Shown piece after piece: positions 1 to 64,000 of a stretch of DNA of 64,000 bases. How positions within the stretch are numbered: position 1 is the stretch's first letter; each line of letters starts with the position of its first letter. The stretch lies in assembly GCA_018816945.1 (NCBI GenBank), contig JAHIVC010000030.1, positions 13,053 through 77,052 of the forward strand, written 5' to 3'. Under the pieces are notes generated by a model, which made no database searches, had not been told where the DNA came from, and saw only the letters and a program-made list of their open reading frames with translations. Source of the DNA: Bacteroidota bacterium (GTDB lineage Bacteria > Bacteroidota > Bacteroidia > Bacteroidales > GCA-2711565). Position numbers and translations under genes: made by a program.

Positions 1-591
1 ATAAGTCGGGGTCCCGTCCTTGTCATCTACAATAAATAATTCTTTTCTGCCATTCTTTAATTGCTCCATGATTTTTTGAATGAATTTTTTGTCTTTTGTT
101 GGTCCTGCACCCATCATCCAACCTGCTCGACAAACCAAATAGCGTTTTGCATTTTCAACTACAAATCGTTCACCCATATATTTAGATCTAGCATAAACAC
201 CTAATGGATTAGGTTGATCCCAATCATCATACAATGCCTTCTTACCATCAAAAATACCTGCTGAAGAGATGTAAAGCAATGGAATATTTAATTTATTTGC
301 AATGTTTACAGCAGTTTCTACCGATATAGTATTCGTCGCATAGGTGTCATCTTCATTCTGCTCACAGAATTCCAGGTCTGTGTAGGCTCCTAAATGAAAA
401 AGATAGTCGGGTTTAAATTCGATTACTTGTTTCATGTATTCATCTGAATCCCGAAAATCCAGAAAATTTAACCATACTGAATTTACATCTTTATCTGTGC
501 ATTTCAAATCATATTCGTTATTATATTCCCTATAAAAAGCTTCTCCAAGCATTCCGCCACATCCTGTAATAAATATTTTTTTCTTCACCAT
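1..591 (-). CDS. RmlD-like NAD(P)-dependent sugar-nucleotide reductase/epimerase, N-terminal 197 codons (gene continues past window start)
   Basis: Own translation from ATG at 591 (absent from ORF track because there is no stop in the window): MVKKKIFITGCGGMLGEAF...YARSKYMGE...VDDKDGTPTY. Rossmann GxxGxxG and YxxxK motifs; frame open to base 1. The ATG shares 1 nt with the TAA of the upstream GT2 gene. Confidence 0.75.
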   Translation of the reverse strand, partial: MVKKKIFITGCGGMLGEAFYREYNNEYDLKCTDKDVNSVWLNFLDFRDSDEYMKQVIEFKPDYLFHLGAYTDLEFCEQNEDDTYATNTISVETAVNIANKLNIPLLYISSAGIFDGKKALYDDWDQPNPLGVYARSKYMGERFVVENAKRYLVCRAGWMMGAGPTKDKKFIQKIMEQLKNGRKELFIVDDKDGTPTY

Positions 592-1604
592 TAGTATTTA
601 TAGATTAGATTTTTAAAATTCTGAAATGAAAAAAGATTCATTAATAATTGTATATTGAATATTTTTGAGTTGAAAAAAATTAAGATTCTTTTTTTGAGAG
701 GAATATTATTTTTATGAAAGCACACAATTATCCAGTATATTAAAATTACTTTACGAAGGCTATTTTCAGAAAGACTTTTTTCCCTCCTGTTAATCATTAG
801 AAGCTTTAGGTACCATTTTTCTATGGCGTGAATATCAAACAAGCTAATATTTTTCGTAATGGGGAGTAAATTATGAATGCTTTTTTCTTCTTCGCTCAAT
901 TCAATTGAAAATGCCTGCTCTACTATCTTATGTCTTATTTTTTTAAATATTTCATTTTGAATATTTTCATTCAAATGACTAACATTACTGTTATGCCATC
1001 GAATTAAGAGTAAAGCATTAGGCAAATTTGCCAATTTGGCTTTTGTTGAAATTTTAAACCACAGATAATAATCTTCTGCAGGATAATAAGACAAGTCATA
1101 TTTCATACTATTATCTTCTAAAAGCAAACTCCTCCTAATCATGACAGATGAATGAATGAAAGGATTTCGAATAATCATATTTGCCCTTATATCCTGATCA
1201 TTTAATGGCATAGAAGTATGCCAATGTTTCTTGCCGAAAAATATTGCATTTGTACCACAAATTCCGACATCTAAATTGTTTTCCATATACCGAACCTGCA
1301 ACATCAATCTATCAGGCAGTGATATGTCATCATGATCCTGTCTTGCGATGTATTCTCCTTTTGAATGTGTAATTAATTGATTGAGAGAATGAACATACCC
1401 TTGGTTAATTTTATTTTTAAAAACTTTTATACGGCCATCTTTGTAGCTTGAAATAATTTTATGGGATTTATCATTACTACAATCATCGATAATTAAAAAT
1501 TCAAAATCAATAAATTTTTGATTTAAAATACTGTCCAGGGTCTTACAAATAAACTTTTCAGCGTTGTAAACAGACATTATAACAGACACTTTGGGATTAC
1601 TCAT
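591..1604 (-). CDS. family 2 (GT-A fold) glycosyltransferase
   Basis: VSVIMSVYNAEKFI, IIDDCSNDKS and RQDHDDIS (DxD) motifs. ATGA overlap with the upstream gene at 1601-1604. Confidence 0.85.
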   Translation of the reverse strand: MSNPKVSVIMSVYNAEKFICKTLDSILNQKFIDFEFLIIDDCSNDKSHKIISSYKDGRIKVFKNKINQGYVHSLNQLITHSKGEYIARQDHDDISLPDRLMLQVRYMENNLDVGICGTNAIFFGKKHWHTSMPLNDQDIRANMIIRNPFIHSSVMIRRSLLLEDNSMKYDLSYYPAEDYYLWFKISTKAKLANLPNALLLIRWHNSNVSHLNENIQNEIFKKIRHKIVEQAFSIELSEEEKSIHNLLPITKNISLFDIHAIEKWYLKLLMINRREKSLSENSLRKVILIYWIIVCFHKNNIPLKKRILIFFNSKIFNIQLLMNLFSFQNFKNLIYKY

Positions 1605-2326
1605 ATACTATTTTTTGTAATCATTAAATCGAGTAATTCAAGGTCACTCCTTTTAATTTGTAAAAGAATGAACTTATTATGCAGATTTTGATGGGGAGAA
1701 AATAACTTTGCATTTTCCAACAGGTATTGTTGAGAATTTTGAAATGGTTTTTCCAAAAACTTGCTTGACAATGGAACTTTATCGCAAAGGGATTTGTAGG
1801 AATTTTTTAAAAATTCTTTCTGACCGGATCTAAGGTGACCTCTATTATAATAAATTGCAATGAATAACATATGGATAATATCATAGCCCCAATACTCTGC
1901 TTCGGATTTATGGAAATGCTCCCAATCAATTAAATAAATAACTCCTCTATTAATTATTATGTTACTTATAACCAAATCCCCATGAATGGCAATTCTACCT
2001 TCTTCCATCTTCCATAAATTCTTGTAAAGGTCAATAACACTTTCAAAAATTCCTTCATTTCCTTTGATGCCACTTTCTGATTTTTTATTCCATCCATTAT
2101 AATACGGAATTTTTATTTTGCAATAATAATCATTGTCAAAAGAAATGTTATTAACCCACCCATTTCTAGAATAATACCATTCATACCCATTCAATTCATT
2201 CTTTATGAAAGTGTTCCCAATTTCAGATACCGCAACCTTTAAATAGTATTTAATGGATGTGTCAAAGCATCTGAAAATAGCGATACCATTGTTATGATGA
2301 TTAACATTTACTAATTCGTAATTCAT
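1601..2326 (-). CDS. APH/choline-kinase-fold phosphotransferase (LicA-like small-molecule or sugar kinase)
   Basis: IAIHGDLVISNIIINRGVIYLIDWEHF matches the HxDxxxxN catalytic loop plus the IDWE metal-binding motif of this kinase fold. Confidence 0.6.
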   Translation of the reverse strand: MNYELVNVNHHNNGIAIFRCFDTSIKYYLKVAVSEIGNTFIKNELNGYEWYYSRNGWVNNISFDNDYYCKIKIPYYNGWNKKSESGIKGNEGIFESVIDLYKNLWKMEEGRIAIHGDLVISNIIINRGVIYLIDWEHFHKSEAEYWGYDIIHMLFIAIYYNRGHLRSGQKEFLKNSYKSLCDKVPLSSKFLEKPFQNSQQYLLENAKLFSPHQNLHNKFILLQIKRSDLELLDLMITKNSI

Positions 2327-2399
2327 GCTTGTGATTTTATTGGACTTAACACAGTACTAACAATAAATGTGAAACCAATTATTAAAGATCTCTGAATCT

Positions 2400-3455
2400 T
2401 TAACTATTACTGTTTTTTTTATAGGCAATTATGATAAATGCGGGTGCCAATGAGAAGATTTTTAATTTTTTAAATATTATAAAATCCATTATTTTTATTA
2501 TTTTAAAAACAATTTTTGCCCATAAGTCAGTTCTCTTTTTCCAATAAAAAACTGTTTTAAAGTGGTCAAAATATTTTTTTTCAGCCGGAATAATTTTAAG
2601 AGGGAAATGGTAATCAGGGAAAGCGACAGAAAACTTGTATCGATCAAACCCCGCCTCACTCAACAATTTTTTTAATTCTTTAATTGAATATATATAATTG
2701 ACATATGGCCGACCGTACCAAATATTTGAAATAATATTCGCAAAAAATCTTGGCAAAATAGTAGTAAAATAAAGATTTGAATGCGGATCTCTTTTCCATA
2801 AAAAATGTTTATAATCGTATCTGTTTTCTATAGCCAAGTAAAGCCTGCCATTACTTTTTAGGGTTTTATTCACATTTTTTAAAAATGCCAATTGCTCTAA
2901 TCGGGGATTTGTTTCAGGAGTAACAAATTTTATTCTTTTCTTTTTGAAATGATCTTTTAGGTCGACTGCTTCCTGTTGAGGTATCCATTCCAAGACCCCG
3001 TTGACAATTGAAAAATCAAATACTCCTTCAATATTCAATCCATTTCTCAAGTTTGCATTCAACAAATAACAATTATTTATTTTTTCCTCTTCTATTCTTT
3101 TCTTCAAAAACTTTAATGAATCAATTGTTTGATCAACACCCAGCATCGCCTTACATTGACGAGCTGCAACCAGCATTAGATTTCCCCACATACACCCATA
3201 ATCAATTCCTATTTCATTTTTTTGTATCTCAAGAAGCTGCAACCCAACAGCTCTTGTCTGATCAAATATCATATTATAATACTGAGAAAAATTCTCTTCT
3301 ATTGCTTCTTTTGTTGATTTAGTCTCTAAACTTAAGAATAGAGTTTCTTGATCTTTTTGAGAAAAATTACTCCAATACCCTTCAGTAGATGATTGGTGAT
3401 AAATTGCATTATAATAGTCGAATTTTGACATCAACATATCTCTTAATTCATTCAT
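2400..3455 (-). CDS. class I SAM-dependent methyltransferase
   Basis: GIDYGCMWGN (motif I-like) and FDFSIVNGVLEWI (motif II/III-like); hydrophobic C-terminus. Confidence 0.55.
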   Translation of the reverse strand: MNELRDMLMSKFDYYNAIYHQSSTEGYWSNFSQKDQETLFLSLETKSTKEAIEENFSQYYNMIFDQTRAVGLQLLEIQKNEIGIDYGCMWGNLMLVAARQCKAMLGVDQTIDSLKFLKKRIEEEKINNCYLLNANLRNGLNIEGVFDFSIVNGVLEWIPQQEAVDLKDHFKKKRIKFVTPETNPRLEQLAFLKNVNKTLKSNGRLYLAIENRYDYKHFLWKRDPHSNLYFTTILPRFFANIISNIWYGRPYVNYIYSIKELKKLLSEAGFDRYKFSVAFPDYHFPLKIIPAEKKYFDHFKTVFYWKKRTDLWAKIVFKIIKIMDFIIFKKLKIFSLAPAFIIIAYKKNSNS

Positions 3456-3466
3456 ATTTAAATGAT

Positions 3467-4648
3467 TTATGATATTAAATCGTGGAAATTATATGCCATT
3501 TTTAGAGCATTGAATTTTTGGATATGTTCTTTTGCTTTATATGCCATTTTAGAATATTTTGTGGGATTATTATAGAAATCAATAATGGCCTCACAAATCA
3601 TATCTGGAGATTCTGGTGAAATTATTCTGGCGATGTCAGAATTATAATACTCAGGAATAGCTCCAACATTAGTAATAATAGTAGGAATCCCTATACTCAT
3701 CGCTTCAGCAATTGTATAGTTAAACGCTTCAAAATCTTTTGTCAACATTAATAAGACATCAAAGCAATTTATTATTTCATCCGATTTGTTTTCAATAAAT
3801 CCAGTAAAAATAACCCGATCTTGCAAATCATATTTTTTAACCAGAGACTTAAGTCTAAAAATCTCTTTCTTATTACCTCCGCCAACAATTAAGACTTTAA
3901 ATTTTATCTTTATTTCTTTCGGTAAACGGGATAGGGCAATGATTATATCTTCCTGCCCTTTGTACCTTTCGACTCTGCTAATAATTCCAAGAATAAACTC
4001 ATCCTTTGTTATGTTATATCTTTCTCTTAAATTAATATCAGCAAGCCCTAAACCGTTTATTAAATTAATGCCGTTGGGTATTACACGTATCGGATTTATC
4101 ATGGTATTGAAATGTCTTCTTTCCACCAGGGTGGTTCTTGTAGCCAAAGAAACAGTTACCAAATCAGTGGCACATTTTTGTAATCCAATAATTTTAATAG
4201 AGTCCAACAATATAAATATTGGAATTCTCGGCATCGCTGCATGATGGATCAGCAAAACACGTTTAGGGATTTTTAAAAAAGTTGAGCTAAAAATAATTGT
4301 AGTACAGCTCCTGGCACCAGGAAATCCACCATTATCAGATATTAAGACATCGAATTCCCCATGAATTTTTAATAAAAAAACCCCTCTTATAAACTCATAG
4401 AAAAAAATGAGCCAAGCAAAAAAGAAAGAAAATAAATAAAATCTGTCCCAATTAAATCGTTTATATTGAACCAACTTTAAGTTTTGAATTCTTTTTAAAT
4501 ACACAATGTTTTTTTTAACCCCATCATTATCATGATTGTAAAAAAGAATAAATTGGTCCTCTTTATCTGGCCAGTTTTGGAGTAAACATAATAGATGAGT
4601 GTCAACACCGCCATGTTCTTTAGAATCTAAATATATTGCAATTTTCAT
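3467..4648 (-). CDS. GT-B fold glycosyltransferase (family 4-like)
   Basis: C-terminal EAFNYTIAEAMSIGIPTIITNVGAIPEY (E-x7-E type motif); one N-proximal hydrophobic segment. Confidence 0.8.
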   Translation of the reverse strand: MKIAIYLDSKEHGGVDTHLLCLLQNWPDKEDQFILFYNHDNDGVKKNIVYLKRIQNLKLVQYKRFNWDRFYLFSFFFAWLIFFYEFIRGVFLLKIHGEFDVLISDNGGFPGARSCTTIIFSSTFLKIPKRVLLIHHAAMPRIPIFILLDSIKIIGLQKCATDLVTVSLATRTTLVERRHFNTMINPIRVIPNGINLINGLGLADINLRERYNITKDEFILGIISRVERYKGQEDIIIALSRLPKEIKIKFKVLIVGGGNKKEIFRLKSLVKKYDLQDRVIFTGFIENKSDEIINCFDVLLMLTKDFEAFNYTIAEAMSIGIPTIITNVGAIPEYYNSDIARIISPESPDMICEAIIDFYNNPTKYSKMAYKAKEHIQKFNALKMAYNFHDLIS

Positions 4649-4652
4649 AAGA

Positions 4653-5696
4653 TTATTTTCTAAATATTGTATTAAATAACAAAAACTTAAATCGTTTTTT
4701 ATATCTCGTAGTTATGGAGTTATTATCAGAAAACCATCCAAAAAGACGACTTTTAATTTGAAAGAAGTTTCCTGTTAAAGAAATTAAATAACCCAATTTC
4801 TCAAAAAAAACATTGTTAAAAAGAAAAACTCTTATAGAACCTAACTTCGTGTATTTATAAATACAATCCTTTATTGTTTTTTTTTCTTCTGAGCTCAAAT
4901 TCGAATCCGGATGCAATGCAAATTCCAAAGCCAAATCAAATTGTCCATAGGCGCACAAAATCAATACAATTTTCCAAATCTTTGTATGCTTAATTTGATC
5001 TTCTAATTTTTTATTATAAAAATGATCAATAGAAATGATAAAAAATGTGTCTGCGAACATTATTTGACCTCGGGTTGAGTTGGATATAGGTAAGTTTTTC
5101 TGTTTTGCATAATAATTACATACATCTATTAATACAAAGCCATTTTCATACATTAGGTTATAAATTTCCGGAAAAAAATGTTCCCCCTTATACATCTCAT
5201 TGTATTCAACTTCAATCTCAAAAAACAAACTATCAGAAATAAATTCATTGCCCATTCCTATTAATACCTGAAAAGCCAATCCTTGAACATCAATTTTTAC
5301 AATGTCAGGTAAAATATTATTGGTAACTAATATTTTCTTTAAGGGAATCGTTTGAATTTTTATTTGCTTTTCGACTTCCCACCTCTCAGATAAATAGAAT
5401 TTTGAAAGAAACTCATTGTTGGGACAAAGGATTGAAGAACATCCTGGCTCATTTGTTAAATATAAGCTAGACTCACCTTCAATATCAGATATGGCAATTG
5501 GGAAGTAGGTAATATTTTTAGTAGTGTTTTTATTTAATAAGGCACACTCTTCTTTATCTGGCTCAAAACCATAATAGATTATAAATTCGCTATCAACTCC
5601 ATCCCAAGGTGGGTTTACACCCCATCTAGCACCAATATCAATCAGCGTGATTTTTTCACTTTTAGGGAATGGCAATGATTTTAGTAATTTTTTCAT
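4653..5696 (-). CDS. FkbM-family methyltransferase
   Basis: LIDIGARWG and IVKIDVQGLAFQVL resemble the FkbM family signature (IDIGAxxG ... KIDvEG). Confidence 0.65.
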   Translation of the reverse strand: MKKLLKSLPFPKSEKITLIDIGARWGVNPPWDGVDSEFIIYYGFEPDKEECALLNKNTTKNITYFPIAISDIEGESSLYLTNEPGCSSILCPNNEFLSKFYLSERWEVEKQIKIQTIPLKKILVTNNILPDIVKIDVQGLAFQVLIGMGNEFISDSLFFEIEVEYNEMYKGEHFFPEIYNLMYENGFVLIDVCNYYAKQKNLPISNSTRGQIMFADTFFIISIDHFYNKKLEDQIKHTKIWKIVLILCAYGQFDLALEFALHPDSNLSSEEKKTIKDCIYKYTKLGSIRVFLFNNVFFEKLGYLISLTGNFFQIKSRLFGWFSDNNSITTRYKKRFKFLLFNTIFRK

Positions 5697-5749
5697 CTAG
5701 CACCTTAAAAATTTTGGAATGTACTATTTTAAAGATATTAACTTAATAA

Positions 5750-7591
5750 TTATTTTTTTGCTTGTTCAATAAGGAAATCTACAATTCGCTCACCTGATTT
5801 ACCGTCTATTTGACCAATATACTTATTGCCATATTTTTCTAAAAAATTGGTTAAAAAACCTGTTAATTCAGAGGCGTCATTAATATTGCGAAGAACTATA
5901 TCCAATAGCTCTTCACCTTTGCTAAGCCTTATAACCTCGTCCCAGTTTAATCCAGAATATGGTAAACATAATGAACCCTCTATTAAATTTGGTTCAAAGA
6001 ATATTGTTGGAATTCCGGCTGCCTGGGCTTCAAAAAAACAAGATGAGACATTACAAACCAACAAATCCATAGTACCAATAATTTCAGAGAAAGGGATTGA
6101 AAAGAAGCTATTGAATTTTAGGCTATTTTCTTTAACTCCCACAAATTCAAATATGTATTTGAAATATTCAGCGGATTCATTGTGAGGTCTAAAATAAACT
6201 TCAATACCTTTCTTAGCTAATTGTGGGAATAAGGGGATGATTTCTGCTAAATATTTTTCGCGAAATGCAAAACGATCCATGCGGGCAAAATGGTTATCTT
6301 CAAATGAGAGAAACAATACCCTATGAATTTTTTTAATCTCCTTTTTGGAAGTTTTGAAATAAGGATCGATACAAGGAGAACCAGTAACGCAATGAATGTC
6401 ATTTTTATTGTAGGGATCATATGATCCTGCTAAAAAACGGATATCATAATCAGGTATTTGTGCTATTGAGCTACTCGCACGAAAACCCTGAATTCCATGA
6501 TCAACAAAAGCATATAAAATATCATTTCTTTTGCAGATATCCTTTCTAAGTTGTGCATTTTCACCTTCAGACTCAATGTCTATCATTATTTTAATTTTAT
6601 TTTTAATTAATGCCCATTCTAATTTATTACGTGATAACAGCAAATTAGGAATCTCATTACTTGTTAGTTGTATAGCAACACGCTGATAGAAAGGAGAATA
6701 GTCAATACCATGATAGCAATATGAATTGTTTGATTTGTTTTTAATTCTTGCACTTAAGGCAGTTAAAAATTGATCATCAAATTTAGAAAGAGGAGTCTTG
6801 GTCGTTTCAAGATTTATAAAAGACGTGTGAAAATGATTAATCAATTTTTTTACATACAGATTGGGTATAAATAGGTGAGCCTTTTGATTTTCAATTAGTG
6901 ATATTAGGTTTGGATAATTATTAATAAAGATTCTAGTTTTGCCACGATGTCGTAAAATATTTATTTTATTGATGGTATATTCTAAAAAGGTTATCAAAAT
7001 TTTTCGAATTAATTGTTGGATTATTCTTTTTACAGAAGTTTTTGATTTTATTTGTAATTTTTGATTTGCAATTATCCCAGAGGGAATAACCTGATTGCAA
7101 GGAATAAAGGTTAAGGTAATATCTAGCTGTTTGCAAACCAATTCTGCAAGTTCAACTTTGCTAAAGATTCGTTCCACATCATTACCATTCTTGTAAAAAG
7201 TGTTTTCATTATCTGAAAAGTCACAAAATACATGTTCCGGTTTGAATTGAGATACCGCCCAGCGTATAACCTCTCCGTATTTAACCAAGATATTTAATAA
7301 ATAACTTTTATTAATCAAGATACGTGATATCTCCCCAAAAGAAAAACCATTATACTGTGAAATATCACCTTCGGGTTTATTATACCAATAAGAAGTAAAC
7401 TCATCTGTAATTTCTTGTAGATTTGAGAAATCTTTACCTGAAAATAGATCATCAATGAAAAAGACTTCTTTACATTGCTCGCTCTTACTCAAAGATAAGT
7501 ATGGGAGATAATTAAAACAAATAACAACATCATTGTTGTGTAGTAGCTTAGCTATAACACTTTTATCGTTCTCTATTAGAAAAACATTCAT
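5750..7591 (-). CDS. hypothetical 613-aa protein with GT-B-like C-terminal lobe (possible polymerising glycosyl- or phospho-transferase)
   Basis: Long intact ORF in operon register. C-terminal LLVCNVSSCFFEAQAAGIPTIFFEP resembles the nucleotide-sugar-binding lobe of TagF/KpsC-type enzymes. No firm family recognised. Confidence 0.4.
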   Translation of the reverse strand: MNVFLIENDKSVIAKLLHNNDVVICFNYLPYLSLSKSEQCKEVFFIDDLFSGKDFSNLQEITDEFTSYWYNKPEGDISQYNGFSFGEISRILINKSYLLNILVKYGEVIRWAVSQFKPEHVFCDFSDNENTFYKNGNDVERIFSKVELAELVCKQLDITLTFIPCNQVIPSGIIANQKLQIKSKTSVKRIIQQLIRKILITFLEYTINKINILRHRGKTRIFINNYPNLISLIENQKAHLFIPNLYVKKLINHFHTSFINLETTKTPLSKFDDQFLTALSARIKNKSNNSYCYHGIDYSPFYQRVAIQLTSNEIPNLLLSRNKLEWALIKNKIKIMIDIESEGENAQLRKDICKRNDILYAFVDHGIQGFRASSSIAQIPDYDIRFLAGSYDPYNKNDIHCVTGSPCIDPYFKTSKKEIKKIHRVLFLSFEDNHFARMDRFAFREKYLAEIIPLFPQLAKKGIEVYFRPHNESAEYFKYIFEFVGVKENSLKFNSFFSIPFSEIIGTMDLLVCNVSSCFFEAQAAGIPTIFFEPNLIEGSLCLPYSGLNWDEVIRLSKGEELLDIVLRNINDASELTGFLTNFLEKYGNKYIGQIDGKSGERIVDFLIEQAKK

Positions 7592-7680
7592 TAAACTTAA
7601 GCGCTGAAATTCATTAAGAATAACTTATTGTTAATTTGTTAAATAATAACTGGAAAGTAGAGATTTTTTGTTCTTTCCTC

Positions 7681-9036
7681 TCATTTTATTTGTTCACTAC
7701 CTTCTGGTAGTATCTTAATCCGAATTAATTCCTCAATGAAATCTAATAAAATATAATCATCCCATTTTCTAGAAATGAATTGTACACCGAAAGGCATGTT
7801 TTCCGGACAACGAAATTTTGGAGCCGAAACTGCAGGAATGTGTGCCATTGTCCATATAAGTGATGGATCTGAAAGCTCTAAACTACCCCTTTCAGGTGCT
7901 GAGCTCGAAGTTGAAAGAGAAATTCCAACATCAAAAGGGGTTAGTAATTGATCTACCTCAGCAATTATTCTCTGTTGTTGGGAAAGAGCATGTTTGAAAG
8001 TGTCTAACGAAATCTCCTTTCCTCTCTCAATCATTTCATACATAATAGGCGAAATCTCAGTGGCTCCTTGATTAATCTCATTTTGAAAATAATATGATAA
8101 TGATTTGGAATAAATTATTTCATGTATAAAGTGTGTTTCTGATAGACTGGATGGCCAGTTAATCTCTGTTACATTTATGTCGTGTTTGCTATCAAGTTGG
8201 TTGACAAAGTTTTGTAGCGATAATTTAGCATAATCTTTTGCTGAATCCCAAGTGTGAGTTTTAATTAATGCAACTTCCCAATGTTCCTTTCTCTTGTTTT
8301 CAGCGAGTTTTTTATCAATATTTTGAAATACAAACGGATAATTAGGACCTTTGACTCGTAATTGATTATATATAGGCCGAATGCTCATGCCATTAGCAGA
8401 CAGAAAGCCTACTGTATCTAGGGTATCCGTAGTTTTTAGAATTCCCGTTCTTGGTATTGTGCCAAAAGAGGGTTTAAACCCCCAGATTCCACAAAAACTT
8501 GCAGGTCGCATAATCGATCCTGCTGTTTGGGTACCCAGCGCAAAAGGTACCATTCCGCAAGCAACTGCTGCAGCTGATCCACTTGATGATGTTCCGGGTG
8601 TTTTTGAATTATTATGTGGATTAAGTGTCTGGTTTAATTGATGAACCGCAAACTCAGCAGTCACAGTTTTACCAGCCACGATACCTCCACTATTACAAAT
8701 CGAATCAACAACTCTGGCATTGTTGCCAGGAGTAAATCCTTTCCATAAAACCGAACCCATCTGTGTTGGATACTCACGGGTATTGAAAATATCTTTAACT
8801 CCAAATGGAATTCCTTCAAGTTCGAGAGCATGACCACGACGTTTATAAATTGAAGCGGCAATTTCACTGGCTTGAATAAGCCTGTCGGGGTCGAATACCT
8901 CCCATGCTAAGCATTTTTTCTCATGGATAGAGAAAGCATCAATTGTTTCATTTATCAACTCAGTATGAGAGAGACTATGATCCTTGATTTTATCAACGAG
9001 CTCTGAAATTGAGTAATTAAGGAAAAGTGAATTCAT
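7681..9036 (-). CDS. amidase-signature (GatA-like) amidohydrolase
   Basis: GIPFGVKDIF plus the Gly/Ser-rich signature GTSSSGSAAAVACGMVPFALGTQTAGSIMRPASFCG. ATGA overlap (9033-9036) with the upstream amidotransferase. Confidence 0.85.
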   Translation of the reverse strand: MNSLFLNYSISELVDKIKDHSLSHTELINETIDAFSIHEKKCLAWEVFDPDRLIQASEIAASIYKRRGHALELEGIPFGVKDIFNTREYPTQMGSVLWKGFTPGNNARVVDSICNSGGIVAGKTVTAEFAVHQLNQTLNPHNNSKTPGTSSSGSAAAVACGMVPFALGTQTAGSIMRPASFCGIWGFKPSFGTIPRTGILKTTDTLDTVGFLSANGMSIRPIYNQLRVKGPNYPFVFQNIDKKLAENKRKEHWEVALIKTHTWDSAKDYAKLSLQNFVNQLDSKHDINVTEINWPSSLSETHFIHEIIYSKSLSYYFQNEINQGATEISPIMYEMIERGKEISLDTFKHALSQQQRIIAEVDQLLTPFDVGISLSTSSSAPERGSLELSDPSLIWTMAHIPAVSAPKFRCPENMPFGVQFISRKWDDYILLDFIEELIRIKILPEGSEQIK

Positions 9037-10250
9037 TTTGAGTTATTTTCTTTTTCGATTAAACGTGGATCGGGAGTATTTAAATGTTTTGCTATAATTT
9101 GTTCTACAAAAGGAATAATTACTTCGGCATTTTTTCCAGATTTTTTAAGTATAGGTAGTAAGGTCTCTTTTAATTGTTCTAATTTCATGCCATTCAGGAT
9201 ATTAAAAAATTCATTTTCATCCAGGCCCGTAATTTTTAAATAGTAATCAAGGGCTTCAGGTCTCTCCCGATCATGTTTGCTTATTAGTTTAAATCCTTCG
9301 TCTCTTGTGAGTAGGCCGTTTCGAATATCAACTGAAGCCTGCCATGTTGATCTTCCAAAGCCACGTTTTAGATAGCAAGTGAAATCATGCATGCCAGCCA
9401 TTATACATTCGGCACTTTTATAACCCTTGTATGCATTTTCCATTTCTGTTTCCCTCCATCCATAGGTGTCCCTTATCCACTCCGTTTGGCGCTCGTCATC
9501 CCAGAAAATGTAATCACCAAGGTGAATTCCCCAAACACCGGTCTCTTCAATTTCTTCATAAGAAGGAAGTTTGAAACCGTTCAAATCTTTTAAACTTAAT
9601 CCATCACCAATCATTTCTTCCGGCGTTTTCTTCGCGGATACTTTCGTAAAGTAATCTCGATCAAATTTGTGAACCGGACATTGATAGGTGGCTCGGCCAT
9701 CATTTTCAGCTATAGACTCTCCCCATACTAACAGAGGTATTTTGAACTTCGTTGCAATCTGCAATGGGAAAGCTCCAACACCTGAGTGACAGTGCCAGCA
9801 AGAATCCCCGATAGCTCCAATTGATTTTCTTGCCAGTTTATTTACGGTCCCTCTTGCTGGAGTAAATTGAATATGATCAAGATTAAAAACCTCCAGACAT
9901 CTTTGTAAATTGTAAAATCCTGTCTCAGAGAACCAATTATGACTAAAAGTCACAGCTAGTGGTCTTAATCCATAAATCTTAACTAATACATGAGCTTGAA
10001 AAAAACTATCTTTTCCTCCTGAAATGGGCAAAACACAGTCATAACCATCTCCGGCCTTTTGTTTAGCATCACTCAAAATTTTTTGCAGTTGCTCTTCGCG
10101 TACCTGCCAATTTATATGCATCTTTTCTTCAGAAGAACGGCAAGCTGTGCAAACTCCCAATTCATCGAAACTGACTCCTTCCTGAGTCTCCGGTGTACAG
10201 CATCTGATACAGTACCTAATTCCAGGAATTTGATGGTCGTTTTGTTGCAT
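9033..10250 (-). CDS. N-acetyl sugar amidotransferase (WbpG/WbuX/PseA family, PP-loop)
   Basis: N-terminal Cys cluster CIRCCTPETQEGVSFDELGVCTACRS and PP-loop SGGKDS, as in the acetamidino-forming LPS/flagellin glycan enzymes. Confidence 0.8.
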   Translation of the reverse strand: MQQNDHQIPGIRYCIRCCTPETQEGVSFDELGVCTACRSSEEKMHINWQVREEQLQKILSDAKQKAGDGYDCVLPISGGKDSFFQAHVLVKIYGLRPLAVTFSHNWFSETGFYNLQRCLEVFNLDHIQFTPARGTVNKLARKSIGAIGDSCWHCHSGVGAFPLQIATKFKIPLLVWGESIAENDGRATYQCPVHKFDRDYFTKVSAKKTPEEMIGDGLSLKDLNGFKLPSYEEIEETGVWGIHLGDYIFWDDERQTEWIRDTYGWRETEMENAYKGYKSAECIMAGMHDFTCYLKRGFGRSTWQASVDIRNGLLTRDEGFKLISKHDRERPEALDYYLKITGLDENEFFNILNGMKLEQLKETLLPILKKSGKNAEVIIPFVEQIIAKHLNTPDPRLIEKENNSK

Positions 10251-10279
10251 AAAATAATTATTCTATTAGTTTGATAAAA

Positions 10280-10855
10280 TTATATTGCTTTAAAAATATT
10301 GACCGGGTAATAGGATGCAGCAACAAGCCCGACTTGCTTATTCTCATAAACAAATCGATTTGGTAAAATTGCATCAATTTTCATCCCGGAACGATTCATG
10401 AGTTTAATCATCGGTATATTAGTTTCCATTGTTCCGGCAGTAACAAGTCTAATGCCTAGTTCTTGTACCAAAACATTCATTACCAGAGCCCATGCCCGAC
10501 TTGCAGCACCTGATCCCCAAACGCTTTTCTCTCCAATCATTATTGATACATCTGCTTTATTATTAAACAGATCAACTTCTACACCCATATTTCCAATGTG
10601 CAATATTTTTGAGTCAACTAACTCGATAGCCAGAAAATAGTTTGGAGACCTTTTTTGAGACTCAAAGTACTCGATACAGGTAGCTAAAGTGTGTTTGTGA
10701 TGACGTTGTTCAGAATACCGAACAACTACCGGATCATTGAGCCAGCCTACATATAGCTCTGTTAAATGTCTTTCAGAGAATTCCACGATTCTGACCTTAT
10801 CATCATTACATTCAGGAAATCTCGGTTTATTCGGCAATGATTCTAGTAAAGACAT
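10280..10855 (-). CDS. GNAT-family N-acetyltransferase (PseH/RimL-like)
   Basis: 191 aa; VWGSGAASRAWALVMNVLVQELG fits the GNAT acetyl-CoA-binding motif A region. Lies next to a DegT aminotransferase. Confidence 0.7.
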   Translation of the reverse strand: MSLLESLPNKPRFPECNDDKVRIVEFSERHLTELYVGWLNDPVVVRYSEQRHHKHTLATCIEYFESQKRSPNYFLAIELVDSKILHIGNMGVEVDLFNNKADVSIMIGEKSVWGSGAASRAWALVMNVLVQELGIRLVTAGTMETNIPMIKLMNRSGMKIDAILPNRFVYENKQVGLVAASYYPVNIFKAI

Positions 10856-10858
10856 ATA

Positions 10859-12136
10859 TTAAATTCTTTTAATGTTATTCCATACTTTCCGAAACGCCTG
10901 CACGATTAAATCTACATCTCCATCGGTAAGTTCATAACTGCAGATCTCAATACCAAAGTAACTTTCATCATGGAACTTTTCAGCAACCGGACAAATTCCT
11001 TTAGCGTAATCGACCTCGCGGTGGCAGATGTCGGATGACCATGGAAATCCTTTTGAGCCGTAAGCAATCTTCTTTTGATAAATTGGCAACAAATGCACGT
11101 TAGCATAGCCAGATGCCAAACCGATTACTCCTTCGGATTCAAGTGCTGCTTGAATGCGCTCTCTGGATACACCAATTTGTGCAATATCCAGTACCATAGG
11201 GTAAATATAATAGGCATGAGTGCAGTCGGAATTAACAATTGGTGTTTGTAGTCCAGGAAGATCTTTAAGACCAGTTGTTAAACGTTCAGCAGAATGTTGT
11301 CTTTCAGATACTAATCTCTTTAGCTTTTTCAATTGCTCAATGCCGATTGCCGATTCTATTTCACCTAACCTAAAATTGTGCCCTATCATATTGACAAGAT
11401 TTGTCACACCCTTGTCACTCACTACGGCCTCAGCATGGTTACGAATTAGTTGCAAACGTTCAAAAATGTCATCATCGTTAGTAACAAGAATTCCACCCTC
11501 ACCCGTGTGAATATGCTTGTGATAATTTAGGCTATACCCACCTACATGGGAAGATGTTCCCGTAATTCTTCCTTTATAGAAAGTGCCTGGTGCCTGAGCA
11601 GTATCTGTGATTACTTTTAAATTATAACGGGCTGCAATGTCCATCAGAGCATCGATATCGCAGGAATGCCCAAATATATCAACTGCCATAATTGCTTTAG
11701 TGAAAGGTGTAATATTTGCCTCTACTGATTTTGGATCTATATTGAAGGTTCTAGGCTCGATATCGGCAAAAACAGGTATAGCATTCCAATGCAGGATGGC
11801 AGTGGCACTGGCGCACATGGTCCAGGGCGTGACAATTATTTCATCACCAGGCTCAATACCAATGGCACCAACCGCTGTAATGAGTCCGGATGTCCAGGAA
11901 TTGACAGTAACAGCGTGTTTTACTCCTAAGTATTCTTCGCATTGACGCTCAAAAGCTTGTACTTTTGGACCTCCATAAAAATCAGGGTCCCAACAGCCCA
12001 GAAATTTGGAAAGTACCCCAGATTCCATGACTTCTCTTACAGCTTGAATCTCTTCATTTCCAATTGGATTATAACGTTTAAAAGACTTTGTAATCGTCTT
12101 GGGACCTCCATTAATAGCTAATTTTTCATATCTCAT
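10859..12136 (-). CDS. DegT/DnrJ/EryC1/StrS-family PLP-dependent sugar aminotransferase
   Basis: 425 aa; family-typical N-terminus (EEIQAVREVMESGVLS), GDEIIVTPWT and GGYSLNYHKHIHTGEGG (PLP-Lys region). Confidence 0.85.
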   Translation of the reverse strand: MRYEKLAINGGPKTITKSFKRYNPIGNEEIQAVREVMESGVLSKFLGCWDPDFYGGPKVQAFERQCEEYLGVKHAVTVNSWTSGLITAVGAIGIEPGDEIIVTPWTMCASATAILHWNAIPVFADIEPRTFNIDPKSVEANITPFTKAIMAVDIFGHSCDIDALMDIAARYNLKVITDTAQAPGTFYKGRITGTSSHVGGYSLNYHKHIHTGEGGILVTNDDDIFERLQLIRNHAEAVVSDKGVTNLVNMIGHNFRLGEIESAIGIEQLKKLKRLVSERQHSAERLTTGLKDLPGLQTPIVNSDCTHAYYIYPMVLDIAQIGVSRERIQAALESEGVIGLASGYANVHLLPIYQKKIAYGSKGFPWSSDICHREVDYAKGICPVAEKFHDESYFGIEICSYELTDGDVDLIVQAFRKVWNNIKRI

Positions 12137-12163
12137 ATTAAAACTATTTTATTTAATAGACTA

Positions 12164-13120
12164 TTAATCAATTATTTCATGCATCGTTTTAATTGTATCA
12201 AATGCTTCATGACCACTGCACAATGAGGCTTCCTTACCTTCTAATGCCCGTGCAAGTTGATCAGCAACATGGTATTGATATTGGTACATTCCATTTTGAA
12301 TAATTTCAGGATTCGGATTCAAGATGGTGTAACCGATAAAGTGCGGATCGATAATAGTGGACTGCCATTGAATGAGTTCTCCTCCGCGATCATAATGCAA
12401 ACGACCTGTTTGACTGACAAGTTCAACTGTATAATGGGAATAATATTCTTCCCAGGCAGCAAGAAAAACGATATGACCATGTTCAAATTCGACATAGACA
12501 TCAGGCTCCGGATCAATGTTATTCCAAAGACGACCTTTGCTGATAATGGAATGCCGTTGATATGATCCCAGCCAGAATTGGATGAGATTAAAAAGATGTG
12601 ATCCGTTATGTAAAAACCCCTTTGAATACCAAACTGTTCCTTTAATTGGATTCGCAATACTTCCAGTCATGATTCTTTTTTTAACCTCGATTGCCCCTGG
12701 ATCGGATCGGCGCATATAATTTACATACAACATTACACCGCAACTATCACAAGATTGAACTATTTCTTTGGCTTCTGCCAGATCATAGGCCAAAGGCTTT
12801 TCACACAGTATAGCTAAGGGCTTTGAAAGTGATAACACAATTCGTACATGCATACTATGAAAGGCTGTAGGGCTGGAAATCACAACTACATCGAACTTAA
12901 GTCCCTTGATAGCAGAAGGAATATCACTAAAAGCCGGTTTCCTAAAAAGTTTCTCAAATGTGGAACGCTGCGCTGCAGAAGGATCAACGGCACCCACTAT
13001 TTCGAACGAGAGATGTACAGAGAAAGCTTTTGAATGTGTAAAAATCTCGTTTTTAGGTGAATTTAGATCATAACTCATACCGATCTGTCCAAGCCCAATT
13101 ATTAAGCAACTATATTGCAT
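12164..13120 (-). CDS. Gfo/Idh/MocA-family NAD(P)-dependent oxidoreductase
   Basis: N-terminal Rossmann LIIGLGQIGMSY and the EKP motif (ILCEKPLA). Confidence 0.75.
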   Translation of the reverse strand: MQYSCLIIGLGQIGMSYDLNSPKNEIFTHSKAFSVHLSFEIVGAVDPSAAQRSTFEKLFRKPAFSDIPSAIKGLKFDVVVISSPTAFHSMHVRIVLSLSKPLAILCEKPLAYDLAEAKEIVQSCDSCGVMLYVNYMRRSDPGAIEVKKRIMTGSIANPIKGTVWYSKGFLHNGSHLFNLIQFWLGSYQRHSIISKGRLWNNIDPEPDVYVEFEHGHIVFLAAWEEYYSHYTVELVSQTGRLHYDRGGELIQWQSTIIDPHFIGYTILNPNPEIIQNGMYQYQYHVADQLARALEGKEASLCSGHEAFDTIKTMHEIID

Positions 13121-14021
13121 GATTCATTTCTGTATTTTGTGATACAATATTTTGAAGGTGTTCGATCTCTTTTTGAGGTAAGCTGCAGGCTCTTCCTCCT
13201 GGAGGAATGCTGCTGATAACTCTTTTCTTTGCAATTAAGCCAATGACCATTGCCATGGATTCGCAACCAACAATTATGTCGGCTTCAGAAATCTCCTCTA
13301 TTAAAGTTTGATTTCCATCACTGACAACAATCAAATCAGAATAGTCTCTGGTCCAATCATATTTGTCTCTTTTCTCCGAAGGATGCGGACGAATTGTAAT
13401 CTTGTGAACAGGATATTCCAGCAATCCTCTGTTTTTTAAGAAGAAATTCAAAGCTTCCTCTTCTGTGTATCCCCAGTACCTTTCGTCTCCGTGCTGCAGC
13501 AATGCATGCGCACGGATGGGCTCGCAAACGTAGAGAATTGACTTTTGATGCAATGAATTTATCAGAGGTTTGGCTTTTTTAATTTCGAGTACTATATCTT
13601 CAAAGTAAGGATTCGATAAACGAACCAAATGTGCAGATGGGAAAATATTTCGCGCGATTCTTTCTGCTATTTCATCTCCTACCCATATTTCATCGGGAAG
13701 AATTAATTCTCCATTATTAAGGAAGCGCTCACGATAGTTGACCCAATGATCGAGAAAAGCAATGACTCTCTTTCCGGATGACTTGCATAATCTGATGGCC
13801 CTGCTTTCAAGATCAGATTGCCAACTAGTACCGCATAGCACCCAATCGCTTTGTTGTATGGCCAATTCCAAAGGTAAATTTATTTGACAGTCTAGCTTTT
13901 TTCGGAATATTTCGATAGCCGGACCCTCAAGCACCAAACAATAATTTTTATTTTGATGCGAAGCCCAACTGCTCAGGATCTCAGCACCCCCGGCATCATG
14001 ACTGACAATTGCTATGTTCAT
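13110..14021 (-). CDS. hypothetical protein, two-lobe GT-B-like; candidate PseG-type nucleotide-sugar hydrolase
   Basis: Intact 303-aa ORF overlapping its neighbour by 11 nt. C-terminal IVGCESMAMVIGLIAKKRVIS resembles the MurG/PseG-type lobe. Assignment rests on context only. Confidence 0.35.
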   Translation of the reverse strand: MNIAIVSHDAGGAEILSSWASHQNKNYCLVLEGPAIEIFRKKLDCQINLPLELAIQQSDWVLCGTSWQSDLESRAIRLCKSSGKRVIAFLDHWVNYRERFLNNGELILPDEIWVGDEIAERIARNIFPSAHLVRLSNPYFEDIVLEIKKAKPLINSLHQKSILYVCEPIRAHALLQHGDERYWGYTEEEALNFFLKNRGLLEYPVHKITIRPHPSEKRDKYDWTRDYSDLIVVSDGNQTLIEEISEADIIVGCESMAMVIGLIAKKRVISSIPPGGRACSLPQKEIEHLQNIVSQNTEMNHAI

Positions 14022-14026
14022 GTTTC

Positions 14027-14761
14027 TCAGGTATCACCTTTTCTAATCACATTACTATTGATTGCCAACCATTCAGGATGCTCGCGCAAAAATCTGATAA
14101 CATCGGCACATCCAAAAAGTGGTTTGATTGGCTCGAAGTGTTCAATTATCCGTTTCAGTAATTCATAATCAGCGGGTTCGTCCAGCGTTAATCCTAACTC
14201 AGGCCAGCATAGTTCAGGCGGGGCAACAAGGTGTACATGACTGAATACTTCAGGGTTATTTCTAATATGAAGTGTTACGTGTTCGTGATCAAGTCTGTTT
14301 TTTGTCATCATCGCGGAGCGTTTCAAGGTTTTAAGAAGAAAAACCTGAGTATCCATTCCATCAGGAAAGCTTCGAATATGTGCATTGCTAACATATTCGG
14401 CCCGATTGGCATAAAACATACGGATTGTTTGTTCAACGATTTCAGGATCAATAATTGGGCAATCTCCGGTGATTTCAACAACAAGTTCGGCACCTGCAAA
14501 ATCAGCGGCACCGATCACCCTGGTCATCACATCATCTTCGCTTCCACGAAAACAAATGATGCCAGTCTTTCTTGCAAAATCAACAAGCAAATCATCTGTC
14601 GTGTTGGTCGTAGTTGCCAGAATTATTTCGTCTACTGATGGTACTGCTCGTAAACGGCGAATCAGGTGCGAAAGCATCGGCATGCCGGCAGCAGGTAAAA
14701 GCACTTTCCCCGGCAACCTCGATGAGGTCATTCGAGCTTCGATTGTTGCAACAATTTTCAT
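14027..14761 (-). CDS. SpsF/FlmC-type cytidylyltransferase-like protein (CMP-sugar synthetase family)
   Basis: MKIVATIEARMTSSRLPGKVLLP N-terminal nucleotide-binding motif. Confidence 0.75.
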   Translation of the reverse strand: MKIVATIEARMTSSRLPGKVLLPAAGMPMLSHLIRRLRAVPSVDEIILATTTNTTDDLLVDFARKTGIICFRGSEDDVMTRVIGAADFAGAELVVEITGDCPIIDPEIVEQTIRMFYANRAEYVSNAHIRSFPDGMDTQVFLLKTLKRSAMMTKNRLDHEHVTLHIRNNPEVFSHVHLVAPPELCWPELGLTLDEPADYELLKRIIEHFEPIKPLFGCADVIRFLREHPEWLAINSNVIRKGDT

Positions 14762-14783
14762 TTTCTAAAATATTCGAATTAGA

Positions 14784-15413
14784 CTAAAGCGTATCAATAC
14801 ATCCATAATTGTTTCGGATGTTTAAATGCCGATGAACACTAAACCCATTTTTATTTTTTCCTTCCGGATCAATATATCTGCCGACATATATCCTATCTCC
14901 ATTATGATCTGTATCAATGCACCATATGTAATCGTTAACCCATAATATTTTAGTGTATAAGTGCCAGTAAGAAAATAGGGCAAATGCACATGATATTGCA
15001 GATGGCAATGAGATATTTTGCAGATAGAGTTCAGGGTTCTTTGACCGTGTTTCGTTTATAATGGACTTCCTTAATAAAAACCATTTGACACTTAATGAGG
15101 TTGAGAAAAAATCTTCTTTCAGATACCAATCCTGATTATAAAAACATGGTTCCGATACGTCAGGATTAATTCCAAAACGATCTCTCATAGAACTTAACGT
15201 CAGAGGGACTCCATTTGACATTTGCGATGTGCCTAAAATTAAAATGTAGTCTTTTTGTTTGTTAATTAGTTCTATTGGGCTAAAAGGGATGGGTGGGACA
15301 TTTTCAGGAACACGGATATCCATTTTACTGCTAATGAGAGCCAGCTCGATGGGACCTATGAAATTAGTACCCATGATAGCTTTTGCTTCATCTATCGTTG
15401 TTGTTCTTTCCAT
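14784..15413 (-). CDS. hypothetical protein
   Basis: 209-aa ORF in operon register overlapping the upstream gene by 22 nt. No motif recognised. Confidence 0.45.
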   Translation of the reverse strand: MERTTTIDEAKAIMGTNFIGPIELALISSKMDIRVPENVPPIPFSPIELINKQKDYILILGTSQMSNGVPLTLSSMRDRFGINPDVSEPCFYNQDWYLKEDFFSTSLSVKWFLLRKSIINETRSKNPELYLQNISLPSAISCAFALFSYWHLYTKILWVNDYIWCIDTDHNGDRIYVGRYIDPEGKNKNGFSVHRHLNIRNNYGCIDTL

Positions 15414-15976
15414 TTTTGATATTCAATTGCTTCTTCAAATGAGGCTAAATGATTGTTTGTTTCATATTTATCCATACGGTCGAATTCAGATTCCAGCAAG
15501 TCAAATCGTTTACCCCAACCTGTTTCGGTGAACCAGTCTAATTTTTTTTCAGGGGCATTGTAAAGCAGCAAGGAGTTGTTTGAATCCAGAACTTCACGTA
15601 AAAAGGTTAAATATGCTCTGTATTGGTGATAATGCGAAGCTACCAAAATTAAGGACTGCCACTGGTTTGTTATTGCAAGTTTTATGACTCCTAATGCTTG
15701 TTCTCTTGTGTTTTGGGATCTATTTTCGTGAATAATTGAACTATCGGGAATGCCTGAATTTATTAATATTGGATGTACTTCAGAGAATGGAACACTTCCA
15801 TAGGCAAGATTAGTGATTCCTCCACTGAAAACGATAGTTTTTGCGTAACCTAAATTGTATAGTTCAATCGCCTTTGAACATCTGTTCAGGCCATCTCCTT
15901 CCAGTAATATGATGGCATCTGAAATCCTAAGGCAATCATTGTCCACTAATGCAATTAGCTTCTCTCTATAAGTCAT
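15392..15976 (-). CDS. DUF218/YdcF-like protein
   Basis: ILLEGDGLNR...VFSGG...ASHYHQYRA pattern. Start moved to the internal ATG at 15976 (MTYREKL), 2 nt after the stop of the upstream synthase; the track start 16039 would overlap that gene by 62 nt. Confidence 0.55.
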   Translation of the reverse strand: MTYREKLIALVDNDCLRISDAIILLEGDGLNRCSKAIELYNLGYAKTIVFSGGITNLAYGSVPFSEVHPILINSGIPDSSIIHENRSQNTREQALGVIKLAITNQWQSLILVASHYHQYRAYLTFLREVLDSNNSLLLYNAPEKKLDWFTETGWGKRFDLLESEFDRMDKYETNNHLASFEEAIEYQKWKEQQR

Positions 15977-15977
15977 A

Positions 15978-17045
15978 TTAAAAATTTTGCCAAAAAAGAG
16001 GCTGACCAGCTTCAATATATTCTTTTGAAGTTTTTCCAATGACTATATTCTTGAATTTTGGAGGAATTCCAAGAGCGGGTCTTAAAACATCGATGTCCTC
16101 TGCTTCAATTATCTTTCCAATTGGAATATTTCTTTTGGCATAAAGGCACCGACGTTGGACAAATACTGTTTCTCCTTCTTCTTCAACCACCTCTTTCCGG
16201 GTACTTCCCATAGCCCGTTCAATTTCACGAACATAATCAGCCATCTGTTTAAACTCATCTGGATTCATTGAATGCGGATGATCAGGCCCTTTATCTGCTT
16301 TATTTAAAGTAAAATGTTTCTCGATGACACAAGCCCCTAAAACAACTGAAGCCAGCGCAACTACAGGGCCTGGTGAATGATCTGAATAGCCTGTAAGTAT
16401 ATCAAAAGCAGACTGATATGTCTTTAGTACATTTACGTTTGCACTATCAAGTTTGGATGGATAATTTGTAATACATTGCATTAAAACCAAGTTTTTATTC
16501 CCGGTTGCTTCGATTGTGCGTACAGCCTCATCAATCTCAGACATTGTTGCATCACCGGTAGCCAACATCATTGGTTTTCCTTTGCGAGCAATGTAATCCA
16601 GCATTTCGAGCCAGGTAATTTCACCTGATCCAATTTTAATGAAAGGCACATCAAGTTCTACGCATAAGTCAACTGCCTCAAAATCGTATGGTGAGGTTGA
16701 GAAGTCGATCCCGATTTCGGCACAATAATCTGAAATTTCCTGGTGCCACTCCCTGGGAAACTCAGCATCTTTAAATACTTCGCTCACAGTTCTTCCCCAC
16801 GAACCATGCACTCCCTCAAGCTTCATCCTGGAAAATCCACCTTCAGATACAATTTTTGGCGTGCAAAACGTTTGGAATTTTGCACAGTCAGCCCCGGCTT
16901 CTTTGGCTGCAATTATGAGTGCTTTCGCTTTTTCTTTGCTTTGATCAAAATTTGCTCCCATTTCAGCAATCAAATAGGCAGGATGTTCTAACCCAATCAT
17001 CCTATTACCAATTTTAATTTCTTTTGGGAAAGATAGTTTTTTCAT
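15978..17045 (-). CDS. NeuB-family nonulosonic acid synthase (PseI/SpsE-like) with C-terminal SAF domain
   Basis: IGLEHPAYLIAEMGANF...AKFQTF...GYSDHS motifs. Start set at ATG 17045 (MKKLSFPKEIKIG); the track start 17135 would overlap the upstream gene. Confidence 0.85.
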   Translation of the reverse strand: MKKLSFPKEIKIGNRMIGLEHPAYLIAEMGANFDQSKEKAKALIIAAKEAGADCAKFQTFCTPKIVSEGGFSRMKLEGVHGSWGRTVSEVFKDAEFPREWHQEISDYCAEIGIDFSTSPYDFEAVDLCVELDVPFIKIGSGEITWLEMLDYIARKGKPMMLATGDATMSEIDEAVRTIEATGNKNLVLMQCITNYPSKLDSANVNVLKTYQSAFDILTGYSDHSPGPVVALASVVLGACVIEKHFTLNKADKGPDHPHSMNPDEFKQMADYVREIERAMGSTRKEVVEEEGETVFVQRRCLYAKRNIPIGKIIEAEDIDVLRPALGIPPKFKNIVIGKTSKEYIEAGQPLFWQNF

Positions 17046-17094
17046 AAAAGAGTAGTTTAAATATTTTCTGGTTAACAATACATGAATGAGATAA

Positions 17095-18402
17095 TCAGGA
17101 TAATCTTTTGAATCCGGATTGGCAGACAGGTCCACTCAGATGCTTTTCAGGATTTCCTTCTTGTATTATTCGTGAAATAAAACTGAATACTTCGTCAACA
17201 GCATCTAAATATTTGTCAAGATGATCTTTTTTGTGCGCATAACAGGAGTAATAAGAATTAGTTGCAAGAAAACCCCTGATTAGCATCTCCTGAGTAAATA
17301 GTGTTTTCAAAATTAAAGGAGATTCAATAAAATCAAAATGACTTAAAGGATAAATGCCGCCAACTTTTATATTTATTGTGTATTTATCTGCCAGGGTTTT
17401 CCATCCCTTTTGTATCGTTTTACCACACTCCATCATGTGTTTCTGCACATTCAGCTTTCTCATCTTATTTATTGTCGCAATGGCTGCTGCCGGCCCAATC
17501 CGCTCCGTCCAATATGTACTGCTAATAAATGAATCCTGTGCTGCATCCATATATATCCTTTTCCCAATAACTACTCCCATTGGATATCCATTACTAATAC
17601 CCTTCGCGAATACTGCAATGTCCGGTTCCAATCCAAGTACCAGATGTGCACCCCCGCAATTTATCCTGAATCCACTTGATACTTCATCAATGATTAACGG
17701 AATACCTAATTTTCTTGTTTCCAATCTAATGGTTTGAAGAAAAATCTCGGATGGTTCAATATTCCGGATTGCTTCAAGAACAACAGCCCCGATATTATCT
17801 TTGTGTTTTGCAACTAACGCAAGAAACTCATCGGTATTATTATATAAGAATGGATAAGATGTACCCTTCATACCCTTGGTAACTCCTGCAGGTTTCAGTC
17901 CGGGTAACAACTGTCCATCCAGGGCACTGTCGTCAGATAAATTTGCAGATAAGTACCAGTCGTGCCATCCGTGATATCCACTAAATAAAACTATGTCTTT
18001 GTGAGATGAAGCTCGTGCAATACGCACTGCAATCGCCATGGCATCACCACCCCCACGCGAATAGCGAACCATTTCGGCCCATGGATGAAGTTCAAGCATT
18101 AAAGATGCGAGTTTAACTTCCTCAGGCGCATTCAGTGTACACATGTTACCCCTTTGAATTGCTTCGTAAACCGCAGCATTTACGTCGTCATCTGCGTACC
18201 CAAGAGTGCAGGCGCCGATGCCCATAAAACTCATGTCAATGTATTTCTGCCCGTCCAGATCCCAAACTTCACAACCTTTCGCTTTGCTGTAATAAGCCGG
18301 CCAAAGATCCGGTAAAAACTGTTCCGGTCGTTTTGAAAGTAACTGAACCCCTCCGGGTATTAATTTTTTTGCTTTTGTATATAGATCTTGCCCTTTTCCC
18401 AT
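17095..18402 (-). CDS. class III PLP aminotransferase (glutamate-1-semialdehyde aminomutase-like)
   Basis: DEVSSGFR, GGGDAMAIAVRIAR and overall HemL-like length (435 aa). Confidence 0.8.
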   Translation of the reverse strand: MGKGQDLYTKAKKLIPGGVQLLSKRPEQFLPDLWPAYYSKAKGCEVWDLDGQKYIDMSFMGIGACTLGYADDDVNAAVYEAIQRGNMCTLNAPEEVKLASLMLELHPWAEMVRYSRGGGDAMAIAVRIARASSHKDIVLFSGYHGWHDWYLSANLSDDSALDGQLLPGLKPAGVTKGMKGTSYPFLYNNTDEFLALVAKHKDNIGAVVLEAIRNIEPSEIFLQTIRLETRKLGIPLIIDEVSSGFRINCGGAHLVLGLEPDIAVFAKGISNGYPMGVVIGKRIYMDAAQDSFISSTYWTERIGPAAAIATINKMRKLNVQKHMMECGKTIQKGWKTLADKYTINIKVGGIYPLSHFDFIESPLILKTLFTQEMLIRGFLATNSYYSCYAHKKDHLDKYLDAVDEVFSFISRIIQEGNPEKHLSGPVCQSGFKRLS

Positions 18403-18413
18403 GTGTTTGATTC

Positions 18414-19172
18414 TTAATTTACGGTCTGATCATTTTTCAGAGAGTTTAAATATCCTTCATTTCTGATAATATTTGAATTTATTATTTCCAGTGAGGGTTG
18501 CTTATCCAACAGATTTAATATATCTCTCATCCCAAAAAGGGGATTGGAATTATAAAGATTAGAAAAGACAGCTTTTAAGAACTTAAAGTCTGAATCAGTA
18601 TCCAAAGTCCATCTCTTGTCTGCATAGTTTATCTCAGAGACAATCGATTTAATTGCAAACAAATCAGGATGCTTCTTGATATAAGGAGTAACATGTTCTC
18701 TTTCAGACGATAATTTTGCTTCAACCCAGGCTTTTTCAAGAGCGGAAAAGGAGAAAATTTCTGTATCAAGTCCATCGGGATATGAATCCAGAATTGTATT
18801 AGAGGTATAATCCGAATTGGAACTTAAATGATTTTCGATGATCAAATCAATTATTTCAGGATCAATAACAGGACAATCAGATGTTATCCTTACGATGTGG
18901 TCCGGATGAATCAGTTTTGCAAGTTGATAGAACCGGTCTAATACATCACCTTCGGATCCACAAAAAACACGAATGTTTTGCGATGAACAGAGTTGAATCA
19001 GCGGAAGATTGTTTTTGTCAATAGTGGTCGCTACAAAGACTTCATCGATATACCTGCTTGTACTAACTCTTGAAACAACATGCTCTAAAACCGTTTTATC
19101 TTCCAGATATTTCATCACTTTATTTGGAAGCCTTGAAGAACACGCACGTGCCTGAATAATAGATATGATCAT
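18414..19172 (-). CDS. SpsF/PseF-type cytidylyltransferase-like protein
   Basis: MIISIIQARACSSRLPNKVMKYL N-terminal motif; paralogue of 14027..14761. Confidence 0.75.
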   Translation of the reverse strand: MIISIIQARACSSRLPNKVMKYLEDKTVLEHVVSRVSTSRYIDEVFVATTIDKNNLPLIQLCSSQNIRVFCGSEGDVLDRFYQLAKLIHPDHIVRITSDCPVIDPEIIDLIIENHLSSNSDYTSNTILDSYPDGLDTEIFSFSALEKAWVEAKLSSEREHVTPYIKKHPDLFAIKSIVSEINYADKRWTLDTDSDFKFLKAVFSNLYNSNPLFGMRDILNLLDKQPSLEIINSNIIRNEGYLNSLKNDQTVN

Positions 19173-19174
19173 TC

Positions 19175-20179
19175 CTAAGTGATATTGGGGTCAACATGTA
19201 TTTTTATTAATTGGCGCATCTCTTCGACGTTAATCCAATCTTTATTTGTCCCGGAGTTATATCTGAATCCTTTTTGGACCTCCCAGCCATTAAAGTGGTT
19301 TAAAAATTTTTCTTTAGGAGCATCCGAAGGGAGGATTGCATAATACTTATCAAACTCGATGGTATTATAGGAGTCACTTTCGGTTATCATCTCTTCATGA
19401 AGCTTCTCCCCCGGTCTAATGCCAACGTCTTCAAGAATAGCATTAGGAGCAATTGCTTTTGCGACTGTTTCGATTTTATAGGAAGGGATTTTCGGAACGA
19501 AAATTTCGCCGCCCAGTGCGTTATTAATTGCCCAAAGTACCATTTCGACACCATCTTCCAGTGAAATATTAAAGCGGGTCATTTCTTTATGGGTTATAGG
19601 CAGAATATTCCCATTTTTTGCTTTTTGTAAAAAAAATGGAATAACAGAACCTCTGGAACCCATAACGTTTCCATATCTTACAACGGAAAAGCGAATATCT
19701 CTGTTCCCCTTGATATTATTTGCCGCAATAAACAATTTGTCTGACACCAACTTTGTGGCTCCGTACAAGTTGATAGGCGCAGCCGCTTTATCGGTTGAGA
19801 GGGCTATAACTGTTTTTACATTAGTAGATAAGGCTGCCTCTATAACATTTTGTGCCCCAATAATATTCGTTTTAATAAACTCATCCGGATTGTATTCGGC
19901 AGTAGGAACCTGTTTCAGCGCCGCAGTATGAATGATTAAGTCGATACCTTCCAACGCTCTTTTCAACCTGGAAAAATCCCTGACATCGCCGATAAAAAAC
20001 CTGACCTGAGGATATTGATTTTCGGGATATAAAAGGGACATTTCATATTGTTTCATCTCATCTCGTGAGAAAATAACGAGCCTGTTGATGTCAGGATACC
20101 TTTTTAGGATAGTTTCCGTAAATTTTTTACCGAAAGAACCGGTTCCACCGGTAATCAGAATTGATTTATAGCTTAGCAT
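19175..20179 (-). CDS. pseB: UDP-N-acetylglucosamine 4,6-dehydratase (inverting), PseB/FlaA1 type
   Basis: ILITGGTGSFGKKF, FIGDVRD, HTAALKQVPTAEYNP, LSTDKAAAPINLYGATKL, VRYGNVMGSRGSVIPFF, GIRPGEKLHEEM. Start set at the internal ATG 20179 (MLSYKS). Confidence 0.85.
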   Translation of the reverse strand: MLSYKSILITGGTGSFGKKFTETILKRYPDINRLVIFSRDEMKQYEMSLLYPENQYPQVRFFIGDVRDFSRLKRALEGIDLIIHTAALKQVPTAEYNPDEFIKTNIIGAQNVIEAALSTNVKTVIALSTDKAAAPINLYGATKLVSDKLFIAANNIKGNRDIRFSVVRYGNVMGSRGSVIPFFLQKAKNGNILPITHKEMTRFNISLEDGVEMVLWAINNALGGEIFVPKIPSYKIETVAKAIAPNAILEDVGIRPGEKLHEEMITESDSYNTIEFDKYYAILPSDAPKEKFLNHFNGWEVQKGFRYNSGTNKDWINVEEMRQLIKIHVDPNIT

Positions 20180-20251
20180 ATCTTTTTTTGATTCTATTAT
20201 TCTTAGGGAAGTGTTAATCTGGATTAATTTATTAAATATCAATATAAGTGC

Positions 20252-21094
20252 CTAGTATAAGCAAATTTGGTCGTACGGAAGGCATTTATGCATCATTTTT
20301 AAATACTCATGATCAATAAACTCATGGTTTTCCTGGTAGATCTCCGGCGAATTAAAATACTCTTCAAAACAAACGGACTCAAAATCCGGACTTTTAATCC
20401 CTTTTGGAAAAACACACAGAATTTCAATCCCCTCAGCTATTCTTACTATACTATCACGATAGTCTTTATTATCGATCCCAATAAATGGCGCAGGATAAGC
20501 ATAAAAATGACCTTCCATTTTGGGGCTTCCAAGATAATCGCAACCCAAAAGAATTGCTTTTGAGAAGCCAAGATACTTGGCAACACCTATCATAATGTGA
20601 AGAGCTCCAATACTTATGGCAAATTTTCCACCCAGATCACAACTTGTTGATGTTTTGTCTCCAAAATGATAAAAAAAGTTTAAGTTTTTTGGTGTTTTGA
20701 AAAACCCATAATAATTGGACAGACTAGTGAAAAAAGTTGTTCCCTTGTTTGTGAGAATAAGCTTTCTCATAATTGGGCCAATCATATTTCTTTGAAGCTT
20801 ATGTTGTGCTTTACTGTGTCGTATCGGATACAGTAGATATGGATCTGATATAACGCAGTATTGCATATTCAGATGATTGGTTCTATTATCAGTCAACGTA
20901 TAGCTGCATCCGATTGCAGGGACATTAGGTAAAGCAGAAAAGTCATAGTACTTCAGTGACCCTGCATTTCCAAAGATCAGACAGGTCTCTCCCTTGTGGA
21001 TATCCTTGAATTTAATGTTTTTCTCTACGACCGATTTTTTTGAATTCCAAAGAATACGATCTGCCTTGCGAAGGAATTTAATCAGGTACCCCAT
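20252..21094 (-). CDS. hypothetical protein with DUF115/GT42 (Cst-II-like) features; candidate nonulosonic acid transferase
   Basis: CLIFGNAGSLKYYDF (cf. GNGPSL) and ALHIMIGVAKYLGFSKAILLGCDY (cf. the helix plus GxD motif of Cst-II/Maf-type proteins). Resemblance judged by eye only. Confidence 0.4.
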   Translation of the reverse strand: MGYLIKFLRKADRILWNSKKSVVEKNIKFKDIHKGETCLIFGNAGSLKYYDFSALPNVPAIGCSYTLTDNRTNHLNMQYCVISDPYLLYPIRHSKAQHKLQRNMIGPIMRKLILTNKGTTFFTSLSNYYGFFKTPKNLNFFYHFGDKTSTSCDLGGKFAISIGALHIMIGVAKYLGFSKAILLGCDYLGSPKMEGHFYAYPAPFIGIDNKDYRDSIVRIAEGIEILCVFPKGIKSPDFESVCFEEYFNSPEIYQENHEFIDHEYLKMMHKCLPYDQICLY

Positions 21095-21177
21095 TCAACT
21101 TAGTTTTAACTAACATCATTTTTTTAAGAATAAATATTTTCAGGATTAAAGTTCTAATAATCCAGCCTGTGTCCTGT

Positions 21178-22242
21178 CTAATCAGCAATGGCTTCACTAA
21201 GATCTTCGAATTTTCCAACGTCCCTCCATCGCTCATAAATAGGATAGGCGATTGTCCGTTTTCCTTTTTTCCTAAGCATCTCGAAAAGAGAAGGCATGTC
21301 ACAATTTTCACCAGTTTTCAGTTGATCCAAACTCTCAGGATTCAGTACGTAAACACCGGCATTGATGCGTGACATTATTACGGGTTTTTCCTGAAAACCA
21401 ATGATATCTACACCATTAGTTTCAACAACCCCAAAGGGCTGTTGCCATTCATGCAGGCTTACAGCCATCGTGGCACTTGATTCGAAACGATTATGGAAAT
21501 CCAGTATATCGTTATATCGGATATTGGTCATAACATCGCCATTGCTTACGATAAAGGGTAGTGTGGGACGTGGATTCAATAGCGATAGTGCTCCTGCCGT
21601 TCCCAATGGAGTTTTTTCATGAAGGTATTCAATTCGAACCTGCCAGGGATCACCATTGCCGAAATAATCCTCAATTATATTGCCCAAATAATAAACGGCA
21701 AAAACAAAATGATTAAAGCCGTATGACTTTGCTCTTTCAATAATGTGCTCCAACATCGGTTTTCCGGCTATTGGCAACATCGGTTTAGGGCAGTTCTCCG
21801 TATGCGGGCGCAATCTTACCCCTATTCCTCCTGCCATGATAACCATGGTATTAGGTCTTTTTACCGGTAATTCATGGAATTGATCCCATAATAATAAGCC
21901 AACTACACATCTGTTTTCGTCAACTACAGGTAACTGCTGTATCCTGTTTGCCAACATCAAATTGATGGCCATTTCCTCTGAAATAGTCGGGGTCGCAACA
22001 AACGCCTTATAGTTTATAACCGACTGAATAGGACTGTTAAGATTCAATCCTCTCAATAGTCCCCTGCGTATATCTCCATCGGTTATAGTTCCTATTATGC
22101 GAGTATTCTCATCACATACTAATACGATCTGTAATTTGGTATCGTTCAGGTTTCGAACAGCCTGCTCAAGAGTAGAACTTAAAGGGAGTATTGTTTTGGC
22201 CCAATCCTGTTTCAATCTAATTGTTATACTAGATGGTGTCAT
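21178..22242 (-). CDS. CBS-domain sugar-1-phosphate nucleotidyltransferase (PtmE-like)
   Basis: N-terminal CBS pair (IGTITDGDIRRG, LPVVDENRCVVGLL) followed by MAGGIGVRLRPHTENCPKPMLPIAGKPML. Confidence 0.8.
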   Translation of the reverse strand: MTPSSITIRLKQDWAKTILPLSSTLEQAVRNLNDTKLQIVLVCDENTRIIGTITDGDIRRGLLRGLNLNSPIQSVINYKAFVATPTISEEMAINLMLANRIQQLPVVDENRCVVGLLLWDQFHELPVKRPNTMVIMAGGIGVRLRPHTENCPKPMLPIAGKPMLEHIIERAKSYGFNHFVFAVYYLGNIIEDYFGNGDPWQVRIEYLHEKTPLGTAGALSLLNPRPTLPFIVSNGDVMTNIRYNDILDFHNRFESSATMAVSLHEWQQPFGVVETNGVDIIGFQEKPVIMSRINAGVYVLNPESLDQLKTGENCDMPSLFEMLRKKGKRTIAYPIYERWRDVGKFEDLSEAIAD

Positions 22243-22249
22243 TGTTTAA

Positions 22250-23173
22250 TTAATTTGAATTAAGCGGCTTCGTAACTTTAAGGAACAATGTGTCTGCCTG
22301 ACCGCTAGATTGAAGATAAATATTCCAAAGCGTATCAGCCTCATTCTCAATGCCCGGTAATCTATTGGTGTTGCCTGTAGGACGACGCTGGATCAGCCAG
22401 GATAACATGTTTGACATATTCATTGTGTGCAGATATCGTTCTGATTCAATGGTATAGCCTGATTCAATAGCACATCGTTTTAAACTTTTACAATCGAAGT
22501 ACCAGCGGTGGACTATTCGGTAGAAAAACGCAGGGAATTCTTCGGGCAGTAGTTTCATCATAATATCATTCCGGTTGGGTGTGGCAATCAGTAATGTACC
22601 ACCGGGTTTCAATAATGTAAAAATTTCGGCAAGAAAAGTTCGAGGATTTTGTACATGCTCAATTACCTGAAATGTAACTGCAAGGTCAACACTATCAGGT
22701 CTTATGGCAATTGCTTCGCTGGCATAGCTATATACTTCATAACCACGCTTTCGTAATGAATTCTGGTACATTGCCGTTGGCTCAATTGCAATGATTTTTT
22801 CGGCTAAACCGGAAATATGATCAATAAAGGAACCTGCACCGCATCCGATATCTGCAACTGTTTTACCGCGAAATGAGCCAGGCCAAGCTGCGGTTAGATG
22901 GTGAATCTGAATAGGATCAGCTTGATGAAAGAAATCTGCTACCTCTAAACCCTGATCAACGGCAACCCTATATTCCTTGGTTTCATACGCTTTTGCATCA
23001 ATTGAATCGGACTCAGCCAACCTGCCAACTCCACAGCCGTTACAAATTGCAACAGTTCCGTCATTTTTAAAAGAGCCAAAGCCACCGGACCGTACCGGCC
23101 CTTCGTATATTGACACCCAGGAATCTGTACCACAGATTTCGCATGGACCAAATTTTTTATCAATTCTTATCAT
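22250..23173 (-). CDS. class I SAM-dependent methyltransferase with N-terminal Cys4 zinc ribbon
   Basis: CEICGTDSW...CNGCGVGRL, then VADIGCGAGSF (motif I). Confidence 0.75.
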   Translation of the reverse strand: MIRIDKKFGPCEICGTDSWVSIYEGPVRSGGFGSFKNDGTVAICNGCGVGRLAESDSIDAKAYETKEYRVAVDQGLEVADFFHQADPIQIHHLTAAWPGSFRGKTVADIGCGAGSFIDHISGLAEKIIAIEPTAMYQNSLRKRGYEVYSYASEAIAIRPDSVDLAVTFQVIEHVQNPRTFLAEIFTLLKPGGTLLIATPNRNDIMMKLLPEEFPAFFYRIVHRWYFDCKSLKRCAIESGYTIESERYLHTMNMSNMLSWLIQRRPTGNTNRLPGIENEADTLWNIYLQSSGQADTLFLKVTKPLNSN

Positions 23174-23248
23174 GAGTTATTATTGTCAGAAATGACCAGA
23201 AATGGTCAATATTAAGTTATAATTTCTCAGCGAATCCTTTACCATTCA

Positions 23249-24229
23249 TTATGCCTGATCATACCAGGAATTGGTGGAAGCATTCGCCATGGTTGGAATG
23301 TCATTGGTATCGAGGCGAGGTAGTTCAAATCTTCGGTGTGGATTTATACTGGCAATGTCAACATTAGTTGTCAGTGCCAATTTACATCCTTTTTTGTTAA
23401 TAATATGTATTGTATCAGCATTATAGCTTCCATAAGGATAGGACATTGTCCAGTTATCTAAATTAGCCCCAATTAATTTTAAAAATTCCAATGATTTATC
23501 AATTTCAGTTTCTTGTTTTTCCTTTTGTAAATCACTAAGCCAATTATGGTCAAAACCATGACTACCAATATGCATTCCGAATTGTCTCATTATCTTGATC
23601 TGGTCAATGCTCATATATAATTCATGGGCAAATGCACTCTCAGAAATCCCTATGAATCTTTCGAAAAGGATATTCGTAATAATTTTTCTTAATTTTTCTC
23701 CTAATCCTCTCTGCAACAATCTTTTAATGAAGATGGTGTCGGCAGTATCAAACCTGTCAGGAATGGCAAATTTCTTATAAAGGTATTTGTTCGATTCAAG
23801 TTTGAATTCCTCGCGATATTGATCCAGAAGATTAAATATTTCATTGATGATTTTGTCATTACCTGCGCCTGAAGCCAGTATATGATGTATTTTATTAACA
23901 TCTAATACAATATGCTCTTCGATCGCCTTAGCCGGAGGATAAAATGAACCCTGAATATTATTTTTTACCAAAACCGGAAAGACCTGGGTAAAATGGTCAA
24001 TATAAGCATCATCAAAAGTGAGTAAAGCTGATTTATCCGGCAATGGTGTTTTATTATCAATGGAATCAATTAATTGCTCCATTGTTATAATTGTATAATG
24101 ATTCTTTATATAGGCTATCTGATCTTTGAAATGTTCAGTATCCAGACCTTTAATTCCGGGGTATCTGCTGTTCTTAAGATCCCTGACATAATGGTACAAT
24201 ATAATACTTACCCGTCTATTCATTTCCAT
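23249..24229 (-). CDS. polysaccharide deacetylase (NodB-homology domain)
   Basis: LTFDDAYIDH and GSHGFDH metal/catalytic motifs. Confidence 0.8.
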   Translation of the reverse strand: MEMNRRVSIILYHYVRDLKNSRYPGIKGLDTEHFKDQIAYIKNHYTIITMEQLIDSIDNKTPLPDKSALLTFDDAYIDHFTQVFPVLVKNNIQGSFYPPAKAIEEHIVLDVNKIHHILASGAGNDKIINEIFNLLDQYREEFKLESNKYLYKKFAIPDRFDTADTIFIKRLLQRGLGEKLRKIITNILFERFIGISESAFAHELYMSIDQIKIMRQFGMHIGSHGFDHNWLSDLQKEKQETEIDKSLEFLKLIGANLDNWTMSYPYGSYNADTIHIINKKGCKLALTTNVDIASINPHRRFELPRLDTNDIPTMANASTNSWYDQA

Positions 24230-25253
24230 CTTTTATGATGCTTGGCCTGTCCTGATCCGCATCACCCTTAAAAATAATGTAATCAGAATATTGCATTTTA
24301 ATTGCAAAATTAATCGCCACATTTCGTTGTTCAAAAGGTTCGAAATAGTTGGGTATAATGGTGTCACCTTCAGGATCCAGTTTTACGAAACCCATTCTGG
24401 CAAATATTGCCTCATCTATTCCGTAATTGCAACAATCGATGTATTCTGATTCCTCCTTCATTATTAATTTCTGAAGCTGATGATAAGCTCTTCCAATGCT
24501 ATTTATTTCACCATAAATGTCAACAAGCCTTAAACAGGATGAATTGTTTGCAAATTGTTTTCTTATAACGAAAATTGCAAATATGGCAGTCCCTTCATAA
24601 ATGCCAAAAAAACGGTACTTATATATTGGGTGATTCTGGTATCTGTTTATAAGATAGGTGATCGATTTTTGAGGGTGAAATGGATGAGAAAGAGAAAAGT
24701 CAGATGACAACCGAATCTCCTTGATTAGCACCTCATCAGGTAACCTAATTTCTGCCTCATTTTTTCTTCCTGGTTTGGCAATAGTATACTGTTTTACTGA
24801 ATCTGACAGGATATAATATTGGTTCAGATAACCGGTTTTTTGTCTGGTCAGTTTGTATAAATTCAAAGCTATATCTGTGTTAGATACCGAGACATGCGAC
24901 AATGGTTTAACTTCATCGTGAAAAAACTGCATGATATTCATACCTAAACCGTAAGGGGCATCGTCTGTAACCTTCCAAATCGCACCCCAGGTATCTTTGT
25001 TTGTACTCAGATCTTTGTCAAATTGTGATGTTGGAATAAATCCAAAGATTCCGAGTATTCGGTTTGATCCGGTTTCTCTGGCTATGATGAAATTAATAAA
25101 ACTACCATCCAGATGCTGCCATTTTAATAAGGCTGGACATTTAACAAATATATGATCGTCTTTCCAATATTTTTGGAGAAAATCGACGAGGTCACAAAAT
25201 TCAGAGGCATTACACCGGCTTATCTTATATCTATTCTCTAATGTGTCAGCCAT
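24216..25253 (-). CDS. hypothetical protein; candidate N-acyltransferase of the acyl-ACP cassette
   Basis: Intact 345-aa ORF overlapping the downstream gene by 14 nt. No confident motif; role inferred from position only. Confidence 0.35.
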   Translation of the reverse strand: MADTLENRYKISRCNASEFCDLVDFLQKYWKDDHIFVKCPALLKWQHLDGSFINFIIARETGSNRILGIFGFIPTSQFDKDLSTNKDTWGAIWKVTDDAPYGLGMNIMQFFHDEVKPLSHVSVSNTDIALNLYKLTRQKTGYLNQYYILSDSVKQYTIAKPGRKNEAEIRLPDEVLIKEIRLSSDFSLSHPFHPQKSITYLINRYQNHPIYKYRFFGIYEGTAIFAIFVIRKQFANNSSCLRLVDIYGEINSIGRAYHQLQKLIMKEESEYIDCCNYGIDEAIFARMGFVKLDPEGDTIIPNYFEPFEQRNVAINFAIKMQYSDYIIFKGDADQDRPSIIKDGNE

Positions 25254-25262
25254 TTTCTCCTA

Positions 25263-26606
25263 TTAGGTACTCCGTATCTTTTTAAACCTTTCATTATACT
25301 GGGTATTTTCGAGGATATTTATCTTAACTGGAATCATAAAGCTTTTCATCCTGCTGAAACAATGTTTTTTAAGCCGGGAAATGAATTCTTTCTTTTCTTC
25401 AGGTTCTTTTAAAGTGACATTTGCACAAACAATGTTTCCTATAATGGTATTTTTTTCACCATAAACGGTAACTTCACGTACATTACCCAATTCCAAAATA
25501 ATATTTTCAACTTCCTGAGGATACACCTTTTCGCCCCCGACATTGATTAGTTCTGATTTTCTTCCCAGTATTTTGAGGTATTCTCCGTTTACTTCAACAC
25601 TATCACCCGTAATGAACCATCCGTCATCTGTAAATGGACTAGGTGCATTTAAATATCCTAACATCGCGGAGTCCGCTTTAATTTGTAAAATGCCATCAAC
25701 AACCCTTGTCTGATACCCACTGCCCCCCACTTTCACCCATAGGGAATCGTCACTCTTCGATTTTGTGCGGAGTACTCCCAATTCTATTAAACCATAGGTT
25801 TGCTGAAGTTTAATATTTGGAAAGATGCTCTTTAATTTCTTCAGTGTGAATTCCGGCATTGGTTCTGTACCATAGGACATTATCTGCAAACTACTTAAAT
25901 CAAAATGAAGATAAGACTCGCTCATTAACATCAGGTTAAAGAAAGTCGGTGAGGCGGGCAGTAATTCGATGTGGTGTTTTTGAATAAAGGCACAGATGGC
26001 ATCCGGTGACCGGTCTTTGGTTGTAAGTACAACCCCGGCATTGGAAAGTGTATGGAACATCGTGTTCAAACCTCCCCAATGATCGAACATTAAAAAATTG
26101 ACGGTTTTTAATGCCCGTCTTGGCGTTTTGAATTTTTCGAGTAATCTGGTGAAATCGTGAACAGCTCCTTTGGGTGTACCTGAAGTACCTGAAGTGAATA
26201 ATACCAATCCAGCCACTTTTCTTAATCGTAGTTCAGTGTAAAAAGGATGTTTAGCCTTTACATCGAAATTTTTAACACTAAATGTATCAAATTCGCTGAT
26301 AAAAATTGCCTTTTCAGCCTGAGAAATCCGGTATTTTTCAGAATAATCAGATTTAGAACCGTTATTAAGCGGAATAATAATGTTTTCATTTTCAATTAGT
26401 GAAAGTAATACCGCCACACATTCTGGTGAAAAGTCTCCAATAAGTGCTACTAAATCGCCCGGTCTGATCAATAATTCAGCGAGTTTATCCTCCCAATAGG
26501 ATATTCTGTTCAGTAACCATTCATAATTAAACTCCTGATCCTTCCAGATGATTGCAGTAGTGTTTGTGTTTTTCTCAAATATGTTAATCAGAAAATCTAT
26601 ATGCAT
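25263..26606 (-). CDS. AMP-dependent acyl-CoA/acyl-ACP synthetase (adenylate-forming ligase)
   Basis: LFTSGTSGTPKGAVH (AMP-binding motif), YGLIE, GDSVEV...LGRKSELINVGGEKV. Start placed at ATG 26606 (MHIDFL); the alternative ATG 26648 overlaps fabH-like by 28 nt. Confidence 0.8.
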   Translation of the reverse strand: MHIDFLINIFEKNTNTTAIIWKDQEFNYEWLLNRISYWEDKLAELLIRPGDLVALIGDFSPECVAVLLSLIENENIIIPLNNGSKSDYSEKYRISQAEKAIFISEFDTFSVKNFDVKAKHPFYTELRLRKVAGLVLFTSGTSGTPKGAVHDFTRLLEKFKTPRRALKTVNFLMFDHWGGLNTMFHTLSNAGVVLTTKDRSPDAICAFIQKHHIELLPASPTFFNLMLMSESYLHFDLSSLQIMSYGTEPMPEFTLKKLKSIFPNIKLQQTYGLIELGVLRTKSKSDDSLWVKVGGSGYQTRVVDGILQIKADSAMLGYLNAPSPFTDDGWFITGDSVEVNGEYLKILGRKSELINVGGEKVYPQEVENIILELGNVREVTVYGEKNTIIGNIVCANVTLKEPEEKKEFISRLKKHCFSRMKSFMIPVKINILENTQYNERFKKIRST

Positions 26607-26620
26607 AAGATAATTGAATG

Positions 26621-27628
26621 TTAGTATCTCATAATTATGGTACCCCATGATAAACCTACACCAAAACCCGAAAGGAGGATCAGGTCGCCATTTTTCAATT
26701 TTCCTTCATTTTCTGCATCTTTTAATGCCACAGGAATTGAAGCCGAGACCAGGTTGCCTTTGTTTCCGAGATTTATAAATACTTTCTCAATGTCAATTTT
26801 GACAGCATTTATCAATGACTCAATAGTCATTTTACTTGCTTGATGAAAAATGAACAAGTCAATATCATTGGCCGAGAAGCCATTTCTACTGAGGATTTCA
26901 TTGATTTGTTTTGGGACCGTTGAAGCGATAAATTTCCAAACTCCGAATCCATTCATGTGAATATTCTCAGGAGAATGGATATTCCCGCTTGCATCAACTT
27001 CTGCAACAGATGTTTTCTGTGATTTCGGGATACGGCATCCACCTGAAGGTATATAAAAGAAATCGAAGTCCTTGCCCGAACTAGCAAGCATAACATCAAT
27101 TATTCCTTCTGTTTCAGTTTTTGTAATTAACGAAGCAGCGGCTCCATCTCCGAATAATATTCTGGCTGATCTGTCTCCAGGATGTATATATTTTGAATAA
27201 GTGTCTGCAGTAATTAATAAAATATTTGTTGCTAAGGAAGTTGCAACAAAACCTCTTGCGATTGAAAGTCCGTAGATAAATCCTGAACAGGCAAGATTGA
27301 AATCAAAAGCAAAAGCAGACTGTCTGAGATTCAGGTACCTGTGAATTAAAAAAGCATTCGATGGCATAATATAGTCTGGACTTTGGGTACAGAAAATAAC
27401 ACCATCAATAGCTCCTTTTAAATCCTCATCGTTCAGAAATAATTTATCACAAGCAATACAGGCAAGGTCAAAAGCTGTTTCATTTACAGCTGCAATATGT
27501 CGACTGTATACACCTGATTTTTCAGAGAGTTTTTCCATATCCCATTCGGGATTCTCTTTCTGAAGATCGATATTCGTAACTATCTTCTCTGGTAAATGAT
27601 AACTAATCTGTGAAATTTTAATATTCAT
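26621..27628 (-). CDS. 3-oxoacyl-ACP synthase III (FabH-like KASIII)
   Basis: FDFNLACSGFIYGL (active-site Cys), FHQASKM (His), GNLVSASIP (Asn), C-terminal SGFGVGLSWG. Confidence 0.85.
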   Translation of the reverse strand: MNIKISQISYHLPEKIVTNIDLQKENPEWDMEKLSEKSGVYSRHIAAVNETAFDLACIACDKLFLNDEDLKGAIDGVIFCTQSPDYIMPSNAFLIHRYLNLRQSAFAFDFNLACSGFIYGLSIARGFVATSLATNILLITADTYSKYIHPGDRSARILFGDGAAASLITKTETEGIIDVMLASSGKDFDFFYIPSGGCRIPKSQKTSVAEVDASGNIHSPENIHMNGFGVWKFIASTVPKQINEILSRNGFSANDIDLFIFHQASKMTIESLINAVKIDIEKVFINLGNKGNLVSASIPVALKDAENEGKLKNGDLILLSGFGVGLSWGTIIMRY

Positions 27629-28254
27629 CAGGTATTGATAATATTAATCAACTCTTTGTTGGAATTCTTTTCAGATACAAGCGTAGTATTTTCACTATGA
27701 CCCGGGAAGATATTTATATCAATAAAAGTTTCGGTTATCCTTTTTAAGGAGTTTTTGATCTTGTCCTTATTTCCACCGGGCAGATCTGTCCTTCCAAGAT
27801 GGTTCTTCATTAACACATCCCCTGTAAATAAATTATTATCAAAATAAAAACAAACTCCTCCCTCTGTATGACCTGGTGTATGGATCACTTTTATTCTTAC
27901 AAATTTGAAATCAAGTGTATCAGCGTCGTTTATAAAAAAGTCGAGTGAAGGGATTTCTATTTTTTCAGAACCATTTATTATTTTCGAATAAAAGCCGGCA
28001 TGCTTCACCAGTATTTTATCTGCTGGATGAATATAAACTTGTGTTTTATATTTACGTCTTAATTTTTCAACATTAAAGATGTGATCGTAGTGTCCGTGGG
28101 TTAGAAGGATTGCTTTCAATGATAGACCTGACAAATAGTTGATAATAGTTTCATATTCTCCACCAGCGTCAATAATAATAGCATCAATGCCATTTTCAAT
28201 GATATAGCAATTTGAACCTACACCAGCACCAATTATTTTAATAATGTTTGTCAT
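27628..28254 (-). CDS. MBL-fold metallo-hydrolase (glyoxalase II-like, possible thioesterase)
   Basis: LLTHGHYDH metal motif, HTPGHTEG, GRTDLPGG. Confidence 0.8.
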   Translation of the reverse strand: MTNIIKIIGAGVGSNCYIIENGIDAIIIDAGGEYETIINYLSGLSLKAILLTHGHYDHIFNVEKLRRKYKTQVYIHPADKILVKHAGFYSKIINGSEKIEIPSLDFFINDADTLDFKFVRIKVIHTPGHTEGGVCFYFDNNLFTGDVLMKNHLGRTDLPGGNKDKIKNSLKRITETFIDINIFPGHSENTTLVSEKNSNKELINIINT

Positions 28255-28311
28255 TAAAAAAAATAGGAATCTTTAAATTATAAAGATATAAGTTTAAAAA
28301 ACCATATGTGG

Positions 28312-29010
28312 TCAAACCCCTCCCAAATAGATGTTTTGTCCTGTAACAAAGTCACTGCCTTCGCTTATATAAAAATCTATCACGTTAGAGATGTCCCTGA
28401 ATTCACAATATCGCTTTATCGCCTGACGATTAATCATGTGTGAAAATTTCTCTTCTGGAATTCCTCTGATCAGACCGGTTTTGACAGGCGATGGGCCAAC
28501 CGTATTAACAGTGATATTGTAAGATGCGAGTTCTCTAGCAATCACTTCAGTGAAGTTAACGATCGCTGCCTTAGACGCAGCATAAACTGCAGTGCCTTCT
28601 AATTTTAAAGGAGTATCGACAGAAACGACATTAACTATCCTGCCCCAATTCTTTTTAACCATTGCTTTGGCAGCTTCACGGCAAAAAAGAAAAGTGCCGA
28701 TAAAATTAGTATTAACAATATTTTCAGCTGTTTTTGTTGGAAATAGTAATAAATGGTTAGTGGAAGCAAATCCCGCATTGTTAATAAGGATATCGATCCT
28801 TTTAAAGTTCCTCATAACGTGGTTGATCATTGCCTTAACATCTTTTTCAATAGATACATCAAGTAAAAAATGTGTATAGTTCTCATTTTCAATACTTGTC
28901 TCTCTTCGGCTGCATCCAATCACTTGGTATCCTTTAGATACATAGTACTCTGCCAGGTATTTCCCAATGCCTGAACTAGTGCCTGTAATAACCATTACTT
29001 TTCTGTCCAC
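28312..29010 (-). CDS. SDR-family ketoreductase (FabG-like)
   Basis: VITGTSSGIGKY, NNAG, YAASKAAIVNFT (YxxxK). Confidence 0.85.
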   Translation of the reverse strand: MDRKVMVITGTSSGIGKYLAEYYVSKGYQVIGCSRRETSIENENYTHFLLDVSIEKDVKAMINHVMRNFKRIDILINNAGFASTNHLLLFPTKTAENIVNTNFIGTFLFCREAAKAMVKKNWGRIVNVVSVDTPLKLEGTAVYAASKAAIVNFTEVIARELASYNITVNTVGPSPVKTGLIRGIPEEKFSHMINRQAIKRYCEFRDISNVIDFYISEGSDFVTGQNIYLGGV

Positions 29011-29026
29011 TATATATTTATTTCTA

Positions 29027-29329
29027 TTATTTGCTTTTGGATTCAGCTATCAGCTTTTCAATAAACTCTGCCAGCGCACTTACAGTTCTGAAAGGACTGC
29101 TAGCCATCATCATTGCCCTTTCATCAGCTAAAGTTATTTCTACATTCAGTTCATCATTAACAGATTGTTCGAGTGAGACTATCAGGTTTATTAGTCCCAA
29201 TGAATCAAGAACACCATTTTGCCCCAAGAACTTTGTATTCTCTGTTTTAGATATTTGCTCTTCAGATCCTCTATGCTCATTTATTTCATCTATTGTTTTA
29301 TAAATTAATTCAACGATTTTATCTTTCAT
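29027..29329 (-). CDS. acyl carrier protein (phosphopantetheine-binding)
   Basis: 100 aa, acidic, with the GVLDSLGLINLI (DSL serine attachment) motif. Confidence 0.75.
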   Translation of the reverse strand: MKDKIVELIYKTIDEINEHRGSEEQISKTENTKFLGQNGVLDSLGLINLIVSLEQSVNDELNVEITLADERAMMMASSPFRTVSALAEFIEKLIAESKSK

Positions 29330-29416
29330 ATAGTCAAAATTTCATGGTTTAAATTTAGAAATTGTATTATTGGAAATTCAGAAATCTATAAATATTATTT
29401 AATTAATCAGCATATA

Positions 29417-30202
29417 TTACCAAGTTGTTAATCCACCATCCACTACTATATTTTGTCCGGTACAATATCGGGATGAGTCACTCAGGAGATACACAAGTAT
29501 CCCGGTGATGTCTTCGCGGTCGGCCATACGCCCCATGGGAGTCCGGTTAATATAAGCCTCCACGAATTTTTGGTTGTGTCCATTGTATACACCTCCGGGC
29601 GAAACGCAGTTTACCCGTATATTTTCTTTTGCCCACCAGGTGGCCAGCCAACGGGTAAGGCCGATGATGCCTGCTTTTGTGGCAGAGTATGCCGGGAATG
29701 AACTAAATGGCTGGTCTTCATATATTCTGTGATCAGGTCCAACAACACCATAAATACTGGCAATATTAATAAGGCTTCCACCACCGCCTTCCTTTAATAC
29801 TTTCCCAATCTCACGTGCAAAAAGAAAGGCTCCTGTCAGATTGATGTCTATCGCTTTTTGCCACAGATCTAACGGATATTCCTCGAATTTGGGAAAGGAA
29901 CTACCCTCACAGGCAAGGGCTTCGCCTGTGATCGCAGCGTTATAAATGGCGCCGTCCAACCCATTGAAAGGAAGAGCAGCATTAGCAATGCCTGAGACTA
30001 TCGATTTTTCGTCTGCAGCGTTAATCTCAAAACCCGGAATACCCATTCCTTTTGCATCTTCTAAAACAGGACTTCCCGGCCGGTCAGCAATAATAAGTTT
30101 AGCACCCTGTTCAACAAGTAGTTGTGTGTGAGCACGACCCAAAACACCACATGCCCCCATTAATAATACCTTTTTGCCAATTATTCCTGTATCAATGCTC
30201 AT
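29417..30202 (-). CDS. SDR-family oxidoreductase (PtmA-like position)
   Basis: LLMGACGVLGRAH, YSATKAGIIGLTR. ATGA overlap with the upstream cytidylyltransferase. Confidence 0.8.
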   Translation of the reverse strand: MSIDTGIIGKKVLLMGACGVLGRAHTQLLVEQGAKLIIADRPGSPVLEDAKGMGIPGFEINAADEKSIVSGIANAALPFNGLDGAIYNAAITGEALACEGSSFPKFEEYPLDLWQKAIDINLTGAFLFAREIGKVLKEGGGGSLINIASIYGVVGPDHRIYEDQPFSSFPAYSATKAGIIGLTRWLATWWAKENIRVNCVSPGGVYNGHNQKFVEAYINRTPMGRMADREDITGILVYLLSDSSRYCTGQNIVVDGGLTTW

Positions 30203-30915
30203 TTCAATAATCCGTGTTTAAGTTTCATGAGATATTCAATCAAAAGAAAGTCAAAATCGGAATCCACATCCAGACTTTTTTCGCTTCCTATATTATATCC
30301 TTCCGTATGCCCATCCAATAAATAGTTTGCGCTACGAATGTAATCAGGCGCAAGCGCATAAATACTTGCCACATGTTCGAACACTGCCGGAGCATCCTGC
30401 CTGCGTACGATGGTGCCAGGCAATTTTTTGCAAATTTTAAGTGCGCCTTCTTCATTCGTTTCCAATAAATTGAAATAGGGATTCTTACGTGCTTCACAAA
30501 TAGAGAATACACCATCAACACCATGTTTGCGGCGCTCATGGTATTGGGCAATGCATGCAGAGATATCACTTACATCCCGAAGTGGGTTTGTACAATCCAG
30601 ATCAACATAGAGGTTATAGGATTCACTATAATATTCTTCACATGCCTGAAGTGCATGTTTAAATACCCCAAATTTTCCTGCTTCCGAACCAGAGAGATAT
30701 TCCGGCCGTATAAACGGCGTTTCTGCCCCGGCAGCGCGGGCTATTTCTGCAATGACTTCCAAATCTGTGGAAACTACTACCCTGTCAATTTCCTTTGTCG
30801 CAAGTGCCTGTTCAATCGACCATACGATCAATGGTTTACCCAACATCTGGCGGATATTCTTCCCAGGTAAACCACGACTTCCACCACGGGCGGAAATTAC
30901 GCAAATTGTTTTCAT
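30199..30915 (-). CDS. acylneuraminate cytidylyltransferase family (CMP-nonulosonic acid synthetase, NeuA/LegF/PtmB-like)
   Basis: MKTICVISARGGSRGLPGKNI N-terminal signature. Confidence 0.85.
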   Translation of the reverse strand: MKTICVISARGGSRGLPGKNIRQMLGKPLIVWSIEQALATKEIDRVVVSTDLEVIAEIARAAGAETPFIRPEYLSGSEAGKFGVFKHALQACEEYYSESYNLYVDLDCTNPLRDVSDISACIAQYHERRKHGVDGVFSICEARKNPYFNLLETNEEGALKICKKLPGTIVRRQDAPAVFEHVASIYALAPDYIRSANYLLDGHTEGYNIGSEKSLDVDSDFDFLLIEYLMKLKHGLLK

Positions 30916-30929
30916 TTGTCAATCATTTT

Positions 30930-31913
30930 TTATATGATAATTTTTTTACCACTTAGATTGGCTTCACGTGCACATATCGCAACCATCAATGCTGAAATGC
31001 CATCCTGAAGGGAACATAGCGGGGGAACTGAATTGTCTATAAGTCTCTCAAGGAAATGAGCCATATGTTTAATAAACAGATCATTCCTTACAAACTCTTT
31101 TGGGACCTGGTCAACGATAAGGGTTTCTTTATTCGTATGATTATACAAAATGCCTTGAGAATACGACCAATTGAAAATAGAATTGGTTGTCATTACTTCT
31201 GCTTCACACCGATAAACAGGACTTGCCATATCAAGTTGAATATGGCCGGTAAGGCCACTGCTGTGTGTGAGTAATAAATTAGTTACATCATCGCCTGAAA
31301 TATCAAGTTCACTTCTTTTCGATAATATTGCATTTACTTCAGCGATAGGTCCAAAGAACCAAATAGCTAAATCAATCTGATGAATCAAATCAAAAAGTGC
31401 GCCTCCTCCACGCATTTCATCCACACTATATGACTCACGATAATCCTTCCCCTTTCTCCAGGCATCAAGCCGATACCCCATAGCAAAACGGTAAGTCAGA
31501 ATATTCTTGCTACCGATTTGTTGAAGTAACTTTGCAAATGCAATAAGATTCTGATGCGTACGAAGCTGACAACCAACTTCGACGATTTTTCCAAAAGACA
31601 ATTGATGTAAATCTTCAATGCCAATCCAATTATGCGAAAGAGGTTTTTCAATGAACAGTGCTTTACCAGCTTGCAAAGCCGTTATTGCAATGGGAATATG
31701 ATTGTCTGTGGCAGTTGCAATTACAACAGCATCAGCTTTTTCAATCGCGTCATCCAGATTTTCATTTACCTCAACATTAAATTCATCATGAATGGCTTTT
31801 AACAAATGAACCTGCGAACGCCATACTGTAACTTCAGCACCTAGCTGTATCAGATTCGCAATATGCCTTTTGCCTATTGAGCCTGCACCACAAACAAGAA
31901 TACGTTTAGCCAT
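30930..31913 (-). CDS. Gfo/Idh/MocA-family oxidoreductase (PtmF-like position)
   Basis: ILVCGAGSIGKRH Rossmann motif and FIEKPLS. Start set at ATG 31913 (MAKRILV), 1 nt after the neuC stop; the track start 31937 overlaps neuC by 23 nt. Confidence 0.8.
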   Translation of the reverse strand: MAKRILVCGAGSIGKRHIANLIQLGAEVTVWRSQVHLLKAIHDEFNVEVNENLDDAIEKADAVVIATATDNHIPIAITALQAGKALFIEKPLSHNWIGIEDLHQLSFGKIVEVGCQLRTHQNLIAFAKLLQQIGSKNILTYRFAMGYRLDAWRKGKDYRESYSVDEMRGGGALFDLIHQIDLAIWFFGPIAEVNAILSKRSELDISGDDVTNLLLTHSSGLTGHIQLDMASPVYRCEAEVMTTNSIFNWSYSQGILYNHTNKETLIVDQVPKEFVRNDLFIKHMAHFLERLIDNSVPPLCSLQDGISALMVAICAREANLSGKKIII

Positions 31914-31914
31914 T

Positions 31915-33141
31915 TTAACGGAACCACCCATTTTCATGAATACCTTTCAGGTTCATCCCTTTTCGAAGAATGTGTTTAGGATTGAGATCTACAGTTGCGA
32001 GACTTTCGGCTATTAATTTTCCGGAGCTCCCTCCACCGTATGGATTTACTGTCGTCGCACAAACAGAACGAAAATTTTCATCATCAAGACATTTCATTAT
32101 TGCAGAATAGATTTCTTCCTTATTATAATCTGCATCAATTACATTATCTCCCCGCAGTCTTCCTTGCTGTCTTGATCCGATATTTACAGTGGGACATCCG
32201 AAAACTGGAGTCTCTTTAATGCCGGAGGAAGAATTTCCAACGCAGGCAACACGCCAATCCTGTGTTTTAGCCAATGCAAGGATGCCGTGATAAACAAAAC
32301 GGCCAAGTGATGTATATAATTGAATATTAGGATTTTTAAGTTCTGACAGCTTTTTTAGTCCTTTAGATATCTTTTCGCCACCTGCATCATTATTTGGATA
32401 GGTCATAATTATCTGAACCCCCTCATCTGCCAGTTTAGCCAGGGCCTCCAGAGATGGCTCCAATTGCCAGGTTCCATCCTCGAATTCTGTTGTGACAGAA
32501 TGTTGGGTAAACAGAACTAATGGTCGTTTGGGATTAAGTTGTAATCGTTTGATAAGATTTTCCGGCGTTTCAAATGAACCATACTTGATGAGGTCAATAG
32601 CAGGAAAGCCAACATTATTTACCCTCCAGGGATCTTCTCCCATAGCCAGTATGCGATTTGCAGCCTGTAAATTAGTAGTATAATGTAAGTGTGCAAGTTT
32701 TGACATGGCATGACGAACTGAGTCATCCAGTGCTCCGCCTTCTGTAATATCCCCACCTTCAATATGTGCTGTTGGCATATTCATTTGTGTACTTGTAATC
32801 ACTGCCGCAAATCCTTCAAACCGGTCAGCATAAACCACAAAAATGTCTGGTTTTAGCTGATCCAGAACAGGTGTCAGATTGCTGATCCCTGAAGCAATAG
32901 CAAGAGCGGTTGAGGTTCTTTTATCTCCACTCATCTCGATATTCACCTCAGCATAAATATCAAAACCATCCTTGCGGATCTCAGAGATAGTAGAACCAAA
33001 ATTATTATCCAAATGTGCACCCGATACAATAAGTCTATATTCGAGTAAAGGATGATTTTTTATAGCCTGTAAAATTGGAAACTGCAATCCATATTCTGCC
33101 CTGTTTCCCGAAAATACGGCAATCACTCTTTTTTTATTCAT
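31915..33141 (-). CDS. neuC: UDP-N-acetylglucosamine 2-epimerase (hydrolysing), NeuC/LegG type
   Basis: RVIAVFSGNRAEYGLQFPILQAI N-terminus; HIEGGDITEGGALDDSVRHAMSKLAH. Confidence 0.85.
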   Translation of the reverse strand: MNKKRVIAVFSGNRAEYGLQFPILQAIKNHPLLEYRLIVSGAHLDNNFGSTISEIRKDGFDIYAEVNIEMSGDKRTSTALAIASGISNLTPVLDQLKPDIFVVYADRFEGFAAVITSTQMNMPTAHIEGGDITEGGALDDSVRHAMSKLAHLHYTTNLQAANRILAMGEDPWRVNNVGFPAIDLIKYGSFETPENLIKRLQLNPKRPLVLFTQHSVTTEFEDGTWQLEPSLEALAKLADEGVQIIMTYPNNDAGGEKISKGLKKLSELKNPNIQLYTSLGRFVYHGILALAKTQDWRVACVGNSSSGIKETPVFGCPTVNIGSRQQGRLRGDNVIDADYNKEEIYSAIMKCLDDENFRSVCATTVNPYGGGSSGKLIAESLATVDLNPKHILRKGMNLKGIHENGWFR

Positions 33142-33955
33142 TACTCATTTTTAGTTTAAGTAGATACGAAAGGCCTCCGGAAATATCCCATTCCGGTGAC
33201 CAATTTAGTATATTTTGAGTTTGCGAAATATCAAGTACCAGATGTGATGACCGACCCAAATTGGTTTTTGATACTACTGGTCTAGTCTCTTCTCCTGCAA
33301 GATTTAGCGTTAATTCTGCAAGGTTCCCGATGGATATTCCAGTGCCACTACCCACGTTTAATAAGATGCCAGGTCTGACAATTGATGCTAATACAACACA
33401 GCGGACAGCATCTTCAATCCATACAAAATCGCAGATCGGTATTTTGTCTTTTACCATCAACGGACCAATGCCGGGAATCTGGCCTAAAATGTCAGCGATA
33501 ACAGAATTTGGAGCCATACCTGGGCCATAAACATTTGCAAAACGCAAACAAGTGCCCCCCGCACTGGCAACTATGGATTCACACTCAAGTTTAACCATTG
33601 CATATTCGTTAACTGCTGTAACCTTTTCGTCAGGTCTGCGCAAATATCCCCTGGTATCGCCATATACAATCGAACTGGAAACGTAAATGATGTGTTGCCA
33701 GGATTTGGAGCAAAGTGACCTGCATAGCGCTATCTCATCCCCATCCGAAGGATTTGTGGCATTACGCGGTTGTGCCAGATGTATTAGAATCGCATCTTTT
33801 GATGATAGCCAATCCAAATAAGAAGATACAGTTGTCAGCCCTTCCACTTTTTGACGGGACAACCCTGTTGCCGGAATATTACTTTTACTAAGTTGGTTTA
33901 ACAAAGCACCGCCAATAAACCCGGATGCACCAGTTACTACGACCTCATAAGCCAT
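33134..33955 (-). CDS. NAD-dependent epimerase/dehydratase family protein
   Basis: VVVTGASGFIGGAL Rossmann motif, YAMVKLECE (YxxxK). Confidence 0.75.
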   Translation of the reverse strand: MAYEVVVTGASGFIGGALLNQLSKSNIPATGLSRQKVEGLTTVSSYLDWLSSKDAILIHLAQPRNATNPSDGDEIALCRSLCSKSWQHIIYVSSSIVYGDTRGYLRRPDEKVTAVNEYAMVKLECESIVASAGGTCLRFANVYGPGMAPNSVIADILGQIPGIGPLMVKDKIPICDFVWIEDAVRCVVLASIVRPGILLNVGSGTGISIGNLAELTLNLAGEETRPVVSKTNLGRSSHLVLDISQTQNILNWSPEWDISGGLSYLLKLKMSNE

Positions 33956-33981
33956 TACCTACAATTAAGCTTTGCTATTTC

Positions 33982-35034
33982 TTATTCGAATAAGCCAGAA
34001 TTAATATGTTCCCGTTTGATCCTCAATCCACAGGGGATTTCAACAACCGCTTTTTTCCCCAATAACATATCGTATTCTGCTGCGGTGAAATCGCCTCCTC
34101 CCGGACGCTTCAGCCAGATATTATCCTCACTCAAAGCTTCTCCTTTAGAAATGTTTTTGATACTTATCACAGATGCAAATGCAAATGCGATTGTGGGAGC
34201 CTCAGCTAAAGTTGGCGCTTTTTCTCCACCACGGGCATAAAATATTGTTCTGGAACCGTAAATGAGTTCCCTTAGTGCAGTCGGGTCCATTGAACATACG
34301 ATATCGGGTCCAGGTCGATTCATTTGATCAGTAAAATGTCTTTCAAGAATAGATGCACCTAATGCAGTTGCTCCGAGGCAGGGATAGTTTGAAGTGGTGT
34401 GATCCGAAAGTCCAATAATTGCATCAGGAAATGCGTCTTTCAAAATCCGCAAGGCACCTAATCTTACCAACTCAGGAGGGGTAGGGTAGACATTCGTACA
34501 ATGTAAAAGTGCAAATGGAATCTTAGAGTTCCTTAAAATCTCAACAGACGGCCGAATTGTTTCAATTGAGTTCATTCCTGTGCTAATGATTATTGGTTTG
34601 CCAAACCGGGTTATGTATTTGATTAAAGGATAGTTGTTACACTCTCCGGAACCAATTTTGAAAGCGGGTACATCAAATTTAACCAATCGATCAATTGCTG
34701 CACGTGAGAAAGGGGTACTGATAAAAATAGCTCCCCTGTTTTGTACATGCTCCATTAACTTTCTTTCATCAGTCTCTGAAAGAGCACACCGTGCCATAAT
34801 TTCATAGATTGACTCTATCGTATGCCCTGGGATCACAGATTTTGCTTCATCTGACATCTCGTCTTCAACAATGTGTGTTTGATGCTTGATGATTTCTGCC
34901 CCGGAATCAATCGCCGCATCTGCCATTGTAATCGCAGTTTCCAAAGATCCTTCATGGTTAATCCCGATCTCAGCAATTACAACAGGGGGATGATCATCCC
35001 CAATCCACCGATTTTGTATTTTAAATTCAGCCAC
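33982..35034 (-). CDS. neuB: N-acylneuraminate/legionaminate synthase (NeuB/LegI type)
   Basis: [33 protein letters not shown]-terminal SAF-like region. Confidence 0.9.
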
Positions 35035-35071
35035 TTTATTGTTATTTATTGAATTTCAAGTAAATAAATAT

Positions 35072-36274
35072 TTATTGAAGCCAATTTTGGTTGTTACGAA
35101 GAAAGTATGCACCGAAGCTGGATCTGATTTCTCCGTGAAGGGGTCGCCCATTGTAACTGGCGACTGCCTTTGAGGGAAATATCTCCCAGAAACGGTGTTG
35201 AAGTTTTTCATCATCTTCCTCAGGTTTCCACGAGCCATCCAAACGCATAACCATTTCGATGACTACATCGCGAATCTCTTCCGGGGTATTCTCGATTAGC
35301 TTGATTCTATTTAATTCATAATCAGAAGTATTATTGAGAAAGCCACCACAAGCAAAGATTTCATTTAGTGTCAATTCCCGATTCTCATCTATAGCATAAT
35401 AGTGCTTTGTGATGGCAAGGTATTGACTGCTATATGTGGATATAACTCCAATTGGTACCATGTTTACATATACAACAGGTCTTCGGAATATTTGAGGAAT
35501 TGCATCGAAACCCGTACCGACTGAAATACAAAAATGACACTTCGCTCCAAGATAAATGTCCATAAAATCACTTCTCATTCCATTGGAAGCATAATCAATG
35601 ATCATTGAATCCAGAGACTGCATAGCTTCTTCAACTTTAGCACCCATTCTAATGACATAATACCCTTGTGAAGTCAGCTCTTCTGCAGCCAAAATATAAT
35701 TTTGAATATTACTATTCCGATAATCATTCTTAAAATCAGTACTGCATTCTGTCGAAAGATATTTTCCGTCCCTAACAATCATACAAACAAAAGGGTTCCC
35801 CCTTGGAATACCCAATTCCTGTAATTCTTTTTCACCCCTAATTAATTCTGACGTTGTAAATGAGATCTGAGCCGGATATTTATCATAAAGATTTAGTATG
35901 TCTCTGTCGAGATTCATTGTAGTTCCAACAAAAGAATGCAGGAATCCAATATTCCTTATTAAATAATCAAGAGGCCGTAAAAAGAAGGGTGGGAAGATAA
36001 TTATCTTTCTCCTCCACATTTTAGCCAGTTGTTTATTGCATGCTGGTCTGGCAAAGTAAAAAAGAGACAATTCCTTTCTGTGTTGCTCTTTTTTCTCACA
36101 GATATGAAGCTCGATATCTGCAGCAAAGTGGCCAATTCTGTTTGACCTCATCAAATAGATACGTGTTCTGATAAAAGGCCTTATAAGAAGTATAATAACC
36201 AGCCAGATAAGAGATAACGGCAATGACAACAATAAATGAGGGTATGCCCTGAATATCTCGTAATAACGTTTCAT
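35072..36274 (-). CDS. hypothetical membrane-anchored protein; candidate glycosyltransferase
   Basis: 400 aa with an N-terminal hydrophobic segment (LLLSLPLSLIWLVIILLI). Sits directly after neuB. No catalytic motif recognised. Confidence 0.4.
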   Translation of the reverse strand: MKRYYEIFRAYPHLLLSLPLSLIWLVIILLIRPFIRTRIYLMRSNRIGHFAADIELHICEKKEQHRKELSLFYFARPACNKQLAKMWRRKIIIFPPFFLRPLDYLIRNIGFLHSFVGTTMNLDRDILNLYDKYPAQISFTTSELIRGEKELQELGIPRGNPFVCMIVRDGKYLSTECSTDFKNDYRNSNIQNYILAAEELTSQGYYVIRMGAKVEEAMQSLDSMIIDYASNGMRSDFMDIYLGAKCHFCISVGTGFDAIPQIFRRPVVYVNMVPIGVISTYSSQYLAITKHYYAIDENRELTLNEIFACGGFLNNTSDYELNRIKLIENTPEEIRDVVIEMVMRLDGSWKPEEDDEKLQHRFWEIFPSKAVASYNGRPLHGEIRSSFGAYFLRNNQNWLQ

Positions 36275-36280
36275 TTGTTA

Positions 36281-36563
36281 ATAATTTGTTTTTTAATGGC
36301 CAAATGGAATGCCCCTGAGGTTATTATCATTTCGATTGGTGATTCGCAAATCATTGGCATTTCATGCGTATATAATTTGTTTTTAAAGGTCACATGGAAT
36401 AGCCATGACGAAAATATTCATTCCGGTTGGTGATTTTCTGATCATGGCTATTTCATGCGTTTATAATTTGATTTTAATTGCCGCATGGAATACCCACATA
36501 ATCATTTTCGGTTGGTGTTAAATCCTTCTCGTGGGTATTTCATTATAAATTTAGTTTTTAATT
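36281..36563. repeat. three tandem ~91-bp units (plus a truncated fourth head), each a long imperfect hairpin
   Basis: Unit heads ATAATTTG at 36281, 36372 and 36463. Stems at 36304-36313/36356-36365, 36393-36408/36442-36457 and 36485-36497/36531-36543. Conserved loop core TCATT(T/C)CG(G/A)TTGGTG. The array fills the whole gap between two genes. Confidence 0.9.
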
Positions 36564-37418
36564 ACCAAGTCCAAAAATCTCATCCAAAGCTGTCCATGCG
36601 TCCGTTGGCAATATTTCCAGTTCGGCTAACCGACTACAATCGAGGGTGGTGTTTTTTGCAGCGTTGCTGATACCAGCATCCCTGAAAGAAATTGGCTGGA
36701 TCAGTTCTTCGTCAAAATTTAACCTGTGCGCAAGGTGTATGGCGAGATCGGAATAGGTCATATCCTGGTATGAAGAGAGTTGAAAAATTCCCGGAACCTG
36801 TTTTTCAGCAATTTTTTGTATTGCTGAGAACGCCAATGAAATTGGAACGGGTGATATAACCATATCGGAAAATGGATGAATTACATTTCCCGCCTTCAAC
36901 TCTTTAATCCAGCCTTTTAACAGTGGCATTTCAGGAGTTATAATTTTGCTAAAACGTATAATTGCTACTTTGTTACCTATTTTCAGGAGTTGTTCCTCCG
37001 CTTCAGCCTTCTGGCGACCATATTCGGTTTGAGGTCTGACTGGATCGTTCACTTTTGCAAAAGGGGTATTCCCATTGAATACCGCATTACTGGATAGAAA
37101 AATGACAAAGGCTCCGGCTTCAACCATCTGTTCAGCAAATGCAACAGTCCCTTCAACATTTACACGCCGACTGAATTCAGGATCATTCGCACATTGTTCC
37201 TGAGATGTTATTGCAGCACAGAAAACTACTGTTTTTATTGAAGCGGGAAGTTTTGGCCAGGATTTACTGTCGAGAGTCAAATCGAGAAAAAGGCATTTTT
37301 CATTTACATTGGCAGAAAAACAAGTAGTGCTTAATGCATTATTTCCATCAGCCCCGAATGACGCTACCAAACGACTACCTATTGTTGAGTCACCTCCAAT
37401 AATTAGCACTTCATTCAT
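36558..37418 (-). CDS. SDR-fold NAD(P)-binding protein (RmlD/epimerase-like)
   Basis: MNEVLIIGGDSTIGSRL Rossmann N-terminus after moving the start to ATG 37418 (8-nt overlap with the upstream methyltransferase stop). Confidence 0.65.
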   Translation of the reverse strand: MNEVLIIGGDSTIGSRLVASFGADGNNALSTTCFSANVNEKCLFLDLTLDSKSWPKLPASIKTVVFCAAITSQEQCANDPEFSRRVNVEGTVAFAEQMVEAGAFVIFLSSNAVFNGNTPFAKVNDPVRPQTEYGRQKAEAEEQLLKIGNKVAIIRFSKIITPEMPLLKGWIKELKAGNVIHPFSDMVISPVPISLAFSAIQKIAEKQVPGIFQLSSYQDMTYSDLAIHLAHRLNFDEELIQPISFRDAGISNAAKNTTLDCSRLAELEILPTDAWTALDEIFGLGN

Positions 37419-38076
37419 AAAAAATACAGCTATAATCTCCTGAATACCCACATTTATTAAAAATCCACTCCCACTCTTTTGGGGTATAGAAACATTCACA
37501 AGTAAGTTGCCAATACATCAGATTTACTTTTTCTTCTTCTGTTCGGTAAGAATCTAAAACAATGTATTTATTGACCTTCCCAACACGTTCAATTTCTTTT
37601 AAAGCCTTTTCTATATCTGGGAGATCCAAATTGTGCAAAGTATTAATTGAAAGAACAAGATCAAAACTCTTGTCTTTATATGGTAACTCAATTGCATTTC
37701 CTAATTTCAGAAACGGCATCATTTCCTCTTTTGCGTTGTCCAAAGCATATTTTGAAATGTCAAGACCGAAAACTTCAATCCCGGGGATGGACTTACTGAA
37801 TTCAAATAATAAATATGCTTTTCCACATCCCACATCTAAAATTTTTTGACCAGATTTTAGATTATAATGTTTTACTATTTGATCAGCCACAGGTCGCCAT
37901 CGACCATCATATTGAAATCCTCCATAGCCATACTTTCGATCACCATCCCAATAGTTAAAATCAAACTTTTTGGCAATTTTTGCACATTCTGCTTTATTAA
38001 CTCCAATAACACGCTCACCCAGATAGTCACGAGTGGTCTTTTTATGAATTTTTTCAATAAAATCGATATAAGCCAT
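37411..38076 (-). CDS. class I SAM-dependent methyltransferase
   Basis: KILDVGCGKAYLL (motif I), FDLVLSINTLHN. Confidence 0.8.
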   Translation of the reverse strand: MAYIDFIEKIHKKTTRDYLGERVIGVNKAECAKIAKKFDFNYWDGDRKYGYGGFQYDGRWRPVADQIVKHYNLKSGQKILDVGCGKAYLLFEFSKSIPGIEVFGLDISKYALDNAKEEMMPFLKLGNAIELPYKDKSFDLVLSINTLHNLDLPDIEKALKEIERVGKVNKYIVLDSYRTEEEKVNLMYWQLTCECFYTPKEWEWIFNKCGYSGDYSCIFYE

Positions 38077-38093
38077 TTTATCGCAGTTTATAA

Positions 38094-39155
38094 TTAAAAG
38101 GGTCCTTTAAATTCTTTATTGGGAATATCAAGTGGACTTTTCTGAACAATGCCAAGTTCCTCCTCAGTTTTCTCAGTTTTACCGAGCATTTTTAATACTG
38201 AGTTTATAATGTTGATGGCTCGTGGATGATAGTATTTCGTTAGCCCGGGACTACTCGGAGATGGAAAGTCGGGAAGAGTAAGACGAACAGGATTTGCCTT
38301 AAGAAATCCAAATGCTTCCTCTGATGTTATTGCAATGATTTCGCCGGCAATACCACCAGTTTTCCAGGCCTGATCGGCAACTACCAAATGTCCTGTCTTT
38401 TTAACAGATTCAATAACGCAATATGTATCTAAAGGCCTGATTGAGCGCATATCGATCACCTCAACATCAACCCCAAGTTTTTCCAATACTTTTGCAGCAA
38501 ATAATGATTCTATAACCATATATGAGAATGCAACGATAGTAACATTGGAGCCGGATCTGGCAATATTCGCCTTTCCAATAGGTATTCTAAAAATACCATC
38601 CGGCACATTTCCTGTAATGTTGTGCAACCACCTATGCTCCAAAAAGATAACAGGATTATTGTCTTCAACGGCAGATATCATTAGTCCTTTTGCATCATTT
38701 GGAGTTGCAGGCATTACAACTTTAAGTCCGGGTACATGGGCAAACAGTGCATGAAGGCTTTGTGAATGCTGAGGTCCCTGGCCCCATCCACGCCCAATAA
38801 ACATTCTGATTACCAGAGGCATTGAGGATTTGCCCCCAAACATATAATACCAGTTTGCCGCCTGATTTATGATCTGTTCTGTGGACAGAAGGGCAAACTC
38901 CATCCGGTGATGTGCCATAATAGGTCGCATTCCGGTAAGGGCTGAACCGATTGCCACACCTGTCATTCCGTTTTCAGCGGTTGGCATATCCATTGCTCTC
39001 AACTTGCCATACTTTTCTTGTAACCCAATCGTTGTACCAAAAAATCCGGAGGGATCGGGGACTCCCAAACCCATAATATACACTGTATCGTCTTTTGCCA
39101 TGCACAAATCAATGGCCTCAGATAGTGCCTTTGCATAGGTAATAATTCTTTCCAT
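38094..39155 (-). CDS. 2-oxoacid dehydrogenase E1 beta-like subunit (transketolase Pyr/C-terminal domains)
   Basis: 353 aa; VYIMGLGV, MDMPTAENGMTGVAIGSALTGMRPI, IRPLD. Confidence 0.85.
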   Translation of the reverse strand: MERIITYAKALSEAIDLCMAKDDTVYIMGLGVPDPSGFFGTTIGLQEKYGKLRAMDMPTAENGMTGVAIGSALTGMRPIMAHHRMEFALLSTEQIINQAANWYYMFGGKSSMPLVIRMFIGRGWGQGPQHSQSLHALFAHVPGLKVVMPATPNDAKGLMISAVEDNNPVIFLEHRWLHNITGNVPDGIFRIPIGKANIARSGSNVTIVAFSYMVIESLFAAKVLEKLGVDVEVIDMRSIRPLDTYCVIESVKKTGHLVVADQAWKTGGIAGEIIAITSEEAFGFLKANPVRLTLPDFPSPSSPGLTKYYHPRAINIINSVLKMLGKTEKTEEELGIVQKSPLDIPNKEFKGPF

Positions 39156-39176
39156 TTTACTTCTTTTTGACTTTAA

Positions 39177-40136
39177 CTAGGCGTAAAGGTGAGTATAAAG
39201 CGATGCCTCTTCCGGATAGGGCGCTGATTTTGCAAAAGTAAAAGATTCGTCAATCTCCATATTTATTAGATTGGACATCTGCTGAATCTCAAATTCAAAA
39301 TTTTCATCTGCAGCTAATTTCAATGCAAGCATTTTTAGCGGATCCCTCTCTTTCCAGGAATTGAATTCTTCTTCTGTCCTATACCCCAATTGATTGTCAA
39401 AATTGGGTCCGCAATGCTCATAATAGCGATAGGTTGAAAGCTCCAACAATGTCGGTCCACCACCCATGCGAGCCTTTTCAACAGCCTTTTTTGTAGCTTC
39501 ATATACTGCTATAATATCATTCCCGTCACATTTATTTGCGTCAACTCCATGAGCTTTAGCAATGTCAATTAAATTTCGTTCTTGGGGTTGTCTGACATAA
39601 AGAGGGGAGTAAACGGAGTACAGATTATTTTCGCAAATGAAAATTACAGGTAGTTTATGTAAAGCTGCATAATTTAAGCTTTCTGAAAAAACTCCTTCTT
39701 CTGTTGCAGCATCACCAAAAAAAGCAACGCTAACCAGCGATTTATTTTGCATTTTAAAACCAAGGGCAATACCAACGCCTATTGGAATTGTACTTCCAAC
39801 AATTGGTACTGCATAAAACCCAATAGTAGGATCAACAAGATGCATTGAACCCCCTTTCCCTCCGCAGCATCCAGTTACTTTACCATAAAGTTCGCTTATC
39901 ATTGCTTTAAGATCACCCCCTTTTGCTAAATAATGTGCGTGCGAGCGATGGGTGCTTAAGGCAAAATCATTTTCTCCCAATGCATTACATACACCAACAG
40001 CTGTTCCTTCCTGCCCGACACTGAGGTGAACCGGGCATCTCATTTCCTGCTCAGGATAGATTTCAGCAATTTTTTCTTCAACTAGTCTGATTCGAAGCAT
40101 TTTATAGTATAATGATTTCAATTCTTTATATTCCAT
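39177..40136 (-). CDS. ThDP-dependent 2-oxoacid dehydrogenase E1 alpha-like subunit
   Basis: ThDP-binding motif FFGDAATEEGVFSESLNYAALHKLPVIFICENN; YRYYEHCGP. Confidence 0.85.
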   Translation of the reverse strand: MEYKELKSLYYKMLRIRLVEEKIAEIYPEQEMRCPVHLSVGQEGTAVGVCNALGENDFALSTHRSHAHYLAKGGDLKAMISELYGKVTGCCGGKGGSMHLVDPTIGFYAVPIVGSTIPIGVGIALGFKMQNKSLVSVAFFGDAATEEGVFSESLNYAALHKLPVIFICENNLYSVYSPLYVRQPQERNLIDIAKAHGVDANKCDGNDIIAVYEATKKAVEKARMGGGPTLLELSTYRYYEHCGPNFDNQLGYRTEEEFNSWKERDPLKMLALKLAADENFEFEIQQMSNLINMEIDESFTFAKSAPYPEEASLYTHLYA

Positions 40137-40205
40137 AAGAGTTTTTTTAAATAAACAATAACATACAAATTTTATTAGAATTCTTTTTAAGTAAATGAAT
40201 CATCG

Positions 40206-41312
40206 TTAAAGAGAATTATAAAATTTCTTTATTACAAAGATTGTATATGCCAGAAGATCTTCATTAATGTATTGGTGTGCGGGAAGAGTGAGTATCTCTT
40301 TTCCATATGTTTCAGATACCGGAAAATCCCCAATTTTATAACCAAGATTTTTGGCAGCTTCCTGCAAATGCAGTGGGATAGGATAGTGTATCTTTGCATC
40401 AATACCGTTTTCTATTAAATATGCTTTTAGTTCATCTCTTCTTTCAAACCGAGCCATATATAGGCTGTAGGTTTCTCTGTATCCATGTGGTCTGGGAGGA
40501 ACTTTAACAAAGGGATATAATTGTTTTAACCCTTCATCTAATATTTTAGCATTATTATTGCGCATTACCACAGTCTCTTCTACTGTTTTTAGCACATGTC
40601 CTGCCACGATGGCCTGTAGTGGTTGTAATCTCATATTAACTCCCCATATACGATTATGATCTCTATCAACCATGCCATGGTTTCTATACATTCTCATCCA
40701 GTCTGCAAGCCTATCATCATTGGTACTTACCATCCCGCCATCACCCATTACGTTCAAGGGTTTTAAGGGGTGCATACTCCACGCGCTTATATGACCTATA
40801 GTGCCAGCGTGACAATTGTTTACAGTTCCACCTGGGGCCATACAAGCATCTTCAAGCACCTTAACACCATGGAATTGTGCGATTTTCATGATAGCCTGAA
40901 TGTTAGGAGAAGCACCTCCCCAGTGAACAGGGAGAATTACTTTGGTTTTAGGGGTAATTGCATCAACAATCTTATTTTCATCCATCTGATAGCGATCGTC
41001 AATATCTATAAAAACAGGACGAGCGCCAACAGCAATAATAGCTCCGATAGTTGCATAAAAAGTAATCGGAACTGAAATAACTTCATCATCTGGACCAACC
41101 CCTATGGCTTTTAAAGCAAGAATTAATGCATCTGTTCCTGTATTTGTTCCGATCACATGCTTACATCCAATAAAATCAGCAAATTTCTTTTCGAATTTCT
41201 CCACATAAGGGCCAAGTGTAAATTCTGTTGAACAAATAAGATCTTTCCATTCAGTAAAGATTTCCTCATTATTAGCAAACTGCATCGGGAGGTAGTTGTA
41301 CGGTACTTTCAT
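40206..41312 (-). CDS. DegT/DnrJ/EryC1/StrS-family sugar aminotransferase
   Basis: 368 aa; GTDALILALKAIGVGPDDEVI, SMHPLKPLNVMGDGGMV (PLP-Lys region). Confidence 0.85.
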   Translation of the reverse strand: MKVPYNYLPMQFANNEEIFTEWKDLICSTEFTLGPYVEKFEKKFADFIGCKHVIGTNTGTDALILALKAIGVGPDDEVISVPITFYATIGAIIAVGARPVFIDIDDRYQMDENKIVDAITPKTKVILPVHWGGASPNIQAIMKIAQFHGVKVLEDACMAPGGTVNNCHAGTIGHISAWSMHPLKPLNVMGDGGMVSTNDDRLADWMRMYRNHGMVDRDHNRIWGVNMRLQPLQAIVAGHVLKTVEETVVMRNNNAKILDEGLKQLYPFVKVPPRPHGYRETYSLYMARFERRDELKAYLIENGIDAKIHYPIPLHLQEAAKNLGYKIGDFPVSETYGKEILTLPAHQYINEDLLAYTIFVIKKFYNSL

Positions 41313-41319
41313 TGGAATT

Positions 41320-42435
41320 TTATCTTTTTGTATAATAATTTTTAATCAATTCAGCAACCCAATCTTGTTGTTGATAAGTCATACTGGGGAATAGAGGCAA
41401 GCTTAGGATCCGATCAACATGTTTCATCGTTTGGGGAAAATCAGAAACTTTATATCCCAAGTATTTAGCAGCCGGTTGAAGATGAATAGGTGTTGCATAG
41501 TGAATCAATGCCTGAACTCCATTTTCAATCAAATAATTTTGCAAACCATCTCTTTGTTCCGCTAAAATAACATAGGTTTGATAAACACAATATTCACCAG
41601 GGCCTTCATCAGGGGTCTTAACATAAGGTTTTAATAAACGATTGTATCTTAATGCCATTTCTCTTTTGGCGGCATTATAGTTGTCAAGTTGGCGCAGCTG
41701 GATTCTCAAAAATGAGGCTTGTAATTCATCAAGCCGGGTATTATAACTCCAGAAGTCGCATTGTTCCCGATTGACAAGGCCATGATTTCTTGCGATCTTC
41801 AATCGGTTATAAAGAGCTTCATGTTTTGTAGTAATCATTCCGCCATCACCTATTGCTTTCAAATTCTTCAATGGATGCAGACTAAAACAAGCAGCATCAC
41901 CCCAACTTCCCACACGTTTGCCATGTATTGATGCCCCAACAGATTGTGCCGCATCCTCTATAACGAATAGATTATATTTCTTGGCGATCTCAAGGATCTG
42001 AGGCATTTTTGCCGGCCTACCGGTTAAGTGTACAGCGATGATAGCTTTTGTTTTTTTGGTAACAACCGATTCAAGTTTATTGGGATCCATATTTCCATCC
42101 TCTCCAATATCAACAAATACAGGTTTGGCTCCTGCCAATGCAATTGAAGATGCTGAAGCAATAAATGAATTTGAAACTGTAATTACCTCCGCATCCTTCT
42201 TCAAATTTAAAGCTTGCATGGTCAGATAAAGAGCATCAGTTCCATTGGCCACACCCAGAGAAAACGGTGTCTGACAATAGGAGGCAAATTCCATTTCAAA
42301 ATTTGACAATTCAGGTCCCAGAATGTATTGACCACTTAGTAACACTTTTTCAAAGACTTTTATATAATCTTCCTTAAATGCTTTTGCTTCTTCCCCAAGA
42401 GCCGCATAAGGGACCGTCCATTGTTTTTGTGTCAT
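41320..42435 (-). CDS. DegT/DnrJ/EryC1/StrS-family sugar aminotransferase
   Basis: GTDALYLTMQALNLKKDAEVI, SLHPLKNLKAIGDGGMI. Start set at ATG 42435 (MTQKQW), giving an ATGA overlap with the Nudix stop. Confidence 0.85.
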   Translation of the reverse strand: MTQKQWTVPYAALGEEAKAFKEDYIKVFEKVLLSGQYILGPELSNFEMEFASYCQTPFSLGVANGTDALYLTMQALNLKKDAEVITVSNSFIASASSIALAGAKPVFVDIGEDGNMDPNKLESVVTKKTKAIIAVHLTGRPAKMPQILEIAKKYNLFVIEDAAQSVGASIHGKRVGSWGDAACFSLHPLKNLKAIGDGGMITTKHEALYNRLKIARNHGLVNREQCDFWSYNTRLDELQASFLRIQLRQLDNYNAAKREMALRYNRLLKPYVKTPDEGPGEYCVYQTYVILAEQRDGLQNYLIENGVQALIHYATPIHLQPAAKYLGYKVSDFPQTMKHVDRILSLPLFPSMTYQQQDWVAELIKNYYTKR

Positions 42436-42875
42436 GATTTTTCGAAAGTTAATTTTGATACTTTTAGAGCCAAATCCCAAACATCAATTAAATATCCTGG
42501 AATATCATAGAATTTAGCCTGATCACGATTTATAAATTTCAGGTCTTGGCCTTCCATACACTTATAATTTTGAATTTCATCATAAAATGCCCAATAAACT
42601 GTTAACATATATGGATTCCAACCCTCAACGTGGTCTTCGAATTCAGTAAGTAATTTCAGATCAGGGCAGTCATAATTGGTTTCTTCAAGCAATTCTCTGC
42701 GTGTACAGGTTTTCATATCCTCATTTTGTTCAGCATGTCCTCCTGGGGGTACCCATTTTCCTGAATGTCTAAGGCCTTCTTTATGATCGCGCAGTTGCAT
42801 CAAAACAGCCCCATCTTTACGAATGAGCATAACAGCCCCCACACGCCCAGATAATCGATTATCATTAAATGCCAT
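42432..42875 (-). CDS. Nudix hydrolase
   Basis: Nudix box GGHAEQNEDMKTCTRRELLEETNY (Gx5Ex7REUxEExGU). Confidence 0.8.
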   Translation of the reverse strand: MAFNDNRLSGRVGAVMLIRKDGAVLMQLRDHKEGLRHSGKWVPPGGHAEQNEDMKTCTRRELLEETNYDCPDLKLLTEFEDHVEGWNPYMLTVYWAFYDEIQNYKCMEGQDLKFINRDQAKFYDIPGYLIDVWDLALKVSKLTFEKS

Positions 42876-42888
42876 TTGTGTTCAATTT

Positions 42889-43776
42889 TTAAGACTTAGA
42901 TTTTAATCTCCTAAATGTCTTCTCAATACCATCGGCTAATGTTGTATATCTAAAATCAGGAAAAGAAGCTAAAGAGGCAGAATTATCAAACGGTCTGTAT
43001 CCGTTATGAGGCATTGGCACTAATCTGGGTATGGTGTTTATGATTGTCGGAGGATTAAAATATTCTGAAACCATTTCAGCAATTTCCCGAAACGAAACAG
43101 CAGTACCTGTAGCGATATTTAAAACGCCTTCACTATAATGAAGAATAATAAGCCGTAAAAGATTTACCAAATCGTCAATATAAACATGATCGCGTCGTTC
43201 TTCCCCTTCTCCAAATAGCGTAATTTCCTTATTGGAAAAAGCAAGCCGAAGAAACTGATTAGGACCATATCCATTATGGGTATCTTCGGCACCATAAAGT
43301 AAACTTGGACGCAGTATAGCCATTGGAACAGAACAAACCTGTTTTAACATAATCTCTCTGCACAAATGCATAATACCATGTATTGAACCCGGTTCCGCAT
43401 TTGAAGTTTCTGTCAGGGGATTAGGTCTATCAGCATAAACAGCATCAGAACTCAAATAAATAAGATGTTTTGGTTGTTTTTTTTCAATAGCGTCACATAC
43501 TGCTTTCATCATAGAGATGTTTTGAAGAAGCATTTCATTGTTTTTACAGGGAGCAATGGCTGAAATTACAACCAGAGTATCGTATGGATGCAGAATATTT
43601 GACAAACGATCAGATGCCTCTGCATCAAACAGATTCATGTTTTTTTCCGTTAAGGCCAGAAAAGGAATTTTATTTTCATATAGATTTTTAACTAGGGAAG
43701 CACCGACAAATCCACCGGCACCCATTACAACAACTCTATTAGGAATTGTTTTTACAAAGGTGTTATGTTTAAGCAT
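42889..43776 (-). CDS. NAD-dependent epimerase/dehydratase family protein
   Basis: VVVMGAGGFVGASL Rossmann motif; SDR-like length. Confidence 0.75.
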   Translation of the reverse strand: MLKHNTFVKTIPNRVVVMGAGGFVGASLVKNLYENKIPFLALTEKNMNLFDAEASDRLSNILHPYDTLVVISAIAPCKNNEMLLQNISMMKAVCDAIEKKQPKHLIYLSSDAVYADRPNPLTETSNAEPGSIHGIMHLCREIMLKQVCSVPMAILRPSLLYGAEDTHNGYGPNQFLRLAFSNKEITLFGEGEERRDHVYIDDLVNLLRLIILHYSEGVLNIATGTAVSFREIAEMVSEYFNPPTIINTIPRLVPMPHNGYRPFDNSASLASFPDFRYTTLADGIEKTFRRLKSKS

Positions 43777-43802
43777 ATGGTAGTTTTCATGATAATTAAG
43801 TC

Positions 43803-45089
43803 TTATTTCTTTTTGATATCAATGGGTGCACCGAGTGTAAAATAATCCAGCCCTGCATTTTTCACCTGCTCATAATCTAAAATACCATACGGATCAATAA
43901 CAATCTTACCTTTCATCTTTTGTGCAAGTTCATTTGCAGAAATATCTTTGAATTCAGGCCATGCAGTCATAATTAATAATGCATCTGCATTAATTGCTAC
44001 ATCAATAGCCTTACTTGCATTAATTATATTTTTACCTGCAATTTCAGTTTTAACAATAGGATCATAAGCAGTAACCCGACATTTGTTAAGGTTATTAATT
44101 AAAATAATTGCAGGAGAGTTTTTAATGCTATGAGTATTTTCTTTGTAGGCCAAGCCAAGTATTCCAATAGTAGCATTTGGATTCTCTTTTAATAGTACTT
44201 CATTTAATATTTTAAAAGGCCAGTTTTTCCTGTAATTACTATTATACACCCAAGAGGCCACTATTCCTCCATCTGTTTCATTTTTTTTTGCTAATTCTAG
44301 CACTGTAATTAGGTCTCTTTCTAAGTTTCCACCTGAAATTCCTAAACCCGGTTGAATATAACTATATTGTCCAATACGGCGATCTAGTTTGAGAGCCGGA
44401 ATAATTTCTGACCATTTTGCACCAATTTTTTCGCAAATTTCAGCCATTGTATTTGCGGCACTAACTGATGCCACCAAGCATACATTAATAGAAATTTTTG
44501 CTAACTCGGCACTTTCATAGCGCATAGCCAAAATGGGACAATCAAAGGCCTTTAAATAGTTTTCAAAAATTACAGGTAATGGTAATTGAGGGTTCGCACA
44601 GCCAATGATATATCTTTCAGGGTATAAGCCTCTTTCTACAGCTCTTCCAAAGATTAAAGTTTCTACCTGATAAATAAGGCGCTCAGAATCAAAATCGATC
44701 TGTCTGGTGAAACCAGGAGGAACCTGTGATAAAATAACCAATATTGCAGATGAGTTCAACGAAGGCTTGATCTGCTCAATAATATTATTAATGGGATTGA
44801 GATCGCTAATTCCCTCATCGTTAGTTGGAATATCAACAGAAACATAAACAATATCGCATTCTGAAAGTAGAGCTGTATCATTTGTAAAAGTCAGCAGCTC
44901 TTTATATTTTTTAAATAATTCATCCAGTTGAGGCTCTTCAATAGGTAATATGGCCATATTCAATTCATCAATAAGTTTCTTGTCATCCTGAAATCCAATA
45001 ATCTGATATCCTTTTGAAGCAGCAGATATAGATGAAATAATTCCAAGATGAGTCATCCCCGCAAATCCAATAATAGTTTTTTGGTTCAT
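43803..45089 (-). CDS. UDP-glucose/GDP-mannose dehydrogenase-family protein with Asn in place of the catalytic Cys
   Basis: LDRRIGQYSYIQPGLGISGGNLERD aligns by eye to D.RIG....P..G.GG.C.PKD. C-terminal GLAYKENTHSIKNSPA...AYDP matches the UDP-binding domain. Confidence 0.7.
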   Translation of the reverse strand: MNQKTIIGFAGMTHLGIISSISAASKGYQIIGFQDDKKLIDELNMAILPIEEPQLDELFKKYKELLTFTNDTALLSECDIVYVSVDIPTNDEGISDLNPINNIIEQIKPSLNSSAILVILSQVPPGFTRQIDFDSERLIYQVETLIFGRAVERGLYPERYIIGCANPQLPLPVIFENYLKAFDCPILAMRYESAELAKISINVCLVASVSAANTMAEICEKIGAKWSEIIPALKLDRRIGQYSYIQPGLGISGGNLERDLITVLELAKKNETDGGIVASWVYNSNYRKNWPFKILNEVLLKENPNATIGILGLAYKENTHSIKNSPAIILINNLNKCRVTAYDPIVKTEIAGKNIINASKAIDVAINADALLIMTAWPEFKDISANELAQKMKGKIVIDPYGILDYEQVKNAGLDYFTLGAPIDIKKK

Positions 45090-46015
45090 ATTAAAGCCCT
45101 TCCCTCTTTATGGAGTTTTTTTAAAAATTTATTAATAATAAGATCGTTTTCAATATTGCCATCTTTACCGTTTAAACAAAGATTTTTAAAATGGGAATAT
45201 TCTAATTCCCAAGTTGGATCAGCTTTCACAAGTGTTACAGATTCTTCCGGGGGCCTTCCACTTGGGAGAACTCTTTTTCGATAAGTAAATGTGGAAGGTC
45301 CCCATTTGCAAAGTGAGTCAATATGTATACTTCCATTTTCTCCATAGACTTCTGCAACGAAATGATTTCTCCAACTAAGAATACTCATTTCCATTTCAAC
45401 CTGAATTGAAGAGGTAGATCCAAAAATAATATTATCGAAGGAATTATTTTCGAAACATTTGGCACTCCATATTTTAATATCTGCTGGAATTGAATTAAAG
45501 GCAAACATAAATGTGTCTAAAAGATGCGAACCCAAATCGGGCAAAACACCACCACCATCAGGCAAATCACGCCAAGGGGAATTACGAACATCTCTTGCCG
45601 TACCATTTCCATAGAAAAACCGAACTTTATATATTTTACCCAAAGCCCCAGATTCAATGGTTTCTTTTAACCGAATAAAATGTGGTTCAAATCTATGGTT
45701 GTAAGCAGTATAGCACACAATGTTTTTTGCCTTTACCAGATTGGCAAGGTTTTCAAGTTCCGCTTGATCTTCTGAAATCAAAGGTTTTTCAACTAATACG
45801 TGTTTGCCATGTTGAGCCAGATAACTAATAATTTCAATTTTTGGTTCATCAGGAATACATAGTAGAGCAGCATCAAAAAGGTCTAAAGGTACATCTTCAA
45901 TGTCTTTAAAGTCAGCATCAGAGGTTGCAGGATCGACGGTTGCAACCACATCATTACCAGCAATTCTCTTTCGCTTAACTCCTTGAATACCAAGACCAAC
46001 AACAATAACTTTCAT
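45086..46015 (-). CDS. Gfo/Idh/MocA-family oxidoreductase (WbpB-like position)
   Basis: MKVIVVGLGIQG, VLVEKPL; 4-nt overlap with the downstream gene. Confidence 0.8.
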   Translation of the reverse strand: MKVIVVGLGIQGVKRKRIAGNDVVATVDPATSDADFKDIEDVPLDLFDAALLCIPDEPKIEIISYLAQHGKHVLVEKPLISEDQAELENLANLVKAKNIVCYTAYNHRFEPHFIRLKETIESGALGKIYKVRFFYGNGTARDVRNSPWRDLPDGGGVLPDLGSHLLDTFMFAFNSIPADIKIWSAKCFENNSFDNIIFGSTSSIQVEMEMSILSWRNHFVAEVYGENGSIHIDSLCKWGPSTFTYRKRVLPSGRPPEESVTLVKADPTWELEYSHFKNLCLNGKDGNIENDLIINKFLKKLHKEGRALI

Positions 46016-46024
46016 GTGATTAGA

Positions 46025-47581
46025 TTATTCTTCATTAAAATTTGCTGTTTTTTCAACTGCATCAAGTTTAGCCAATACATCCATTGGATTAATAGGTATA
46101 TTTCCATCAAACTCACATTCACAGGCTGCAGCCATTGATCCTATGATGGTCGCAATTGCTTCTGATCCACTTGAAAGCAACGAAAGTGTTGCATAAGCCA
46201 AAAGTGCATCGCCAGAGCCAACAGCATCTAAAACTCTTTCGGCAAAACTATCTATTGCAAAGAAGTTGCTTACGCATTTTTTTTCTTCAGATGGAATTGT
46301 AAAGACACCTCTGTCTCCAAGCTTTAATATTAAAGATTTACAATTCGTAATTTCTTTTAGTGAACCTGCAAGTTTTCCAACTGTTGAATCCTGGTCTGCA
46401 AGTGAAAAGCGCGCTTCTCGTTCATTTGGAGTTAAAAGATCGAAGTTTTTAAAATCTGTAATATTTCCCCATCGGGAGGCAACCTGACTATCGGCTACGC
46501 GAAATGTATTAATTGGAATTGCCTCAATCAACCTATTAATCGTTGATCGATTAAATATTCCATGCCTAAAATCACTAAATACAATAGCATCCGTTGAAGT
46601 ATTCTTAATACTATCGATCAGTTGATCAAGAATTTTAACAGAGATAGTAGCGTTATCAAGTGTGTCTATTTTAAGTAGTCGATACCCCCCCGCTATAATT
46701 ACATTTTTATTGACAGTCGGCCTTGTAGGGTCAATTATGGGGATTGTATTTATTCCTGTATCTTTAAGTCCTGCAATTACAAAGTCTTTTAATTGATCAT
46801 TGCCCAGAACTGTTGAAAATACAACATCTGCTCCAGCTGCTTGAAGATGTTGGGCAACAATTCCTGCACCTCCGATATAATCATCCTTACCAATATAACG
46901 AACACTGAAAGTAGGAGTTTTTGTCTGACCACCAATCAGAACAGTTCTTGTGTAAGTATCTACAATAGTATCACCAACTACATGAACCTTCAGACCTTTT
47001 AGTGATGAAAGTGTATGCCTAAGGTCATCAAATGAAATATTTTCAACATTCATAAGCGAAAGTAATTTTTCGATATGAATTTTAGGTCTAGAAAGGTTTA
47101 TGAACGTTGAAGATGAATACACAACATCTCCTGGTGTAAAAACCATCTCACCTCCATATTCATTAACAACATTAGCCTCTTCTTGAGTACTAGGAGGTAG
47201 ACCTGTTGAGGTGTATTCAAATCCTTTAGCAAAATAATTTGGTTTAATTTTCCTTATAATTTTCAGAGGTTTTTGGTTGTCATCAATAATAACATAATCT
47301 ACCATTTCATAGGCAGCCAGATTCAAAGCTCGCAATTGTTCTGGAACGTGAGGTCGATAAATTCCCTTATCGATGTATTTGTCTGAGGTAATACTTGCTA
47401 TTAGAATATCGGCCTTTGATTTAGCATACGCCAAATGGCGTACATGCCCGGGATGAACAACATCAAAAACTCCATGACAAAGAATTACTTTCTTTTCACG
47501 AGAAAAAGGACCTATTATTTCTATTAAATCGTCAATTATTTTAAGTTTTGGACGATACTTCTCAAAAAAATCTTGTTCCAT
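46025..47581 (-). CDS. bifunctional nucleotidyltransferase (N-terminal) / PfkB sugar kinase (C-terminal), HldE-like with reversed domain order
   Basis: N-terminus: HGVFDVVHPGHVRHL (HxGH cytidylyltransferase-fold motif). C-terminus: IGGAGIVAQHL and DAVGSGDALLA (PfkB signatures). Confidence 0.8.
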   Translation of the reverse strand: MEQDFFEKYRPKLKIIDDLIEIIGPFSREKKVILCHGVFDVVHPGHVRHLAYAKSKADILIASITSDKYIDKGIYRPHVPEQLRALNLAAYEMVDYVIIDDNQKPLKIIRKIKPNYFAKGFEYTSTGLPPSTQEEANVVNEYGGEMVFTPGDVVYSSSTFINLSRPKIHIEKLLSLMNVENISFDDLRHTLSSLKGLKVHVVGDTIVDTYTRTVLIGGQTKTPTFSVRYIGKDDYIGGAGIVAQHLQAAGADVVFSTVLGNDQLKDFVIAGLKDTGINTIPIIDPTRPTVNKNVIIAGGYRLLKIDTLDNATISVKILDQLIDSIKNTSTDAIVFSDFRHGIFNRSTINRLIEAIPINTFRVADSQVASRWGNITDFKNFDLLTPNEREARFSLADQDSTVGKLAGSLKEITNCKSLILKLGDRGVFTIPSEEKKCVSNFFAIDSFAERVLDAVGSGDALLAYATLSLLSSGSEAIATIIGSMAAACECEFDGNIPINPMDVLAKLDAVEKTANFNEE

Positions 47582-47582
47582 A

Positions 47583-48584
47583 CTATTTATTCTTAGTCAT
47601 ATATTTAAACCATGATTTTGTTGCAGTTTCAATACTTTCTGGATTCCAAAGCGGAGCGTCTTTCCAATTTTCAATATTGGCGGTCATTTTTGCAACTCCT
47701 TCTGGAAAACTAATTTGTGGTTCCCATGAAAGTTGATTTTTAATTTTCGTAATATCTGCCCATGTGCAATCAGGTTCTCCTGGACGTTTTGGAAGGTAAA
47801 CAACATCCCCACCAAGTAAATCAACCAGATTGTTAACACTTTGAGGATTACCAGCACCAACATTGTAAATTTCTCCAATATGTTCTGTTTCTGCCGCAGC
47901 CAGAAATGCAGTGGCAATATCAGTTACAAAAATAAAGTCACGACTTTGACTACCATCACCAACAACTGTAAAAGGCATTCCCTCTAATTTTTGTTTGAAG
48001 AATACTCCAAATACAGCACCATAAGCTCCAGTAGTGCGAACTCTTGGACCATAAGCGTTAAATATCCTAATTGAATTAACGGGAAGACCATAAACCTTTT
48101 GCCAGTGGAAAGCGGTTTGTTCACCAATATACTTACTGAAGGCATAAGGATATTCAGGGCATATTTTATGATCTTCATTAGTTGGTGTATCAGCGAGTCC
48201 ATAACAAGATGATGATGCAGCATAAACAAATTTTTTCACAGCATGATATCGAGAACATTCAAGTACATGCGAAGTACCTTGAATATTAGTTGACATGTAC
48301 TCTAAAGGTCTTTCGATAGACGGAACAATATCTCCAATACCGGCAAAATGAAAGACATAATGAGCGCCGGAAAAAATTTCTGAATCTGGTTTTAAATTTA
48401 GAATATCCTCTTCAAAAAATTCAAAATCAGGATGATTGCTATGATGAGATAAGTTTGATGATCTTCCTCCAGTCAAATTATCAATTACCCTAACCCTGTA
48501 ATTTCTTTTAATTAGGAGGTCAACCATGTGACTGCCAATGAATCCGGCTCCCCCAGTAACAATAGCGATCGGTTTTATACTCAT
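47583..48584 (-). CDS. NAD-dependent nucleotide-sugar epimerase/dehydratase (extended SDR)
   Basis: IVTGGAGFIGSHMVDLL, YAFSKYIGE. Confidence 0.8.
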   Translation of the reverse strand: MSIKPIAIVTGGAGFIGSHMVDLLIKRNYRVRVIDNLTGGRSSNLSHHSNHPDFEFFEEDILNLKPDSEIFSGAHYVFHFAGIGDIVPSIERPLEYMSTNIQGTSHVLECSRYHAVKKFVYAASSSCYGLADTPTNEDHKICPEYPYAFSKYIGEQTAFHWQKVYGLPVNSIRIFNAYGPRVRTTGAYGAVFGVFFKQKLEGMPFTVVGDGSQSRDFIFVTDIATAFLAAAETEHIGEIYNVGAGNPQSVNNLVDLLGGDVVYLPKRPGEPDCTWADITKIKNQLSWEPQISFPEGVAKMTANIENWKDAPLWNPESIETATKSWFKYMTKNK

Positions 48585-49588
48585 CTGGCCTGAAGTCTTT
48601 TTAATCGTCGAACATTGAAGTAGAAATCATCATCAAAACTGTTTGGGAGCTTTCCTTCTTGAAAGGCATGACAAAGATCACGTATAGCTTCTTCTATTGA
48701 ATGTGTTGGTTGAAATCCAAGAACTCTTTTAATCTTATCAGAGTTAATATGATATGAGCGATTATCATCACTTGGCGTAGTAGTAATTTCGATATTTTTT
48801 TTCTCAGGAAATTCCTTTTGAACAACTTTCTTTACTAAATGTGCAATATCCATGATCGACATGTTTTGATATCCTACATTAAAGATTTCGTTTTTAATCT
48901 TTTCAGATGGAGCATTCAATAATAGTTCCACAGTGTCGCAATAATCTTGTACATGAAGATTTGGTCGCAATTGGTCCCCACCAAATACTGTGATCTTATT
49001 TTTATTAACGGCGTGATTGGTAAGAATGTTTACTGATAGGTCAAGTCGCTGCCTTGGGGCATAACCACATACCGTTGCCGGGCGAAAGATAACACCAACA
49101 AAATTATCATCTGTATGTTTCTTAAGAAGTGGTTCACACATACCTTTATATTTATTATATAGTGTTAATGGTACAAGGGGGTGATCTTCGGTAACATCTG
49201 GCTTATCAGAAACTCCATAAACTGAACTTGAGGAGGCATAAATAAATCTTTTTACTCCAGCTTGTTTTGCGGCAATTACCATGGGTTCAAATGCTTCAAG
49301 ATTTACACTTGTCGATAAACGTTCATCTAATTCAAAACTGGCATCATTTGAAATGCATGCCAGACTCACGAATGCATCATGTCCTTTACAAGTATCAAGA
49401 ATTTTTTTAGTCTCACGGATATCACCCTCAATAATTTTGAGGTTTGGATTTTCCTTAGGCAAAAAATCATTTCCAAAATGCATAATGTCATAAACAGTGA
49501 CCCTATAACCATGTGATAAAAGTTGAGGAATTAATAAACTGCCAATATAACCAGCTCCTCCTGTAACAAAAACAGATTTAAATTGCAT
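48581..49588 (-). CDS. NAD-dependent nucleotide-sugar epimerase/dehydratase (extended SDR)
   Basis: VFVTGGAGYIGSLL, YNKYKGMCE; 4-nt overlap with the downstream gene. Confidence 0.8.
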   Translation of the reverse strand: MQFKSVFVTGGAGYIGSLLIPQLLSHGYRVTVYDIMHFGNDFLPKENPNLKIIEGDIRETKKILDTCKGHDAFVSLACISNDASFELDERLSTSVNLEAFEPMVIAAKQAGVKRFIYASSSSVYGVSDKPDVTEDHPLVPLTLYNKYKGMCEPLLKKHTDDNFVGVIFRPATVCGYAPRQRLDLSVNILTNHAVNKNKITVFGGDQLRPNLHVQDYCDTVELLLNAPSEKIKNEIFNVGYQNMSIMDIAHLVKKVVQKEFPEKKNIEITTTPSDDNRSYHINSDKIKRVLGFQPTHSIEEAIRDLCHAFQEGKLPNSFDDDFYFNVRRLKRLQAR

Positions 49589-49617
49589 ATGATTTAATTT
49601 TTTATTATTTCTTATAT

Positions 49618-50343
49618 TTATTTCAGATCAATCGTGTAACCTGCTGTCTTGGCATCATTATAAAACATGGACACTGTTTCGAGTGAGAAAGTGGTTAAAT
49701 CCTTGCCTACAACAGATAGTTTCTTCAACACATCTGGAGTAACGGTTATTATATGGCAACCCACTTCATCAGCCTGAAAGATATTCAACAATTCCCTTGG
49801 ACTAGCCCAGAGCACTTCAGCTTTCGATTTGCTTGAAGCAATTTTTACTGCTTCTTTCATAAGAGGGACAGGATCAAAGCCCGTATCTGCAATTCGACCA
49901 GCAAAAACAGAAAGAATTGCAGGAGTGTTAGGATTTAAAGCATCTACGATCTCTTTTACTTGAGCAAGTGTAAACATTGCAGTTATATTACAAATAACCC
50001 CCTTATCTGAGAGTGTTTTAACAAGATTTGCTGTACTCTCTCCTTTGGTATTGGTGATTGGAATTTTTACATTAACATTTTTCCCCCATGATGCTATCTC
50101 GATAGCTTGAGCCTCCATATTGGGAATATCATCGGCAAAAACCTCAAATGAAACAGGCAGGTCTGGAACTAACTGAAGAACCTTTAGTGCAAAAGATTTA
50201 TAATTTTGAACTCCTGCTTGACGCATTAGTGTTGGGTTGGTCGTAAAACCTTTAATATATGGTTGGCTGTAAAGCATTTCAATGCTTTTCAAATCTGCAC
50301 CATCCCCAAAAATTTTTATTTTAAGATTAATGATTTTTTTCAT
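49618..50343 (-). CDS. transaldolase / fructose-6-phosphate aldolase family (short TalC/Fsa type)
   Basis: GFTTNPTLM and NVKIPIT (Schiff-base Lys region), NITAMFT. Start set at ATG 50343 (MKKIINLKIKIFGDGAD). Confidence 0.8.
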   Translation of the reverse strand: MKKIINLKIKIFGDGADLKSIEMLYSQPYIKGFTTNPTLMRQAGVQNYKSFALKVLQLVPDLPVSFEVFADDIPNMEAQAIEIASWGKNVNVKIPITNTKGESTANLVKTLSDKGVICNITAMFTLAQVKEIVDALNPNTPAILSVFAGRIADTGFDPVPLMKEAVKIASSKSKAEVLWASPRELLNIFQADEVGCHIITVTPDVLKKLSVVGKDLTTFSLETVSMFYNDAKTAGYTIDLK

Positions 50344-50353
50344 AAAATGCATG

Positions 50354-50899
50354 TTAACATCTAGTTGTAATAATATATGCAACAGCTGATTGTAATGAAT
50401 TTACTATTGCATGGAATTGTAAGGGGCGTGTTTCCTTATAATGTCGATCAATAAAGATAGTTTTACAACCAGCTTTATTACCAGCTTCAATATCGCTTGA
50501 ACGGTCTCCAATCATAAAACTTTTTTTAAGGTCGATGCTATGTTTTAACGAAGCCTTGTTCAACATACCTGGATTTGGTTTTCGACAATCGCATCCTTCA
50601 TCCTGGCGATGAGTACACATAAAAACATCATCAATCATTGTCTTTTCATAAAGTTTAAGATGCATGGCTTCAACTTCTTCAAGAGGCACTAATCCATTAC
50701 CAATATCTGGTTGATTAGTAACCACAATAACTTTAAATCCAAATTGTTTTAATAAAGCTACTGAACGCTGAGCATTTGGCATGAGTATAAAACTTTTTAG
50801 TTTGCGTGGAGCGTATGGCTTGCCATTTCTGACAAATGTTCTGCATATTACGCCATCCCGATCCAAAAAAACAGCAGGACATAGTTCTTTTTTTACCAC
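50354..50899 (-). CDS. gmhB: D,D-heptose 1,7-bisphosphate phosphatase (HAD, GmhB type)
   Basis: FLDRDGVI (HAD motif I), VVTNQ, zinc motif CTHRQDEGCDCRKPNPGML, GDRSSD. There is no in-frame ATG before motif I. Candidate starts are GTG 50899 (chosen, 7-nt overlap with gmhA) or TTG 50947 (track). Confidence 0.75.
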   Translation of the reverse strand: MVKKELCPAVFLDRDGVICRTFVRNGKPYAPRKLKSFILMPNAQRSVALLKQFGFKVIVVTNQPDIGNGLVPLEEVEAMHLKLYEKTMIDDVFMCTHRQDEGCDCRKPNPGMLNKASLKHSIDLKKSFMIGDRSSDIEAGNKAGCKTIFIDRHYKETRPLQFHAIVNSLQSAVAYIITTRC

Positions 50900-51489
50900 T
50901 TTGTTGCCTGGATTTGCAGTGCGGGATGAGAAACTAGACAATGCCAAACTACAGCCTGAAATGCTTCGCTATGTGGAGTAATAAGTTTATCGTCAACTAC
51001 AGGGACAAGCACAACAGCGTCTCCTTTGATCTGTGTATATCCGCCATCTCGACCGACTATACCGAAAACTTTCGCTTTTCTTTCAACAGCAAGGTCAATA
51101 GCCTGAACTAGATTGACGCTAACTTGCTTTTCGATGTTTCCCCCACCTACAGACATTATAAATAAAGCATCTTTTGAGTCAAGTTTACTTATCTTAAGCC
51201 AAGCGGCCAATGCTCCATCCCATCCTTCGTCATTAATTCGTGCTGTAAGTTCTGAAACATTATCTGTTGGTGCATAGGACTCTATCCCACATAGTTTGCG
51301 AAAATCATTTACTGCATGACTACAATTTCCTGCACTTCCTCCGACCCCCAAAAAGAATAACCGGCCACCATTTTCTCGCAATCTGACAAGTGCGTTTGTC
51401 AAAATCTCAATCTGTTGCTTGTCGATCAACTTAGCAACTCGTTTAACTTGTTCGAAATATTGATTTACGTGCTCGTTACGTATATTCAT
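50893..51489 (-). CDS. gmhA: SIS-domain phosphoheptose isomerase (GmhA type)
   Basis: FFLGVGGSAGNCSHAVNDFRK, MSVGGGN; 198 aa. Confidence 0.8.
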   Translation of the reverse strand: MNIRNEHVNQYFEQVKRVAKLIDKQQIEILTNALVRLRENGGRLFFLGVGGSAGNCSHAVNDFRKLCGIESYAPTDNVSELTARINDEGWDGALAAWLKISKLDSKDALFIMSVGGGNIEKQVSVNLVQAIDLAVERKAKVFGIVGRDGGYTQIKGDAVVLVPVVDDKLITPHSEAFQAVVWHCLVSHPALQIQATKW

Positions 51490-51563
51490 TTTTTGAATTA
51501 TTTTATTAAAAAGATAAAAAACTTTAATAATGTTTAGTACTATTTGCTTACGGGTTAGGCAAT

Positions 51564-53315
51564 TTATTTAGTAGTTGAAAGCATTATCTTTGGAGAACCA
51601 GACCCCACTATTTTTCCTTCTTCCAGCCTGAATATTCGGTCGCAGTGTTCAACAGTAGAAAGTCGATGGGCTACAATCAGAATGGTTTTAGTTCCCTGAA
51701 GATTAGTAACTGTTTTCATCACACTACGCTCTGTTGATATATCAAGAGAACTTGTGGCTTCGTCAAGTACCAAAACAGCCGGATCATGGTAAAGAGCCCT
51801 TGCAATACCGATGCGTTGCCGTTGTCCACCCGATAACCTTACACCACGCTCACCTACGAGAGTTTCAAGTCCCAAAGGCAAACTCTCAACAAAAGACCCA
51901 AGTTGGGCTGCCATAATGGCTTTGTTAACAGCACTATCATCAATCTGATCGTTTGATAATCCAAAAGCTACATTTCGCCGCAGAGTATCATCGGTAAGAT
52001 AAATATGCTGGGGCACATAGCCGATCTGGTTCTGCCAGGCACGCAAATTTTGTTGGATATTCTCACCGTCGAATAATACCTGACCCGCATTTGGCGTCAA
52101 CAACCCCAGCAATACATCCACCATGGTGCTTTTCCCCGAACCACTTGAACCAATAAAACCCACAGACTCACCATTCCTGATGGTAAGCGTAAGATTATTG
52201 AGTGTTGGCTTTGGAGTGTTTGGATATGTGTAGCTGATGTCCCTCAACATGATCTCGTTCGAGAATACCTTTACATTTGCCCCAGTTTTGGCATTGGGGT
52301 CGATTGCATCGAGCTTGAATTCGTCAAACAGAATATTAATAACCGGCAATGCATATCGTAGCGACTGTATTGAAGTCAACATTTTGTTGATAGATGGTAA
52401 TAGCCGAAAAGCAGAAGCAGTAAATAGTCCCAGTTTAGGTATAATGCTGGATATGTTTTGACCCTGAATTATCATTATAATTACAAGAGCAGCTAAAGCG
52501 ATTATGACTATAAATTCTAGCCATAATCGCGGAAGTGCTAATACAGTTTGATGTAACCGACCTGCTTCTGCTGTCTTTGTGTTGTTTAAATTGTATTGTT
52601 TCAAAAAATCGCTTTCACGGCCTAGTATTTTGACATCTTTAACTCCTCCCAGACCCTCTTGAAGATTTTGGATACGAAATCCTTCATACAACTGACGTAT
52701 CTCTCCCCATCGTATTATTTTGGAGCGTGTAATTCGGTAGAATATCAAGGTTGCTATACCTAATATAAGCATCACTATAATTGTTCCAATAGGTTCGAAC
52801 ATCAAAAGAAGACTGACTATCCCAATCGTAACAAGACCGTCAGTTAATAGGCTTATTGCATTTGATAAAGCACCGGAGAATTGGTTTACCTCGGAAACAG
52901 AATTTCGAATCAACTGTGCGGAGTTTCTCGATAAATGGAAAATGTATGGCTGTCGGAGATATATAGTGAAGAGACGTTGTGAAATTTGAACCTGCACCCC
53001 CATTGTAAAATGTGTTTGTTGCCATATCAAAAAGGAAATAAATATCATTTTGATTAGGTTCATAACAACCAGTGTGAGCATTGCTCCAATAATTAATTGT
53101 ATTTGCGTAGGATTGCCCAGAGCATTGATTACAGGTTGTAATCTAGGGTAACTCAAGACAAGATTCTGCTCTGACATCAGCCCAATTGCAGGGATCACCA
53201 ATCCAATTCCCATGACCTCTAATCCCATACCAATAAACATGAGAAGCAGTAATATCATAGCTTTCTTTCGCTCTGAAGGTGTAAGTAAGTAGTATATTTT
53301 TTTGGATATCGTCAT
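51564..53315 (-). CDS. fused ABC exporter (6-TM permease + ATPase, MsbA-like)
   Basis: Hydrophobic N-terminal half; Walker A GSSGSGKST, signature LSGGQRQRIGIARAL, Walker B VLVLDEATS. Confidence 0.9.
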   Translation of the reverse strand: MTISKKIYYLLTPSERKKAMILLLLMFIGMGLEVMGIGLVIPAIGLMSEQNLVLSYPRLQPVINALGNPTQIQLIIGAMLTLVVMNLIKMIFISFLIWQQTHFTMGVQVQISQRLFTIYLRQPYIFHLSRNSAQLIRNSVSEVNQFSGALSNAISLLTDGLVTIGIVSLLLMFEPIGTIIVMLILGIATLIFYRITRSKIIRWGEIRQLYEGFRIQNLQEGLGGVKDVKILGRESDFLKQYNLNNTKTAEAGRLHQTVLALPRLWLEFIVIIALAALVIIMIIQGQNISSIIPKLGLFTASAFRLLPSINKMLTSIQSLRYALPVINILFDEFKLDAIDPNAKTGANVKVFSNEIMLRDISYTYPNTPKPTLNNLTLTIRNGESVGFIGSSGSGKSTMVDVLLGLLTPNAGQVLFDGENIQQNLRAWQNQIGYVPQHIYLTDDTLRRNVAFGLSNDQIDDSAVNKAIMAAQLGSFVESLPLGLETLVGERGVRLSGGQRQRIGIARALYHDPAVLVLDEATSSLDISTERSVMKTVTNLQGTKTILIVAHRLSTVEHCDRIFRLEEGKIVGSGSPKIMLSTTK

Positions 53316-53628
53316 TTAAATAATACTTGAGATAAATTATTTAAAGTTGGTCAATAAATCATATAGGAATTGAATCTGAAAATCTCTAACTTAATCGTAA
53401 TATGTCGAAAATAATTCGTGAAAATTTCCCGCAATAATTCAGTTATGCCTAACTCAGCAAGGAAGTTGTTGCTGGAGATAATGCAGTTTATGGGGCAAAA
53501 GTCCGATTTCAGATTAAATGGTAAATTACATTGCATTTATCAATTAAAGATTTATGTATCTATTTCGTGTTGGTTTTCTTAGTTGAAAAGCATGACATCA
53601 CATAGATAGAGGAGCTTTTCATTTTTCA

Positions 53629-54232
53629 CTACTCCCTATTCATTCTCTTTACCCACTCATGTATTGATGTAATTTCCAAACTTTCATTCCAAAAAAAAAG
53701 CTCCGTCATCTCAGTTTGCAGGCTGTTGTGTCCATCTCTTCGTTTTCTGTTACAGGGAATCACTCTTACCATGTACTCCGGGCCAAGGCCAAAGATTTTT
53801 AATGCATTGTCTCCACTGGGTTTTCGATCGCGGGCATTGCTGCTCCAATGGAGCTCAATGGTATTATCGGCTAAAAATTCAATATCCAGATTTTCAAAAC
53901 CACCCAGATCACCCGTTATGGGTTTAAACAGAGCCAGATCAGGCTGTCCGTTTTTTCATCAAAGGCATGTACATTGAGTTTACAAAATAAATTCTGTCCG
54001 GTCATTTGTTGCCGCCTAGCTTCAGGGTTCCAGCAGGGGCGGATCAATGAATTCAGGTTTATGCTTATAAATTCGATAGCGGCCTTAAATTTAGATCGTT
54101 GCTTTTGTTGTTCCGGGGTTTTTGGATTTTTCAACTTCAGAGGGCGGCTTCTTACACAGTCCTTTTTGAAACGGCGATAATATATCGAGGGGCCCAGGAT
54201 CCCACTAAAATGTCCGTTTTTACTCGTGCCAT
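53629..54232 (-). pseudogene. frameshifted ~201-codon gene (two -1 frame breaks at A-runs), possibly a Bacteroidota DUF6266-like protein
   Basis: Own three-frame reading. Segment 1 from ATG 54232: MARV. Segment 2: KNGHFSGILGPLDIYYRRFKKDCVRSRPLKLKNPKTPEQQKQRSKFKAAIEF...NVHAFDE. Segment 3: KNGQPDLALFKPITGDLGGFENLDIEF...EWVKRMNRE, stop at 53629-53631. Breaks lie at 54217-54221 (A5) and 53951-53956 (A6). Family name is from memory only. Confidence 0.45.
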
Positions 54233-54350
54233 ATTTTTGTTTAGGAATCAGAAATTTCTAACACTTTTTATGCTTCCTCGTCGGGCAGGTTTTACTTTTC
54301 TACTCGAACCTACCACCTCAACATTCCGGTCGTAGCAAATCCTAGTAAAA

Positions 54351-54745
54351 ACTTGAACAGACCTTGAATAAAACCTGAACAACTCCGGTTTTATTCAGAC
54401 TTGCTGCAGTGTTGATCTGAACTTGTATTGGAGTTGGTTAATAGACGATTTATTTTGAAGTAATTAATGTTTAAATTCCATCCTCGTTGGCAGACCAAAT
54501 TCCAAACAAATTCCAATTCTGAATTTTCAAATTTCACCCTTCGACTCACTTCGACTCACTTCGACTTCGCTCAGTGCGAGTAGCTCAGTGCGAGTAGCTC
54601 AGCGCGTGCTCAGTGGAACCAGGCTCAGTGTGACGAGTCCACAGATTTCACGGATTTTCACGAATTGTTTGCTGTTCGCGCTCAAAGGTTCAGAGGTTCA
54701 AAGGTTCAAAAGTTCAGAGGTTCAAAGGTTCAAAAGTTCAGAGGA
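54351..54745. repeat. patchwork of different short tandem word repeats downstream of wzz
   Basis: TTGAAC/CTGAAC words (54353-54380, 54417-54422). AAATTCCA x3 (54473-54515). CTTCGACTCA x2.8 (54539-54566). GCTCAGTG-type words x5 (54569-54637). ATTT(T)CACG x2 (~54645-54663). 8-mers A(G/A)GTTCA(A/G) x7 with a 24-nt super-period (54686-54741). Confidence 0.9.
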
Positions 54746-54766
54746 TTTATCTTTTAACTTTCGCCT

Positions 54767-55915
54767 TTATACTTTCAACTTTTCACTTCCCTCTTCCATC
54801 CAACGTTTCTTGATATTGACTAAAAAATGCTTTCCAAACACCCATCCAATACCCACTACACCACCAAAGAATATCCAAGTTATCAGGATTTTCGTTCTTT
54901 TTGGCTTAAAACTTTCTCTCGGGACACTAATAGGTTGGATGATTATAAATACAGGCGTTTCTCCTTTTACCTGTATTTGTGCACTTTCGAGTTGTTTTGC
55001 TAATTCAGTAAACACCGCAAAAATAATATGATATTCACTTTGCAGGCGCTCCAGTTCGGTTTTATCAAGCTCGGTAACGATATTTTTATTTTTATCCCGA
55101 AAACGTGCTAATTTCTCCTGAATTTGTTTGAATTCCTGTTCCTTTTCCTGATATCTCTCCATGACAAACTCAAGCTGAGTCTGTGCTTTTTTTATTTTAA
55201 ACTCAGTAATTTTTTCCTGTAACAGTTTCTGGGCATTTTGTCCTAATTGAGCTGCGGCTTTAGCCTCAGGCATAATTGCTATTAAAGTTATAACTCCCTG
55301 TTTTTGATCAATCTTCAAACTAATGGATGAGCTCAATAAATTGATTATTCTTCTTTCTTCAGCGGTTAATATCACGATACTTTTATCCTGTTCAATTGTA
55401 GCTTCAACTGAAGTAGATTTCCTTTTTAAAGCACTTAATATTGTGCCTGGAAGTCCAATGGTGAACTTTTTTACAAAATTTAACACATTGAACTTAGTAT
55501 ATTGTGGGTCGGTGTAAAAGTTGTAAATACTAATCTGGTTGCTATATCCATCAAAATTTACCTCAACTTTCATTAATTCTTTCAGGAAAGGGATGCTTTT
55601 TACAATTTCGGGATAAACTGTAGGACTTAATTCAGCTCCGGTATTCATATCCATATTAAAACCTGCCATTGCAGCGAGGGATGAAAGCCCTCCCAAATTA
55701 TTATTTCCTGAATTTATCTGAGGAACCATGATGCTGCTTGCGGAATACTGTTTTGGCGTGAAAATGGCAATAAATAATCCAATGATTGTAAAAATGATGA
55801 TCGTTATTATGATCATTCTTCGTTTATTCCAAATGATTTTGGCCAGCGCAATGAGGTCGATTTCGTCGCTGTGGGCGTCGAGTGACTGTGTGGTTGTATT
55901 GGGAGTTTCAGTCAT
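54767..55915 (-). CDS. Wzz-family polysaccharide chain-length determinant protein
   Basis: N-terminal EIDLIALAKIIWNKRRMIIITIIIFTIIGLFIAIFTPKQY (Wzz motif plus TM1), coiled-coil middle, C-terminal TM (ILITWIFFGGVVGIGWVFG). Confidence 0.8.
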   Translation of the reverse strand: MTETPNTTTQSLDAHSDEIDLIALAKIIWNKRRMIIITIIIFTIIGLFIAIFTPKQYSASSIMVPQINSGNNNLGGLSSLAAMAGFNMDMNTGAELSPTVYPEIVKSIPFLKELMKVEVNFDGYSNQISIYNFYTDPQYTKFNVLNFVKKFTIGLPGTILSALKRKSTSVEATIEQDKSIVILTAEERRIINLLSSSISLKIDQKQGVITLIAIMPEAKAAAQLGQNAQKLLQEKITEFKIKKAQTQLEFVMERYQEKEQEFKQIQEKLARFRDKNKNIVTELDKTELERLQSEYHIIFAVFTELAKQLESAQIQVKGETPVFIIIQPISVPRESFKPKRTKILITWIFFGGVVGIGWVFGKHFLVNIKKRWMEEGSEKLKV

Positions 55916-55935
55916 AGAAATATATTTTTGTTATA

Positions 55936-56196
55936 GTGACGGGTGAATTGGTGACAGGTGAATTGGTGACGGGTGACGGGTGACAGGTGACGGGTGAATT
56001 GGTGACGAGTGACGAGTGACGGGTGACAGGTTTTTTTGAAGTTTTTTGTCACTAGTCACGTGTAACTTGTCACTTTTTTTGGTGGTGACGGGTGAGTTGG
56101 TGACAGGTGACAGGTGACAGGTGAATTGGTGACGGGTGACGGGTGAATTGGTGACGAGTGACGAGTGACTGAGTGACGTGTCACTTTCTCTGTCAC
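55936..56196. repeat. two modules of GTGAC-word arrays (7/8-nt period), each followed by T-rich GTCAC words
   Basis: Array A, 55936-56030: 10 heptamers GTGAC(G/A)(G/A) plus 3 octamers GTGAATTG. Its tail has GTCAC at 56048, 56055 and 56069. Array B, 56085-56177. Its tail has GTCAC at 56180 and 56192. Confidence 0.95.
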
Positions 56197-56198
56197 GA

Positions 56199-56555
56199 TT
56201 AGGTTTTATTTAAAGATTTTATAAGAGCAGTTAACATTCTAATGATACTTTTTAGTTCGTTGTTAGTATCTTCAATGTTTTCTATATAATTTAATCTTTT
56301 TGATATTTCTATCTGAGTTTCAATTTCAGATGCAGAACCCAAAGAATGATATAAAAATTGAATAAACTCTTTGGTATTTCTACGTGCAGCTCCTTCAGAT
56401 ATATTTGAGGGTATAGAAACAGCTGCTCTCCTTAATTGGCTTGTAAGTCCAAATAGTTCCTCTTTCGGAAATTTATCAGTTAATTTGTAAATATGGAATA
56501 CAAAATTCATTGATTTTTGGTATACTTCTAAATCTTTATGGGTTTTTATTTCCAT
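56199..56555 (-). CDS. four-helix-bundle protein (23S rRNA intervening-sequence protein / Avd-like family)
   Basis: 118 aa. LEVYQKSMNFVFHIYKLTDKFPKEELFGLTSQLRRAAVSIPSNISEGAARRNTKEFIQFLYHSLGSASEIETQIEI is the typical pattern of this family. Confidence 0.8.
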   Translation of the reverse strand: MEIKTHKDLEVYQKSMNFVFHIYKLTDKFPKEELFGLTSQLRRAAVSIPSNISEGAARRNTKEFIQFLYHSLGSASEIETQIEISKRLNYIENIEDTNNELKSIIRMLTALIKSLNKT

Positions 56556-56563
56556 CGTTATTT

Positions 56564-56746
56564 GTGACTAGTTAAATGGTGACGGGTGAATTGGTGACGG
56601 GTGACAGGTGACGGGTGACAGGTGAATTGGTGACGGGTGAATTGGTGACGGGTGACAGGTGACGGGTGACAGGTGACGGGTGACGGGTGACGCGTCACTT
56701 GTCACTTTTCAGTCACTTGTCACTTTCTTTGTCACTTTTTAGTCAC
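56564..56746. repeat. third GTGAC-word array (16 words) followed by six GTCAC words
   Basis: Array at 56579-56691; junction palindrome GTGACGCGTCAC at 56687-56698; GTCAC at 56694, 56701, 56712, 56719, 56731 and 56742. Ends 3 nt before the wza-like stop codon. Confidence 0.95.
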
Positions 56747-56749
56747 TGA

Positions 56750-59443
56750 TTACAGTTGTTTAGCTAACACAAAAATAGTCAGAGCAGTAGTTACAGCGGT
56801 CAAAGTGGTTCCCCAAACCTCACTCCACTTTGTTTTTTCTCTGGTGCTTTCTCTTTTTTCTTTGGGCGGTTTCATTTTAAGACTTATTAATGATCCTGTT
56901 TCTACTTCGGGATAGTTCCTGAAAAGTAATAGTGATTTTTTTGTGCTTTTTACCCGGCCATTTTTTAAGGAAACGGTGACACTTTTTTTATCTGCCCGGT
57001 CGACAAATCCACCTGCATAATTATTAATATACCAGCGTGCCGATTTTTCACCCTGAAACACAAGGTTAAAGGATACTGCTGCCTCATTGAATGTATTATC
57101 TGCCAACCTGGTACCGATAGGTCTTATGGATACGGTATTTTCTCTCCTTTCAATATTGATCACATCCCCTTCAAATAAAATCGGATCCTGCTTAAGATTT
57201 CCATGATAGATGAGTGCCTTTTCAATATCCATAATGATATTTCCCCGATTGTTGTAGGTTCTGAAAAGTCTGCTTCCTCTTGCATCAGCTGCTCCCAGCA
57301 ATCCTCCGGCACGATTAATTAATTCACTCATTTGAACCTGCTCAGATTCGAGTACATATAAACCGGGATAGTTTACTTCACCGGCAATTTCAACCGTTCT
57401 GCCCAATGTGAATGCAGGGGTTAGCCTTACAACTACCTGATCATATGGTTGCAGGTTAAAGTTAGCCGGTTTGATGACCTGGTAATTGTTATCGATCTCA
57501 AGGGTGATTAACTCCAGCCGGGTTTGCTCAGTTGGAGAAAGTATAGCGCGGAAAACTTCAATGCGATTTAAAGCTGCTCCAATATTAAATCCTCCGGCAG
57601 CGGTTATCATATCAGAAATAGTAAGACTGGGATCAAATGTAAATTCTTGCGGCTGTTTTACAGCTCCAAATATTCGAACTTCTCCAATATTGGAATAGAT
57701 ACTATTATCATACACATTTAATCGATCTCCGGGTTTCAAAACTAAATTGTCTGAATCTTCCAATCGGATTCGAATATATTCAGTTCTTCCCGGATTGAAT
57801 AAATCTTGCCTGAAAATATATGCGACCGGATATGCGCTTGTTTTAAGACCGCCTGCAAGTTCAATTGCCTGCTTAACTGTTAATCGATAGTTTAAAGCAA
57901 AAGTTTGCTCATATGGAGCTCTCACATGGCCATTAACCGAAATAGTTGCCACATCTCTGTATGTTGATTGGTTTGGAACCCGGATGCGGTCACGAGCCAT
58001 TAATGTAAAATCCTTCCCGGAACCCTTCATGTCTTCCCAAGGGATTGTTAATACTTCAACCGTTTCATCTGTCTGTATCCGTTCTATAAGAATCAGATCG
58101 GTTTTAGCATTACTGTTTGGTTGAGCGTTAGCCAGCAGTTTAGCCAAAGAAGGATTGGCCAGAAAATCATAGTTACCGGGATAAAATACACTACCTGATA
58201 TTTCAACATATTGTTCAATTGGTTTCTGGATTGATTTAATGCGAATAATATCACCATTCACTAGTGGAACATTTAATTTACCATTTAAAACTTCGTTGAG
58301 ATTATATTCCTGCAATCTGATCTCCCCATTTATATATCGCTGAATTTGAACAAAATCAGGATAGGCATCTACATTTAAACCTCCGGCATACTGAATCAGA
58401 TCATTCAGGTTTTCCTTTGCAAGTAATTCATATCGCATAGCCCTTTTAACCGCACCTTCAATGCTAACCAAATTTTGAACAACAGGTACAAAAATGATAT
58501 CATTTTGCTGCAAATCAAATTTGTATTGCATGGTCGGATCTTTCATAAAAGCATATAAATCGATTATAGTTCGATTATTGCCACGGATGTGTTGAATGGT
58601 ACGCACACTCCCGATTTCTGTTGGTCCACCGGCAGCACTTAATGCATTTATTGCAGAGTTTAGGGCAGAAAGGGTAAATCCACCGGTTATTTTTGATTCT
58701 CCAAAAATATTAACCATAATGGTTCTTGCAGTGGAGATTGTCAACGCAAATTGATCAGATCGAAAGGTATAAGCCTTTGCTAATCTTTCAAACATTAATT
58801 CTTTGGCCTGTTTCAAGGATAAGCCCTGCAGGAAAATCTTGGGCATTCCTGATGGCTGTATATAACCATCATCATTAATTTCAAGTTGTAAATCAGTTTG
58901 AGAAGATCCAAAAATACTAATCCGGATTTTATCTCCTGCCCCCAGAATATAGGTGTCAGGAGCAGTTGCACCATCCGTAGTTCTAAAAATATCCAAGCTT
59001 TGATCGGTAAACAAGGAGTGACCATAAATTTTAACAGGGGCTTTCTCTTCGTTTGCAGCAGCCTGAACTACTCTTTGTGCAGCTTCAGCGGTGGCTTCCT
59101 GCACTGTAGTTTCCGGTTCAGTTATTACCGGTTCAACAATTACTGTTGGGGTTTTTACTGTTGTCTTTTTCTCTGCTTCCATTGCATCCAATATGGCAGT
59201 TACTCTTGCCTGATATTGTGGAAGTTCCGCAGGAGGAATATTTTCAAGATCAATACCTTCCTGAAGCAATCGTGTGCGAACCTCTGCTTCTGTAAGTCCT
59301 CGGCGTTGCAATTCAGCATTTACCTGTGCCATTATTACAGGAGGCGGATTTTGAGCATAACTTATTTGAGCACTTGACAATAGAAAAAAAGCAGATAATA
59401 AAAGTCCTAAAAGTGAAGACTTTGTTTTTGTGAATGACTTCAT
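56750..59443 (-). CDS. Wza-like outer-membrane polysaccharide export protein with multiple SLBB domains
   Basis: Signal peptide (LLGLLLSAFFLLSSAQISYA); Poly_export motif YILGAGDKIRISIFG...DDGYIQPSGMPKIFLQGLSLKQAKE; repeated SLBB-like segments; C-terminal TM. Confidence 0.85.
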   Translation of the reverse strand: MKSFTKTKSSLLGLLLSAFFLLSSAQISYAQNPPPVIMAQVNAELQRRGLTEAEVRTRLLQEGIDLENIPPAELPQYQARVTAILDAMEAEKKTTVKTPTVIVEPVITEPETTVQEATAEAAQRVVQAAANEEKAPVKIYGHSLFTDQSLDIFRTTDGATAPDTYILGAGDKIRISIFGSSQTDLQLEINDDGYIQPSGMPKIFLQGLSLKQAKELMFERLAKAYTFRSDQFALTISTARTIMVNIFGESKITGGFTLSALNSAINALSAAGGPTEIGSVRTIQHIRGNNRTIIDLYAFMKDPTMQYKFDLQQNDIIFVPVVQNLVSIEGAVKRAMRYELLAKENLNDLIQYAGGLNVDAYPDFVQIQRYINGEIRLQEYNLNEVLNGKLNVPLVNGDIIRIKSIQKPIEQYVEISGSVFYPGNYDFLANPSLAKLLANAQPNSNAKTDLILIERIQTDETVEVLTIPWEDMKGSGKDFTLMARDRIRVPNQSTYRDVATISVNGHVRAPYEQTFALNYRLTVKQAIELAGGLKTSAYPVAYIFRQDLFNPGRTEYIRIRLEDSDNLVLKPGDRLNVYDNSIYSNIGEVRIFGAVKQPQEFTFDPSLTISDMITAAGGFNIGAALNRIEVFRAILSPTEQTRLELITLEIDNNYQVIKPANFNLQPYDQVVVRLTPAFTLGRTVEIAGEVNYPGLYVLESEQVQMSELINRAGGLLGAADARGSRLFRTYNNRGNIIMDIEKALIYHGNLKQDPILFEGDVINIERRENTVSIRPIGTRLADNTFNEAAVSFNLVFQGEKSARWYINNYAGGFVDRADKKSVTVSLKNGRVKSTKKSLLLFRNYPEVETGSLISLKMKPPKEKRESTREKTKWSEVWGTTLTAVTTALTIFVLAKQL

Positions 59444-59650
59444 CTGTATAATTGTTTAATTAATTATAAAATATCAATTCCTAGGTAATAATTCTTATAG
59501 ATTAGCTTTATCTGTAAATCTTTATGGTCAGCTATAAATTGGAAACTTATTTTGGTACAAATAATTTGAATATTCTTTTGATGGCTAAAATGAAAGATAC
59601 AGCTTTGCTACGTATATTTTTGAAACCCATTATTTGATACCGGAACATAA

Positions 59651-60169
59651 TTACACGGGTAATTTAGATTTCTTTGTTACTGATGCTGCATGTTCAAGAA
59701 TCAATGAATAACCTATATCCTTAATCCGGATGATAATTTTGTTTTTGCCATTATTGTCTTTTACGACTTCTCCTTCATATCCCTTTAAAGGCCCTGATTC
59801 TATTATTATCATCTCACCTTTCAAAAACCTTTCGCCGCTGTAATAATGAGGTGCCTTAAATTCTACCATTTTTTTCATGGCGTCGATCTGCCATTCAGGA
59901 ATCGCGACTGCTTTACCTTCAAATGTTACATAACGCACAGCACCAGTTATGTTAACGATGTCATAATACTCTTTTTCACTGATATTCACAAACACATAGG
60001 ATCGAATCATTGGGACTTCTACTTTTTTCTTTCGATCACTCCATTGCTTTATCTTTGTTTCAAGTGGTAAATAAGCATTAAACCCTCTTTTAATAATTTC
60101 GGCATAAACTTTCTTTTCCTGCATTGATTTGGTATAAAGAGCGTACCAGTGATAGGAAAGTTGTTTCAT
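59651..60169 (-). CDS. UpxY-family (NusG-like) transcription antiterminator
   Basis: WYALYTKSMQEKKVYAEI (NGN domain) and KOW-like GEMIIIESGPLKGYEGEVV. Start set at ATG 60169 (MKQLSYHWY); the track start 60256 is a TTG. Confidence 0.85.
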   Translation of the reverse strand: MKQLSYHWYALYTKSMQEKKVYAEIIKRGFNAYLPLETKIKQWSDRKKKVEVPMIRSYVFVNISEKEYYDIVNITGAVRYVTFEGKAVAIPEWQIDAMKKMVEFKAPHYYSGERFLKGEMIIIESGPLKGYEGEVVKDNNGKNKIIIRIKDIGYSLILEHAASVTKKSKLPV

Positions 60170-60459
60170 GGGAAAAGAGTTTTTTTCTTCATCGTTATGT
60201 GACTTAGCAATTGATGGTAAAGAAGAATTGGAATTGCTGCTCAACGGTCGATTCAATATTTTTGTGTTTACTTGTATTTTATTTTTTTATAATCAATGTA
60301 ATGTGTTGTGGAATAAAGTTTTAGAGATCAATTAAAATACATGATCAATTGTAATATTAATATCTGAATGTCATAGCTTCGCCCCTATAGTCACATTTTA
60401 AAAAATCTCAATTCTCCTTCAAATACTGTATTTCAGCCCCTAATTTAGCATTTTAATCT

Positions 60460-60996
60460 TTACACTTCTTCCCATAAAAGCAGCGGTGCAATTTTATTAT
60501 TCTGTTCTTTATAAATTTCAAATTCTTCTTTGGTGTAGATTAAGTACCGGATTCTACGTTCAATATTTTTTTCAACTTTCTCAATCAATTCAATTAAGAA
60601 CGGCTGATTGATATCTTTTCCAATAAAAAGTAAATCAATACAATTGTTATCTATTCCATTAGCAAAGTCTCCAACAATAAAAACATAATTCACTTTACCG
60701 AGCTTTTCTATAACTTTATCTATAATTTGGTCGAAACCAATATGATACATGATAAGGTTATTAATTGGTTTAAATAGTGGATGTTGAGTATTGGCCTTAA
60801 ATATTTTTTTATTTCCTGAAAACTCTGATTTAAGTAATCCGGCATTTTCAAACCTAACCAGTTCTACCCGGATTGCATTCGTAGATTCGTTAAATTCTGC
60901 TTCAAGATTTCGCAAATACGCACTAGCGTTACCATTCAGGAAGAATTTTAACAATATCTTTATACGTGTTTTTGAGGTAATTAGCGTATCTAACAT
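60460..60996 (-). CDS. winged-helix (ArsR-like) transcriptional regulator with C-terminal nucleotidyltransferase-like domain
   Basis: SKTRIKILLKFFLNGNASAYLRNLEAEFNESTNAIRVELVRFENAGLL. Start at ATG 60996; the track start (TTG 61023) lies inside the predicted -7 box. Confidence 0.6.
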   Translation of the reverse strand: MLDTLITSKTRIKILLKFFLNGNASAYLRNLEAEFNESTNAIRVELVRFENAGLLKSEFSGNKKIFKANTQHPLFKPINNLIMYHIGFDQIIDKVIEKLGKVNYVFIVGDFANGIDNNCIDLLFIGKDINQPFLIELIEKVEKNIERRIRYLIYTKEEFEIYKEQNNKIAPLLLWEEV

Positions 60997-61020
60997 GATA
61001 TGTAGTGGTAGATTGAGTAA

Positions 61021-61051
61021 CAAACTTACTCAATAATTATTGAAAATCAAA
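61021..61051 (-). promoter_or_regulatory. Bacteroidota-type promoter (-33 TTTG / -7 TAnnTTTG)
   Basis: On the minus strand: TTTG (61051-61048), a 19-nt spacer, then TAAGTTTG (61028-61021), about 25 nt upstream of ATG 60996. Matches the published Bacteroides consensus spacing (19-21). Confidence 0.45.
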
Positions 61052-61136
61052 AGAAATTTAGGATTTTAAAAAAGCGCCTTTTAAGGAATAATTATTCATC
61101 TGTTATTATTTATTTAGTTTGAAAAGCTCCTATAAG

Positions 61137-61186
61137 CAGGGATGGCGTCCCGAACTCGCCAAGAGCGAGTCGGGACGCCATCCCTG
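61137..61186. repeat. 50-bp GC-rich near-perfect palindrome (copy 1)
   Basis: CAGGGATGGCGTCCCGAACTCGC-CAAG-AGCGAGTCGGGACGCCATCCCTG; ~22-bp stem with one bulge. Confidence 0.9.
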
Positions 61187-61344
61187 TGATGCTTAATTGC
61201 CTTTAATTGCTGGAGTTCGTTAATTATTTCCCTACATGGGGATTAAATTGATTACCTTTATGAAAAGCACATCTTATTTTCTTTCCTAAAAAGCTTGTTT
61301 ATTTGAAGATGTATCTACGGGATTGATATTAATACTAATCACCA

Positions 61345-61578
61345 ATGACAACTAGACAACAAATGGAAAAACATGTTTGCGGAGTAAATAAATTCCTGAA
61401 AGCTAAAGTAAAAAACATGACAACAGTAGAATTGCTATACAACATGCACCCGTCTGATAGAGCAGACTTTTTAAGGGATAAAGAATTAGTAAAGCAAATT
61501 CCTGCAGATATACTACTTAAATTGAACTTTGAGTTAAACAAATTTTACGCTGAAAAACAAAAGCAAAAACAACCTTAA
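61345..61578 (+). CDS. hypothetical small protein (77 aa)
   Basis: ATG ORF with its own downstream intrinsic terminator; Lys/Gln-rich C-terminus. No family recognised. Confidence 0.45.
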   Translation: MTTRQQMEKHVCGVNKFLKAKVKNMTTVELLYNMHPSDRADFLRDKELVKQIPADILLKLNFELNKFYAEKQKQKQP

Positions 61579-61592
61579 TTAAAAACCCTGCT

Positions 61593-61628
61593 AAGCGGTT
61601 CCGAAGCTTCGGGACCGCTTTATTGTTC
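61593..61628 (+). terminator. intrinsic terminator of the small ORF
   Basis: AAGCGGTTCCG-AAGCTT-CGGGACCGCTT stem (one G:U pair) followed by TATTGTT. Confidence 0.6.
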
Positions 61629-61677
61629 ATGATTTTGCAAATTTAATTTTTTACATTATTTATTGAATTACAAATAA

Positions 61678-61727
61678 CAGGGATGGCGTCCCGACTCGCT
61701 CTTGGCGAGTTCGGGAAGCCATCCCTG
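61678..61727. repeat. 50-bp palindrome (copy 2, inverted relative to copy 1)
   Basis: Equals the reverse complement of 61137-61186 with one substitution (A at 61717). Confidence 0.9.
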
Positions 61728-61801
61728 TTATCTACAGAAGCTCGAAGAAGCCTTGAAGAAGAGAGTGAAACACTACTTCGCCAAGGCTCCGTAGAGCGAA
61801 G

Positions 61802-61815
61802 GTGGAGCTGCAGGG
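61802..61815. repeat. 14-nt direct duplicate of the tmRNA 3' end
   Basis: GTGGAGCTGCAGGG at 61802-61815 is identical to 61910-61923 (acceptor 3' strand plus part of the T-stem of ssrA). Confidence 0.8.
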
Positions 61816-61869
61816 TTTTCCCGTTTCTCAGAGTTCACGGGATAAACTTCTCATCCCTGTTTTTCTACG

Positions 61870-61893
61870 AAAAAAAGCCGACCTTCGGTCAGC
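61870..61893 (-). terminator. intrinsic terminator downstream of ssrA
   Basis: Minus strand: GCTGACC-GAA-GGTCGGC followed by TTTTTTT (A-run 61870-61876 on the plus strand), 18 nt after the tmRNA 3' end. Confidence 0.65.
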
Positions 61894-61910
61894 TTTTCAT
61901 CTCCACTGCG

Positions 61911-62275
61911 TGGAGCTGCAGGGATTCGAACCCTGGTCCAAACAAGCAGTCAAAACGCTTTCTACATGCTTATCCTTTAGTTGATTGTCGGGAAATAACC
62001 GATGAAAGGCACACCTATTATAACCTTAGTCTTTATATTTCGCCCGTGCACCAAGACCTTGCAAAAGCTAGCTCAACATTTATGATGCTTCGGTCGGGAC
62101 ACCGTTAAGCGAGGTTTCCCGGGAAGCAGTAAGCGGCTTAATCTCTAGACTAAGCGGCTATCGCGTAATTATTGTCGCCAGTTAATGGCTGTGAGAATTA
62201 GGATTAACGAGGCATATTCACAACCCTCGGCATGCTTACATCTCCACTTCCTTGCTGTCAAAACCGGTCAGCCCC
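61911..62275 (-). ncRNA. ssrA: tmRNA (transfer-messenger RNA)
   Basis: 5' GGGGCTGACCGGTTTTGACAGC; 3' GGTTCGAATCCCTGCAGCTCCA (T-arm plus acceptor, G3:U70 pair; CCA not encoded). Tag frame 62179-62150: GGC GAC AAT AAT TAC GCG ATA GCC GCT TAG = GDNNYAIAA*. A -7-like TAAATTTG box sits at 62339-62332. Confidence 0.9.
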
Positions 62276-62653
62276 GGGTAATATTGATGTTAAATGTAGA
62301 AATGATATTTGGGAACCCCATATATCAGCGGCAAATTTACTAAAATTAATGCAGTATATAAAATAATTATTGATTAAGCCCTTTACGGAGTAAGGCATCA
62401 TTTAAAATTTCACTGTTAAGATTTTTTGAATTCAGATTTATAATTTGCATCCTGATATGAAGAAAAAATATTAGTCATTGAGTCTGAATTACTTTATAAA
62501 TCAAGAATTGTTATCAGAAATTTAATTTTATTAAGTTGATTAGAACAATATGCTTATGTTAAAAAATATTTTATATTTACCCTAGGTTTCGATTAATTAA
62601 AACCCAATTTTTTTTGATCCAGGCATCTTATTGTGAACCTAATTATCCTTCTA

Positions 62654-64000
62654 ATGAAAAAATCAATAATCTTCTTAAGCATCTTTATTATTTCAACGAT
62701 TGTAATGAATGCTCAAAATGTAGCTCAAACAGGTAAAAAAGTTAAAGATCAAAAAGTGTCTTCGGATTATGACCGAAACTCAATGACCTTTTATTATCTG
62801 GATTTTAATGAAAATCACAGCGATTTGGTAAAACAAAAATTTTCGTCATTTGTAGTACCTGATAAATTCTATGATAATACTTTGGATGTAAAAATCCTGA
62901 AAGTGCTAAAAGACAGAGCTTCAATAACCACCACTTCGGTATTTGCGAAACAAATTAACACGGCCAGTCTGGATGATGTGTTAACTGAAAACAAAACCGG
63001 ACAAAAATTGATTTCGAAATGGTTTAGCCGCACCAATGGACAGTTTGGCGTTGACCTGCTAAAAGAAAGAGGAATGTATAATGCTACTGATGCAGATTAT
63101 GTGGTTGCTCAGGCATCGAAGAGGGGCAAGGCAGCATTGATGGATATGGGAATGAACCTGGTAGATAAATCGTTTGTTTTGATGTTTGATTTTTCAAATG
63201 TCATGACCATGAATGAATACTATGAAAAGAACAAAACAGAAGCTAAGAACCGCACCAGCAATGGTTTTATGGCCGATGTTACAGGGTACTTGTATAAACT
63301 GGATTTTAACGATTCTGTCGCTGCGGTATTTTTTCAGGATTATTGGATTGGTGAAAATGACCCAAATCGTGAATCAAAAATAAAAGCTTTCGAATCAACT
63401 TCTTTCCCGCTGAAGTTGGTATCCACTTTCACACAGCCGCTTTCTGCATCTCAATTCAATCCCGGACAAAAGCTGGCCCCTAAAACACAAAAAAGCAGCG
63501 ATCAACTTATGCAGGATTTGGTGAATTCAGGAATGAATGGGATCATCACGAAAATAGAGAATAAGTTCGATGAATTCAGGGTAAAAGCATTTGTAACCGG
63601 AGTGAGGCCCATCACCTCGAAAATTGGAAGAAAGGAAGGTTTGAAGTTTGATCAGCGATATTTTGTATACGAAAATATTCAAACCAATAGTGGCGAAACT
63701 ATTACAAAAAGAAAAGGTGTTGTTAAGGCAATAAAAATTTCGGATAATAGAGACATCACCAGTGGCGAAACCCAACCCTCTCAATTCTATCAAACCTCAG
63801 GATGGAAAATTGATAATTACGGAATGTTCATGGAACAAAAAAATGCAGTAGGAATCAACCTCTTTCTAGGATTGACCAATACAGAATTTACCGGTTTTGC
63901 AGGTCGTGCCGAGTTTTATATATCAACACTGATTTATGAAGGAGCGGTGAAGAAAGGCAGATCAGGCTTGCTAAGTTCGCTTCATCTCTATATAGAGGGA
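62654..64000 (+). CDS. hypothetical secreted protein, N-terminal 449 codons (runs off window end)
   Basis: Own translation from ATG 62654: MKKSIIFLSIFIISTIVMNAQNVAQTGKK... (signal peptide). Frame open to base 64000; absent from the ORF track because no stop lies in the window. Confidence 0.7.
   Translation, partial: MKKSIIFLSIFIISTIVMNAQNVAQTGKKVKDQKVSSDYDRNSMTFYYLDFNENHSDLVKQKFSSFVVPDKFYDNTLDVKILKVLKDRASITTTSVFAKQINTASLDDVLTENKTGQKLISKWFSRTNGQFGVDLLKERGMYNATDADYVVAQASKRGKAALMDMGMNLVDKSFVLMFDFSNVMTMNEYYEKNKTEAKNRTSNGFMADVTGYLYKLDFNDSVAAVFFQDYWIGENDPNRESKIKAFESTSFPLKLVSTFTQPLSASQFNPGQKLAPKTQKSSDQLMQDLVNSGMNGIITKIENKFDEFRVKAFVTGVRPITSKIGRKEGLKFDQRYFVYENIQTNSGETITKRKGVVKAIKISDNRDITSGETQPSQFYQTSGWKIDNYGMFMEQKNAVGINLFLGLTNTEFTGFAGRAEFYISTLIYEGAVKKGRSGLLSSLHLYIEG

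Follow-up and report, generated by a model that had tools for sequence, protein, structure and literature searches.

The segment 55936-56749 of the 64-kb stretch of Bacteroidota DNA analysed here (the window) is, on balance, probably one copy of a widespread mobile cassette of the intervening-sequence (IVS) type, in which arms built by slippage would form a stem around the insert and the transcript would be processed by RNase III. In the proposed arrangement, a promoterless S23p/PF05635 gene of about 118 codons would have been inserted in sense orientation between two cistrons of an operon, with inverted arrays of a 7- or 8-nt word on its two sides. The arm that is transcribed first is purine-rich and contains stop codons, and the second arm is its pyrimidine-rich complement. 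Within the polycistronic transcript, the arms could pair in many registers to give a long imperfect stem, which would loop out the insert and be cut by RNase III, as is known to happen in the rRNA versions. Cleavage would free the message for the four-helix-bundle (4HB) protein and split the mRNA into a wza and a wzz portion. The copy in the window would be a somewhat overgrown one, in which C-rich arrays (C, B and A) totalling about 300 nt face a single 56-nt purine arm, so that three alternative hairpins may form.

The wza-wzz junction and its four-helix-bundle gene

An earlier note on this DNA had described three plus-strand arrays of 13, 13 and 16 units at the junction, each followed by T-rich GTCAC words, along with a perfect palindrome and a 118-aa gene. 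The sequence, TRF and Pfam bear out all of these features at the positions described (Table 1). The array words are GTGAC[G/A]G mixed with GTGAATTG, and TRF reports arrays A, B and C as period-7 repeats with 13.3, 13.0 and 16.0 copies, respectively. The T-rich runs of GTCAC, in inverted orientation, are detected as well (56046-56075 and 56694-56747). The word GTGACNGGTGA occurs 25 times (0.03 expected), each time within one of the three arrays, and the 64-kb window contains 84 GTGAC words, 45 of them in 55936-56746. Arrays A and B had been taken for a duplicated module, and an exact 34-mer, starting at 55987 and 56136, is indeed common to both. In another sample (L207), the contig breaks inside array A. 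With their head-to-tail period of 7 (TRF) and 13-16 copies, the arrays in the window fit the heptanucleotide simple-sequence arrays termed STRR or LSSR.

Table 1. Features at the wza-wzz junction, in the order of operon transcription
Feature	Position	Strand	Description
wza-type polysaccharide export protein (Poly_export/SLBB)	56750..59443	-	Operon upstream; domain match
5' purine-rich arm (operon sense)	56694..56749	-	Six A-rich GTGAC words, which are T-rich GTCAC on the plus strand
Perfect palindrome GTGACGCGTCAC	56687..56698		Tip of the module 3 hairpin
Array C	56578..56692	-	16 units, sense CCGTCAC / CTGTCAC / CAATTCAC; 16.0 copies in TRF
Leader with ACTAGTCAC	56557..56572	-	Immediately 5' of ATG; 81% complementary to 56051-56066
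118-aa four-helix-bundle gene (PF05635 / TIGR02436)	56199..56555	-	S23p / Avd-like fold; profile and structure matches
Short purine arm	56180..56196	-	Two GTGAC words, directly past the 4HB stop codon
Array B	56084..56178	-	13 units; the cassette's typical pyrimidine-rich 3' arm; includes 56157-56172, partner of 56709-56724
Module 1 purine arm	56046..56075	-	Sense GTGAC/GTTAC words between A runs
Array A	55936..56031	-	13 units; duplicate of array B; ends 20 nt ahead of the wzz start codon
Wzz/GNVR chain-length determinant	54767..55915	-	Operon downstream; domain match
Second patch of other short tandem words	54496..54788		3' of wzz; TCAAAGGT x8 and others

The best inverted pair, 56157-56172 and 56709-56724 (16 nt, 94% complementary), brackets the 4HB gene with a loop of 536 nt, and its second half lies within the 5' arm. 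This arm begins directly after the wza stop codon and contains 46% A, 25% G and 12% C in the sense strand. Array C, which is placed between the 5' arm and the 4HB gene and according to the fold energies forms a local hairpin with that arm, contains 50% C and 11% G. The 4HB gene and the flanking genes are all located on the minus strand. The patch of tandem words on the other side of wzz is probably an orphan arm of another cassette; words of the AACCTTT type, as found in this patch, make up 4HB arms in locus L216 and in Riemerella (L227). Pfam gave no match for the small ORFs of 53351-54549, and an Rfam scan of 53300-57000 revealed no rRNA or other family, only sub-threshold miRNA-hairpin noise. 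Promoter-like sites at the locus occur at chance level.

The encoded protein is a member of the PF05635 / TIGR02436 family (S23p, 23S rRNA IVS protein). It scores 133.5 bits against PF05635 over residues 7-109 (cutoff 33.8), 135.6 bits against TIGR02436 (cutoff 24) and 139.7 bits against NF008911 (cutoff 137), and it matches PDB 2gsc (XCC0516) by sequence with an E-value of 8.6e-28. The AlphaFold2 model of the monomer (pLDDT 95) contains helices at residues 10-26, 31-56, 61-87 and 95-116, and has Foldseek TM-scores of 0.91 to 2gsc and 0.78 to 2rld (BT_0352). The most conserved 4HB residues form the invariant motif SIPSNIAEG...R. The fold is also similar to that of Avd, the accessory protein of DGRs (TM-score 0.76 to 4dwl/8ube), but the match to the bAvd and DivGenRetAVD profiles is weak, with scores far under the cutoffs (NF033474, 25.7 bits against 80; PF22296, 21.3 bits against 40). 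No reverse transcriptase is present among the neighbouring genes (wza, wzz, a NusG-like protein and an ABC transporter), and no template/variable repeat pair of the DGR type was found, the TRF repeats being word arrays only. By its profile scores and its neighbouring genes, the protein does not qualify as a DGR Avd protein.

Inverted word arrays around other four-helix-bundle genes

The 4HB gene family is regularly flanked by inverted heptamer or octamer arrays. In a survey of 80 independent metagenome loci with 4HB genes, period-7/8 arrays are present in 90 of the 117 gaps next to a 4HB gene (77%) and in 20 of the 67 other gaps (30%; odds ratio 7.8, p 5e-10). Arrays cover 21% of the sequence within 200 nt of the 4HB gene and 2% elsewhere, and periods 7 and 8 predominate. 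The consensus words are complementary at at least 6 of 7 positions in 56% of the upstream/downstream pairs, as compared to 6% of the cross-locus pairs and 10% in direct orientation. Likewise, the upstream flank matches the reverse complement of the downstream flank with a median score of 21.8 within the same locus and 10 across loci, and an inverted flank score of 20 is reached by 46% of the 4HB genes but by only 3% of 173 other genes from the same loci (p 5e-26). The finished plasmid loci (cyanobacterial, Riemerella and other) have inverted flank scores of at least 20 in 10 of 15 cases and period-7/8 arrays in 14 of 15. Carriers that can be cultivated include Riemerella anatipestifer, Flavobacterium columnare (gmk-4HB-nadD), Anabaena sp. 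90 and Nostoc punctiforme. The complementarity of the arms is imperfect, with about 77% identity over about 48 nt, and some loci contain direct instead of inverted arrays (L147, L157, L190 and Pseudanabaena). The genes are co-oriented with their operon neighbours both upstream (61 of 70) and downstream (64 of 69), corresponding to 87-93%, with a median gap of 78 nt. The arrays consist of 4-16 evenly spaced units, and the word differs from one cassette to another, many 5' words having a GTGA/GTAA or AGGGA core in common. No paper that links 4HB/S23p genes to tandem word arrays was found in the literature, and a connection to HEPN proteins gained no support from it.

The association holds when viewed from the gene, since 4HB genes are specifically bracketed by inverted arrays, but not when viewed from the word. 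Among reference genomes, over 120 from many phyla, including Cyanobacteria, Acidobacteriota, Verrucomicrobiota, Bacteroidales and others, contain the same GTGACNG arrays, and a 4HB gene is located nearby in just 2 of 120 cases; the arrays are therefore no marker of the gene. An inverted partner is present for 29 of the 120 arrays, mostly 5-100 nt away, and the loops of the longer inverted pairs contain other ORFs or no ORF.

This wide occurrence is what would be expected if the arrays were ordinary slippage microsatellites of the STRR/LSSR type that arise in any non-coding gap, the 4HB gene just adding two such gaps without any functional or historical link. The 30% of other gaps that also contain arrays agrees with such an origin, as does the reported predominance of heptamers among the long simple repeats of prokaryotes (Mrazek 2007, as cited in PMC4679880). 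The heptanucleotide repeats known from Cyanobacteria, Beggiatoaceae and Bacteroidetes (STRR; "long simple sequence repeats"; TAACTGA, MacGregor 2015) resemble the cassette arrays in that they are intergenic with 7-nt units, often located beside start codons, change in length by whole units and cause assembly breaks, and the word GGTGACA itself forms arrays in Anabaena sp. 90. However, the known repeats are described as direct and without a linked gene or inverted partner, whereas the cassette arrays are inverted pairs around one gene family. A microsatellite origin leaves unexplained the inverted word-level complementarity that is specific to the 4HB flanks, the homology from arm to arm between cassettes at unrelated sites, and the finding of the same arms in an rRNA IVS, where there is no intergenic gap. 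It has already been largely refuted by these observations, and we consider it very unlikely.

The segment from arm to arm behaves as one unit in inheritance and relocation. Two cassettes that are 97% identical (L141 and L143) are homologous from within the 5' arm to the end of the 3' arm, while their flanks are unrelated. Similarly, the cassette in the window is 74% identical to that of L202, with GTGAC arms in both and unrelated neighbours. The near-identical cassettes L152 and L161 differ by indels of 7, 14, 42 and 54 nt; the arms lengthen and shorten by whole words, i.e. by slippage. A comparison of orthologous wza-wzz junctions, as called for in the earlier note, identified the same GTGAC hairpin without a 4HB gene in L208 and other cassettes in L209, L216 and L217, and L209 contains a duplicated 5' fragment of wzz between two cassettes.

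Several of these observations could be accounted for if the arms acted only as DNA, either as the TIR-like ends of a non-autonomous element, with many repeated sites, or as portable homology for recombination into hairpins of the same word, the RNA stem being incidental. Such an explanation is in our judgement unlikely, yet the most plausible of the alternatives. It is consistent with the finding of the arm-to-arm unit at unrelated junctions, with the gene-less hairpins at L208 and in many genomes (the 29 of 120 arrays mentioned above), with the occurrence of one word family in several gaps of the same locus (L148 and L178) and with the duplicated wzz fragment in L209. Moreover, the 4HB gene is occasionally reversed between intact arms, as in the nrd locus of Nostoc edaphicum and as expected from inverted-arm recombination, and the stems show no strand asymmetry (see below). 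On the other hand, the 4HB cassettes are not accompanied by any recombinase or transposase, and no target-site duplication was seen at the ends of the L141 and L143 cassettes. Constraints at the level of RNA are suggested both by the strong co-orientation with the operon and by the finding of the element within rRNA helices, whose function depends on an RNA stem. The DNA-level and IVS-type explanations are not mutually exclusive. The palindromic REP/BIME elements between cistrons and the MITE-like elements, which end in inverted repeats, are also short, structured elements of operon gaps that occur in many copies and lack a transposase of their own. The cassettes differ from these in that the arms are tandem arrays of a cassette-specific word, that they contain a conserved protein gene, and that no target duplication was seen.

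Relation to the 23S rRNA intervening sequences and the proposed pairing of the arms

The IVS-type explanation is suggested by the likeness of the cassette to the 23S rRNA IVSs with an S23p ORF, as found in Coxiella, Leptospira, Brucella, Xanthomonas and Azospirillum. The Coxiella IVS has a 28-bp stem of terminal inverted repeats, within which RNase III cleaves, and its S23p ORF lies in the loop (PMC4990558). The gene family is common to these IVSs and the window cassette, the ORF is in both cases located in the loop of an inverted-repeat stem in sense to the host transcript, and the IVSs have a sporadic distribution that is consistent with horizontal transfer (PMC4990558), as for the cassettes. 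The 23S gene of Azospirillum lipoferum AZO_p2 (Rfam LSU model, 714 bits), in which the one IVS examined for such arms resides, contains a 4HB gene flanked by heptamer-word arms of 36 nt that are 86% complementary and have a period of 7. The 5' arm is purine-rich, exactly as in the operon cassettes.

The window cassette has bounding inverted repeats and an S23p-family ORF in the loop in sense orientation, but it is located between wza and wzz, in the intercistronic gap of a polysaccharide operon, rather than in helix 9, 25 or 45 of the 23S rRNA. Its arms are much longer and multiplied, with three modules and about 300 nt of arrays. Furthermore, the 23S IVSs are excised by RNase III, whereas the cassette is known from sequence and its sense stem is broken by A:C mismatches. 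Judged by these comparisons, the classical 23S rRNA IVS appears to be the same element in another host site. The idea in the earlier note of a self-contained insertion cassette related to the 23S IVSs has thereby gained support from the inverted arrays that are specific to 4HB genes, the arm-to-arm homology of the 97%-identical cassettes and the arms of the Azospirillum IVS.

The three modules have strong folds as plus-strand RNA (-76, -45 and -49 kcal/mol; z -3.8 to -5.9), and module 3 has a fold energy of -76 kcal/mol on the plus strand as compared to -44 kcal/mol in the operon sense. In sense, the 5' arm is predicted to pair with any of arrays C, B and A (-42 to -44 kcal/mol), and the sense RNA contains only 5-bp GUGAC/GUCAC helices with AA/CC internal loops between them. 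The sense stem in the window would be a poor RNase III substrate relative to the antisense strand. The contrast drawn in the earlier note, with G:U pairs in the antisense and A:C mismatches in the sense strand, is true for the window but is not a general feature of the cassettes. Across loci, the sense strand of the stems has no excess of G:U-compatible over A:C mismatches (93 vs 119), and the duplex energies of the sense and antisense strands do not differ (35 vs 41 loci, p 0.18). Since there is no strand asymmetry in the stems, the sequence itself does not indicate a role for the RNA of the sense transcript.

The strong folds of the plus strand and the T-rich 3' arms had also been taken to suggest that the hairpins followed by T runs are intrinsic terminators against antisense transcription, or that they insulate segments of the operon. 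A consensus terminator scan of 54200-57000 found no site on either strand (1.8 expected in shuffled sequences), which leaves the antisense terminators without support. Moreover, the T runs are located within the stem and not past it, and other cassettes lack the strand bias. We therefore consider a function as terminators or insulators highly improbable.

Another suggestion, by analogy with the TRAP protein, which binds triplet repeats, is that the arrays may be binding sites in RNA or single-stranded DNA for a toroidal pentamer of the cassette's own 4HB protein, which would regulate itself or its neighbours. The Xanthomonas S23p homologue (2gsc) is a homopentameric toroid according to Lin 2006, as cited in PMC4990558, the fold relative Avd belongs to an RNA-protein complex (PDB 8ube), and a factor that binds heptamers has been proposed for Nostoc (bioRxiv 10.1101/2022.06.06.494920). 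The even spacing of the 4-16 units and the recurrent cores of the 5' words are consistent with such sites, and there is a correlation between the identity of two proteins and the words that they share, which none of 300 permutations matched. However, this correlation is confined to pairs with more than 65% identity and is therefore explained by recent common descent of whole cassettes. The GTGAC carriers L189, L169 and L175 are 52-54% identical to the protein in the window, whereas carriers of other words are 59-62% identical to it, and the best-conserved residues belong to an invariant motif instead of a variable recognition surface. Binding by the cassette's own protein is in our view improbable. 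A "code" between protein and word was rejected, given that the correlation is limited to close relatives and that the cassettes with GTGAC words do not encode the mutually closest proteins. It is more doubtful still that toroidal 4HB pentamers are trans-acting partners of heptamer arrays, such that each paralogue would bind its own flanking word in RNA or single-stranded DNA, and the many gene-less arrays and hairpins of the same word in other parts of the genome would serve as its regulon or landing sites. If so, the cassette would address itself and be programmable through its word, rather than being a passive passenger of the IVS kind.

Implications for S23p genes and heptamer repeats

The S23p four-helix-bundle genes are among the commonest uncharacterised small genes in Bacteroidota and Cyanobacteria, and heptamer tandem repeats of the STRR type still lack an accepted function decades after they became known. 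Together, the 4HB family, the array design and the arm-to-arm mobility turn these two puzzles into one testable object. The cassette accounts for many of the assembly breaks near 4HB genes and provides annotators with a simple signature for the cassette and its orphan arms. If the IVS-type explanation is correct, operon mRNAs would be segmented at the cassettes in an RNase III-dependent manner, including those of capsule/EPS, rml, nrd and CRISPR-cas operons.

Word arrays around the four-helix-bundle gene

All genes around the four-helix-bundle (4HB) site are carried by the minus strand, with a long one-strand polysaccharide operon behind them. A profile search clearly places the 118-aa protein in PF05635/TIGR02436. 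It matches the solved structure 2gsc in sequence (E 8.6e-28) and is modelled, at pLDDT 95, as a four-helix bundle; TM-scores are 0.91 against 2gsc, 0.78 against 2rld and 0.76 against Avd, the DGR protein. It scores far under the cutoffs of the Avd family, and its gene adjoins no reverse transcriptase.

The earlier note had described three GTGAC arrays with inverted GTCAC runs, a sub-pattern common to arrays A and B, and a palindrome in module 3. All were recovered: TRF detects the inverted T-rich GTCAC runs as well as plus-strand period-7 arrays with 13.3, 13.0 and 16.0 units, and arrays A and B have an exact 34-mer in common. The word GTGACNGGTGA occurs 25 times (0.03 expected) and is confined to the three arrays, and 45 of the 84 GTGAC words in the 64-kb window fall within the 811 bases of the array region. 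In operon-sense order, the wza stop codon is followed by a 56-nt A-rich GTGAC arm, the C-rich array C, the 4HB gene, two GTGAC words, the C-rich array B, an A-rich GTGAC arm, the C-rich array A and the wzz start codon. The top inverted pair surrounds the 4HB gene. A contig of the same organism from another sample (L207) breaks inside array A.

As anticipated, plus-strand RNA of the modules folds far better than sense RNA (-76, -45 and -49 vs -44, -18 and -24 kcal/mol). In sense RNA, arrays C, B and A are nearly equal as pairing partners of the single purine arm (-42 to -44 kcal/mol). The suggestion that the arrays are terminators against antisense transcription is unsupported, since a consensus scan gave no terminator-like site on either strand of 54200-57000. 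No Rfam family was found in 53300-57000.

Another patch of short tandem repeats, with words unlike those of the arrays, begins the stretch just 3' of wzz (TCAAAGGT/TCAGAGGT x8, CTTCGACTCA x2.8 and GCTCAGTGCGAGTA x2.7), where another sample's contig also breaks. Its AACCTTT-type words form 4HB cassette arms in the relative L216 and in a Riemerella plasmid, and as it has no gene, the patch looks like an orphan arm. A 1.45-kb segment without an ORF of at least 85 aa or a Pfam match, amid the tightly packed one-strand operon, may be a decayed gene or mobile-element remnant.

Coordinates of features in the window and in comparison loci
Feature	Sequence	Position	Strand	Remark
NusG/UpxY-like gene	window	59651-60256	-	
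wza-type exporter	window	56750-59443	-	
118-aa ORF (4HB)	window	56199-56555	-	PF05635/TIGR02436
Array C	window	56578-56692	+	
Array B	window	56084-56178	+	
Array A	window	55936-56031	+	
Module-3 palindrome	window	56687-56698		
Top inverted pair	window	56709-56724 / 56157-56172		16 nt, 94%
Wzz/GNVR gene	window	54767-55915	-	
Second word patch	window	54496-54788		
ORF-free segment	window	53316-54766		
Tandem repeat	window	36281-36496		91-nt unit, 2.4 copies, 78% matches; in the gap separating two genes of the operon
GIY-YIG-split 4HB gene	L209	3218-3929		
GIY-YIG-split 4HB gene	L210	963-1674		
GIY-YIG-split 4HB gene	L216	about 1800-2450		
Duplicated wzz 5'-end fragment	L209	about 3040-3140		
IS3-family transposase pair and PDDEXK_3 gene	L217	365-2457		
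23S rRNA IVS arms	Azospirillum lipoferum AZO_p2	445-480 / 878-913		36 nt, 86% complementary

Inverted arrays beside 4HB genes and elsewhere

We sampled 80 metagenome loci encoding relatives at 50-66% identity, with 90 4HB genes. TRF found period-7/8 arrays directly upstream of 65/85, downstream of 66/81 and on both sides of 51/77. Arrays cover 21% of the sequence within 200 nt of a 4HB gene vs 2% elsewhere, and occur in 90/117 4HB-adjacent gaps vs 20/67 of the remaining gaps of these loci (odds ratio 7.8, p 5e-10). The word varies between loci, but within a locus the upstream word returns downstream as its reverse complement (ATAGGGA/TCCCTAT, GGATAGT/ACTATCC, AGTAAACG/ACTCGTTT, GTGACGG/ACCCGTC). 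Consensus units agree at 6 or more of 7 positions in 56% of same-locus pairs, 6% of cross-locus pairs and 10% in direct orientation. The median flank alignment score is 21.8 within loci vs 10.0 across loci, and reaches at least 20 for 46% of 4HB genes vs 3% of 173 non-4HB genes from these loci (p 5e-26). The genes are co-oriented with their neighbours, such as rmlB/rmlA (61/70 upstream, 64/69 downstream), at a median gap of 78 nt.

The 4HB gene is thus specifically linked with arrays; the converse half of the association raised in the earlier note fails, and GTGAC-type arrays are not specific to the gene. A scan for GTGACNGGTGACNGGTGAC, with one genome per species, gave at least 120 loci in Cyanobacteria, Bacteroidales, Pedobacter, Acidobacteriota, Verrucomicrobiota, Planctomycetota, Chloroflexota and others. 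Among the 120 matches listed, a 4HB ORF lies inside the 8-kb locus in only two, both within 90 bp of the array. An inverted partner accompanies 29 of the listed arrays, mostly 5-100 nt away, and these pairs are gene-less hairpins made of the same words. Heptamer arrays are already known as STRR repeats and the TAACTGA repeats of MacGregor 2015 (PMC4679880); the "long simple sequence repeats" of Mrazek 2007, as cited there, are of comparable kind. Their function has no accepted answer (PMC4679880; bioRxiv 10.1101/2022.06.06.494920).

Among 15 loci on complete plasmids, 10 have an inverted flank score of at least 20 and 14 have period-7/8 arrays. Examples are cas6-[4HB]-cas4 in Anabaena sp. 90, where (GGTGACA/GGGAACA)n precedes and (CTGTCAC)4 follows the gene, and nrdB/[4HB]/nrdA in Nostoc edaphicum, with AGTAGGG/TCCCTAC arms; others are in Calothrix, Geminocystis, Nostoc C052, Leptolyngbya and Riemerella. 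The type I-D CRISPR-Cas cas6-cas4 gap holds cassettes in two cyanobacteria, Anabaena sp. 90 pANA02 (L211) and Pseudanabaena galeata pPg_01 (L220). The two differ in their words, and one has inverted arms where the other has direct ones. The Nostoc edaphicum cassette (pNe_5, L213) has intact arms and lies on the strand opposite to nrdB/nrdA, a state that recombination between inverted arms would yield.

On Azospirillum lipoferum AZO_p2, a 4HB ORF lies in a true 23S rRNA gene, which scores 714 bits with the Rfam LSU model. The intervening sequence (IVS) of this gene has arms that are period-7 arrays (GAGGACG x3.9 and GTCTTCT x4.1), purine arm first as in the operon cassettes. Classical IVS and operon cassettes thus belong to one kind of element. 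Where IVS come from and how they move is unsettled in the literature (PMC4990558).

Cassette mobility and the wza-wzz junction

The loci L141 and L143 encode 97%-identical proteins between unrelated neighbour genes, and their DNA homology (~490 nt) runs from within the 5' arm to the point where the 3' arm ends. The cassette thus behaves as a unit, arm to arm, in line with the self-contained insertion proposed earlier. Coincidental microsatellites are largely excluded by this homology at unrelated sites, together with the same-locus word complementarity, the flank scores and the period-7 arms of the Azospirillum IVS, and we regard this explanation as very improbable.

Further cassette pairs (65-79% identity) have common words at unrelated junctions, and the window's closest relative, L202 (74%), also has GTGAC arms, though its gene context differs from that of the window (4HB, NusG-like gene, 4HB). 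Above 65% protein identity, words are shared in 66% of pairs; below it they are essentially unrelated, so that common descent of whole cassettes probably explains word sharing better than a protein-word code does. That the arrays are putative binding sites of a toroidal 4HB pentamer is improbable in our view. Between rmlB and rmlA, both the cassette and its words are retained down to 63% protein identity, and two 98%-identical orthologous cassettes differ by within-arm indels of 7, 14, 42 and 54 nt, that is, whole words.

The contents of the wza-wzz junction vary among relatives, which marks it as a hot spot where the 4HB gene is gained or lost and word hairpins remain. Comparison with junctions lacking the gene, as the earlier note had proposed, yielded L208 (wzz identity 66%), which has no 4HB gene. 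Its 179-nt gap consists of the same hairpin as window module 3, in which a short loop joins ~12 A-rich GTGAC words to an arm of GTCAC type. Only a TCAC-word relic is left in L218 (61%). L209 and L210 (65%) have two cassettes with other words, the second 4HB gene split by a small GIY-YIG gene; L216 (64%) has one 4HB gene plus a GIY-YIG-split one, with AACCTTT-type arms; and in L217 (63%) the cassette lies downstream of wzz.

The GIY-YIG gene (77-85 aa) splits 4HB directly after ...S(V/I)PSN, its most conserved motif, and in L216 it is flanked by a 12-nt inverted repeat (CCCCGTGAAATA / TATTTCACGGGG); it is a nested gene-in-a-stem element targeting the 4HB gene itself. Between the two cassettes of L209 and L210 lies a duplicated wzz 5' fragment (MTQQNNLPPQYPATEDEIDLISLAK... 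in L209), which suggests acquisition via recombination with DNA bearing flanking wzz sequence. In L217, the region directly upstream of wzz holds a pair of IS3-family transposase genes and a 107-aa PDDEXK_3 gene; this junction gathers several sorts of small selfish-looking genes.

Arm polarity and the role of the arms

Purines dominate and C is scarce in the arm that is transcribed first (A 33%, G 29%, T 26%, C 12%), whereas the second is C/T-rich; most 5' words of the comparison loci L122-L201 have a GTGA/GTAA or AGGGA core. A stop codon lies inside the unit of 57/71 first-arm vs 20/74 second-arm arrays. Because the arms are complementary, the purine-first polarity is seen on both strands. 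One idea is that a C-rich arm placed ahead of its purine-rich partner would remain single-stranded and recruit Rho. Stem mismatches showed no sense-strand excess of G:U over A:C (93 vs 119), and duplex energies of the stems did not differ between sense and antisense. The strand asymmetry of the window is therefore a local feature rather than a general trait, and sequence by itself gives no proof of an RNA role. That the arms act purely at the DNA level, in mobility or recombination, is possible, if rather unlikely.

IVS with an S23p ORF and heptamer arrays were already known separately; our literature search found no description of a systematic 4HB-array association, an operon-embedded form or an arm-to-arm unit. 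The window holds an IVS-type 4HB cassette with slippage-prone word-array arms, duplicated into three hairpin modules. These arms probably pair within the operon transcript, where RNase III may cut them; such cutting would free the 4HB message and part the wza from the wzz segments.
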